From Eledone cirrhosa (taxonomy: Eukaryota), in NCBI GenBank assembly GCA_964016885.1, contig OZ024744.1, forward strand, positions 94,550,001 through 94,614,000: a stretch of 64,000 bases of DNA, in the 5' to 3' direction. Position numbers and translations under genes: made by a program. This document shows positions 1 to 64,000 of this stretch, in pieces; the first letter of the stretch is position 1; the number at the start of each line of letters is the position of its first letter. Below the pieces are notes generated by a model. It had not been told where the DNA came from, did not search any database, and saw only the letters and a program-made list of their open reading frames with translations.

Positions 1-2064
1 TTTAGTTGTCAACTGTTGACTACCTGGTGGTATATGGGCAAGATAGGAGGTACCTTTGTCATACAATGGTAATCCCAGGTGTGCAAGGTGTTACACAATA
101 CTATTTAGTTGTCAACTGTTGACTACCTGATGGTATATGGGCAAGATAGAAGGTACCTTTGTAATACAATGGTAATCCCAGGTGTGCAAGGTGTTACACA
201 ATACCATTTAGTTGTCAACTGTTGACTACCTGATGGTATATGGGCAAGATAGGAGGTACCTTTGTAATACAATGGTAATCCCAGGTGTGCAAGGTGTTAC
301 ACAATACCATTTAGTTGTCAACTGTGGACTACCTGATGGTATATGGGCAAGATAGGAGGTACCTTTGTAATACAATGGTAATCCCAGGTGTGCAAGGTGT
401 TACACAATACCATTTAGTTGTCAACTGTGGACTACCTGATGGTATATGGGCAAGATAGGAGGTACCTTTGGTAATCCCAGGGATGTGTGGACTACCTGAT
501 GGTATATGGGCAAGATAGGAGGTACCTTTGTAATACAATGGTAATCCCAGGTGTGCAAGGTGTTACACAATACCATTTAGTTGTCAACTGTTGACTACCT
601 GATGGTATATGGGCAAGATAGGAGGTACCTTTGTAATACAATGGTAATCCCAGGTGTGCAAGGTGTTACACAATACCATTTAGTTGTCAACTGTTGACTA
701 CCTGATGGTATATGGGCAAGATAGAAGGTACCTTTGTAATACAATGGTAATCCCAGGTGTGCAAGGTGTTACACAATACCATTTAGTTGTCAACTGTTGA
801 CTACCTGATGGTATATGGGCAAGATAGGAGGTACCTTTGTAATACAATGGTAATCCCAGGTGTGCAAGGTGTTACACAATACCATTTAGTTGTCAACTGT
901 GGACTACCTGATGGTATATGGGCAAGATAGGAGGTACCTTTGTAATACAATGGTAATCCCAGGTGTGCAAGGTGTTACACAATACCATTTAGTTGTCAAC
1001 TGTTGACTACCTGGTGGTATATGGGCAAGATAGGAGGTACCTTTGTCATACAATGGTAATCCCAGGTGTGCAAGGTGTTACACAATACCATTTAGTTGTC
1101 AACTGTTGACTACCTGATGGTATATGGGCAAGATAGGAGGTACCTTTGTAATACAATGGTAATCCCAGGTGTGCAAGGTGTTACACAATACTATTTAGTT
1201 GTCAACTGTTGACTACCTGATGGTATATGGGCAAGATAGGAGGTACCTTTGTAATACAATGGTAATCCCAGGTGTGCAAGGTGTTACACAATACCATTTA
1301 GTTGTCAACTGTGGACTACCTGATGGTATATGGGCAAGATAGGAGGTACCTTTGTAATACAATGGTAATCCCAGGTGTGCAAGGTGTTACACAATACCAT
1401 TTAGTTGTCAACTGTGGACTACCTGATGGTATATGAGCAAGATAGGAGGTACCTTTGTAATACAATGGTAATCCCAGGTGTGCAAGGTGTTACACAATAC
1501 TATTTAGTTGTCAACTGTTGACTACCTGATGGTATATGGGCAAGATAGGAGGTACCTTTGTAATACAATGGTAATCCCAGGTGTGCAAGGTGTTACACAA
1601 TACCATTTAGTTGTCAACTGTGGACTACCTGATGGTATATGGGCAAGATAGGAGGTACCTTTGTAATACAATGGTAATCCCAGGTGTGCAAGGTGTTACA
1701 CAATACCATTTAGTTGTCAACTGTGCACTACCTGATGGTATATGAGCAAGATAGGAGGTACCTTTGTAATACAATGGTAATCCCAGGTGTGCAAGGTGTT
1801 ACACAATACTATTTAGTTGTCAACTGTGGACTACCTGATGGTATATGGGCAAGATAGGAGGTACCTTTGTAATACAATGGTAATCCCAGGTGTGCAAGGT
1901 GTTACACAATACCATTTAGTTGTCAACTGTGGACTACCTGATGGTATATGGGCAAGATAGAAGGAACCTTTGTAATACAATGGTAATCCCAGGAGTGTGT
2001 TGACTACCTGATGGTATATGGGTAATAGGATGAACCTTTGTAATACAAAGGTAATCCCAGGACT
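1..2064. repeat. 103-bp tandem satellite, about 19-20 units, truncated by the window start
   Basis: Unit TTTAGTTGTCAACTGTTGACTACCTGATGG...GTTACACAATACCA recurs at 1, 104, 207 and onward with few substitutions and one internally deleted unit near 470-490. Confidence 0.97.
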
Positions 2065-2700
2065 TCAAGGTGTTACACAGCACCATTTAGTTGTTTGTGA
2101 CCTGTATCTAGAGTGAGATCTGTATGGAAGAAGTTCCAAGAACTGAGATGTATGCTTGTGAGGAGGGAAGTGTTGCTTAAATAGAAGGCAAAGGTATTTG
2201 GTGCATGTGAGAGAAGTGCCTTGATTATGGGAGCAATACATGGATAATGAACATGGAGCAACAGAGAAGTTTTGCAAGAACAGAAATGAGAATGGTTTGG
2301 TGGATGAGTGGAGTATTGCTGAGAGAAAAGAAGATAAGGATTTGCAGAGGGTGGTGTGAATAGGAGCCAGCGATGAATGTTGTGAAGAGAAATGGATTAT
2401 ATGGTTGAGGGAAGAAGGAAGGAAGTGACTGGATGAGAATGGGAGCCAATGATGATTGTTGTGAAGAAAAATGGAGTGAGATGGTTGGGTCATGTGTTGA
2501 GGAAGGATGAAAGTGATTGGGTGAGATAAAAGGAATGGAAATATATGTGGCAGGAAGTAGGATGACCAAGAAAGACATGGCTAAAAATGATGGCACAGGA
2601 AATGAAAGCCAGAGTGTGGGTGATGGTGGATGCAGATGATGGGGAAGAGTGGAGAGGCTTGTTATGAGGACTGCGAGGTTAAGCCTTGCTTTAACCTTTA
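2065..2700 (+). mobile_element. Degenerate RTE-clade LINE fragment adjoining the satellite
   Basis: Starts QGVTQHHLVVCDL (endonuclease end). Later GGAAGAAGTTCCAAGAACTG and decayed RLY..CVRSA..YGS/ETW-like segments resemble the C-terminus of the RTE at 27500-27900. Confidence 0.6.
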
Positions 2701-3019
2701 AATGCTTCTTGTGTTTAACTCATACATTCCATTTTTGGCATGGTTTCTACAGTTGGATGCCCTTATTAATGGCAACCACTTTACATGTACTTAGAGCTTT
2801 TTATTGTGGTGCAAGCACTACTACCTGTAAGAATGAACTGAGTGCTTTTTTTTTTTATTGTCACACCAACACTAACACTTTACAAAGATAATAACTAAGT
2901 GGTGGCCTTTCCTAACCAGATCCAACTCAGGGACCAAGCATAAAAGTTGACAGCAGTGTGATAGATAAAGCAAGTAGTGACATGAAGGTAGGGAAAGAAT
3001 CTGATTCATCTGTTATAGT

Positions 3020-3206
3020 TGATACTATTGCGTTTTTGTGGTAAAGGCTTTATCTTGTATAATTATCTCACTTAATATCAAATCTATGAGGTTTTGATGT
3101 TATTTATTTTGAAAACAATATCTGTACGAGCGGCCACTTACGGCCAGTTTGAATAGAAAGAGGTGAGAGAATTCTCACAGGATACGGCTGGTTTAAATGC
3201 TTAAAA
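3020..3206. mobile_element. Partial copy of ~200-bp TTAA-flanked MITE-like family
   Basis: Shares GGTAAAGGCTTTATCTTGCATAATTATCTC...GAAAGAGGTGAGAGAATTCT...GGTTTAAATGC with copies at 7333, 11205 and 19605. Confidence 0.65.
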
Positions 3207-3254
3207 CCTTTGGCATGGCAGATTATAAGCTAGTCAGACACAAAATCAACTAGT

Positions 3255-5000
3255 GGAGGATGGAACCAGTGACTGGCAGAGCAATATCATTGTAAATTGC
3301 TTCAAGGGCAATGAGTGCAGGGACAGGTAACTACAAAGGTATCAAGTTAATGGATCAGCTCATGAAAGTTGCTGAAAGGGTTATAGCACAACTAATTAGG
3401 GACAGAATCAAGTTAAATGAGATGCAGTTTGGTTTTAAGATGGTACTACTGATGCCCTCTTCTCGGTGAGACAACTGCAGGAGAAGTACTTAGCCAAGAG
3501 TAAGTCCCTGTATTTGGCATTTGTTAATCTAGAGAAGGCCTCGGATGGCTTGTGAGGTTGTCCAAGCCATGTATAAAGGTGCAACTAGCAAGATGAGAAT
3601 TGTAAATGGGTACAATGATGAATTTGAAATGTAGATGTGGGTCTACCAGGACTTGTCCTTAGTCTACTTCTGTTTACCATTGTTCTTCAGTCCATAATAG
3701 AAGAGTTTACGATTGGCTGTCCATGAGAACTCTAATGTGCTAATGATCTAGTCCTTAATAGCTGAATTTGTGGAAGAGTTAGAGATGAAATTCTAACATG
3801 GAAGCAAAACATAGAATTGAAGCACCTAAAAGTAAACTTTGCAAATACAGGTCTTAATAAGTAGGATAGATGATGGGACCCTGAAACTATCAAGGAAGGA
3901 AGTAACCTTGCTTAATATGCAGACAAAGACTGGACAAAAATGTCATAAGGTGTACACAGCATAATCTATAGACACCAAGAGATGTCATGGGATTACAGGC
4001 AGGTAATGAAGGAGGTGAGGTAAACTTTGTATGTGGCGGAAGCACAGGAAATGTAAGCACTTAGAACACCTGTGAAATAGATTGCATGAATTGCCAGGGA
4101 GACTCCTTAGAAGTTGACAGCTTTTGTTACCTAATATCAGAGAGTGTAAGCATCAGGCTTACACTCATGAGGTTGTGAGTTTGATTCTTGGACCAGGCTT
4201 TGTGTTGTGTTTTTGAGCAAGACACTTTATTTCGTGTTGCTCCAGTCTACTCTGCTGTAGAAATGAGTTGCGACATCACTGGTGCCAAGCTGTATCGGCC
4301 ATTGCCTTTCTCTTGGACAACATCAGTGGTGTGGAGAGGGGAGACTGGTATGTATGAGTGACTGCTGGTCTTCCACAAACAGCCTTGCTTGGACTTGTGC
4401 CTCAGAGGGGAACTTTCTCGGTGCAAATCACATGATCATTCGTAATTGAAGGGGGTCTTTACCCTTTAATAGCTAGATTTAGAGCAGGTTGGAAGACGTT
4501 TAGAGAACTAATACCTCTGTTGACAACGAAAAGCTTCTCTCTCAGAGTAAAGGGTAAACTTGATGCATGCATGTAAACTGCAATGCTACATGGCAGTAAG
4601 ATATGGGTCTTGACAACAGAAGACCTGTGAAGAAAGAAATGATGCATGGATTTTGCAATGAATGTGTAATGTTAGTGTGTATGAATGATGCAGCATAAGT
4701 TGAACTGAGAGAAAAAACTCTGTATAAGAGGAATTGGATGTAGAATGCAAGAGAGAAGTCTACATTGGTATGGACATGTGATGACAGTTGTATAAAGAAA
4801 AGCAGAGAAACATCGGTGAATGGGAGTCAATGAAGAGGCAGACATAGGAAGATATGGAGTGGGGTAGTAAAGACTGCCCTTAGGAAGACATGGGGTGGGG
4901 TAGTGAAGACTGACCACCATAGGAAGCTAAATCTCATGGTAGAAATGACAAAGGACCATCATGGCTGGCAACATGCAATACTGGAAAAGATGCCCCTTCC
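3255..5000 (+). mobile_element. Degenerate RTE LINE (RT and C-terminal region) interrupted by a SINE at ~4135-4468
   Basis: Recognisable NYKGIKLMDQLMKVAERVIAQLIRDRIKLNEMQFG, TTDALFSVRQLQEKYLAKSKSLYLAFVNLEKA and RLHWYGHVM segments with many stops and indels. Confidence 0.85.
4135..4468 (+). mobile_element. tRNA-derived SINE, family B (CORE/V-like central domain)
   Basis: B-box-like GAGTTTGATTC followed by GTGTTTTTGAGCAAGACACTTTATTTC; the body matches 11810-12104. Confidence 0.75.
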
Positions 5001-6757
5001 ATTTCTGATGCTATGGTAACCAGTAACTATTATATTTATGTAGATGTGACATGACCTACCACTTTACCATCATTCCTCAGTAACTATTCTCTTCATCATT
5101 ATACTCCCTCTCCCTCCACTCTATCAACAAACATTTTGTAGCTCTTTAGAAATTACTCTCATCCTCACTATACCTGGGATGATACCCACTCTCTTATCCT
5201 GTTAAATCCCACCACACTTGTCAGCTCTTTAGTAGTTATTCTTTTCATCATTCTACCCCCTACATAATCCCTCCTACTTCTTGTCTCCTTAACTGTACAC
5301 CACTCTATTTGAGATCACTCCTTAGAAGCTATTCCCATCATCACCAATACTCTTCATTCTAGCTCTCTCTCACCTCTTTTTTTTGTCAAATCCCACTACA
5401 CATTGTAATTATCTTCCTTATCACACCCAACTATTGTCATACATTCACGACTTCATACCATTGCCCTCACTCCCTAAATATGGATGCTTTCGGACAAAGC
5501 ATCTCTTCCATAGGGTAGAGAGGGTTTTCAGTCAAGTCAGGGACCAAGAACCTCCCTAGTGCTGGTGCCATAAAACAAATCCGTCTCCTCAAGGCCACCA
5601 CTTACAGATTCCACCACCCAACACTTGGTGTTCTTGCTCTCTCTATATCTTTTTCTCCACCTACTTTTCTGTCAGTAACAAATATATAACCACCATTGCT
5701 CTTTTTAAAGTACCTTATTCGTCATGTTCCCATCTGACCTCTCACATTACTGTCTCTCTTCATCATGCTAAGATCACAATGACATCTCTAAAGTTGGTGT
5801 CATCATGAAATGCACCTAGTACACTTTGGAAAGTGGTACCGCTGGTGTTGCGATAAAATGCACCCTGTACTCTCTGTAAAGTGGTAGTAGTTATGGTGTC
5901 AATAAAATGCACCCAGTATTCTCTGTAAAGTGGTTGGCATTAAGAAGGGCATCTATTGAAATCATTCCAAAAATGGAACATATGAACAAGATGTATCCCT
6001 CCCTGCTTAGTCCAGTCTAAGGCATTTTGTCCATTTTCCCTGCTAACAAGTGTTGGATGGGTCATTGCAGACTAAGTCGGTGCTAAAGTGGGGCTACTGA
6101 CCTCCCAGACAGGTCAGGGATTCGCATTTCACTTACTTACAGTTTCAGGTTCTACCAAGTGCATTTTATCACGGCGCTAGCTCTAGAGATTTTGTCATGT
6201 CTTTGACACAACTCAAGAGTCCTCTCAATCCTTTGTTTGACAAGCTTTCTATGGCTGGATGCCCTTCCTGTCACCAATTATGTTATAGCATGTATTGGGT
6301 GTGTTTATTGTGTAGATCACCAACATTAGAGAGGTTGACATGCCCTTGAATCAACAGACTGGTCCTCTCAACCCTTTTTCAATCATGATTTCTACAGAGG
6401 GGTGTTCTTCCTTTCACCAATCACCTTACAGGGTGTACTGGGTGCAATTTCATGGCACTGTCACTTGTGAGGTTGTTGGTCATAGACCCAACAGAAGAGC
6501 CCTCTATGAGAGGTATAATATATAATTCTACAGTTTGTGTATACATATAGTTTTTTTTTCCTTTTTTTTTTCAAAATTCTGTTGTTTCAGCCTTTTCTCT
6601 CTCTCTCCAAACTTGGTATTTGCTGAAGAAGGACTTGTGTCTGATATGTTGAAAACCTCATTTACTGCTTCCCAAATGTGAGCCTAATAAGACTTTGTGT
6701 TTTTGTATCTTTGGGGTTTGACTTGTTTATTCTTCAACTAATGTGTGTATATATATT

Positions 6758-6977
6758 TATGTAAAAAGTAAACAGAAATAACAACACAACTGGTACAGTA
6801 TATGGAAGGAATACATTAGGTTAACGCTTGATATAGCAGGAAGAGGGTCTTAACGTTTCGGACTCTAGTCCTTCATTAGAAGAAAGAATGAGAAATAAGA
6901 TAAATTGAAGAGACGGGTGGGATGGAATTGGAAAAAATGTCTTTAGATAAAAATAACAGGTCCATTCATGTTGACAT
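6758..6977 (-). mobile_element. Short non-coding Penelope-pLTR-like element with decayed hammerhead motif (6848-6883)
   Basis: Reverse complement of the element at 57018-57240 and 63735-63990. The core reads CTAATGA-A-GGAC-TAGA-GTCC-GAA-ACGT-T-AAGA on the minus strand. Confidence 0.7.
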
Positions 6978-7332
6978 CTCTTGGAATATATATGTGTGTG
7001 TGTGTAGGAATCTGTTAGATGAAAGATCAAGGAAAACAGTGCTCAATCTGTTGCAAGAAAGCTTATTTAGTATAAACAAAGTTTCACTTAACACGCACAG
7101 ACGTATATACGGTTTGTACATGAGCTATGACCCATTTGCTCTTGAGTTGTCAGTTCAAATTCTCTGCTGCTGTTTTGTTAAATACTTTAACCTACATTGT
7201 CTTGGTTAACCTACTTGCTGAAAATATGTACAATTTCAATACCATTTGGTTTTAGGTCAGTTTCTACATTAACACTTTTGATACCAAATATCCTGAAACT
7301 GCCCTTAGTTCTGTTATAGCTAGCTGTTCATT

Positions 7333-7550
7333 TTAACCTTTTAGCATTAACATACTCTGTATTTACTATTATATTTTTGGGGTAAAGGCTTTATCTTGCA
7401 TAATTATCTTGGTTAATATCGAATCTAAGAGATTTTGATATTATTTATTTTGAGAACAATACCTTAACATCAATTTGAGCAGCCAGTTCCAACTAGTTTA
7501 AACAGAAAGAGGTGAAAGAATTCTGGCTGGATATGGCTGGATTAAAGTGT
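7333..7550. mobile_element. TTAA-flanked MITE-like element (piggyBac-type ends)
   Basis: Begins TTAACCTTTTAGCATT; body shared with 19605-19811. Confidence 0.6.
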
Positions 7551-8059
7551 TTACAGTTTATATTTATCTAAAAACCTTCCATCATAATTTTATATAAGAA
7601 CCTTTGTTATGTTCCAAATACCAGCTTAATAATAGAGAAAGTTAGTTATATATAACTAAATCCTTTCAAATTCTTTGAAAACCATAGGTAGTGTTTTTCA
7701 TTAGATATGTTGTAAGGAAAGGGCTAAAGTGTTTATATTTATATAGAAATCTTTCATCATAATTTTCTGAAAGAACCTTTTTTAAGATATGTTTCACATA
7801 CCAGCTTAATAATGAGAAAGCTGGTTTTATTACTAAATCTTTCCCATTCTTGATTATTTCCAAAATCTTCCCCATTCTTGATTATTTCCAAAATTATTTG
7901 AAAATCATAGAGTAATGAAAGAGTTAAATTTGTTACGTTCGAATCATCACATTACAAAGTACACTGCTAATTTTCCTCCAGAGATTTAAAGTCTACTGAC
8001 AATTCCACATCTCATATACCCATGTTTTATATTGTGTACATCATGCAATGATGATGATA

Positions 8060-9230
8060 TAGAGTTCCCACCTATTCCTTATCTACATATCAGAGTCCTG
8101 TCTTCTTTCCTACTTATTAAACTTTTGGTCTTTGCTAGGTTTACTTACTTTGAGACCTTTTGATTCTAATTTCTATTTCCACAGTAGGAATTTCTTCTGT
8201 ATTTTTTCCACTAATTCAGCTCTAAGAACCAGGTCATCAACATACATAAGATCCCATGAACAACCAGTTTTAAACTCCTCTTTTATGGCCTGGAAAAATA
8301 TAATAAACAAGAGTGGGTTGAGGATTGAGCCATGCTGAACATATACCTGCTCATTGAATATCTTACTAAACTTATTACCTATTTTCACTTTGCTTATAGC
8401 TCTTCTGTTCATGGCTTCCATTGCTTCTACACCCAGTTTCCTTATCGACCACCAGATAACAGATTGTAGTACTCAGTCAAAGGCTTTCTCTAGATGGATG
8501 AATATTAGATATAATTGTTTCTATTTTAGGCACAAGGCCAGCAATTTCCCAGTACATTACTGGTACTTTATTTTATCGACCCCGTAAGGATGAAAGGCAA
8601 AGTTAACCTCGGCGGGATTTGAGGTTAACTTTGCCTTTCATCCTTACGGGGTCGATAAAATAAAGTACCAGTAATGTACTGGGTAATTGCTGGCCTTGTG
8701 CCTAAAATAGAAACAATTATATCTAATTTTCATCCATCTAGAGAAAGCCTTTGACTGAGTACTACAAAAATTAGATATAATGACTTACATTTAGCTACAA
8801 ACTTCTGAGGTAGTTGCCTCACTAACATCTATGGTGTTCCTTCCTGGCACAAAACCAAACTGCTAAAATACTTTATTTTCATCACTTGATCCTTCAGTTT
8901 TATGCCCCTGCTGTTGTTTCTTTCTGAGGTTATCACCTTTTCTCTTGTAACTGTTAATGATTATACTACTGTGCCAGTCATTAGGTATGACACCATCATG
9001 TATTTCTTGATTATTAGTGTGACTAGCTTGAGTCCTATTTCACTAGATGATTTCAACATCTCAGCAACTATCTCTGAAGGTCCAGCTGCTTTACCATTTC
9101 TCATCTCCTTGATCTGCTTCTTTGATCTTGTAACTGTCAACTGTTAAGTCAGCTGTGGTTAGTCCCTCTTCCTTCCACTCATTCTCACCCACCTCACATA
9201 ATGTTTTCAAGCTTCATTCTTCTGAACATT
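8060..9230 (-). mobile_element. Degenerate RTE LINE RT fragment with a fold-back SINE insertion at ~8512-8770
   Basis: ORF 8173-8421 (QHGSILNPLLFIIFFQAIKEEFKTGCSWDLMYVDDL) matches the RTE RT at 26407-27204. Confidence 0.85.
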
Positions 9231-9436
9231 ATATATATATATATAATTGTTTCTACTTTTGGCACAAGGCCAGCAATTACTCAGTCATTACTGGTACTTT
9301 ATTTTATCGACCCCGTAAGGATGAAAGGCAAATATATATAATGTTCAGAAGAATGAAGCTTGAAAACATTATGAGAGGTTGGTGAGAATGAGTGCTGGCC
9401 TTGTGCCAAAAAGTAGAAACAATTATATATATATAT

Positions 9437-10550
9437 CATCATCATTATCATCAACGTTTAACGTCCGTGTTCCACGCTTGCATGGTTTTGGACGGGGGTT
9501 TTCCCACTTGAGGCAAGAGTGATTATCTTGCTCGCATAGGACTATCTGGCGGGTTTTCTACAGCTGGATGCCCTTCCTAACACCAACCACATTTACAGTG
9601 TGGGGCTGGGAGGTTTTTACCGTGTTGCCTACACGGCCACATTACAGCGTGGACTGTCTGGCGGGTTTTCTACAGCTGGATGCCCTTCCTAACACCAACC
9701 ACATTTACAGTGTGGGACTGGGAGGTTTTTACCGTGTTGCCTACACGGCCACATTACAGCGTGGACTGTCTGGCGGGTTTTCTACAGCTGGATGCCCTTC
9801 CTAACACCAACCACATTTACAGTGTGGGACTGGGAGGTTTTTACCGTGTTGCCTACACGGCCACATTACAGCGTGGACTGTCTGGCGGGTTTTCTACAGC
9901 TGGATGCCCTTCCTAACACCAACCACATTTACAGTGTGGGGCTGGGAGGTTTTTACCGTGTTGCCTACATGGCCACATTACAGCGTGAACTGTTGTTTTT
10001 TTGTCGTGACACCTACACGACCTCATTTGTTTCGGCCTGGATGTTGTGGCACCAACATAACTTTACATTGAAAGGGGCGGTGTGGATGGGGTGGGGGTGG
10101 TGGGACGGGGGTATATTTTGTTAGAGATGCCTACTGACTGTAGTAGGTTTTACTTTGTATTTAGGTAAGGCGGGTCTTCTCTATTACTGAGTACCGCCAA
10201 AGGTCTCGGTCCAGTGACATTGTCTTGGAGAGGTGTAAGTGTGTGAGGTCGGAATTTATCAGCTCGTCCCAGGTTTTTCTGTGTCTGCCTATTCCGTGGC
10301 TACCGTCTATCTTTATTGCCCTGCACTTTGTTATACAGCTATCGTCTTTCATGTGCATCACGTGACCATACCAACGTAGCCTTCTCTCGAGTAAACAACA
10401 TCTGATCCCTCTTATTTCTAATTTTTTCCTTAGTTTGTTTATGCTTTGCCGTTCACGTATATTACTATTACACATCCAGTGGAGCATGCAAGCTTCGTTC
10501 CTCTCTAGTCTGCGTATATCCTCTGCACACAATGCCCAGGTCTCACTGCC
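9437..10550 (-). mobile_element. 3' end of an RTE LINE (subfamily 2) with (TGA)n tail; 3'UTR carries ~4 tandem 112-bp units (9546-9990)
   Basis: ORF 10161-10532 RRLERNEACMLHWMC...RRLRWYGHVM; (CAT)n at 9437; identical ORFs start at 9568, 9680 and 9792 (period 112). Confidence 0.9.
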
Positions 10551-11204
10551 ATATATATATCATCATCATCATCATCATTTAACATCTATTTTCCATGCTT
10601 GCATGGGTTAGACAGGTTATCAAGTAATGAGACAAGCCAGGTCAGGTGACCTGTCTTGTTCATACAGATCTGTTTTTAGTTTGGTTTCTACAGTTGGATG
10701 TCCTTCCTATTGCAGACCACATTACAATGTGGACTGGGGCCGAAATACATGCTTGATGTGGGTTTCTTCTCTGAAGACTAGACCATCTGATGTCTCCTGA
10801 GAGTTTCTTACTGTGGCACCAGTACGACCACCTAAAAGGGTAGATTGAGTGTTTTGTCTTGGCACCAACGTTACCACCTTATGGGGGTGGACTGGGTGTT
10901 TTTTCAACATGGTACTAGCATGACTGCCTTTCAGGGTGGACTGGGTGATTTTGTTGTTGTGGTACCAGTGCTATCACTGTAACAGGTGTACAGGGTGCTC
11001 ATTGTCTAGATTGCAGCACTGGTGGGGGTGAGATAGCAGGTGTGGAGTGTGTCCAACTTTCCATATATGTGTGCATGGGTTGGACAGGAGAGGTGTACCA
11101 GGGGTGTGGTGGAGTACATCCTCATCAATTAGACATCTATTTCCCACACACTCCATCCTCTGAGACTAGGCCAAACAAGAGACCATTCCCAGATTTGTTA
11201 ACAT

Positions 11205-11413
11205 GTTAACATTTACATTATTCTATATTTACTATTGTTTCACAGTAAAAGCTTTATCTCGCATAATTATCTCACATAATATCGAATCTATGAGATTTTG
11301 ATGTTATTTATTTTAAGAACAATACCTTAACATCAGTATGAGTGGCCAGTTAAGGCTGGTTTGAACAGAAATAGGTGACAGAATTCTGGCTGGTTTAAAT
11401 GCTAAAGGGTTAA
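11205..11413. mobile_element. TTAA-flanked MITE-like element
   Basis: Ends GTTTAAATGCTAAAGGGTTAA; same family as 19605-19811. Confidence 0.65.
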
Positions 11414-11613
11414 AGCCATGTGATGAAACTCAAATATAACTCATTCCATCCGTAAAATGGCAGGTTATATACTAGTAATAATAATTGTTTCTGCATTTGG
11501 CACAAGGAAAGGAAGGGCAAGTTGATTAAATTAACCCCAGTGTATTACTGGTACTTTGTTATTGACCCCCAAAAGAATGTAAAGCAAAGCTAACCTTGGC
11601 AGGATTTGAGTCA

Positions 11614-12104
11614 ATAATTGTTTCTACTTTTTGCACAAGGCCAGCAATTATCCTAGTATATTACTGGTACTTTATTTTATTGACCCTGTAAGGATGAATG
11701 GCAAAGCAAACCTCAGAGGGATTTGGACTCAGAACATAAAAGACCATAACTCTATGCTGCAAAGCATGGTGTCTGACACTGTCGATACTGCCAATCCAAT
11801 TAGTGGGCTTGAAATCATGAAGTGAGTTCGATTCCCGGACCGGGTGATGCGTTGTGTTCTTGAGCAAGACACTTTATGTAACGTTGCCCCAGTTTACTAA
11901 GCTGTGACGTCACAGATGCCAAGCTGTATCAGCCATTGCCTTTCCCCTAGACAAGATCGGTGGCGTGGAAAGATGCGGCTGGTACACATGGACGACTGCT
12001 GGTCTTCCACAAACACCTTGCCCTGACTTGTGCCTCGGAGGGGAACTATCTAGGTACAAATTCCATGGCCCTTCATAACTGAAGGGGTCTCCACCCTTTT
12101 TTTC
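11614..12104. mobile_element. Composite of family-A SINE (minus) and family-B SINE (plus)
   Basis: Near-identical reverse-complement copy at 37947-38437; the ORF track gives the same 68-aa translation on opposite strands. Confidence 0.85.
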
Positions 12105-12294
12105 TAGTATATACCATGAACAAAGAAAAGCAAAGTCAAAACAAACCTCTTGCGGTGATTTGAACTTAGTAACGTAAAAACAACAAAAAGACAACTAAAA
12201 ACACTACAACACCATGATTTTGTCATTTAGATTAGTATTAAATGGGCACATATTTGTTTGGTCGTCTGTGAAGAGGGGAGCTGATTATTATTTT

Positions 12295-12470
12295 ATCGGT
12301 GGAGAGTCGACCACCATGCTTTGCAGCATCGAGTTACGGCCCTTTACGGTCTGATTTCAAATCCTGCCGAGTTTACATTTGCCTTTCATCCTTACAGGGT
12401 CGATAAAATAAAGTACCAGTAATGTACTGAGTTAATTGCTGGACTTGTGCCAAAAGTAGAAACAAATTAT
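12295..12470 (+). mobile_element. tRNA-derived SINE, family A (Meta-domain-like)
   Basis: B-box-like GATTTCAAATCC then TTTGCCTTTCATCCTTACAGGGTCGATAAAATAAAGTACCAG, which resembles the MetaSINE central domain; tail GTAGAAACAA(TTA)n. Confidence 0.75.
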
Positions 12471-13085
12471 TTTATCGACTCATTTACTTGGCTAGTATTT
12501 ATTTCAGTGACCCCAGGAAGGACGAAAACAAAGTCGATAATATAAAACGAATAATAGTACTGATAATAATAATAATGATTTCTGATTTAGGCACAAGGCC
12601 AGCAATTTGATGGCATGGGCAAAGTCGATTAAATCGACCTCAGTGCGTGACTGGTACTTTATTTTATCGACCCCCCTTTTAAGGATGAAAGGCAAAGCTA
12701 GCCTCGGCGGATTTGAACGTAGAGAGCCTTAAATAATACTGCAAAGCATTTTGTCCGCCTTTAATGATAATAATAATGATGATGATAATTTCTTTATAAT
12801 CATAATTAAGTTGAGGATCAACGACAACAATTATTGTAAAGATATATTGATGATGACGACAAAGAATTAACATTTGAGAAATTAAATCTTCCATGAATAA
12901 TGGAAATTATATCGGTCAGCTGAAAAGTTCATAGCCTGACCAAGATACTCTCATGGAATAATCCCTGTAAAGTGTAAAGAAAGAATACAGTTGTTAACAA
13001 GACGAGTTGAAATTATTGCATGCAAGATTTCACAGGTCTAAATCACTCCTTTATAGTCAGTCTATGAACATTTCAGCTCAGCCCC

Positions 13086-13136
<51 letters not shown>

Positions 13137-13140
<4 letters not shown>

Positions 13141-13304
13141 AACGAGTAGGACCCCGACGGCTGAGCTCAATCCGTTTCGACGGCTAATTCAGTCTAGAAT
13201 TAGCCGTCGGGGTCCTACTCGTTCCTATTACCCACTCTACTACCCTAAGTATTGAGTACTTTGGTGCGTTATGGTCCACCTGGTTCCTTACCACATTTCC
13301 TTCG

Positions 13305-13307
<3 letters not shown>
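13137..13307 (+). mobile_element. Fold-back non-coding element in (TA)n carrying the 3' half of a hammerhead-like motif
   Basis: TAGGAACGAGTAGGACCCCGACGGCT and AGCCGTCGGGGTCCTACTCGTTCCTA are inverted; a related copy lies at 17629-17729 (minus) and a fragment at 13750-13790. Confidence 0.6.
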
Positions 13308-13378
<71 letters not shown>

Positions 13379-13532
13379 GACGTAAATATTTACGTCTTTC
13401 ATATAATTGTTCTGCATTCCCCTGCATAGAACCACAAAGTTACTAAGACAAAACATATATATCTGCTAGCATAGGTATGCATCGGTATACATATGTCGGT
13501 AGATATATTAATTCTTTATATATATATAATAT

Positions 13533-13718
13533 AATATAGAAATGGCTTCTACCGGACTAGAACTGTTTCATTCGAAGGAAATCATCAGGAAAGTGCGTTC
13601 TTGATGATTTCCTTCGAATGAAACAGTTCTAGTCCTGTAGAAGCCATTTCTATATTAAATATTTATACACTGCTATGTAACGAGTACCTTACTTACTGTG
13701 GTTACCTCCGATTGAACC
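13533..13718. mobile_element. Fold-back element with a hammerhead-like motif in each arm
   Basis: ~59-bp inverted arms with a 6-nt spacer. The left arm (minus) reads CCTGATGA-TTTCCTTCGAAT-GAAAC-AGTTCTA-GTC. Confidence 0.65.
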
Positions 13719-14099
13719 CCCCCCCCCCCCTATATACATATGAAAAATTCGGGACCCCAACGGCTGAGCTCTTGTCGTTTCAATTGTTAGATCCGAATAT
13801 ATATTAGTTGAGTGTTTTTTTTTTTCATGAAGGGCAAATTTGACTCGATGGGGTTTGGACTTACTAGAATTTATTTAGTTTCAACGCTTTGCCGATTAAA
13901 ATAAATAAAAAATTATGGACGAAAGAAAATATTAAATTAAATAGGAAATAGTTTCGAACAAAAAAACAAAAACCCGAAACAAAAATTACCAAACGAAAAA
14001 AAAAAAAATCTACAAAACAAACGACAATAAATAGAAAACACGTTAAAAAAAAACCCATTCATTCATTAAGGCACCTCGAAAAATAAAAACCGGCGATCA

Positions 14100-14489
14100 T
14101 CTATCATTAGACTCCATTTACCCCGTACCGAGTGCACCCTGATAATGACGACGACGATAATAATGATGACGGCGACGATAATAATAATGATGACGGCGAC
14201 GACGATAATAATAATGATGACGGCGACGACGATGGTTATAATGATGACGGCCACGACGATGGTGATAATGATGACGACGACGACGACGATGACGATATTA
14301 TGAGGTAGTTTCTTCGCTCGATGTAAATGGAGAATTGTGAATCCTGCAGCGGTGGTCGTCGTTGTCCACCGGCTTCTGGTCATTATTATCTTGTATGATA
14401 TTCCGACATGCGACCCTTCTTTGTCGAGAATTCATCATCTTAAAGAAATAATTATTATGACTAGGGCGGTACGGTTCGTCTGTCAAACG
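14100..14489 (+). promoter_or_regulatory. Candidate CpG-retaining promoter / non-coding first exon of the DCN1-like gene
   Basis: CpG-rich stretch ending in the donor-like CG|GTATGA at 14490. The first coding exon has an acceptor upstream of its ATG, so an upstream exon is needed. There is no transcript evidence. Confidence 0.3.
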
Positions 14490-14873
14490 GTATGACAATT
14501 ATAAATTTACGATTTCTTCTCCTTTTTCTTACATAGTTTTATTGTTAATGTTATTTTTACATTTAATTTAATTTTATTTAGGTATTTTACAAAAAAAAAA
14601 AAAAAAATGATTAAGAACTAATAGCTAATAGACAGATAGATAGACAGACAGAAGGAAAGAAAGAAATGAAGAATAGCGGCGGGGTGAAAAGAGAAAAACA
14701 AGTCACATCACACCGTAAATAATAGTTACTTAGAGTAATTAAATATTTTTTTAAAGTCAACTCATTCACTTTATTCATTGACAATTTTTACATTGGCTTG
14801 TGCACACATTGACAAAACAATTAAGCAACTATGGTATTTATTTACATGTATATGTTAAATGTAATTATAACTT

Positions 14874-15112
14874 ATACAGGACTAGAACTGTTTCGTTCGT
14901 ATGAACTCACCGGGAATAATAATGGTGATACGAATGAAACAGTTCTAGTCCTATAACAAGTCATTTATATATATTATTCTATATTAAAATAATAATTATT
15001 ACTTAAGTTTTTTTTTCTCGTTTAACGTATCGAGTACCTTATAAAAATATAATCCACAGTTATACAAGGTACTCAATACGTTAAACGAGAAAAAAACTTA
15101 GGCAATTATTAT
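14874..15112. mobile_element. Double fold-back element related to 13533-13718, with hammerhead-like motif
   Basis: Minus strand reads CCGGTGA-GTTC-ATAC-GAAC-GAAAC-AGTTCTA-GTC. A second inverted repeat lies at ~14992-15112. Confidence 0.6.
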
Positions 15113-15164
15113 ATATATACTATTATTATGTGTTCCAGCCGAGGGGCTGAGGCCATGCTGGGGC

Positions 15165-15177
15165 TACATATATACAT

Positions 15178-15264
<87 letters not shown>

Positions 15265-15452
15265 TACATATATATATATGTATATAATTGGTTACGGACA
15301 CTTGTATGAATAAAACTGATTTACTTTAGTCGGTCAAACTTATATCCTCGCCAATCGAGATTTTGGTTTATGTTTAATTGCTTCTCTGAGTTGGTATATA
15401 TCTTTTGATTAGAGAGAACTTTTTAATTGATATATATGTATGTATGTATGTA

Positions 15453-15517
<65 letters not shown>

Positions 15518-15656
15518 CAGATTATATATATATCCAGGGATTGTAACGCGGAGTTACTGTGTGTATATGTATATTTTATATATACATGTATGTATATATT
15601 ATACATATATCTGTGTGTGTGTGTATAAATATATATATATTATATAAACACACACA

Positions 15657-15705
<49 letters not shown>

Positions 15706-16228
15706 GTTGGTGCTCTGAAATAGCGATATATATATGAATGTATATATAGTGTATTTTGCATACAGTGTATTGCAAAATACACTATATATACATTCATATA
15801 TATATATATATATATATATTACCTATGTGTGTATATATATATACATTGGAACAATGTTGTCACAGATTCGTGAAGTAGAGAGGATGGATGATGAGGATCA
15901 CAATTATTCACTGAATCATTGAATGAGGCGAATACTTTGTTTATCGACCTTTGATGATTTTTTTGTTTTTGTTTTGTTTTTGTTTTTTCTTTCTCAAAAG
16001 TCGACTCGACATGAGCGGAATTTGAACTTATAAAAACATAACATAACATAAAATAACATAAACACAACAGACCGAACACAAATCAACGTAACGGATCTTT
16101 TAACAAAATAATACCGCTAGATAAATAATTTATTAAATATGATGTTTTTGTAACACACACACACACATATATATACATAACTACACACACACACACACAC
16201 ATATATGTATATGCACACAAACACATAT

Positions 16229-16260
<32 letters not shown>

Positions 16261-16365
16261 TCACACACACACATGTATATACACACACACATGTATATAC
16301 ACACACACATATATACATACATACATACATACATACATACATACATACATACATACATACATACA

Positions 16366-16401
<36 letters not shown>

Positions 16402-16425
16402 TATATTCACACACACACATATATG
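15165..16425. repeat. Cluster of (TA)n, (CA)n/(TG)n and (TACA)n microsatellites
   Basis: Directly visible, e.g. (CATA)n at ~16312-16392. Confidence 0.95.
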
Positions 16426-17147
16426 TATGATCAGCAATCAGTGATATAATCATAAAGAAAGAAAGAAATATTATTCAATCCTTCCTTCTACATAACTACA
16501 CTTCGTTTATATTTCTTCTCTACCTTTCATCTTTTTTTATCTGATTATCTGATTGGTATGTTTTATGTTTTATATTTTAATTTCATTTAATTATTTCAAT
16601 TATCTAACGGCTTATCCCGTTAGATAAAGTTGTACCATCGACGCTTATTTATTTATTTATGTATCTGTTTCCAGAACGATTTAAATAGATATATATATAT
16701 ATATATATATATCCCCCCCCCCCCTTGTTTCTGTCCTTTTTTTTTTTAGAAGACTTTTTTTGTTATTTTTTATTTTATTTTATCACCGCTACTTACTTCT
16801 ATACCACATATATACAGACATACAAACACACATACACTTATACATACATACACATACATACATCCACATCCACCCATACATACACATACATGTGTTTGGT
16901 ATGATAAAAATGTACCTATTTTTATCTGTTTTCGCCGCAGTCTTTTTTTTTATTCACAAAACTATGTATAAATCAAATTCTGATTTACAGACGGTCAAAC
17001 CTACAAATGTTGTACGTATCATAACTAATATTGTCCCATTCCTTCTTAGCTATTTACCATTCAGACTGACTCAAGAAAATCTTTGTGTGTGTGTGTGTTA
17101 GTTTGATTTGTTGGTTTAAAAATCTTCATGTAATGTATTATATATAA

Positions 17148-17566
17148 AGTGTGTCCCCCCCAAAAAAATGTATACACACTGATTACCTGTACAGGCAATA
17201 TTTATTGGAATGCTGTTGAAGTATGTATATATTTTGGGGGGACACCCTGTATATATATGCGTGTGTGTGTATATATATATATTTTTTTTTTTATACACAC
17301 ACACATATATATATATTCGCAGCACAGCCCTTCCAAAGTATAACGATATCATTTATTAAAGGCTAAAATAGTGAGTCTTGTTACTCTGGAGTTTCGCCCA
17401 TATATCACAGGCACTAAACTCTACTTCGGTATTGAGTACTTTTTTCTCTCGGTCGTCAACCACATATACACACAGGGTGCCCCCAAAAGGTGTATACACA
17501 TTTCAACGGCATTCTAATAAATATTGCCTGTATAGGTAATCAAAAGTGTGTATACATTTTTGTGAC

Positions 17567-17572
<6 letters not shown>
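17148..17572. mobile_element. Two ~100-bp Tc1/mariner-type MITEs in inverted orientation (17148-17252 and 17472-17572)
   Basis: CAGGGTG(T/C)CCCCAAAA...TTTTGGGGGGACACCCTG-type terminal inverted repeats next to TA; internal sequences are reverse complements of each other. Confidence 0.65.
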
Positions 17573-17631
<59 letters not shown>

Positions 17632-17726
17632 CGGAGGAAATGTGGTGAGGAACCAGGTGGACCATAACGCACCAAAGTACTCAATACTTAGAGTAGTAGA
17701 GTGGGTAATAGGAACGAGTAGGACCC

Positions 17727-17790
<64 letters not shown>

Positions 17791-17893
17791 ATCTTCACCA
17801 TGTTCATTATGTATGTTAATGGCATGGTCTGATATGATATGGTGTGTGTGTGGACACTTGGACCTACGGTTTATCGGTTTATTTATTACGTAA

Positions 17894-17936
<43 letters not shown>

Positions 17937-18334
17937 CATTACATACTTGATGTAATGTGTATGGTTGTGTTATGTATGTAGACAGGGATCAATGTTTTCT
18001 TTCATTGGTATTTCCATACAACCGAAAGCTGTTTATGTATTGCGTGGTGCTTATGATTAGGTTCATTTGTCTAAGTACATACACTCTGTTATATACACAT
18101 ACATACATGTCTCTATGTATATATGAGTGGCAATGATAATAGATCTCGAAATAAGAAAATGAAAATCTCGTCTGATTGACCGGACTCATATATACACCAA
18201 TTCTAATATGTATATACGCAGTACCTACCATGTGTATATGTGAATCAGTGTATGTACGTGTATGTGTATATATATATATATAAATATATATGTATATATA
18301 AATATATATATATATATAAATATATATATATATT

Positions 18335-18419
<85 letters not shown>

Positions 18420-18529
18420 GTCACCTGGTCTGACTTGTCTCGACAGGACAGCTCGTCTGACCCATGTTAGCGTTGAAAAATGGACGTTAAACGATGATGA
18501 TGATATATATGCGTGTATATATGCATATG

Positions 18530-18564
<35 letters not shown>

Positions 18565-18974
18565 ATATATGTATGTCTATTTGTCTTTATGGGTTGGCTA
18601 GGTTGGTATTGTCTGAGACAAGAAAGATCAGGGAACCCCATCATGCTCATATGTTTCATCTTTGGCATGGTTTCTTCAGCTGGGTGCCTTTCCTTGTGCC
18701 AACCACTTTACTGAATGTACTGGGAACATACTACCACTTTACAGAGTCTACTGGGTTCATTTTATGGCACAAGCACTACCACTTTACAGAGTGCATTGGG
18801 TATATTTTATAGTGGTGCCAGGACTACCACCTTACTGGACATTAGAGCTGTTGTCTGTTCATCGGCATGGCTACTATTCATTTTACAGAGTGTATTGGGT
18901 GCATTTTATTGTGACACCAGCACTGAGGGGTTGCCTTGTATATTGCAAGAATATAGATTTTATGTGGTGAACGC

Positions 18975-19160
18975 AGTGGATTGGCAGAATTGTTAGAGCA
19001 TCAGATGAAATGCTTTGCAGTTTTTGTCCCTGTATTTTATATTTTGAGTTCAAATCCCACTGAGGTTAATTTTGTCTTTCATCCTTCTGGAGTTGGTAAA
19101 ATAAAGTATCAGTTAAGTATAGGGTCAATATCATCGACTTTCCCATCCCTCCAAACTGCT
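18975..19160 (+). mobile_element. Older family-A SINE
   Basis: GTGGATTGGCAGAATTGTTAG A-box-like, GAGTTCAAATCC B-box and Meta-like domain. Confidence 0.7.
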
Positions 19161-19604
19161 GAAAGAATTATTTCATGTTTTCTTTGTTCATTCAGTGTAC
19201 TGTGACCAAGAGATTGAATAACAAAGAGAGAGAGAGAGATCAGTAGGTATGACTTTATAAGGAGCATGCTAAGAGAGAGAGATGATTGGAGTGAGGTGTA
19301 TTAGAGAAGGGAGTAAAAGGAGAGAGACCGTGATAGCACCTACATGTTTGCTGGCAAGACATATAAAGCAAGAGCTGAGCAATGGTATGAGAGAACCATG
19401 GGTGTCAGTAATGTGTAACTTGGAGTGATGGTTAGCAGTATTGAAGAACAATGGTAGGGTGTATGGAATATAGTCAAATCTGATGTAGTCTTGGTGATGG
19501 GAGAGAGAAAGAGGAAGAGAGTTGAGTCAGATCTGATGGAGTCTTTCATTACACAGTCATCGTGATGGGAGAGAGGAAGGTGTCACATTTAAAGCCGTCC
19601 ATCA

Positions 19605-19811
19605 TTAACCCTTTAACATTTACATTACTCTATATATACTATTGTATTTTCACAGAAAATATCGCATGATATTAAGTCTGAGATTTTTATATTATTTATT
19701 TTGTGAACAATACCTTAATGTTGGTATGAGCGGCTGGTTATGACTGGTTTTAACAGAAAGGGATGAGAGAATTCTGGCTGGATACAACTGGTTTAAATGC
19801 TAAAAGGTTAA
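19605..19811. mobile_element. Complete TTAA-flanked MITE-like element (piggyBac-type ends)
   Basis: TTAA-CCCTTTAACATTTA ... TAAATGCTAAAAGG-TTAA terminal inverted repeats. Confidence 0.75.
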
Positions 19812-20329
19812 GAGAGAAGTTAAGTACTAGATGAGAAGGTATCAAAAGTAGGAATGGTAACTTAACAGAAATAAAATGGATGAGAGATACAAATGTAGAT
19901 AAACATCCCAACTTTCACCAGCACTCGGCTAATATGTGCTTCTTAGTTTTGCTTTATCCATGGGAAATTTCTACGGCCTTGATGCTCTTCCTGACACCAT
20001 CCCTTACTTTTCAACATGGTAGAGAGATTCACTGGTTTAATAGTGTTTTGGAAGTGACGACGCACACAAATACACAAAAGTACAAATAATGATCTTTCAC
20101 AATACCCATCTACCAAATCCATTCACAAGACGTTAGCCTGAGGCTATAACATAAGACACTTGTCTGAGGTGCCACATGGTGGGACTGAACCCAGAACTAC
20201 ATACTTTAGAAGTGAACTTCTAAACCACCCAACAATTCACAACTGTTCATGCACAGTAATGTTATACACCTAGCAGAGAATACTTTTTTCAATTTTTCCT
20301 AGATGTTGCAAATTTCCTTTCCACCTTCA

Positions 20330-21915
20330 AAGTCCATGTCTCACTACCATGCAGCATCAAACTTTTATACTCAATAACCATGAAAATTTCTCACCTCCAT
20401 TGCTAATTTGTAACAAAAGTGATCAATCATTTCCAATGAGCCATCTGAGCATTTGAAAAATATATTTCTCTGCTAACTATTCCTGTGCACCTTCCACCTA
20501 TATATATATATACCTACCTTCTCTGTTAGTCTTCTATAATTCCACTACACCTCTTGTGTATCCACTGGGCACACTATCAAATTTCTATCTATTCCATGTA
20601 TGGCCATTTCTTTGACAATAAGAGGGCCCTGTCTTTTTTTTTCCTGCTTACTAAAACTTTAGTTATTGCTAGGTTTACTTTGAGATCTGTCGATTCAAGC
20701 TTTTGCTTCTATATTTGGACTGCAATGATGATGATGTTGAGGAAATCTATTACAGATTCTGCTATAAGAACAAAGTCATCAGTATACAGGAATTTCCAAG
20801 GGCAATTGGTATTACGCCCCTCAGGTAGGGCCTAGTGATCTACAATAAACAAGAGCGAGTGCACTGGTGAGACACTGCAGAAGTACTTCGCTAGAACTAG
20901 TCACCTATACACCTAACATTCATCACCCTGCCTTTCACAGAGTTCCATCCTCAGTAATCTGGTGGTTGGTAAAGAACCCATGGGTAGATAAATGGCTTGT
21001 GAAGACCATGCAAACCACACAAGCCATTGAGATAGCTGTAGAAACCAATTAACAGCTGTATATGACATCTTTGTTAATGTCATATATATCTCTATCCATT
21101 ATAAAGCTTTCTCCAGGGTTAGTACATTTCTCTCCTTGGCATGTACAGCTCTCTCTCCGTGGTTTACTGAGTAGTGAACTCTGTGAAAGGTAGGTTGACG
21201 AATGCTAGGTATAGGTGATTAGTTCTAGCAGTTGTCTCACCCAGAAGATGGCTTTGATAATGCCTCATCCTAGCTCAAAGCTAAACTACAATTCTGTATG
21301 TAAACAAAAATTTAAATGAAATAACTCTCTCTGTGACCATTATTACTTGATTCAATAACTGAATGCCTCTATTATTTTCTTTCTTTAGCATCTCCTTTGC
21401 TCTTGAAGCATTTGATGGTGATATACCATCATCATTTTTATGTCCGTTTTTCCATGCATGGATTAGGGTAGTCTTTTTCAGCGCAGCATCTCTCCACACA
21501 TGTTCCTTTGTCATCTCCTCTGAGTCTGTGTTTTGAGATCAGCTCTCACCACCTCTGCCCAGGTCTTACTTGGTTTACCTCTGCTGCAGCTTCCTTCCAC
21601 TGGTATTTCCTGTCAGTCATCCTCCATGCTCATCACATGTCTGTACTAATGTAGTTTTCTTTCCTGCACACCACTTCAGATTCCTCTTAAACCCAACTTC
21701 TTCAGTTCATCCAAGCTCTGCTTCTCTCTTACTGTTATATTGCACATCCAACAGAGCATGGCTGTTTCATTTCTCTCCAGTCTACGCATGTCCTCTGCAG
21801 TCACTGCCCATATTTCACTACCATGAATGTCGCACTTTACACACACATCATACAGTTGGCCTTTTGTATGTAGGGAGAAACTTTTTGTTGTCAACAGTGG
21901 GAGTAGCTCTCTATA
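20330..21915 (-). mobile_element. Several degenerate RTE fragments
   Basis: ORFs 21676-21939 (RELLPLLTTKSFSL..GSEIWAVTAEDMRRLERNE) and 21281-21514; decayed LYTDDFVL motif near 20770. Confidence 0.75.
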
Positions 21916-23313
21916 CCTGGTTGCCCTTCCCAACATCAACCACTTTACACTTCAGCAAAAAGTGCCCAATTCACCCTGTAAGGTGGTAGTGTTGGAGTCA
22001 CGATAAAATACTTCCAGGACATGCTATAAATGTACTGGGAACATTTTTTATGACTCCTGCACTACCAATTTACACTCACACACACACATTATATATATAT
22101 ATGTATATGCATGCATACAACATCAATCATCATTTTATGGCATGGGTTGGAGGGCTTCTTACAGTTCGAGTCAGTGCATATTTTGGATTTCTGCATTCCT
22201 AACACCCTGCACGTTGAACATTACAATTCTTGGCATGGTTTCTATGACTGGTTGCTTTTCCTAATACCGACCACTTTACAGAGTGTACAGTTGTATAACA
22301 GACGTTATTATGGCCTTGACAAGATTAAAAAGCTTTCTTTACCATGCAGTGTCTATGATCATCACAATGAATTGTAGCTACTAGCTAACCTTCATGGGGA
22401 AGAAAATGATGATGATGATACTCGTATTATATATGGGTGATGGAAAAATGACCAACTAAGAGTTACAATGGAATTCCTGTAAAGTGGCAGTGCTAGTGCT
22501 TTGGCAAAAAGCAAGTAAGGTTGTAGTGCTGGAGTCACAATAAAATGCTCCCAGTACATAGTGTAAAGTGGTTGGTGTTAAGAAGGGCATGCAGCTGTAG
22601 AAACTATGCTCCCAGTACATGCTGTAAAGTGGTTGGTGTTAGTAAGGGCATCTAGCCATAGAAGCCATGCTCCAAGTACATAGTGTAAAGTAGTTGGTGT
22701 TAAGAAGGGCATGCAGCTGTAGAAACCATGCCAAAACAAACATGAGCAGGACCTATTCACCTACCTAGTCAGACCTCAACACCTGCAAATGTAGAAAATA
22801 GACATTAAACTGTGATGATGATGATGATGAATGATAGTTGACAGGAGCAAATATAAGATATCCAGTGCCCTTCCTCATTGCACAGTGGATTGAAAAGAGT
22901 TAGCTATAGTGATAGAAGGTTGGTGGTGAGAGAGAGGTGAAGTGATAAGTGATGGTATAATGGTAGAGAGTGAAGGGGGGGGGGTAGTGATAATGGTAGG
23001 GGGTTGGTGGTGTTTCTTTTGAACTACATGATTATTTTGGATGGTGGAATGTAATGTGATGTGGCATGATACTCATCATTTTTTTTTTTTTCAACAAAAG
23101 AGGTAAATTAAGTGAAGTGAAAATAAAATTATATTATAGGTAAAGTTTACAGGTAGCTAAACACCTCAATGACACTTATCTGTTGCCATTGAGGTCAACT
23201 TTGCCTTTCATCCCTACGGGGGTCGATAAAATAAAGTACCAGTACTGTACTGGGTAATTGCTGGCCTTGTGCCAAAAGTAGAAACAATTAATATTGATTT
23301 ATAGTTTAGGCAC

Positions 23314-23522
23314 ATCCTCTTCCTCCTCCTCCTCCTCCTCCTCCTCCTCCTCCTCCTCCTCCTCCTCCTCCTCCTCCTCCTCCTCCTCCTCCTCCTCCTC
23401 CTCCTCCTCCTCCTCCTCCTCCTCCTCCTCCTCCTCCTCCTCCTCCTCCTCCTCCTCCTCCTCCTCCTCCTCCTCCTCCTCCTCCTCCTCCTCCTCCTCC
23501 CCATCATCATCATCATCATCAT
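23314..23522. repeat. (CCT)n of ~60 units followed by (CAT)n
   Basis: Directly visible; source of the poly-Arg and poly-Ser ORFs. Confidence 0.98.
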
Positions 23523-24496
23523 TTAATGTCTGCCTTCTCTGCTAGCAAGGTTTGGGTGGGTCTACATACACCAAGTCAGTACTTGAAGTGAGGCTACTGA
23601 CATCCCAGACATGCTGAGGGGTCTGTATCCCACTTACATATGGTCATACCCAGTGTAGAGGTTAAGTTGTCATGTCTTTTGACACAAACTGAAGGGTCTT
23701 CCTAACCCGTTGTTTTACAAGTTTTCTATGACTGGATGCCCTTCCTAAAACCAACCACTTTACAGTGTGTACTGGGAACATGGTTTCTATGCTGGATACC
23801 CTTCCGAACACCAACCACTTTACATCATGTACTGGGTGCTTGAGTGCTTTTATTGTGTAGATCACTAACACTAGGGCGGTTGTCATATCCTTGACACAAC
23901 TGAGGGATCCTCCCAACTCTTTGTTTGACAAGCTTTCTATAGCTGGAAGCCCTTTCTAACACCAAACCTCTTTACAGTGTCTACTATTTTTTTTTTTATT
24001 GTGTAGATCACCAGCACTAAGGAGGCTGTCATGCCCTTGACACAACTAAAGAGTCCTCCCAACCCTTTTTTGGTAAGCTGTCTATGGTTGGATGCCCTTC
24101 TTATCACTAACTACTTTACAGTGTGTACTGTGTGCATTTATTGTGTAAATCATTAAACACTAGAGAGGTTGTTGTGTCTTTGACACAGCTAAAGGGTCTT
24201 CCCAACCCTTTTAGGCATGGTTTCTATAGCACAATGCCAGAGAATTTGTGGGGAAGGGCAAAGTTTCTTAAATCAACCCCAGAAGGCTGAAAGGCAAAAT
24301 TGATTTAGCAAGATTTGAACTCCTTGTAACCATTAGTAGTATTGTTGGTGTTAGGAAGGGCATCCAGCCATAGAAAACTCGCCAGAGAGTCCTATACGAG
24401 CAAGACAACCAATCTTGCCTCATGTGGGACAATTTCCGTCTAAACCCATGCTAGCGTGGAAGATAGATGTTAAACGATGATGATGATGAAGTTAGC

Positions 24497-24687
24497 GGTG
24501 GATTGGCAGTATCGGTAGAAGGTCGGACGCCATGCTTTGACGCATAGAGTTACGGCCCTTGCCATTCTGAGTTCAAATCCAGCTGAGGTTAACTTTGCCT
24601 TTCATCCTTACGGGAGGTCGATAAAATAAAGTACCAGTAATGCACTGGGTAATTGCTGGCCTTGTGCCAAAAGTAGAAACAATTATT
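24497..24687 (+). mobile_element. Full family-A SINE with 8-bp target-site duplication
   Basis: AAGTTAGC at 24489-24496 and 24688-24695; A box TGGCAGTATCGG; B box GAGTTCAAATCC. Confidence 0.85.
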
Positions 24688-24794
24688 AAGTTAGCATATA
24701 TGTTACATTTATTAACAAATATTAACAAATGAATTGAAATATTTTTTTCTGTAGGTTCTGAGTGAAAATAACTTTTGATATATTTGACCTTGAA

Positions 24795-24883
24795 ATGCCA
24801 CCTCGCCGCCGACGACGCTCGCCTGACACTGAGAGAAATATAGGAGATTTAAATGATATAAGAGCTAAGAAGATTGCATCTTG
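24795..24883 (+). CDS. DCUN1D5: DCN1-like protein, coding exon 1: MPPRRRRRSPDTERNIGDLNDIRAKKIAS(W); exon begins at 24755
   Basis: Acceptor TTTTTTTCTGTAG at 24754, ATG at 24795, donor TG|GTAAGT at 24884 (phase 2). The basic N-terminus resembles DCUN1D5 MPVKKKRKSP and the phase fits the next exon. Confidence 0.85.
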
Positions 24884-25543
24884 GTAAGTTAACCACTTGC
24901 ATTTTACTAGATCCTATGTTAACCCTTTTGCTACCAAAACTCGCTCTGATTCTATGAATTAAAACTCATTCATTGTAAAGGTTTCCAATTTAAATTAAAT
25001 ATCTTCCAATTTAATTTTATATAGGAACCTTACATTAAGTTACTATCTTAGTAATGAAATAGTTTTAGTAAATCTCTCAAAATTCTTCATTAATTAGTTA
25101 AAATAGAATGTATTTCATTAGAAATGTGGTCATGAAAGAGTTAATGTATTTTCTATTGAATTTAGGCTGTCAGTATCTCCACTTAGATCATCATATGTCC
25201 ACTTTCTACGCTGGCATGGGTTGGATGGGTTGTCATGGTCTCTTTTGGACCAGAATGGTCAGAACAATACACTTGTATTTCATTAGAAATGAGTTTCTGA
25301 AAGGGTTAATGAAGTTTTCCTTTGAACATTTGAAAACAATTAACTAACCTTTCCTTTACTATATCTATCTATCTCCTTATAATATATAACCAGCAATTTC
25401 TCTGTCTGTCTGTCTGACAGTGGAAACATGTGTGCGCGTGCAAATGTTTTTTGCGCACGCGTAGAGAGAGAGTGAGAGTGAAAGAAAGAGACAGACTACG
25501 AGAGGGGGATAGTGGGAGGGAGAGGGGGGAATTGAGGAGTGCT

Positions 25544-25650
25544 ACAGAAACATATATACATTTCTGTGTGTGTGTAATATATATATATATACACACACAG
25601 AAATATATATATATTTCTGTGTGTGTAATATATATATATATATATATATA
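25544..25650. repeat. Self-complementary CACACAGAAAT(AT)nATTTCTGTGTG minisatellite, block 1
   Basis: Same unit at 28915-29110 and 29660-30095. Confidence 0.85.
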
Positions 25651-28335
25651 TCGGTCGTAAACACAAAAGCCTTCCCTAGTGAGGAATGTACATCCCAACA
25701 TAGCTTAGTTGTCAGCGACCTCACGGTCAGAACTAGACAAGCCCTGAAACAGAGGCCAACCTGGAGAAGAAAGATCTGGAAGCTGAAAGTCCCCTCAACC
25801 AGTAATAGATTTAAAAATATTTTACTCAACGCCTACGACAGTAAAGAAGAACAGATAGAGACATTTAAAGTAGAAGAGAACTGGGAGTTCCTAAAAAATA
25901 ATTTACTAGAGGCGACGGACGAGGTCTGTGGCTGGAGTAAGACCTCAAGCAGGAGGAGAGTGACTTGGTGGTGGAACAATAAGGTAGATGAAGCAGTCAG
26001 GGCCAAGAGACAGGCATGGAAAGAATGGAAGAACGGGGGGAGCAGGGTACATTACATAGAGACCAAGAGGGAAGCTAGGCGACAAGTATACTTAGCTAGG
26101 AGGGAAGCAGAGGATAGAAAATTCAAGCATGTTTAACAACGTGAGGACCAGAAACAGGAGGTATTCAAGATTGCGAGGCAGTGTGTCAGAGATAGTTGTG
26201 ATGTCATTGGAGAGAAGTGTATCCGGAATGATAAAGGTGAGCTTGCCCTCACAAGTGCTGAGAAGAAAGATGCACGGTAGAGTCATTATGATAGATTACT
26301 AAATGAGGAGAATGCATGGGAAGAAGAGACCCTACCCCAAGTAGACCCTATAGAGGGACCAGCAGTACAAGTCAGCGGCAGCATAGTAAGTAAGGCAATC
26401 AGAGATATGAAGATGGGGAAGGCAACCGGTCCATCGGGTATAGCTGCCGAGATGCTGAAGGCATCTGGGTCTGTAGGTCACACTATAAGCACACGTATCG
26501 TTAACCAGGTAATACTAGAAGGGGCCATACCAAAAGATTGGTGCAGTAGCATCATTGTCAACTGCTACAAAGGCAAATGCGACGCTCTAGATAGAGGAAA
26601 CTATAGAGGTATAAAGTTGATGGACCAGGTCATGAAAGTAACAGAAAGAGTTATAGCACAGTTGATTAGGGACCAGGTGAAACTAGACGAGGTGCAATTT
26701 GGGTTTGTACCAGGAAGAGGCACCACTGATGCCCTCTTCCTTGTGAGGCAATTACAGGAAAAGTACCTAGCTAAAAGTAAGCCACTCTATCTGGCATTTG
26801 TCGACCTTGAGAAAGCCTTTGACAGAGTTCCACGTGCTGTAATCTGGTGGGCTCTTAGAAAACTAGGAGTAGATGAATGGCTTGTGAAAGCGGTACAAGC
26901 CATGTATAGGGGAGCAGTCAGCAAAGTTAGGATTAGCAATGAGTATAGCGAGGAATTTAGCGTACAGGTTGGGGTCCACCAGGGCTCTGTTCTTAGCCCT
27001 CTCCTGTTCATCATAGTCCTGCAGGCAATAACGGAGGAACTTAAGACCGGATGCCCATGGGAACTCCTGTATGCTGATGACCTCGCTCTCATAGCTGAAT
27101 CTATGATAGAACTAGAGAATAAATTCCAAACCTGGAAGCAGGGACTAGAGAGAAAGGGTCTCAAAGTCAACATGACAAAGACTAAGGTCCTTGTAAGTAG
27201 ATGAGAAAACAGAACCCAGATCCCCTCAGGGAAATGGCCTTGCTCAGTATGTAGGAAAGGTGTAGGTAGGAACTCCATTCTCTGCCCCAAATGCAAACAA
27301 TGGGTACACAAGAGATGTAGCGGGATCTCAGGAAGCTTAATTAAGAATGTAGGATTCACATGCAGCAGCTGTGCTGAAACAGCAAGCAGCAAACAGCCAC
27401 AGGAAACAAGTACCACCAATCTCTGGGAGGGCCCTGTAGAAACAGTAGACAGCTTCTGCTACCTAGGTGACCGAATTAGCAACGGAGGTGGGTGTTCAGA
27501 AAGTACAATAACTAGGGTAAGAACGGGATGGAAGAAGTTTAGGGAACTACTACCACTGCTAGCTGCAAAAGGCTTCTCCCTCAATGAAAGGCAGACTGTA
27601 TGATGCGTGTATCCGAACAGCGATGTTGCATGGTAGTGAGACCTGGGCGCTGAAGGTGGAAGACTTACGTAGATTAGAGAGAAACGAAGCCTGCATGCTC
27701 CGATGGATGAGTAACAGTAATATACGTGAACGACAAAGCATAAATGAATTGAGAGAGAGACTGAGCATAAGAGGAATCAAATGCTGTGTGCAGGAGAGGC
27801 GGTTGCGCTGGTATGGACATGTGATGCGTATGAAGGATGACAGCTGCATAAAAAGGTGCAGAGCACTAGAAGTCGATGGAAACCGCGGAGTGGGGAGACC
27901 CAAGATGACCTGGGATGAGGTGATAAAAGCCGACCTTACCCAATTACACCTCTCAAAGACAATGACACACGACCGTGACTTCTGGCGTCACGCAGTAATA
28001 CAGAGTACCCGACCTCCCATGGGTACATGCTGAAGCATATAAACAATATGCCCCCACACCCCCCACCGCAAGGTGGTCGTGGAGGTGCCACGGCAAAAAA
28101 GCACCCAGCCCACACTGTAAAGTGGATGTGTAGGCGCCACGAAAAAGCACCCAGCACTCACTGTAAATGAGGTTGGTGTTAGGAAGGGCATCCAGCTGTA
28201 GAAATCAAGCCAGATCAGTTCCTGTATGAGCAAGGCATGGTCAGCCGACCAGACACTCCACACAACAGGACAACCCGTCTAACCCATGCTAGCGTGGAAG
28301 AACGGACGTAAAACGGTGATGATGATGATGATGAT
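25651..28335 (+). mobile_element. 5'-truncated young RTE LINE (endonuclease end, RT, Cys-rich region, 3'UTR, (TGA)n tail); inactivated
   Basis: ORFs 25570-26136, 26407-27204 (YLAFVDLEKAFD, QGSVLSPLLF, YADD) and 27584-28033; in-frame stops near 26134, 26278 and 27202 and a frameshift near 27583. Confidence 0.95.
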
Positions 28336-28384
28336 ATGATCTGCAACATATATATATATTAATATATATATATATATATGTGCA

Positions 28385-28918
28385 GGGCAATAAAAATAGA
28401 CGGTAGCCACGGAGTAGGCAGACCCAGAAAAACCTGGGACGACTTGATAAATTCCGACCTCACACACTTACACCTCTCCAAGACACTGTCACTGGACCGA
28501 GATCTTTGGCGCTACACAGTAATACAGAAGACCTGCCTTGCCTAAGTACAAAGCGAAACCTACAGTCAGTAGGCACCTCTAACAAAAATACACCCCCGTC
28601 CCACCACCCCCACCCCATCGATGTAAAGTTATGTTGGTACCACAACATTCAGTCCGAAATAAATGAGGTCGTGTAGGTGTCACGGAAAAAAAAACACACA
28701 GTCCACGCTGTAATCTGACTGTGTAGGTAACGGTAAAAACCTCCCAGTCCACACTGTAAACGTGGTTGGTGTTAGGAAGGGCATCCAGCCGTAGAAAACC
28801 CGCCAGACAGTCCTATACGAGCAAGACAACCAATCTTGCCTCAAGTGGGAAAACTCCCGTCCAAACCCATGCAAGCGTGGAAGATGGACGTTAAACGATG
28901 GTGGTGGTGATATATATA
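28385..28918 (+). mobile_element. 3' end of RTE subfamily 2
   Basis: Reverse complement of 9437-10320 (with a single UTR unit) and of 42800-43380. Confidence 0.85.
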
Positions 28919-29347
28919 TACACACACAGAAATATATATATATTTCCGTGTGTGTATATATATATATATATATTACACACACAGAAATGTATATATATTT
29001 CTGTGTGTATATATATATTACACACACAGAAATGTATATATATTTCTGTGTATATATATATTACACACACAGAAATGTATATATATATACACACAGAAAT
29101 ATATATACATCCCTTAGCTACTGTACTGTATCTGTTGCTATCTCTCTCTCTCTCTCCAGCTATCCCTCTCTTTTAGTCTGTCTGTTTCTCTCACTCTCAC
29201 TCTTTCTCTTTGTAACACACTAACATTCCTCCCCTCTATCGCTGTGACGAATGGGGAGATGGAGGAGGGGGAGGAAAGAGTTACTTTGTCACTTCACCTC
29301 TGCCTTTCTTTCTCTCCCCTCTCACTCCCTCGTTATGTACAGACATT

Positions 29348-29542
29348 AGGGCGGTGGATTGGCAGAATCTGTAGAGAGTCGGACACCATGCTTCATAGCA
29401 TGGAGTTACGTCCCTTTACAGTCTTAGTTCAAATACCGCCGAGGTTAACTTTGCCTTTCATCCTCACGGGGTCGATAAAATAAAGTACCAGTAATGTACT
29501 GGGTAATTGCTGGCCTTGTGCCAAAAGTAGAAACAATTATTA
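29348..29542 (+). mobile_element. Family-A SINE
   Basis: A and B boxes, Meta-like domain, GTAGAAACAATTATTA tail. Confidence 0.8.
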
Positions 29543-29659
29543 GAAACATTGCTTCATTTTTACATATCTAAGCATTAGTAAAATAACTAATAATTTCAAA
29601 AGTAATTTTTCAATTCCAATTGTTATGAACAGCAAAACATTAATAATAATTTTGTTCTA

Positions 29660-29997
29660 AGAAATATATATACATTTCTGTGTGTGTAATATATATATAT
29701 ATACACACACAGAAATATATATATATACACATAGAAATATATATACATTTCTGTGTGTGTAATATATATATATATACACACAGAAATATAAATACATTTC
29801 TGTGTGTGTAATATATATATATATACACACACAGAAATATATATACATTTCTGTGTGTGTAATATATATATATATATATATACACACACAGAAATATATA
29901 TATATATACACATAGAAATATATATACATTTCTGTGTGTGTAATATATATATATATATATATACACACAGAAATATAAATACATTTCTGTGTGTGTA

Positions 29998-30032
<35 letters not shown>

Positions 30033-30095
30033 GAAATATATATACATTTCTGTGTGGGTAATATATATATATATATATACACACACAGAAATATA
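29660..30095. repeat. Self-complementary minisatellite, block 3
   Basis: About ten CACACAGAAAT..ATTTCTGTGTG units. Confidence 0.9.
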
Positions 30096-30299
30096 TGGGC
30101 ATTTCTCTGTTTGTCTGTCTGTCCTTCCCTAAAACTCAATTGTAGGTGCTACAGAAATATTACCTTCCCCTTCCTTTCTCCACTTTGGTACTACCAAGAG
30201 AAACACTGTCGCTATAGAAACATTACCTTCCCCTCTCCACTGACTTTGGTCACTGAGGCCGAGGGAATCGTTAGTTGCTATAGAGACACCTTACACAAG

Positions 30300-30880
30300 T
30301 CTATATATATAAAACAGAGGATGTCTGTGTGTGTCTGTTTCCCTAAAACTCGAAGTCCCCAACCGTTTTTTTTCAAACTTTGCACATGTAACCCTAGGGA
30401 CCGCAGTAGGCGATTTAGCGATCTCTTTCTCTTAGTCTTTCTCTTTTTAGATAGATACATAGATATGACGTCGCGCCTTCATAATATCTGTCTGTATGCC
30501 TGACTGTCTGCATTACGTCATTATGACGTGATCAGTGTGTGTGTGTGTGTGTGTATATATATTCTTATGCCAGGGAATGTCTTCACGAACCAAAGTATCG
30601 TCTTCCTGTTTTCCAGATGGATTTTTTTTTAGTTTAAGAAGATCCCGTTAAGGTTGAAAGCAGCGATTCTTTGCTTAAACATGAATATGTTATTTGAAAA
30701 ACTTTAATCTGCTATTTTAATATATATATAATTATATTTTCATGGACAGATATTTTTGCATACACAATAACAAAATATAAACAAATGTATTTATTTCACG
30801 AGGCTCGATAAAGATAAATATATATCAAATATATAAGAACCCTAGAGCAAATCCCGAGCAACGCCGGGCCATTCTGCTAG
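30300..30880 (+). mobile_element. Non-autonomous Helitron 1
   Basis: 5' TCTATATATATAAAAC; 3' hairpin CCCGAGC-AAC-GCCGGG followed by CTAG ending at 30880. Confidence 0.85.
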
Positions 30881-33800
30881 TCTATATATATTAAACAGAA
30901 GATGTCTGTCTGTGTAACCGCATGCATTTCTACATTTTACAACCGATTTGCACCATATTTCATACATAGGTTTCTGAAGTCCTATTACGCGTCGTTTTTT
31001 TCCGTACAGAGATTGCCCCCCCCCCCCCCGGGGGGGGGGGGGTAACCTCATTAAGCCTTTCGCTTGGAGTCAGCAGTACTACAGCATAAACGCCCCATAA
31101 TTCCTGCAGTTTGCCTCCCATCTCCACCAAAATTAATCTTTTGTTTGCTTATGGCCTACAAATAAATACTGTATTAGTACCTGATAACTTTTAAAGTTTA
31201 CGTTCAATTTTAACTTTACCGGACACATTGTTTACCCATTGTACCCATTGTCTAAAGATGTTGATGACACTGTCTATACCTGGAACAAGCAAGGGGATCC
31301 CTAGGGGGCAGTAAGCCCCGGCGAGTCATTTATTGAATTTGGCTATTGTAATGCAGCAAAGCGTCATAGCTTCGATAATTGGTAGTCTAATAAAACGAAT
31401 TTCGACTTAGTTGTTATTCATGTACTACAGATGAAGATACAGTGAGGCACATTTACTTACATTTCAATTCAGCAAGAGGACCCCCTCGGGGATAATGAGC
31501 CCAGTTCATTAACCTATAAAAGTTCCAACTGCCACAATAAAAAAGCACCATAACTTCGGGAGTTTATACTTGATTCTTACAAAAACTAAACGAAATGGTT
31601 ATTTCCTGCCATAAGATAAAGCACCACACATTTGTTATCACTTGAATTTTGCAAGGGAACCCCCTAGGGAGGGCAGTGAGCCCCTTTGGACCACTTTTAA
31701 AGTTCATATTATGGTCGCAGCAAAGCATTTCAACTTCTGGAAATAAAAGTCAATTTAAACGAAAGTTGATGCATTGGTTACTCATGTCCTACAAATGGAG
31801 TAGCGAATTTTTAAATCCCTCTGACTTAACTTTAGTTTGTTTAGTTAACTTTAGGATGATTGAATTTAAGTTTGCACTCGGTTGTCTCCCCCGTGTAATT
31901 GCACCACAATTAAGTGCGGAATGGGGAGTTAAATTCTTTTCTTTGAACTTTGGCGTCATTTCACTCTCCTAACCAAGAAAGCGCGATTTAACCCAGGTGT
32001 AAATTTTAACGCCTACTCTATGTGGATTGTGCTATTTCACACTCATGCCTAAACTGTGCAAATGATTGATTAGTTTTTGCACCCGGTTGTCTCCCCCGTT
32101 TAATTGCACCTCAATTAAGTGCGAAATGGCGACCTCTGGCCAACCACACATCAGTGAGTTGTGTTCAGTAGATTTCGTCACACTTATTTGTATTATCTCA
32201 GCAATCAGACAACTTGAGCGTTGTTCATTGAGCGAAATCACTCCTATTTATATCGGTCAAGTCTGACCTAGGATCACACTTCTTTTTTGGCTTTTGACAA
32301 GTGGTAGGTTTTTTTACATGCGTACTCTCATAAGCTACCCCATGTTTCTGAAATGCATGCTTCTTCAACATTTGTTACCATAAAGGAGGTTTAGTTAATG
32401 TGTTTATGGTCATAAGGTTCCAGTTTATCATGCTGTGATTTTTCGGCCATTTTTGCCTGTATCCTTTCAATGGTTAGTACTTACTTATTGCTATGTTCGA
32501 ACTGAACCAACATACTGACACTTATATACCTACCACTGTAGCCACACTATTTAATTTCCTTTATCACAGGTAGTCCGTACACTGCATTGCCCCTAACTTA
32601 AAACCTGAAATTTGACTGGTACACAAAATCTTGCAAAACATACCCACTTTCTCACACCACATAGATTTATCATATTTTTTCACAATTATATCCGTGTTTA
32701 GATTTGCTTACTTAAACGTTATTTGTTCACTATTTATCATTCTCCCTGGTTAATTTTCTAAAAACAAAGCCAAGAAAGGAACTTTCATTGGTTGATTATC
32801 TAATGATGCAAGTAGGTCTAAGCGAAGGCGTCTCGCCGAAGATGTAAATGCGACTGCGATCAGGCTCTCACAGAATGCTGTGCAGACGGCAGCTGCAAGA
32901 GCGGAGGAGGATGACAGTCGGTGTGAATTAGATGGAACAAAGATGCTGTTGCGACTGCTGTTGCTTGCGTTTGAGAGGATGAAGGACGACGCGCTGTTCG
33001 ACGAAGTAGGGACGCCACTGTAACATCCGCTGCTGCGCTCGAGAGGATGAAGGATGACACGCCGTTCGACAAAGCAGGGGAGCTGCTGCCACTGCTGCTG
33101 CACGAAATACTGAAACCATAGAACAACGACGTGGCTGACTTCTGCAAAGTGAACAGCGGCGATCATCGTTACCTGGCATTTCTCGGACTTGCAATTCACA
33201 ATGGTTGTTGAAGGCCTTTAACTATGACCCCTCCTCCGACTACGTCGTGCTTGCCTGGAAACCTGCACGTCTATAAGTCCCTTGACTCTGGCTGATCCGG
33301 ACGAAGTTGTTAATTACCCCACAGAATTTCTTAACTCCGTAGACCATCCCGGATTGCCACCACACTCTCTGCGACTTAAGAAAGGTGCCCCTGTCATGCT
33401 CCTCAGGAATTTAGAACCCTGAAGGCTTTCCAACAGCACGCGTCTGGTCGTCCAAAAGGCGATGCCTCATGTTATTAAGGCAACAATACTTACAGGATGT
33501 GGTAAGGGGGATACTGTCTTCATACCAAGGATACCTCATTCCATCCAATAAAGACATTCCTTTCACATTCAGAAGGCTGCAATTCCCTCTCCAGCTCAGT
33601 TTCGCCATGTCGATTAACAAATCACAGGGTCAGACACTGACGGTCGTAGGGCTTAATTTAGAAGAACCGTGCTTCTCCCATGGTCAACTGTATCCGTGAG
33701 CTTTTTTGTCCTTTTGGCAATACCACGTACACCTCTGAGGTTGCTTTTGCTATATGTTATAAATGTTCAATGTCTCCGTTTTCCGCATTTATATGTTCCT

Positions 33801-34302
33801 ATTACGCTTTGTTATCGATGTTCCGTAGTTTTAACCTAATTGATCTACTTTCCCCTACATCTTATTTACACATTTTTTTTACATTCCAGCGTGATCTTGC
33901 CAAGGCCGTTTTTGTGGCCACCGACAGTTACATGCTTTTCTAGGTTACAATCTCAAATAACAAGCAAAGCAAATAGGACACACCAAAGTGGTGTAAAGGA
34001 CTTCTTAAGGGCCACCACCTCTTATCGGAGTCGTCTTTGCTGACAGCTCTGCCACTGGGACTTTTAAGAGTGAACGATCCAGGTCTCTTCAGGGCCACCA
34101 ACTTTAAATTGTTACCATCAGAGTCGTCTTTGCTGGCAGCACCGCCGCTGAGATATTTCAAAGCGAACGTTAAAAGGTCCTCTTCAGGGCCAACATCTAT
34201 AAATTGTTACTTCTATAGTCGTGTTTAACGGAAGTCTTTCAGTTCATTTGAACGACTACTTCATTGAGAGTTATACCGGGCAACGCCGGGTATCTCTGCT
34301 AG
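30881..34302 (+). mobile_element. Internally deleted Helitron 2 with RepHel remnants
   Basis: 5' TCTATATATATTAAAC; 3' hairpin TACCGGGC-AAC-GCCGGGTA followed by CTAG ending at 34302; contains a PIF1 helicase fragment. Confidence 0.9.
33290..33697 (+). pseudogene. Helitron PIF1-family helicase C-terminal fragment
   Basis: [34 protein letters not shown], a stop, TRLVV...VFIPRI, a frameshift, then FTFRRLQFPLQLSFAMSINKSQGQTL..VGLNLEEPCFSHGQLY. Confidence 0.93.
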
Positions 34303-34552
34303 TTTATATATATAAAAACGAAAATGTCTGTCTGTATGCAGGTAATGCATTTCCACAGTTTCCATCCGATTTTGTTCAAATTTGATACATAGGTTATTTA
34401 GCTCCCGGAGCATGTCAACATATAGTTTAAATCTTTCTCTCCTCTAAAATAGCAGTGTTCTGGGCCTTTTTAAAGACTGCCATGTTGGGGGGGGGGGGTC
34501 TTTATTTACAATGGTGAAATGTGTTCCCGGTAACGACGGGCTGTTATGCTAG
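34303..34552 (+). mobile_element. Non-autonomous Helitron 3
   Basis: 5' TTTATATATATAAAAACGAAAATGTCTGTCTG (TC mutated); 3' hairpin CCCGGT-AACG-ACGGG followed by CTAG|T. Confidence 0.8.
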
Positions 34553-36682
34553 TATCTAATGAAAGACACATACTGCCAATGTATTTCAAATCATTTTGAA
34601 AATAATAAAAGATTTCAAGAGATTTATTAAAATCACTCTCTCATTAAACTGGTATTTGAGCCATAACTTCACAAAGGTTTTTACATAAAATTATAATGGA
34701 AACTTCTTAGATAAATATGTACACTGTAAAACAAACAGGGCTGTATTGTAGAACCTGGGGCAGTTTCAAACAGCTTGGTATCAAAAGCAATAATAGGGAG
34801 ATGGAGTTGTAGGGTTTAAGAAATTTCATGAATGAAATCCTAAACCACAAAGAACAAAATAAGATTCATGTTAAATCCATTGGACAATAACCTACACTTT
34901 GTAAACATTGTGGACTTTACTTTGGTCCAGTCTGGACTCTACCCACCGCCTCTTACTAACATGCAGGTCAGACATCTTGATTCTCTCTGAAAACTCAAAA
35001 CATGGAATTTTGGGGATTTCTATAACACCTGTTAGCTCTTGCATTTCTCATCACCATCACCATTTAATGTCTGTTTTCCATACTTGCATGGGTTACATGT
35101 GTTATCACGTACTGAGGCTAAACTGGTCAGTTAACCACATCCTACTTGTACACTTTGTTTTGGGGTTGGTTTTTACAGTTGGATGCCCTTCTTAATGCTA
35201 ACCACTTTACAGGGTGTACCTGGAGCATAGTTTTTACAGCTGGATGCCCTTCTTAATGCTAACCACTTTACAGCATGGTTTCTATAGCTGGATGTCCTTC
35301 CTAACACCAATCACTTTACAGAGAGTACAGGGAACATTGTTTTTACATGTGGATGCCCTTCCTAATACCAACCACTTTACAGAGGGGACTGGGAGCATGG
35401 TATTTACAGCTCAATGTCTTTCCTAATGCCAACCATCTAACGGTGTGTACTGGGAGCATTTTATCATGACGCCTGAACTACCACCTTGCAGGGTTGACTG
35501 GATACTTTTTGCTATAGTACCAGCACTACCACAATGCATCAATAATGCTACCGGTGAAGCAGATAGCTCTTTTCTTATCCTGAACACTGTAAAATAATAT
35601 TATTACCTTCATGTATCCCTGACTGACACACACACATTCCAATTATGTCTGATATTTTTCGTGCCTCCTCAGCCAGCCTTTACAAAATCTCCACCATCTT
35701 TGCCCTATCAGATTATCTCCAATGTCTGCCTAATCAAAATCACTCTCTCCTGAACCTTCTGGTACTTGAGATTAGCCTATTGTTAATAACCCCAGTTTTA
35801 AGTTGTCTCTGGCAGCAGATATGCTTCACTCCCTGATCCAGTTGGTGCCTGAAAGTACTATTTAACTCATGTCCCTTAACATCCCTCACACAAAGTTCAT
35901 AAATCCTAGTCCCTTAAGTGGTTCATGCAATTCTGTTTTGTAACAGCAATGGCAAAGAACATTGTCTACGTACACCACCTGCTTTCAAAAGGGTCCTTGG
36001 CTGTGTCACTCACTGGTTTTGGAGTGCTGCACTGACAATTGGCATAGTTGCTTCTTCCAGGCAATCGGAACAGTTGCTTCCTCCAGGCAATGGACACAGT
36101 TGCTTCCTCCAGGCAATGGGCACAGTTGCTTCTTCTATTTAGATGGCCTAAAAAAATCTTAAGCATGGGCCAAACTTCCCATGCTACATACAACACATGC
36201 TTTGCAGAAATTACTGTATTTTCTGGCCTATTTGATGCCACATTGTATGAGGTACCCCCTACTTTTACAAGGAAATTTTGAGGAAAAAAGAATTTCTGTA
36301 TATTTCTTCATAAATTTATAAAAAATTATTTCATAGTTTTTTTTTTCAGGAATTTTTATATAAGTTTGACATCATTTTACTTATATAAATTGTGTTGTAC
36401 TACTGTATTAATAATAGTAATACAAAGTAAATTTTCTTAAAACCTCAATTGTCCTCACCCTCCATTTGGCCTCCCATCGGTGATACTGGTGTAATTGGAT
36501 GGCGGGAAGATTATTTTAAAAAAAAAAAAAAAAGTGTGCCTAATAGGCTGGCAAATACAGTAGTTTACATTTGCTACTTTTTATCTGAAAAAATTTTTCA
36601 TCAAATTTTTTTTTTTGGGGGTTGGTGGGTAGTTTACATGAAATGAATTTATATTTGACCTTTGGTGATTCTTTACTTTCAG

Positions 36683-36771
36683 GCCTAAAAAGGATCTAAT
36701 GAATGACGAAGTAGTTGATAATTTTTCTAAGAAAAGATGTTTAGCATGGTTTCAAGAATATTCTGGCTCTG
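36683..36771 (+). CDS. DCUN1D5: DCN1-like protein, coding exon 2: PKKDLMNDEVVDNFSKKRCLAWFQEYSGS
   Basis: Acceptor CTTTACTTTCAG, donor G|GTGAGA; 89 nt with phases 2 and 1; matches DCUN1D5 FSSKKCLAWFYEYAG. Confidence 0.92.
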
Positions 36772-36841
36772 GTGAGATTGCTTTATTTTTTTTTGTTTTT
36801 TTTTATTTCGTAGTTGCTTTTTTTCTTTTTATCCACTTTCT

Positions 36842-36874
<33 letters not shown>

Positions 36875-37742
36875 TCATTGTCATGATGATGATGATCATC
36901 ATCATCCCTTTCTCTCCACACCACACAGGGTATACTGGGTATGTTTTATTATGACAATAGCACTATGGAGGTCTTCATGTCCTTGACATGATACAACTGA
37001 AGAGTCTTGTCTACCCTTTGGCATATTTTCTGCAGTTAGCTGCCCAACCTCTCACCAACCACCTTATAGAGTATATTGGGTGTGTTTTATGGTGACACTA
37101 GTATGAGAGGTTATCATGTCCTTGACACTACTTGATATAACCCAGTCCAGGAATCAAACCCATGACATTATGATCGTAAGTCCAACACCCTTACCACTAG
37201 GCCCCATGCATCCACTGAGTATATTGGAGCAATGTGAAATGAAGTGTTTTGCTGAAGTACACAACACATAACCCAGTCTAAGAATTGAACAGTCCAACAT
37301 ACTTACCACTAGGCCACATGCTTCCACATATTAAGTTAAGGCAGTCGATTTTTAGGTTTGTTAGCAAATTGGACAAAAATCAGTAATTTTTCTAGGTTGT
37401 CTCCGTTGATTTTTTTTTTCTTTCTAAAAACCAGAATTAATCGTTTAGTTTTACATATTGAGACCTCAACACATCCTATTTATTTTATAACGTATGAGAT
37501 TTCTAGTAATGTTCTTTGTTTGGTCATGTATATTTTTTAATGTCTAAAGAAAATTAATTGTTGCAGGAATGCTACTACTTATAATAAAATTTCGCCAGAG
37601 ATAGAATAACAAAATTTAATAAGTTAGGGGGTGGAAAAAATCTGAAAAATTAATCAGTGGTGAGTGGACAATTATTCGAGACTCAAGAATATTACACCCA
37701 CCCCAATCATGGCTTTTTGCTTAAATTAGAAATCATTATTTC

Positions 37743-37924
37743 ATTGGCAGTATCGGTAGAGTGTTGAACGGCATGCTTTCTAGCATAGTTACGTCCCTTT
37801 ACAGTCTGAGTTCAAATCCCGCCGAGGTTAACTTTGCCTTTCATCCTTACGGGGTCGATAAAATAAAGTACCAGTAATGTACTGGGTTATTGCTGGCCTT
37901 GTGCCTAAAGTAGAAACAATTATT
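37743..37924 (+). mobile_element. Family-A SINE
   Basis: A and B boxes and Meta-like domain; followed by the same 21-bp flank as the copy at 24497. Confidence 0.8.
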
Positions 37925-37946
37925 AAGTTAGCATATATGTTACATA

Positions 37947-38437
37947 TAAAAAAAGGATGGAGACCCCTTCAGTTATGAAGGGCCATGGAATTTGTACCTA
38001 GATAGTTCCCCTCCGAGGCACAAGTCAGGGCAAGGTGTTTGTGGAAGACCAGCAGTCGTCCATGTGTACCAGCCGCATCTTTCCACGCCACCGATCTTGT
38101 CTAGGGGAAAGGCAATGGCTGATACAGCTTGGCATCTGTGACGTCACAGCTTAGTAAACTGGGGCAACGTTACATAAAGTGTCTTGCTCAAGAACACAAC
38201 GCATCACCCGGTCCGGGAATCGAACTCACTTCATGATTTCAAGCCCACTAATTGGATTGGCAGTATCGACAGTGTCAGACACCATGCTTTGCAGCATAGA
38301 GTTATGGTCTTTTATGTTCTGAGTCCAAATCCCTCTGAGGTTTGCTTTGCCATTCATCCTTACAGGGTCAATAAAATAAAATACCAGTAATATACTAGGA
38401 TAATTGCTGGCCTTGTGCAAAAAGTAGAAACAATTAT
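37947..38437. mobile_element. Inverted copy of the composite SINE at 11614-12104
   Basis: Reverse-complement identity with only a few substitutions visible. Confidence 0.85.
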
Positions 38438-39057
38438 TTCATATTAAAATTTGCAATTAGATGCCTATATATCTATTTATATTTATTTCTTCTAAATTTT
38501 GAGATTTAAAAACAAATGTTTGGTTTTTCTTAGTCTCGTCTGTTGTGCCAAGTTGGTCAACATGTGTGAGTGTTATTTGTTGTTGGTACCCTCACACCAC
38601 TAAACCCCTAAACCACTCATCATTTGACCCTATAACAATTGTCAATAACTACATATAATTTTTGAGAAGAAAACTGAGTTAAATTACACCTGGAGATGGT
38701 AAAGTTTCAACTATTATTATAGTTATTTGTGATGAGGCAACTACATTTCTAATTTAAGTTAACTAGATGTTTACAATTAACTTATAATTAGATATTTTTT
38801 GGACAATATGCTTTGCAGCATAGAGTTGTGGCCGTTTATGTTCTGAGTTCAAATCCCGCCGAGGTTAGCTTTGCCTTTCATCCTTACGAGGTCGATGAAG
38901 TCAAATGCCAGTAACACCCTGGGTTGATTTCATCGACTTTCCCCTCCCCCTTCTGTCTAAATCAGAAACCATTATTATAATCATTTGTGTTGCGACCACT
39001 ACATTTCAAATTTTAAATTTAAATAGAGATGTTCACAATTAAATTATAACTATATAC

Positions 39058-39450
39058 TTACCCAATTACACCTCTCAAAGGCGATGACACACGACCGTGA
39101 CCTCTGGCGTCACGCAGTAATACAGAGTACCCGACCTCCCATGGGTACAAGCTGAAGCATATAGACAATATGTCCCCACATCCTCCCACTGCAAGGTGGT
39201 CATGGAGGTGCCACGGCAAAAAAGCACCCAGCCCACACTGTAAAGTGGACGTGTAGGCGCTACGAAAAAGCACCCAGCACTCACTGTAAATGATGTTGGT
39301 GTTAGGAAGGGCATCCAGCTGTAGAAATCAAGCCAAATCAGTTCCTGTATGAGCAAGGCATGGTCAGCCGACCAGACACTGCCCACAACAGGACAAACCG
39401 TCTAACCCATGCTAGCGTGGAAGAACGGACGTAAAACGGTGATGATGATA
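39058..39450 (+). mobile_element. Short 3' end of the young RTE subfamily
   Basis: Nearly identical to 27936-28330. Confidence 0.9.
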
Positions 39451-39856
39451 CTATTATTATAGTCATTTGTATTGAGACTACTACATTTCAAGTTTATTCA
39501 GTGCTTCATAAGTCAACCAGATGTTTAGACTTCTAGCTACAGGCTTAAAATCTAAATGACCAGTAGTTGGTGACCAGAGACACCTTGGTGTAATGTTTAA
39601 CACACTCATTCAACATCCTTGTAGGTGCCTCTGTCTCCTTTTCTCCATCTCCAGTGATACATTACCTGATTTTCTAAACTATTATTTATAAGTTATCAAC
39701 TATTATTATAGTTATTTATGTTGGGACAACTAAATTTCAAATTTCAAATTTATGTCAACTGGATGTTTACAAATGAAATTATAATATAAATTATATTATT
39801 TGAAGTATGAATTGATGTATGAAATAAACTAAGACATATCTAACCTCTATTAACAG

Positions 39857-39933
39857 AAGGAGCAGATGATGATGTGATTTGTCCAGAAGGTATGGAAAAA
39901 TTCTGTGAAGATATTGGAGTGGAACCAGAAAAT
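39857..39933 (+). CDS. DCUN1D5: DCN1-like protein, coding exon 3: (E)[25 protein letters not shown]
   Basis: [17 protein letters not shown] is the DCUN1D4/5 signature at the start of the PONY/DCUN1 domain; acceptor TAACAG, donor AAT|GTAAGA (phase 0). Confidence 0.96.
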
Positions 39934-40038
39934 GTAAGAAACTATATTAGAAATATTTTCTAACTTGGATTATAAACCTATGTTGGTATTTTCACCTGTT
40001 CTTATTTACTTATAATTAATTTAATATATTTAATTGAA

Positions 40039-40155
40039 GGCGTGTGGCCGAGTGGTTAGAGAATTGGATTTACAATCGTGAGGTTGTGAGTTCGATTCCC
40101 GGGCCGGGTGATGTGTTATGTTCTTAAGCAAGACACTTTATTTCACGTTGCTCCT
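40039..40155 (+). mobile_element. 5' part of a family-B SINE
   Basis: GGCGTGTGGCCGAGTGGTTAG A box, GAGTTCGATTCC B box, TTCTTAAGCAAGACACTT core. Confidence 0.75.
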
Positions 40156-40329
40156 TCTACCTGGAGTTGCGACCAATAGATAGTATTAGCAACTGGAAAG
40201 ACCAATGGTAACATTGTTTTCTCGGTCCGATTTGACAAAGTCGATCATTCCTTATATTTATTATATTATATATATTAAAGACGTGCCAACTATGTCCGTC
40301 GTTGTCATTGTTGGTGCCGCCTTCACCAC

Positions 40330-40970
40330 TGACATCATCATCATCATCATCATCATCAACATTATCACCACCATCATCACCTCCATCACCATCACCTTTA
40401 TCACCATCTCCATTATCACCATCATCATTACCATTATCACTATCATCATCACCTTTATCACCATCATTATTACCCAGTAATACACTGGGTAATTGCTGGC
40501 CTTGTGCCAAAAAGTAGAAACAATTATCACCTTTATCACCATCATGATCACCTTTATCACCATCATTATCACCTTTATCACCATCATTATCACCTTTATC
40601 ACCATCATGATCACCTTTATCACCATCATCACCTTTATCATCACCATCATCACCATCATCACCATCATCACCACCTTTATCACCATCATTATCACCTTTA
40701 TCACCATCATTATCACCTTTATCACCATCATTATCACCTTTATCACCATCATGATCACCTTTATCACCATCATCACCTTTATCATCACCATCATCACCAT
40801 CATCACCATCATCACCACCTTTATCACCATCATTATCACCTTTATCACCATCATTATCACCTTTATCACCATCATTATCACCTTTATCACCATCATTATC
40901 ACCTTTATCACCATCATCATCACCTTTATCACCATCACTATCACCTTTATCACCATCATTATCACAATCA
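40330..40970. repeat. (CAT/CAC)-derived 21-bp minisatellite ATCACCTTTATCACCATCATT with a SINE tail at ~40472-40526
   Basis: Directly visible; source of the GDNDGDK-repeat ORF. Confidence 0.93.
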
Positions 40971-41086
40971 TTTAATGCATGACTTGACAGCATGAGTCGT
41001 CACAGACTGAGTCAAATAAGCAGTCGTTATAAATAATAATGTACTAATATATAATACGCTTGTGTATTTGTCCGTTACAAGAGATG

Positions 41087-42350
41087 ACTGAGAAAGTAAG
41101 GGGTGATGACAAACTGAGGAAGGAAGGGGTGATGACAAACTGAGGAAGGAAGGGGTGATGACGTTGACTGAGGAAGGAAGGGGTGATAACGTCAACTGAG
41201 GAAGGAAGAGGTGGTAACGTTGACTGAGGAAGGAAGGGGTGATAACGTTGACTGAGGAAGGAAAGGGTGATAACATTGAGGAAGGAAAGGGTGATAACAT
41301 AGACTGAAGAAGGAAGGAAAGGGTGATAACATTGACTGAGGAAGGAAAGGGTGATAACATTGAGGAAGGAAGGGGTGATAACATTGACTGAGAAAGGAAA
41401 GGGTGATAACATTGACCGAGGAAGGAAAGGGTGATAACGTTGACTGAGGAAGGAAGGGGTGATAACATTGACTGAGGAAGGAAGGGGTGATAACATTGAC
41501 CGAGGAAGGAAAGGGTGATAACGTTGACTGAGGAAGGAAGGGGTGATAACGTTGACTGAGGAAGGAAGGTGTGATAACGTTGACTGACGAAGGTAGGGGT
41601 GATAATGTTGACTGAGGAAGGAAGGGGTGATAACATTGACTGAGGAAGGAAGGGGTGATAACTTTGACTGAGGAAGGAAGGGGTGATAACATTGACTGAG
41701 GAAGGGGTGATAATGTTGACTGAGGAAGTAGGGGGTGATAACATTGACTGAGGAAGGAAGGGGTGATAACGTTGACTGAGGAAGGAAGGGGTGATAACTT
41801 TGACTGAGGAAGGAAGGGGTGATAACGTTGACTGAGGAAGGAAGGGGTGATAATGTTGACTGAGGAAGTAAGGGGTGATAATGTTGACTGAGGACGTAAG
41901 GGGTGATAATGTTGACTGAGGAAGTAAGGGGTGATAACATTGACTGAGGAAGGAAGGGGTGATAACATTGACTGAGGAAGGAAGGGGTGATAACGTTGAC
42001 TGAGGAAGGAAGGGGTGATAACATTGACTGAGGGAAGAAGGGGTGATAACATTGACTGAGGAAGGGGTGATAATGTTGACTGAGGAAGTAAGGGGTGATA
42101 ATGTTGACTGAGGAAGTAAGGGGTGATAATGTTGACTGAGGAAGTAAGGGGTGATAACGTTGACTGAGGAAGGAAGGGGTGATAACATTGACTGAGGAAG
42201 GAAGGGGTGATAACGTTGACTGAGGAAGGAAGGGGTGATAACATTGACTGAGGAAGGAAGGGGTGATAACATTGAATGAGGAAGGAAGGGGTGTTTACGT
42301 TGACTGAGGAAGGAAGGGGTGATAACATTGACTGAGGAAGGAAGGGGTGG
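41087..42350. repeat. 28-bp purine-rich minisatellite TTGACTGAGGAAGGAAGGGGTGATAAC(G/A), ~45 units
   Basis: Directly visible; explains three overlapping repetitive ORFs on the minus strand. Confidence 0.96.
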
Positions 42351-42799
42351 CAGTGTCCAATATTCGCTACATCTGTGTGTGTCTATATGTATACCGAATT
42401 GGCTACACACATTGGCTGTTATGATTATGTGAGTGTTTGTGTAAATTATATTTATATATAATATTTGTGTGAGTGTAAATATGTTTGTGTGTGTTTATTT
42501 AGAAAGATACACAGACAATAGAATTATAAACACACACCAATCTACACATACATATATATAAAAAGACACACTTAGAAAAAATAATTATTACATACACACA
42601 TATCTATGTGATGGCTGAGGATGGAGGGGGTAAGAAACTAAAGAAGTCCAGCATTCTAAGATACGTCACAGCTGTGTGTGTCTGTATCACTTGTGTGAGT
42701 GAACGTGAAGGAATCGACCAACATTTCTTTTTTTGTATTATGTATTGGCCGTCATTTTTGACGGCATGGGGGCCAGCTAGTAGTAATAATAATATTTAT

Positions 42800-43565
42800 A
42801 TCATCATCATCATCATCATCGTTTAATGTCTATCTTCCACATTAGCATGGGTTTAGACGGGAATTGTCCCACTTAAGACAAGATTGGTCGGGTGACCGTG
42901 CCTCATTCGTATAGGACTGTCTGGCAGGTTTTCTACGGCTGGTCGCCCTTCCTAACACCAACCACGTTTACAGTGTGGGACTGGGAGGTTTTTACCGTGT
43001 TACCTACACGGCCACATTACAGCGTGGACTGTGTTTTTTTTGTTGTCATGACACCTACACGACCTCATTTATTTAGGACTGGATGTTGTGGTACCAACAT
43101 AACTTTACAGAGGAAGGGTGGTGTTGGTGGGAGTGGGAGGGTGGAATAGGGGTAGTGGGATGGGTGTATATTTGGTTAAGAGGTGCCTACTGACTGTAGG
43201 TTTCGCTTTGTACATAGGCAAGGCGGGTCTTCTGTATTACTGCATAGCACCAAAGATCTCGGTCCAGTGACATTGTCTTAGAGAGATGCAAGTGTGTAAG
43301 GTCGGAATTTATCAGATTGTCCTAGGTTTTTCTGGGTCTACCTACTCCGTAACTTCCATCAATTTTGATTGTCCTGCACTTTTTTATACAGCTCTCGTCT
43401 TTTATGCGCATCCCGTGACCATACCAACGTAGTCTTCTCTCGAGTAAACAACATCTGATCCTTCTTATTCCTAATTTCTCACTTAGGTCATTTATGCTTT
43501 GCCGTTTGCGTATATTACTATTACACAACGGAGCATGCATGCTTCATTCCTCTCCAGTCTGGGCA
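42800..43565 (-). mobile_element. 3' end of RTE subfamily 2
   Basis: ORF 43322-43540 RRLRWYGHGMRIKDESCIKKC; (CAT)n tail at 42800. Confidence 0.88.
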
Positions 43566-43573
43566 GGGCCTCT

Positions 43574-43623
<50 letters not shown>

Positions 43624-43844
43624 TGTTATACTTTGGGAGGGTCATGCTGCTAATAAAAATACATGCACCTGTTGGTTTCCACTTCAATTTATTATAAACT
43701 TGAATTTGGTTAGTTTAATAACCAGATGGTTGTTTATTTGTTTATTGTAAAAGCTCTTTTGTCACACATTCTGTGACCTCCTCATTGACTAATTTATTAT
43801 TTTGTGTCTCTCCTTTGTTCTGTCCTACACATTTTGTTTGTTTT

Positions 43845-43911
<67 letters not shown>

Positions 43912-44059
43912 CGTAGTTTAGAAAGCCACAACAATGCAGAAGGGAAATCTCGAGGTAGGAAGTGAATGATAGATAGGAGAAATAGGAGAAAGTGAAAATT
44001 GAGAGAGACAAAGATGAAAACAAAACAAAGGTAGAAGGGTTACCGTAGTGGAGATTTAA

Positions 44060-44095
44060 TCCCAATATTTCGGGCTCACGCCCATCAACGGGGGA
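44060..44095 (-). ncRNA. Variant minimal hammerhead motif in left Penelope arm
   Basis: Mirror image of 48303-48338. Confidence 0.55.
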
Positions 44096-44705
44096 AAGTT
44101 CCAAAAAGGGGGGGAACAGGCTAAGCCGGAGAAAGTTGTGATGTCGTTAAAACAGGAATGCCGTTATGGGGAGAAAATTTAAATGAGGGAAAGAATGCGC
44201 GTGCGCGTGATAGGCTGTGGCAAAAGCTACTGACCAAATGGGTTAAATCAAGAGGGTGCGCTAGCGTGTGAAAGCCGTAAAATATGTGTGTGTAAATATA
44301 TATGTGTGTGTAACTGTGTGTGTATATGTGTAAGTGTGTATATGTGTGAGTGTGTGTGTGTGTGAAAGATAGTGGGCTGTAGAAGCTGGAAATCAAAGGG
44401 TGTGAAAGGTGGTAGGTTGTAAAACATGTGTGCGTGTATAAATATAGATGTGTGTGTGTATGCGTATGGGTATATATGTGTGTGTAACTGTGTGTGTATA
44501 TGTGTAAGTGTGTATATGTGTGAGTGCGTGTGTGTGTGAAAGATAGTGGGCTGTAGAAGCTGGAAATCAAAGGGTGTGAAAGGTGGTAGGTTGTAAAACA
44601 TCTGTGCGTGTATAAATATAGATGTGTGTGTGTATGCGTATGGGTATGCATATACGTGCGTGTGTGAAAATAGCAGGCCGTAAGGGCTGTGAATGGTCAC
44701 TATGG

Positions 44706-46140
44706 TTAAATTAGCCATGTCAGCTCATTTCTCTCAGCCCGGTTGTTAAGTGGGGGTCTGAGGTTCTTAATAACAAGTGTTTCCTTTATCCTTAAGGATC
44801 CGATGCTGCGTTCAGTCGCTAGGACTGTGACTAAGGGTCTACCCTGTGGGTTTCCGCATTTAAGGATGTGTTTACGGAAGGAAGATGCGTTGGTGTTGAT
44901 ATGTTCCTTGATACGAACATGTAGGGGTCGGATGGTGCTACCTATGTAAAACTTGTTACATTTATCGCATTGAATCTTATATACGACATAGGTGCGTAGG
45001 CAATCTGCCCCCCGTATCAGGCAGTTGCTGAGGGAACACGTCCCATCTGACTCGTCGGGTTTGTTGGAGAGGCATCTTCGCAGCGAAGGTCCTGTGTGGG
45101 CCAAATGTATGTCAAGTCCCTCCGTCCGTATGGCCCTGCGGATGGCGTTCGTGGTATATTCACTCAGGTGGGGGATTTTAAAGAAGCACCTGCTTTTATT
45201 TAAGTTTCTAGTGGGTGTCTGTCTATTGGGTCTGGGGTCTCTAATTCCGTTAATCAGTCGCTTGGGATATCCATTAGACTTGAGTAGATTATGGAATTGC
45301 GTGGTATGGGTGAGACCACCCATCGGGTCGCTGCATCTGTTAGTGATCCGTGTCAATTCATTTAGGACATAGCCTCTCTTAGCGTTGTTGGGGAGGGCTG
45401 AGTTGTAATGCACAAATAAGTCCTTGCACGCTGCTTTGCGGTAGAAGGTGGTGTTTATGTCTCCTTCTTCCGAGATGTTGATACGGAAGTCGAGGAGGGC
45501 GAGTGACCCGTCTTCTCCTGGGTGTTCGATGGTGAAATCGACGTGATGGTCAGTATCGTTGAAGATTTGGTGAATTTCATTCGCCATCTCCCGGGAAGAA
45601 GTAAGTATCAGGATGTCATCAACGTATCTGGAGTAGAAGGCGACGGCGTTGGGTTGGCAGGTATTGAGTGCCTTGCGTTCCAGGTGGTCCATGTACGAGA
45701 TCGCAAGTATGCCGGACAGACTAGAGCCCATAGGTAGCCCAGAGATTTCTTTGTACGTGTGGCCGAGGAAATTGAAGAGTGCATTATCCACAACGAAGGA
45801 GAGGAGTTGGTGGATGTCCGTGTGTGTGTGTCCGAAGCAGTGTAAGTTGGATGATCGGACTCGTTCGGTCAACAGGTCGACGGCTGGGGATGCTGGTACG
45901 GAGGTATAAAGGGCGACCACATCAAGACTGAAGGCATAACCGTTGTCCTTTCTGGTGGTCGGCGCCAGATGGTGTAGTCGCTCCAAGACCTCCTTTGTGC
46001 TGCAGACGTGGGCTGGTAGTGTGTGTAGAATGGGTTTCAGTAGTGTGGAGAGCAGCCACGATATTTTGTAGAGTGGGCCCTCCACGCTAGAGACAATGGG
46101 CCTGATTTTCAAATCGGGTCCTTGTTTATGTGTTTTAACC
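44706..46140 (-). CDS. Penelope-like RT + GIY-YIG endonuclease, 5'-truncated, open frame (left arm)
   Basis: KTHK..IRPIVS, SLDVVALYTSV, GLPMGSSLS, YSRYVDD, VVYKIQCDKCNKFYIGST..L..RIKEH. Confidence 0.92.
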
Positions 46141-47703
46141 TCCTCGACTCTAATCGAGGAAGGCATTAACACCATATGGACTAACATCTGTGTCCAACGA
46201 AAACTGCCAAAGAAGGTAAAAAACAACATAATGACTCGAAACAGCAAACTACCCACCTTCTACCACCTGGTTAAAACACATAAACAAGGACCCAATTTGA
46301 AAATCAGGCCCATTGTCTCTAGCGTGGAGGGCCCACTCTACAAAATATCGTGGCTGCTCTCCACACTACTGAAACCCATTCTACACACACTACCAGCCCA
46401 CGTCTGCAGCTCAAAGGAGGTCTTGGAGCGACTACACCATCTGGCGCCCAACACCAGAAAGGACAACGGTTATGCCTTCAGTCTTGATGTGGTCGCCCTT
46501 TATACCTCCGTACCAGCATCCCCAGCCGTCGACCTGTTGACCGAACGAGTCCGAGCATCCAACTTACACTGCTTCGGACACACACACACGGACATCCACC
46601 AACTCCTCTCCTTCGTTGTGGATAATGCACTCTTCAATTTCCTCGGCCACACGTACAAAGAAATCTCTGGGCTACCTATGGGCTCTAGTCTGTCCGGCAT
46701 ACTTGCGATCTCGTACATGGACCACCTGGAACGCAAGGCACTCAATACCTGCCAACCCAACGCCGTCGCCTTCTACTCCAGATACGTTGATGACATCCTG
46801 ATACTTACTTCTTCCCGGGAGATGGCGAATGAAATTCACCAAATCTTCAACGATACTGACCATCACGTCGATTTCACCATCGAACACCCAGGAGAAGACG
46901 GGTCACTCGCCCTCCTCGACTTCCGTATCAACATCTTGGAAGAAGGAGACATAAACACCACCTTCTACCGCAAAGCAGCGTGCAAGGACTTATTTGTGCA
47001 TTACAACTCAGCCCTCCCCAACAACGCTAAGAGAGGCTATGTCCTAAATGAACTGACACGGATCACTAACAGATGCAGCGACCCGATGGGTGGTCTCACC
47101 CATACCACGCAATTCCATAATCTACTCAAGTCTAATGGATATCCCAAGCGACTGATTAACGGAATTAGAGACCCCAGACCCAATAGACAGACACCCACTA
47201 GAAACTTAAATAAAAGCAGGTGCTTCTTTAAAATCCCCCACCTGAGTGAATATACCATGAACGCCATCCGCAGGGCCATACGGACGGAGGGACTTGACAT
47301 ACATTTGGCCCACACAGGACCTTCGCTGCGAAGATGCCTCTCCAACAAACCCGATGAGTCAGATGGGACGTGTTCCCTCAGCAACTGCCCGATACGGGGG
47401 GCAGATTGCCTACGCACCTATGTCGTATATAAGATTCAATGCGATAAATGTAACAAGTTTTACATAGGTATCACCATCCGACCCCTACATGTTCGTATCA
47501 AGGAACATATCAACACCAACGCATCTTCCTTCCGTAAACACATCCTTAAATGCGGAAACCCACAGGGTAGACCCTTGGTCACAGTCCTAGCGACTGAATG
47601 CAGCATCGGATCCTTAAGGATAAAGGAAGCACTTGTTATTAAGAACCTCAGACCCCCACTTAACAACCGGGCTGAGAGAAATGAGCTGACATGGCTAATT
47701 TAA
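46141..47703 (+). CDS. Penelope-like RT + GIY-YIG endonuclease, 5'-truncated, open frame (right arm)
   Basis: Same motifs plus upstream LPTFYHLVKTHK; Cys-containing linker CSLSNCPIRGADC before the GIY-YIG domain. Confidence 0.93.
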   Translation, partial: SSTLIEEGINTIWTNICVQRKLPKKVKNNIMTRNSKLPTFYHLVKTHKQGPNLKIRPIVSSVEGPLYKISWLLSTLLKPILHTLPAHVCSSKEVLERLHHLAPNTRKDNGYAFSLDVVALYTSVPASPAVDLLTERVRASNLHCFGHTHTDIHQLLSFVVDNALFNFLGHTYKEISGLPMGSSLSGILAISYMDHLERKALNTCQPNAVAFYSRYVDDILILTSSREMANEIHQIFNDTDHHVDFTIEHPGEDGSLALLDFRINILEEGDINTTFYRKAACKDLFVHYNSALPNNAKRGYVLNELTRITNRCSDPMGGLTHTTQFHNLLKSNGYPKRLINGIRDPRPNRQTPTRNLNKSRCFFKIPHLSEYTMNAIRRAIRTEGLDIHLAHTGPSLRRCLSNKPDESDGTCSLSNCPIRGADCLRTYVVYKIQCDKCNKFYIGITIRPLHVRIKEHINTNASSFRKHILKCGNPQGRPLVTVLATECSIGSLRIKEALVIKNLRPPLNNRAERNELTWLI

Positions 47704-48302
47704 CCATAGTGACCATTCACAGCCCTTACGGCCTGCTATTTTCACACACACGCACGTATATGCATACCCATACGCATACACACACACATCTATATTTATA
47801 CACGCACACATGTTTTTACAACCTACCACCTTTCACACCCTTTGATTTCCAGCTTCTACAGCCCACTATCTTTTACACACACACGCACTCACACATATAC
47901 ACACTTACACATATACACACACAGTTACACACACATATATACCCATACGCATACACACACACATCTATATTTATACACGCACACGTTTTACAACCTACCA
48001 CCTTTCACACCCTTTGATTTCCAGCTTCTACAGCCCACTATCTTTCACATGCACACACACTCACATATATACACACTTACACATATACACACACATATAT
48101 ATTTACACACACATATTTTACGGCTTTCACACGCTAGCGCACCCTCTTGATTTAACCCATTTGGTCAGTAGCTTTTGCCACAGCCTATCACGCGCACGCG
48201 CATTCTTTCCCTCATTTAAATTTTCTCCCCATAACGGCATTCCTGTTTTAACGACATCACAACTTTCTCCGGCTTAGCCTGTTCCCCCCCTTTTTGGAAC
48301 TT

Positions 48303-48338
48303 TCCCCCGTTGATGGGCGTGAGCCCGAAATATTGGGA
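48303..48338 (+). ncRNA. Variant minimal hammerhead motif in right Penelope arm
   Basis: TCCC-CCGTTGA-T-GGGC-GTGA-GCCC-GAA-ATAT-T-GGGA: stem I, variant core, stem II with GNRA loop, palindromic stem III. Confidence 0.55.
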
Positions 48339-48689
48339 TTAAATCTCCACTATGGTAACCCTTCTACCTTTGTTTTGTTTTCATCTTTGTTTCTCTCAAT
48401 TTTCACTTTCTCCTATTTCTCCTATCTAACATTCACTTCCTACCTCGAGATTTCCCTTCTGCATTGTTGTGGCTTTCTAAACTACGTATTTTACACATTT
48501 CACAATGCTTCAAAGCAAACTTTAACACCCTCTTATATATATATATATATTACTGATATCCCCCTGTTTATGGTAGGGCAGATAACATTGCTATAACTCA
48601 ATGAGATCATGCAGTGAGAGGTGTAGTTTTTGTAGGAGGCTCTTATTGCATAAGGGGTTCCCATGAAGATTCTACTCAAGCGACAGTTA

Positions 48690-48724
<35 letters not shown>

Positions 48725-48727
<3 letters not shown>

Positions 48728-49945
48728 CATCATCATCATCACCGTTTTACGTCCGTTCTTCCATGCTACCATGGGTTAGACGGGTTGTCCTGTTGTGGGC
48801 AATGCTAAGTCAGCTGACCATGCATTGCTCATACAGGAACTGATCTGGCTTGATTTCTACAGCTGGATGCCCTTCCTAACACCAACCTCATTTACAGTGA
48901 GTGCTGGGTGCTTTTTTCCGTGGTGCCTCCACGTCCACTTTACAGTGAGGGCTGGATGCTTTTTTGCCGTGGCACCTCCACGACCACCTTGCGGTGGGGG
49001 GTGTGGGGACATATTGTCTATATGCTTCAGCTTGTATCGATGGGAGGTCGGGTACTCTGTATTACTGCGTGACGCCAGAGGTCACGGTCGTGTGTCATTG
49101 TCTTTGAGAGGTGTAAAGGTAAGGTCGGCTTTTATCACCTCATCCCAGGTCATCTTGGGTCTCCCCACTCCGCGGTTTCCATTGACTTCTAGTGCTCTGC
49201 ACCTTTTTATGCAGCTGTCATCCTTCATACGCATCACATGTCCATACCAACACAACCTCCTCTCCTGCACACAGCATTTGATTCCTCTTATGCTCAGTCT
49301 CTCTCTCAATTCATTTATGCTTTGCCGTTCACGTATATTACTATTACACATCCATCGGAGCATGCAGGCTTCGTTTCTCTCTAATCTACGTAAGTCTTCC
49401 ACCTTTAGCGCCCAGGTCTCACTACCATGCAACATCGCTGTTCGGATACACGCATCATACAGTCTGCCTTTCATTTTGAGGGAAAAGCCTTTTGCAGCTA
49501 GCAGTGGTAGTAGTTCCCTAAACTTCTTCCATCCCGTTCTTACCCTAGTTATTGTACTTTCTGAACACCCACCTCCGCTGCTAATTCGGTCTCCTAGGTA
49601 GCAGAAGCTGTCTACTGTTTCTACAGAGCCCTCCCAGAGATTGGTGGTACTTGTTTCCTTTGGCTGTTTGCTGCTTGCTGTCCCAGCACAGCTGCTACAT
49701 GTGAAGCCTACATTCTTAATTAAGCTTCCTGAGATCCCGCTACATCTCTTGTGTACCCATTGTTTGCATTTGGGGCAGAGAATGGAGTTCCTACCTACAC
49801 CTTTCCTACATACTGAGCAAGGCCATTTCCCTGAGGGGATTTGGGTTCTGTTTTCTAGTCTACTTACAAGGACCTTAGTCTTTGTCAAGTTGACTTTGAA
49901 ACCCTTTCTTTCTACTTCCTGCTTCCAAGTTTGGAATTTCTTCTA
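48725..49945 (-). mobile_element. 3' part of the young RTE subfamily
   Basis: ORF 49082-49888 is nearly identical to the translation of 27172-27960. Confidence 0.93.
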
Positions 49946-50058
49946 TATCGTCATCACTGTTTAGTGTCCATTTTTCCATGCATACATAGGTTAGACGGGT
50001 TGTCCATGCCTGGAGGCACGTCTGGCCAGAGTTGGTCACACCGTACCTTGCTCTGATG

Positions 50059-50092
<34 letters not shown>

Positions 50093-51479
50093 ACAGAGTA
50101 TTGTAATTTGCTTGAAACATTGTTGAATAGGAAATATAAATTTTTTAATAATTTTGAAAACCATACAATGGATTAGAAAATTAAAATTGTCAAGATAACA
50201 ATAGAATCTCCTACCTTAGCAAATTTAACAATCCCTATTTACTATAAACTTAAATTCGGTTAGCTTAATAACATAAGATGGTTGTTTAGTTGTTTATTGA
50301 AAATTTTCTTTTGTCACACATTCTGAGACAACATCAGTGACTAAAGATTATTAAATTTGCTAAGGTAAGATTCTATTGTTATCTTGGCAATTTTAATTTG
50401 CTAATGCATTGTATGGTTTTCAAAATTATTTAAATTTATATATATATAATGTGTGTGTGTGTGTATGTTGAGCAATAAAAATAAAACAAAAGTCGAAGAT
50501 AGGTTCTTAATTAGTTCATTTTTTTATGATGATTGTGTCAGAGAGTTGATTGATCATGACAGAGCAGTATATTGATCTGCAGGTAGTGGTTATGTCACTC
50601 CCTATTTCTGTTCTCGATATCCTAGATCCATCCTCACCGTCTTCCTCTAACCACTACCTATTAGTCAATATATTGATTTACCATGATCAATCAACCCTCT
50701 GAATCGTTCGTAAAACAATGAACTTATTAGGAACCTATCCCTGATTTTTGTTTTATTTTCATTGTTCAATACAAACGTGTGTGTGTGTGTGTGTGTGTGT
50801 TGTAGCATTAAGATAGCGTTAAACATAATAGGGGTCAATATGAAAGCATATACCATGTTTATATACAATAAACATATGACAGACTCGCTATCAAAGAAGA
50901 AAAAACAAATTATTTGATATCTCAATAGCTGTTGAAAATGCCAGACTGCTGTTTCAAGATTCGTTAATCAATTATCAGTAACATTCACTCAACTGTTACT
51001 GAGATGAAAATAGACTGGAGAGGTTTATTTGCATATAGTGTAAACTTGGTTGGTTATAATTAATTGGCAGTAGCACTAAAACAGCGTTAAGAATAATAGG
51101 GATGTATACAAATGCATATACTATATATACCATCATTATCATTATTACATCTGCTTTTCCTTGCTTGCATGGGCCAGACAGGTCCTTTTCAGCACAGCAT
51201 CTCTCTACTTGTTGTGTTCCTTCGTCATCGCCTTTGCCAGTCTTAGCGATTTGAGGTCTGCTCTCACCATCTCTGTCCAGGTCTTCCTTGGCCTACCTCT
51301 ACTACAGTTTCCTACCACTGACATTTCCTCTGTCCAGGTCTTTCTTGGTCATTCTTTACTGTGGCTTCCTTCCACTGGTATTTCCTGGCATTTCTTCACT
51401 CGTTGATCATTGTCCATACCAACGCAGTCTAAAACATACAACAGCCTCTCTATCAAAGAAAAATATTTTTCTTCTTTAT

Positions 51480-53250
51480 TAAAAATTATTTTTCTCTCTT
51501 TTTGCTCTGCGAATATATCACAGATATCTCAGTGGCTGTTGAGAATGTCAGACAGAGCTGTTTCAAGATTCATTAATTTCTCATCGACACTGAACCAGTA
51601 CAAAAGAGAGAAAAATAATTTTTTCATAACAAGTGTTTTTTCTTTGATAACAAGCTCCCGTATATATATATAAACATATAGTATATTCTTTCATATACAC
51701 CCGTATTATACTTAATGCTATGTTAGTGCTACTGCCGAGAGCACTCAGTCTGCCTTATAAGGTGGTCGTGGTTGTGATGGTGACATGACAAAAGCCACCC
51801 AGCACACCCTGTAGAGTGGTTGTGCCAGTGACACGACAACAATAAACGGCCAGCACAACCTATAAAGTGTTTATGATATTGACACAAGAACACCCAGCCC
51901 AACCTGTAGAGCGGTTGCTTTGGAGACATGACAAAAAACGCCCTGTCCACTCTGTAAAGTGCCTAGCCAAGACTGTAAAGGGGACGTTTTGGTGTCACGA
52001 CGTAATTGATTGTCAAGTGATAGAGTAGACAATATTATTTTTTCTGAATAAAAAATGGTGTTAATGAAGTAAGTGATGCAGATGTTGAATGATATGTCAT
52101 TTTTACTATGGACACTTGTAAACCATTTCCATCTAATTATAATTAGCTTGACCAATAAACAATTTGTTAGTAATGTCCAATGTTCAAAAAACACAACTTG
52201 TTGAACATTGGACATTACTAACAAATTGTTTATTGGTCAAGCTAATTATAATTAGATGGAAATGGTTTACAAGTTTCCATAGTAAAAAGGACATATCATT
52301 CAACATCTGCATCACTTACTTCTTTAACACCATTTTTTATTCAGAAAAAATAATATTGTCTACTCTATCACTTGACAATCAATTACGTTGTGACATCAAA
52401 ACGTCCCCTTTACAGTCTTGGCTAGGCACTTTACAGAGTGGACAGGGCGTTTTTTGTCATGTCTCCAAAGCAACCGCTTTACAGGTTGGGCTGGGTGTTC
52501 TTGTGTCAATATCATAAACACTTTATAGGTTGTGCTGGTCGTTTATTGTTGTCGTGTCGCTGGCACAACCACTCTACAGGGTGTGCTGGGTGGCTTTTGT
52601 CATGTCACAACCACGACCACCTTATAAGGCAGACTGAGTGCTCTCGGCAGTAGCACTAACATAGCATTAAGTATAATACGGGTGTATATGAAAGAATATA
52701 CTATATGTTTATATATATATACTGGAGGCACATGGCTTAGTGGTTAGAGCATTGGCCTTGCAATCGAAAGGTTGTGAGTTCAATTCTCAGACTGGGTGAT
52801 GTGTTTTTCCTTGAGCAAGACACTTTATTTCACATTGCTCCAGTTTACTCAGCTGTAGAAATGATATGATAGGGACTGGGGTCTCTATCATTCCACTGCA
52901 AAGTGGTCGTGGAGGTGCCACGGCAAAAAAGGACCCAGCACTCACTGTAAATGAGGTTGGTGTTAGGAAGGGCATCCAGCTGTAGAAATCAAGCCAGAAT
53001 CAGTTCCCGTCCCACCCTTGCAAGCAGGGAAAAAGCGGACGTAAAATGAATTGAATTGATTGACTGGAGTCTTGCTATCAAAGAAAAAACATTTTTGTTA
53101 TGAAAAAATTATTTTTCTCTTTTTTGTACTGGTTCAGAGAGTGTCATTGATGAGAAATTAATGAATCTTGAAACAGCTCTGTCTGACATTCTCAACAGCC
53201 ACTGAGATATCTGTGATATGTTCGCAAAGCAAAAGAGAGAAAAATAATTT
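51480..53250. repeat. Long inverted repeat centred at 52188-52200 with a SINE inserted in the right arm
   Basis: 51660-52187 and 52201-52720 are near-perfect reverse complements; 51480-51658 mirrors 53065-53250 less closely. Confidence 0.92.
52728..53062 (+). mobile_element. SINE with tRNA head, CORE-like domain and RTE-derived 3' tail; 7-bp TSD
   Basis: ACTGGAG at 52721-52727 and 53063-53069; 52900-52997 matches the RTE 3'UTR at 28070-28215. Confidence 0.8.
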
Positions 53251-54627
53251 TTTATTTTATGATCTGTAATCTTGCATGAATAAAAGTTTTGAGAATTACT
53301 GGATTGTTTTCCGTTTTCCACAGCCCTTCATTATCAAATTATCGTTACAATTCAAGTTAGTTCTTAATCCTAGTTGTATTGGAGGACTTCATCTTGTTCA
53401 TACGTTCCATTTTGGTATGGTGGTTTCTATAGTTGGATGCCTTTCCTAACTCCAACCCTCTTTACAGAGGTTACTGGGTTCATTTTATCGTGGTACCAGT
53501 GCTAGAAAGATTGTCATGTCCGCAAATGATTAAAGATTTTTACATTGTCTCAGTTAAATTGTCAACCACTTTATAGGGTGTACAAGGCGCATTTTATCAT
53601 GACAGTGTGCTGAGGGTATTTTATTGTGATAAAGTATAGAAAAGTATACTGGATGCATTTATCATGATAGTGTATTAGGTGCATGTTATTGTGACAGGGT
53701 GTACCGGGTGCACTTTATCATTGATATTTATCTTGTAATAATTCCATTAACACAAGAACGTGTTTCATAGTTTTCAGATATTTATGAAGACTTTGTGTTG
53801 GAAAGCCTTTCAAAATATGATATGATTATCAAAACTTAGGACTTTAAACACCAACCTGCAGAAATCACCTCTATTAAAATGTTCAAATTTAAATTTAAAC
53901 TTTGAACTGAAATCTCATTATTACATACTAGATAATATATTTCTGTAGTTAAATATTTGTCTTTTTTTATTGTTATTAAGTTGAAAGTTAGTTATGTCAC
54001 TAAACCTGTCATAAATTGTTAATTCTTTTGATAATTAAAATACAAAGACAGTGTGTTCTCATTAGAAATATGGTCACAAAAGGAGATAAAAGTGTCACTA
54101 AGTTTTATCTCTGTAAAGTGTATAATATGAAATTATTTTAAATGCAATAGTAAATGCTTTGGTTGTGGTGAAAAAACTAGATTTTTAGAGCAGTTTGTGA
54201 TGTACTTCTAGGAATTGAGTATTTGTTTATTTTCAAACATTGATTTTGGATTTTTTACTATCTCTATTTTATATATACTAGGATTTTTTTTTACCATGTT
54301 GACGCATATATGTATATGTATGTACATGTGTCTATGTGCATATATATGCATACAGTTATATGTATGAGTATATAAATATAAACGCACAAACACAGGCACA
54401 CTTACAAAAATACACATTCACAGACATACATTCACACAAATACACACATATTCATACAAACACATGCATACATTCACATACACACACACATACATTTACA
54501 CAAACGCTTACACACACAGTCAGTGTAGCAAATGGAACGCTAGCTGCTGTTTTGCTATAGTTTTTTCACCATCCCCTTCTTTCCTTTTACACCACATTGT
54601 GTGATGGACGGACAGATGGAAGTTGCT

Positions 54628-54671
<44 letters not shown>

Positions 54672-54676
<5 letters not shown>

Positions 54677-55090
54677 GTGTTCTGAAAGTGATTGTATTTT
54701 TTCACCACTATAAAATATGAATCAACCAATCATGTCAGAGCCAAGGTCAAATGGACAGGAACTGTTTAAAATAGTTCAGTATATCATCTCTTCTATCTGC
54801 CAGTTATTTCGGTAATTAATCCCATTGCATATTGTATAATGTTCACCATTGCATATTGTATAAGTTTTGAAAGAACAATGCCACTACAGAAGCAATGAAA
54901 AACATTTGTGAAATGTATCTGTATGCAGTAAAAGCTAGTACATGTCAACTGTGGTTTAAAAGATTTAAAGATGGCGATTGTGACATATCCAACAAGCCTG
55001 ATTCCGGAAGACACCCCACTCTGAATGACGACCTTTTGAATGAGACTATTGTATTGGATCCACGTCAAAGTACCAGAGATTTGGTGCATC
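54672..55090 (+). mobile_element. Mariner transposon 5' fragment (HTH DNA-binding region), decayed
   Basis: EAMKNICEMY..AVKASTCQLWFKRFKDGDCDISNKPDSGRHPTLNDDLL...DPRQSTRDL; begins after (TA)n. Confidence 0.85.
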
Positions 55091-55888
55091 ATAATATAAT
55101 AAAGGGAGGAGTGCAGGACTGTGTCCTGAATATATTTTTTTATCACTCCCCTTCAGAGAACATTGTTAGGCACTTTTGCCTTAAAAGAATGGAGACAGAA
55201 GACTCTTATGCCATGTCTTTACAAAGATAACCTCTCTAATGTTGACACCACAATAAAATGTATCATGTATACTTTGTAAAGTGGTTGACAAATAAACCAA
55301 GACAACTTAGGATAGAGACAGAGGACTGTTATACCATGAATGTACAAAGATAACCTCTCTGGTGTTGGCACCTTGATAAAATGTACCCAGTATACTCTAT
55401 GAGGTGGTTGGTCTTGGGAGGGGGGGGGGGGGGGAGTCATCCAACTGTAGAAACCATGCAAGTCATTCAGTCTCTAAGATGGCAGTAAAACTGAAAGATT
55501 ATAGCAGCTAGTCCAACCCATGCCAGCATGGAAAGTTAGACATCAGCCACTATCAACGTTGGCATGATGAAAAGTAGGTCTGGAGGAATTGTAGAGATGC
55601 TAGAGAAGAGAACTGTAGATGTGTGCTATATGTACATATGGTATGTATGTAGCAGTAATTCTCACTCCTGGTCTGAAAATAGCTGATTTCTTCCAAAGAA
55701 GGAGGAGGAGGAAAAAAGAGAGCAAGTCAGAAAAAGATATAGAGGAAGAAGCTACTCCTGTACTGGACTGCTATTTTATTTCTCAACTTCAAAAGGAAGA
55801 AAGTTGACCTTAGCGGGCTTTTTAGTTGGAGGGTTGGAAGGAACAACGCAAAGCATTCTATCTGACATTCTAACAAGCCTGCTATTTA

Positions 55889-55939
<51 letters not shown>

Positions 55940-55942
<3 letters not shown>

Positions 55943-56118
55943 ATATAAGATCAAAAGGTGGTTAAAAGAGTTCCATGTATTTTATAAAATACATGGAACT
56001 CTTTTAACCACCTTTTGATCTTATATATTATTTATACTCCAGTCCTACAAACTGTAGAGTGCTACTTATCCGATATCTGCATTGCTTTATTGTACTACAA
56101 TAAAACTCACCTCCTACA
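55940..56118. mobile_element. Fold-back non-coding element in (TA)n
   Basis: AATATATAAGATCAAAAGGTGGTTAAAAGAGTTCCATGTATTTT is immediately followed by its reverse complement, then an unpaired extension. Confidence 0.7.
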
Positions 56119-56495
56119 TATATATATATATATATATATATAATCGTTTAACGTCCATCTTTCACACTAGCATGGGTTAGACAGGTTTGTCTCATTTAGA
56201 GGCAAGTTGGGTTCGGTGAATGTGTCTCACTCATATAGGACAATTTCTGGCTGGTTTTCTAGCGTGGAAAGTAGACATTAAATGATGATGATGATGATGC
56301 TATATACATACAAAATTAGGTTATTACAACTTGTCCCTCGGACTGATTGCTCTACCAACTTTGGATATAAATTACGAAATTCACTACAGTATATATATAT
56401 ATTTTCATATATAATTCCATTTCTCCGAGGGTTCTTAACCCCACTATCAGGCTAAATAATTTCTTTAATTTCTTTAGTCAAAATACGGCGATAGC

Positions 56496-56523
<28 letters not shown>

Positions 56524-56527
<4 letters not shown>

Positions 56528-57240
56528 CCATCCCGCCCGTCTCCTCAATCTATCTTATTTCTCATTCTTTCTTCCGATGAAGGACTAGCGTCTGAAACGT
56601 TAAGGATCTCTTCCTGCTATATTGAGTGTTAACCTAATATATACCTTCCATATACTGTATCGATTGTGTTGTAATTTCTGTTTACTTTTTACATATATAT
56701 ATATATATATATATATATCAATGCTTATGTGAACTTCTCAAAATTCGTTGGATTTTCTGATTGGACTTTCACCTCGAAACTGGATACCAACCCGGAGTAC
56801 ACCAGACCTTCCACCAGGAAATCTTTCGTATTTTTGAAATTTTCTTTGCTTCTTGCATTTAAATATTCCACGACTCTCTACCACTTTTCCTCTACTACAA
56901 TCTTCTTATACCACCTTCTTCTTGTCATCCATCTATTTTTCACTCCCACCCTAGTACCTTCAATATTCCCAATCTTAAATCTTTTCTCCGCCAGCTCCAT
57001 TCTACTCTCAAGCGCTTATGTCAACATGAATGAACCTGTTATTTTTATCTAAAGAGATTTTTTTCCAATTCCAACCTGCCCGTCCCCTCAATCTATCTTA
57101 TTTCTTATTCTTTCTTCTGATGAAGGACTGGCGTCCGAAACGTTAAGACCTTCTTCCTGCTATATCGAGCGTTAACCTAATATATCCCTTCCATATACTG
57201 TACCGATTGTGTTGTTATTTCTGTTTACCTTTTACATACA
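56524..57240 (+). mobile_element. Partial tandem of a Penelope-pLTR-like non-coding element with two hammerhead motifs
   Basis: 56524-56695 repeats 57067-57240; HHR motifs at 56570-56605 and 57113-57148; flanked by (TA)n and (TG)n. Confidence 0.8.
57113..57148 (+). ncRNA. Minimal type-I hammerhead ribozyme motif with canonical core
   Basis: TCTT-CTGATGA-A-GGAC-TGGC-GTCC-GAA-ACGT-T-AAGA. Confidence 0.75.
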
Positions 57241-57241
57241 T

Positions 57242-57282
<41 letters not shown>

Positions 57283-58384
57283 TAAGAGGAATTTTCCACC
57301 TGAGTGCTATATACAAGTGGTTAAATAGAAGGAAACCCCAGTAAGACCCTTCACTGGCAAGGAGCACAAGGAATTAATTTATCTGGTTAGATAACAGTGC
57401 TGGAATTTGTCATTGGTATATATATATATATTGTTGGCAGAGAAATAGTCATCTAAAGAAACATAGGTAGTTACAGTATGTGACAGAATAATTAAGTTTA
57501 GGTCAGTCAGTGGACAACATGACAGCAACAGAAATCTCTATATGCAAATGGTCCATTTCTATAAGCACCTCGTTTAGTCAGATTGCTTCAATGACAGATA
57601 AAAGTCTCTGTTATTGTAGCTAGTGACTTTAATGGACACATATTGGGCTACACTGTACTGGTTATTTTAATGTATAAAGCAGGCATATGGAATCATTATC
57701 ATCACCATCGTTTAATGTCCATTTTTCCATGCTAGCATGGGTAAGACAAGGTGTCCTGTTGTGAGACAAGTCAGTTCAGGTGACTGTTTTTGCTCATATG
57801 GAACTGTTTTGGGCCTGGTTTTTACGGCTGGACATCCTTCCTAACACCAACCACATTTACAATGTGAACTCGGTGTCACTACAACAACCACTTTACAGTG
57901 TGGACTGGGTGCTTTTTATCCTCTCACCAGTACAATTACCTTACAGCGTGGACTGGGTGCTTTTGACACGTCACCAGCACAACCACCTTACAGGGTGGAC
58001 TGGGTGCTTTTTTGATATGGCACAAAATGACCATCTGACAATTAAGAAGTAGGAGGAGTATGTGGTTATCTGTAAGAAATGAGACAACCTGCTGTAAGCC
58101 ATAGACCAGATCTGTGAAATTCCAACCAAATACGTGACATTGTGGTGGAATAATGAGGTAGACAGGGCCCACAAAATCTAAGACACAGACCTAGAAGATA
58201 GGGAAGAAAGTTGGAGCAAAATAACAATATGTAGAAACTAAAAGAGAAGTTGGACATCAAGTATACTTAATAAGGAGAGAAGTGAAAGAGGTGTTTTTGT
58301 CAATGTTCTGTAGATCAGACATGCCCTCAGTTACACAGGTAGCTACCACCACTAGCTATGATGATGATAGCAAAGTACCAGTGG

Positions 58385-58885
58385 CAATCAAGATTCCTGA
58401 TTCTGTTACATAACTACAGGGAGACTTAAATATAATATATAAGTGGGCTAAAGACAACAACATGTGATTTAATGCTGTAAAGTTTCAAGCTCTCAACTAT
58501 CAACCTACAAACAATAACCAACTACAACCAAAGATACACAGGACCAGGAAGGATTGAACTCCCAGAGTTAGAATAACTGTAATAATACATAGTTTTATAT
58601 TTATATTACCACAATGGCAGCAATGTACAGACAACTGGATAGATTCTGAGATTATTCAGAACAAGAGACCAGGAAACCATGATGATGATGATGATGATGG
58701 TTCTAGGGAGGACATTTGTTCTCATCAGGCTGGACTATTGATCTCAACTATGGCTACTTCATAATGTTAAATTAACAGCAGAACTACTTGAAGCAATCCA
58801 ATGCTGTTACAACTAGAAAATTGACTCAATGAAACTGATGAGGTACTGGAAAAGACTAAAAGAACTAATACTACATTGTGGAGAG
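58385..58885 (+). mobile_element. Degenerate CR1/L2-type LINE RT C-terminal fragment
   Basis: LQGDLNIIYKWAKDNNM*FNAVKFQAL ... LFRTRDQETM ... TFVLIRLDY*SQLW ... LEAIQ ... YWKRLKEL. Confidence 0.75.
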
Positions 58886-59170
58886 GGAGGACCCTTTTGC
58901 CATGTAAGGGGGTGAAGTGAGGCAACCAAACTCATGCCAGCATGGAAAGAAGACTTTATTCAATTGTGTCACAAAGACACGATAGTCTCTCTCTAGTGTT
59001 GGTGTCACATAATAAAATGCAATTGGTAGAGCACAGAAATGTATGTAAGAGAGATGTGGGTCTATCAGGCTCGTCTGAAAGGTCTGTGGCTCTGATTGAG
59101 TGCTAACATAGTCTGTGATTACCTATCCAGCTTTTTTTAGTAGGGAAAATGGACGTTAAATGAGGATTAA

Positions 59171-62100
59171 CATCATCATCATCATTTTATGTCCGCTTTT
59201 CCCTGCTTGCAAGGGTGGGACGGGTCTTATTCAGCACAGCATCTCTCCACTTGTCACGGTCCTTCGTCATCTCCACCGTGAGCTTCAACGATCTGAGGTC
59301 TGTTCTCACCACCTCCGCCCATGTTTTTCGTGGTCTACCTCTACCACGTCTTCCTTCAACTGGCATTTCCTGGCACTTCTTCACCCATCGGTCATCCTCC
59401 ATGCGCATCACATGTCCATACCACCTCAGTCTCCTCTCCCGTACACTACATACTATCCCCCTCAGACACAGTTTCTCTCTCAACACATTCATGCTGGGTC
59501 GTTCACGCACATTGACATTGCACATCCAACGGAGCATGCTTGCCTCATTTCTCTCCAGCCGTCGCATATCCTCTGCGGTTGCTGCCCATGTCTCACTACC
59601 ATGCAACATCGTGCTCCTCACACAGGCATCATATAACTGGCCTTCCGTACGCAGGGAGAAACCCTTCTTCGTCAGCAGAGGAAACAGCTCCCTAAACTTC
59701 TTCCAACCCGTCCTTATTCTAGATACTATGGCCTCGGACCCCCCCCCCCCCCTCTCCCATGCTAATCTGATCTCCTAGGTACCGAAAGCTATCCACCACT
59801 TCTATAGCACCCGCCTGCATTTGAAAAATGTGTCTATCAATGCGACTTCTACTGTCTAATTTCCCTGTATATCTACTGCATACATATTTCTCCCTACCTG
59901 TTAGTTTGCCTGCTATCCCACTACATCTCTTGTGTACCCAGGATCTGCATTGTGTGCATTTTATAGAATTTATGCCAGTTCCTTTTCTGCATATCGAACA
60001 TGGCCATTTCCCTGACGGAATCAGAGTTTTGTCCTCTTTTCTACTCATCAACACTTTTGTCTTAGCTAGGTTCACTCTCAGTCCTCTTGATTCCAACTGC
60101 TGTTTCCATAGCCAGAATTTATTCTCTAGCTCCTCTACTGATTCTGCTAAAAGAACCAGATCGTCAGCATAGAGAAGTTCCCATGGACAGCCAGTCTTAA
60201 ACTCCTCTGTTATGGCTTGGAGGACTATAATGAACAAGAGCGAGCTGAGGACCGAACTTTGATGTACTCCTATTTGTATCTGGACTTCCTCACTAAACTC
60301 CATTCCTACCCTGACTTTACTGACAGTACCTCTGTACAAAGTTTGTACTGTCCTCACAAACCATTCCTCAACACTTAGTTTCCTTAGGGACCACCAGATG
60401 ACAGATCAGGGTACCCTATCAAAGGCCTTCTCTAGGTAAAAAAAGGCTAAGTATAGTGGTTTATTCTTCTCTAAGAACCTCGCTTGCAATTGTCTCACCA
60501 ACCATCTGTTGTACTCTTCCCAGACACAAAACCAAACTGCTTCTCATCTAGTTTGACTCTTTCTCTAATTAGTTGTGCTAATATCCTTTCTGCCACTTTT
60601 ATAACCTGATCCATCAGTTTTATACCCCTATAATTGCTCCTCTCCAGAGCATCCCCTTTACCTTTGTAGCAATTTATGAGAATACTGCTGCACCAGTCTT
60701 TGGGTATGACACCACCATATATAGCCTGATTGATGATGCGTGCAACCAGTTTAGTGCCTACTTCTCCTGATGCCTTCAGCATCTCAGCAACTATCCCCGA
60801 TGGTCCAGCAGCCTTACCATTTTTCATTTCCTTAATCGCCTCTTGGACCCTATATTCATCAATTTCAATAGCTGGTCCCTCTGTCGGATCTACTGAGGGT
60901 AATTTCTCTTTCTCCCATTCGTTCTCCACATTCATCAGTCTCTCATAATGACATTTCCAGGCCTCCTTTTTCTGATCATTCGTGACACTAAGTACACTGG
61001 CATCTTCCGGACACATTTATCTCCAACATCCTGATTTGCATTGACACACTGCCTTACAATGTGGAACACCGCACGCCTCCGATCTTCCCATCGCAGAACA
61101 TTGGCAAACCTCCTACTCTCAGCCTCCCTGCATGCTAAGTACACCTGACGTCTAGCTTCTCTCTTAGCGGCTGTATATCTTTCCCTACTCCCACCCTTTT
61201 TCCAAGCCTTCCATGCTAGTATTTTGTCTCTAATGGCCTTATCTACTGTGCTGTTCCACCACCAGGTCACTCTCTGTCTGGTTGGAGCTCTGCTTCAGTG
61301 ACAAGTTTCATTAGTAGCCTGCAGTAAGTTGTCATGTAAGAAATTCCAGTTATTATCTATGTCATACATCTCTAAATCGTTTTCTTTTTCGTCATACACA
61401 TCTTGAAGGGCTTTCCTAAATTTGTATTTTAGTGAAAGGTCTTTTAGCTTCCAGACCTTTCTTCTCCACACTTTCTTCTATGTCTCATTCCATCTCTTGC
61501 TTACTGAGATATCACTAATGACTAACCTATGCTGTAGGGTACATTCTTCCCCAGGGTATGCCTTGGTATTAGACACTATCTGCCTGTCCCTCTGCCTAAC
61601 TAGTAAGAAGTCAATCTGGCTTATGTGCTCGCCAGATTTGTAGGTTATTAGGTGGTTGGCAGGTTTCTGGAAGTTAGTGTTGCAAATAGTCAGTGTACTT
61701 GCATCACAAAATTCAAGAAGTCTCACTCCTTCGTCATTTCTTGAGCCATAACCGTGCCCAACATGTACCCCAGTGTAACCATCCTGGAGCTGTCCAACAT
61801 GACCATTGAAGTCCCCTGCTAGCATAACGATGTCTCCGTCCTCTGTCATTGTCGTTGTTTGTAAAAGTTGCTCGTAAAAGCAGTCTTTCTCTTCTTTGCC
61901 TAGGCCTGCTTGGGGAGCATAGGCAGAGATGATTGTCAGTAGTCTCCTGCCTACAAGTAATTTAAGCTTAATTATTCGGTCACTAACTCAAACTACCTCT
62001 ATTGTCTTATTGATCCATTTCTCAGCCAGGAAAATGCCTACCCCACCTAACCCATCATCCTTACCTACCCAGAAAAGCTTATAACTATGTTTTCCTACGA

Positions 62101-62250
62101 CTAGTCTCGCAGAGGCACCTCTCCATCTCACCTCTTGCACGCAGCACACATCCACATGACTTCTCTCCAGCATCTCCGCTATTTCAGCAGATATACCTGT
62201 GAGAGTGCCAACATTAAGTGTTGCAACTCTGAGATGCGATGTCTTCATAT
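59171..62250 (-). mobile_element. Nearly full-length RTE LINE (APE endonuclease + RT), inactivated by stops and frameshifts
   Basis: Consecutive ORFs: LRVATLNVGTL..CVQEVRW (62248), GDFNGHVG..QIDFLL (61849), TWWWN, NYRGIKLMD, YADD, RLRWYGHVMR; (TGA)n tail at 59171. Confidence 0.95.
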
Positions 62251-62567
62251 TTTGTTGTTGTTCCTATTTGTTGCTGATAAGCGTTTTGGCATTGATACAC
62301 TGGTTGGATGCCCTTCCTAACACCAGTGCCACTTTACAGCATGGACTGAGTGCTTTTATTTGTGCCACCACCCACTAGAGAGGATGTCTTACTAGACTCA
62401 AGAGCCCTCTCTACCCCTCCATTTTACAGCATGGTCAACCCCCCCCCCCACACTTATTGACACTCACGACATACACACACACATACACACACACACACAC
62501 ACTCACTCACACACCAACTCATGCATACAAACACTCACACCACTCACACACACAAACACATACATAC

Positions 62568-62623
<56 letters not shown>

Positions 62624-62808
62624 CCGTCAGTACTGAATCAAAATCATGTCAACTGTTGGCTTTTCCAGTCCAGTTAAGTTTTTATATAACAATAGTAATA
62701 ATTGTTTGCTTTACAGCAAAGAGCAACCCCCCCCCCCCCCCCCCCAAAAAAAAAACAACAAAAAAAAACAAGGCACCAGCAATGCACTGGGACAATAGCT
62801 GCCCCGTG

Positions 62809-62852
<44 letters not shown>

Positions 62853-62975
62853 TCACCGTACGTAAGCTGGATACAGACCCCTTGGCCTGTCTGGGAGGTT
62901 AGTGGTCCTGCTTCAGTACTGGCTTGGTCTATGTAGACCTGTCCACCTCTTGCTAGCAGGGAAAGTGGACATTAA

Positions 62976-63022
<47 letters not shown>

Positions 63023-63199
63023 AATATATATATATATGTATCATATATATATATGCACTGGCTGAAGCATACATCTAGTGTGCATCACCTTCACCTCCAC
63101 TTTCCTTCTATTCAACTCCCACATCATAACACTCTGCCGCCTCATGCCCATATACCCACCTCCCCAATCCCCACACACTTCTCCCACTAAAGTCCTGTA

Positions 63200-63745
63200 A
63201 AGAGGTTGTGATGGCGACACAACGAAAAGCGCCCAGCTTACACTGTAAAGTGGTTGTGTAGTTGACATAACAAAAAGCACCAGTCCACACTGTAAAGTGG
63301 TTATGTAGGTGATATGACAAACATCATCTACTGCACACTGTAAAGTGGTTGTGTAGTTGACATAACAAAAAGCACCCAGTCTATGCTGTAATGTGGTTGT
63401 GTAGGTGTCAGGATAAAAAGCACCCAGTCCACACTGTAAAGTGGTTATGTAGGTGATATGATAAACATCTACTGCACACTGTAAAGTGGTTGTGTAGTTG
63501 ACATGACAAAAAGCACCCAGTCTATGCTGTAATGTGGTTGTGTAGGTGTCAGGATAAAAAGCACCCAGTACTCAGTGTAAATGAGGTTGGTGTTAGAAAG
63601 GGCATCCAGCTGTAGAAACCAAGCTAAAATCAGTTCTGTATGAGCAAGACACGATCATCTGATCTGACTTGTCTCACAACAGGGCAACTCGTCTAACCCA
63701 TTCTAGTATGGTAAAATGGACGTTAAATGGTGGTAATGATGATCA
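63200..63745 (+). repeat. RTE 3'UTR-type element with tandem ~43-bp CACTGTAAAGTGGTT units
   Basis: Repeated AAAAGCACCCAGTC..ACTGTAAAGTGGTTGTGTAG, then GGCATCCAGCTGTAGAAACC and the GGACGTTAAA tail. Confidence 0.7.
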
Positions 63746-63990
63746 TATATATAAGATGGCAACATGAATGGACCTGCTATTTTTCTCTGAGCATATTTTT
63801 TCCAATTCCACCCCGCCCATTCCTTCAATCTTTCTAATTTCTCATTCTTTCTTCTGATGAAGGACTAGCGTCCGAAACGTTGAGATTATTTTCCTGTTAT
63901 TTTCCTGCTATTTCAAGCATTAACCTAATATATTCCTTCCATATACTGTACCGATTGTATTGTTATTTCTGTTTATCTTTTACATACATA
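63735..63990 (+). mobile_element. Penelope-pLTR-like short element with canonical minimal hammerhead motif (63850-63885)
   Basis: TCTT-CTGATGA-A-GGAC-TAGC-GTCC-GAA-ACGT-T-GAGA; body matches 57018-57240. Confidence 0.78.
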
Positions 63991-64000
63991 TATCATCATC

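Follow-up and report, generated by a model that had tools for sequence, protein, structure and literature searches.

Tandem minimal hammerhead ribozymes in Eledone cirrhosa as probable passengers of an internally deleted Penelope-like element

Minimal hammerhead ribozymes (HHRs) of Penelope-like elements (PLEs) have been described as cleaving weakly even as dimers and as having a highly conserved G10.1–C11.1 pair (PMC4209133), and dimer cleavage of minimal HHRs is attributed to Lunse et al. in a review (PMC6765202). For the PLE Poseidon, the HHR is reported to require protein, with uncut RNA as the main template (PMC11167929), and internally deleted PLE derivatives are already known (PMC3846280). 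A U4C change in the hammerhead core is reported to reduce activity in vitro, yet the viroid carrying it stayed infectious (PMC3088659). Non-LTR retrozymes are described as tandem arrays of canonical type I motifs expressed as 170–400-nt circles (PMC7229834), and a preprint takes as its criterion two consecutive units, each with a complete motif, within a unit range of 51–972 bp (10.64898/2026.07.22.740005). The link from PLEs to retrozymes has so far been argued from phylogeny.

Here we analysed a pair of minimal HHRs in a 64,000-nt stretch of Eledone cirrhosa DNA (the window), for which an earlier note, made from the sequence alone, had suggested dimerization in cis and release of a retrozyme-like RNA of ~543 nt. 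We assign a probability of about 0.85 to the reading that the locus is an internally deleted copy of a Neptune-like PLE and that the two HHRs are its terminal-repeat ribozymes, now likely inactive passengers. It is likely an ordinary decaying transposon remnant that probably releases no small RNA, rather than a new retrozyme family.

Anatomy of the two-ribozyme copy and its host intron

The window contains two minimal type I HHRs in direct orientation on the forward strand, at 56569–56606 and 57113–57148, with C3 at 56574 and 57117 (spacing 543 nt) and predicted cuts after 56601 and 57144; the spacing and the cut sites agree with the earlier note. Both contain an additional A behind A9, a stem II of 4 bp capped by a 4-nt loop, GAA, an intact ACGT palindrome as helix III, U17 and a stem I of 4–5 bp, and the repeats that carry them align over 176 nt with 89.8% identity. 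The downstream motif, with an intact core and a GUU triplet, has the full set of PLE minimal HHR features (the core, a nucleotide that separates positions 9 and 10.1, G10.1–C11.1, a palindromic helix III and a short helix I). The upstream motif departs from the family at two sites, with C in place of U4 and U in place of C11.1, the latter closing stem II with a G10.1–U11.1 wobble, and lacks two of these features, U4 and G10.1–C11.1. The first of these changes had been recognized from the outset and is real, and the second was visible in the pattern given in the earlier note but undiscussed there. An Rfam scan at gathering thresholds called no hammerhead family for the window motifs. A search of the 3.0-Gb genome with the HHR-core pattern returned 3,311 exact matches, versus 0 for the reversed control, ruling out a chance motif. 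A descriptor scan of 122 kb located three sense motifs (C3 at 56574, 57117 and 63854) and no antisense motif; the third, absent from the earlier note, has an intact core and lies in the same intron.

Alignment to a natural full-length copy with a 3,669-nt unit, L098, which served as the reference for the anatomy of the window copy, resolved the locus into three pieces corresponding, in order, to unit positions 3494–3669, 1–309 and 3446–3669. The left pseudo-LTR (pLTR; 56524–56699, forward strand) matches positions 3494–3669 at 90.3% identity, starts, after 5′ truncation, 77 nt upstream from the HHR cut, and adjoins a (TA)n microsatellite (56500–56524) that is the likely insertion target, family copies ending in (TA)n or (CA)n. 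An internal (TA)n tract (56693–56718), also present in full-length copies, marks the boundary with the 5′ body. The body piece (56710–57017, forward strand) matches the first 309 nt of the unit at 92.9% identity and comprises the 5′ UTR and ~17 ORF codons, the start ATG of other copies (unit position 257) being ATT at 56965–56967. A clean deletion junction without microhomology (57017–57018) then joins it to the right pLTR (57018–57242, forward strand), the last 225 nt of the element, whose 39 best matches elsewhere in the genome are 95–97% identical and which is followed by a (GT)n microsatellite (57244–57280). Unit positions 310–3445, a total of 3,136 nt spanning the reverse transcriptase (RT), the GIY-YIG endonuclease and most of the 3′ UTR, are absent. 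The spacer between the motifs is therefore the 5′ part of a transposon body, and this, like the start of the right repeat at 57018, had not been part of the first description.

Two solo pLTRs also lie in the window, one at 6754–6986 on the reverse strand with G5 changed to A, and one at 63754–63990 in sense within the same intron, which holds the intact core at 63854. Other repeats lie nearby. A 104-nt near-perfect palindrome (55933–56036; 54-nt arms, 96%) adjoins a (TA)n tract and is likely another repeat family, since similar sequence flanks the locus L034. A 48-nt unit is tandemly repeated 2.5–3 times at 57875–58012, within a repeat that also occurs on the other strand near 63400–63600. Two segments with tRNA-like heads and a common tail, at 52731–52794 and about 40037–40110 on the forward strand, are likely tRNA-derived SINE copies; the former head scored 29.9 bits against the Rfam tRNA model, and ARAGORN found no tRNA there.

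Protein homology placed coding exons 1–3 of a DCUN1D4/5-like gene at 24795–24899, 36681–36770 and 39853–39933 on the forward strand. One exon frame was 97% identical to a predicted Octopus vulgaris protein over 29 residues, and the best solved relative of the exon peptide was DCN1-like protein 4. The Octopus vulgaris protein mapped exon by exon on the forward strand, with the next exon starting at window-equivalent position 121495 behind a polypyrimidine tract and AG, and all remaining exons lie 57–72 kb past the window end. This next exon was found neither by a Pfam PF03556 genome search nor by motif scans; it was found with the protein query. Judged by protein homology, a single 81,561-nt intron on the forward strand runs from 39934 through the window end at 64000 to window-equivalent position 121494, and the proviso of the earlier note, that the intron after 39933 should span both motifs on the same strand, holds.

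The parent family and its recurrent short copies

The locus belongs to an abundant family. A first-look genome search with the pLTR gave 2,543 candidates, the best 40 of which were 95–100% identical, and the first 30 of the 3,311 core matches were mostly solo 3′ fragments with a common end point followed by (TA)n or (CA)n. The spacer gave 1,789 first-look candidates, and many of these copies continued into an interrupted ORF that bears RT and GIY-YIG motifs. Ten of the eleven long copies that we fetched have this pLTR as their end, the period being 3.5–3.8 kb in most, and full copies were ~3.7 kb long with RT and GIY-YIG. The pLTR match bore out the proposal that these are PLE-type minimal HHRs with a palindromic helix III.

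A natural RT piece had 26 relatives with 40–66% identity, among which P0003 and P0017 carry RVT_1 and GIY-YIG domains, and residues 1–898 of P0003 align collinearly along L098. When six interrupted ORF fragments were scanned directly with Pfam, a single weak RVT_1 match resulted; a Pfam search with the GIY-YIG ORF piece gave no match, and a metagenome search with the endonuclease piece returned one weak locus, in which a motif scan was empty. The long copies have the layout of endonuclease-containing (EN+) PLEs, a single ORF with a telomerase-like RT followed by GIY-YIG, of which the window copy retains ~17 codons. Among the nine long copies scanned, a CX4CxxC linker was present in five and the CxxC GIY-YIG pattern in four. 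The marks of Neptune PLEs, namely a C-terminal CCHH GIY-YIG that follows a CX2-5CxxC linker, and microsatellite targeting, were found, and the family fits a Neptune-like PLE, a placement made from linker and GIY-YIG features against the published description rather than from a tree. We found no published description of this octopus PLE family within the scope of the search, outside which lay Repbase and subscription journals.

To survey related copies, we collected 130 loci from three 5′-body searches, which left 113 after removal of one without a match and 16 duplicates; these loci were picked by likeness to the window copy, so fractions among them are biased and differ from genome-wide rates. 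They included pLTRs arising from partial tandem insertion, inverted 5′-truncated copies and an optional tail, with direct left pLTRs at 51 loci and inverted pLTRs at 14. At 30 of the 113 loci the copy has one sharply defined tail end, ~145 nt inside the body, with an (AT)n microsatellite behind it. Tail-ended loci (L116, L119, L120, L125–L135, L139, L140 and others; about 1590–1601) often had a head-to-head inverted pLTR.

Short copies like that in the window recurred. At 28 of the 113 loci, a 5′ body ending between positions 217 and 404 is joined to a right pLTR that restarts between −212 and −69 relative to the cut site, and these junctions are scattered. Two complete motifs were present at four of the 113 loci, the window locus included, and all four had at least one damaged motif. 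Among solo copies, 17 of 30 were truncated between −140 and −100, and the window junction falls at −127; truncation points of the short and the solo copies overlapped, with slightly different medians of −102 versus −130 (KS p = 0.049). The exact window junction occurs at two places genome-wide, whether 0 or 2 mismatches are allowed. The two junction-sharing copies have no derived body alleles in common (of 14 and 12), and the left pLTR of the second runs beyond the junction point into ordinary upstream PLE sequence.

We also examined the left pLTR starts for 5′ ends made by the ribozyme. None of the 51 direct left pLTRs starts +1 to +4 after the cut, giving no clear signal, and starts at +1 to +20 numbered eight versus four and four in the neighbouring intervals (51 pLTRs, one likely duplicate pair). 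The direct left pLTR extends past the HHR cut in 34 of the 51 cases.

Thirty further loci, L224–L253, contained a younger sister PLE family (25 of 30 loci) with open frames of 800–1000 codons, a 3′ UTR of >1 kb, pLTRs that are 98% identical in L224, and a minimal HHR with a GUC triplet and a stem I of only 2 bp, which a stricter scan missed; U4C occurs in 3 of 19 of its motifs. At L227, three other hammerhead-like motifs (positions 92, 579 and 1121) carry an ACTAGT palindrome, two of them identical and 487 nt apart, which may belong to a different short tandem HHR family and are possibly a better retrozyme candidate than the locus at 56524–57240.

Ribozyme upkeep, dimer geometry and the origin of the locus

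The ribozyme motif is not maintained in inserted copies. In 66 pLTRs that had not been picked by the HHR pattern, departures from the majority base numbered 40 of 715 core positions (5.6%) versus 423 of 6785 flanking positions (6.2%; p = 0.57), as expected of neutral decay, and the HHR was intact in 16 of the 66. In the sister family, with ~70% ORF identity, the core, the bulged A and ACGT are kept at 19 of 25 loci amid unrelated flanks, with a compensatory stem II change from A–U to G–C. Comparison with this one sister family from the same genome indicates that the motif is real and appears to be under selection at the level of the element lineage.

A nested cis dimer of the two motifs, as the earlier note had envisaged, can be drawn. 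In the modelled geometry each core would cut the site of its partner: the nick after 56601 would fall to the intact downstream core, and the cut after 57144 to the damaged upstream one. Release of the 543-nt piece is unlikely because the doubly mutated upstream core must make the downstream cut; if the intron RNA dimerized in cis, a single nick after 56601 would be expected. In energy models that leave out tertiary contacts and proteins, the active dimer was less stable than the best cofold by 14.9 kcal/mol for the window pair and by 7.8–9.0 kcal/mol for pairs with intact cores; in a whole-region fold run without a matched control it lay 30 kcal/mol above the ensemble, a figure to which we give no weight. 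The intact downstream and 63854 cores could pair mutually or with family RNAs in trans.

On the reading that we prefer, target-primed reverse transcription would start at the (TA)n tract from the pLTR end, copy ~225 nt from the 3′ end and stall where most solo copies also stop. The RT would then jump to RNA position 309 in the 5′ part and continue through the upstream pLTR, over an uncut or re-ligated HHR site. The two window pLTRs share one private change (+23, in 2 of 100 rows) and have different alleles at two sites of common polymorphism (−70 and +42); either one pLTR may have been copied twice or two different pLTRs once.

The suggestion that the locus is a working forerunner of a retrozyme, of the same PLE origin, in which a cis dimer cuts both sites in the host pre-mRNA to give a linear or circular RNA of 543 nt, seems to us quite improbable. 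It can draw on the sense orientation of both motifs in the intron, on the dimer that could be drawn with both helix III palindromes intact, on the apparent selection in the element lineage seen at 19 of 25 sister loci, and on the PLE pLTR origin proposed for retrozymes (10.64898/2026.07.22.740005), but the same preprint reports in vitro cleavage for one of nine predicted dimers. The core on which the downstream cut depends is the one with U4C and G10.1–U11.1, the triplet is GUU, stem I is 4 bp, and the predicted fold of the 543-nt unit is no more stable than those of shuffled sequences (z −0.99). GUU is a weaker triplet than GUC. A satellite array was rejected, as the locus extends over 1.32 units and TRF (period up to 1000) showed no array of 543 nt. 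With 1.32 units, an unamplified junction, neutral decay of the cores and a damaged upstream core, the claim that this is a retrozyme-like unit freeing a 543-nt RNA was not supported. Spread as an amplified non-autonomous family, a true non-LTR retrozyme moving by its own circular RNA, is hardly credible. Two junctions do recur twice each among the 28 short copies (308/−127 and 330/−119), but the window junction is confined to two copies with no common derived alleles, no arrays were seen, none of the 113 loci has two direct 5′-body copies, and rolling-circle copying of a small circle cannot give the extended left pLTR of the second copy; allele, array and junction counts thus largely refute it. 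An LTR retrozyme was ruled out by the type I (not type III) HHR and the PLE body.

A different route to the same structure would be insertion of a full-length copy followed by a DNA-level deletion of 3.1 kb, the ribozymes again being passengers. The two pLTR differences at common polymorphic sites would be possible for the pLTR pair of a full-length parent, and other family copies have internal deletions elsewhere. We nevertheless consider this route very improbable: the junction lacks microhomology, its right break falls within the zone where RT truncates solo copies, the left breaks of all 28 short copies fall within 217–404, and another copy, carrying other alleles, acquired the identical junction. 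It would alter the route of formation only and leave the identity of the locus unchanged. A bolder extension, which we regard as unlikely, holds that the family repeatedly yields two-HHR copies of 400–650 nt by RT jumps from a stall ~100–140 nt upstream of the ribozyme to the 5′ UTR or ORF start, that these would be snapshots of retrozyme birth, and that this locus, transcribed along with an 81-kb intron that also holds a third intact motif, would give a ribozyme-cut or circular RNA of 543 nt with the help of a protein or partner motif.

An RT-generated, internally deleted PLE copy therefore remains our preferred reading. Thousands of PLE fragments are decaying in this genome, and as one of them the locus is by itself of little importance. 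At family level, the precise tail end at 145 nt, the zone of 5′ truncation and the repeated occurrence of short copies with two ribozymes outline a concrete route from autonomous PLEs to units of retrozyme size, and if an RNA circle were found, one locus would suffice to test that step.

Comparison with known ribozyme-bearing elements

The window motifs resemble the minimal HHRs described in the pLTRs of metazoan PLEs (Cervera and de la Pena 2014, PMC4209133), sharing type I topology, a short helix I, an extra nucleotide between A9 and G10.1, and a palindromic 15.1–16.1 without a loop 3, and in both cases the genome holds thousands of mostly solo copies, with pairs ~3 kb apart in full elements. 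The window pair is 543 nt apart because the body is deleted; stem II is 4 bp here versus 7–8 bp in the Schistosoma families of that work, and the upstream window motif is damaged.

The parent family is like the EN+ PLEs of the Neptune clade as described by Craig et al. (2021, PMC8557442) in its single ORF with an RT followed by a C-terminal CCHH GIY-YIG, its CX4CxxC linker, its microsatellite targets, its partial tandems, its inverted 5′-truncated pLTRs and its optional tail, which is ~145 nt here (30 of 113 loci) versus the 30–40 bp described for PLEs. As reported for Poseidon PAc of the green anole (Frangieh et al. 2024, PMC11167929), two 3′ ends (pLTR and tail) mark RT starts and cDNAs cross the HHR site. 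By contrast, the Poseidon PAc HHR overlaps the start codon, and in the window family the HHR belongs to the 3′ UTR/pLTR, with ~350 nt between it and the next ATG downstream.

With the non-LTR retrozymes described by Cervera and de la Pena (2020, PMC7229834) and Li et al. (2026, 10.64898/2026.07.22.740005), the locus shares a short non-coding unit, direct type I HHRs, a low GC content (35.5%) and PLE pLTR ancestry. It differs from them in lacking a tandem array and unit amplification and in having minimal rather than canonical HHRs, one of them damaged. Set against a definition of at least two tandem units with complete HHRs and an amplified unit, the locus offers 1.32 units with a damaged upstream motif, a junction in two copies and no arrays among the 113 loci. 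Its 543 nt exceeds the 170–400-nt circles (PMC7229834) and falls within the unit range of 51–972 bp (10.64898/2026.07.22.740005).
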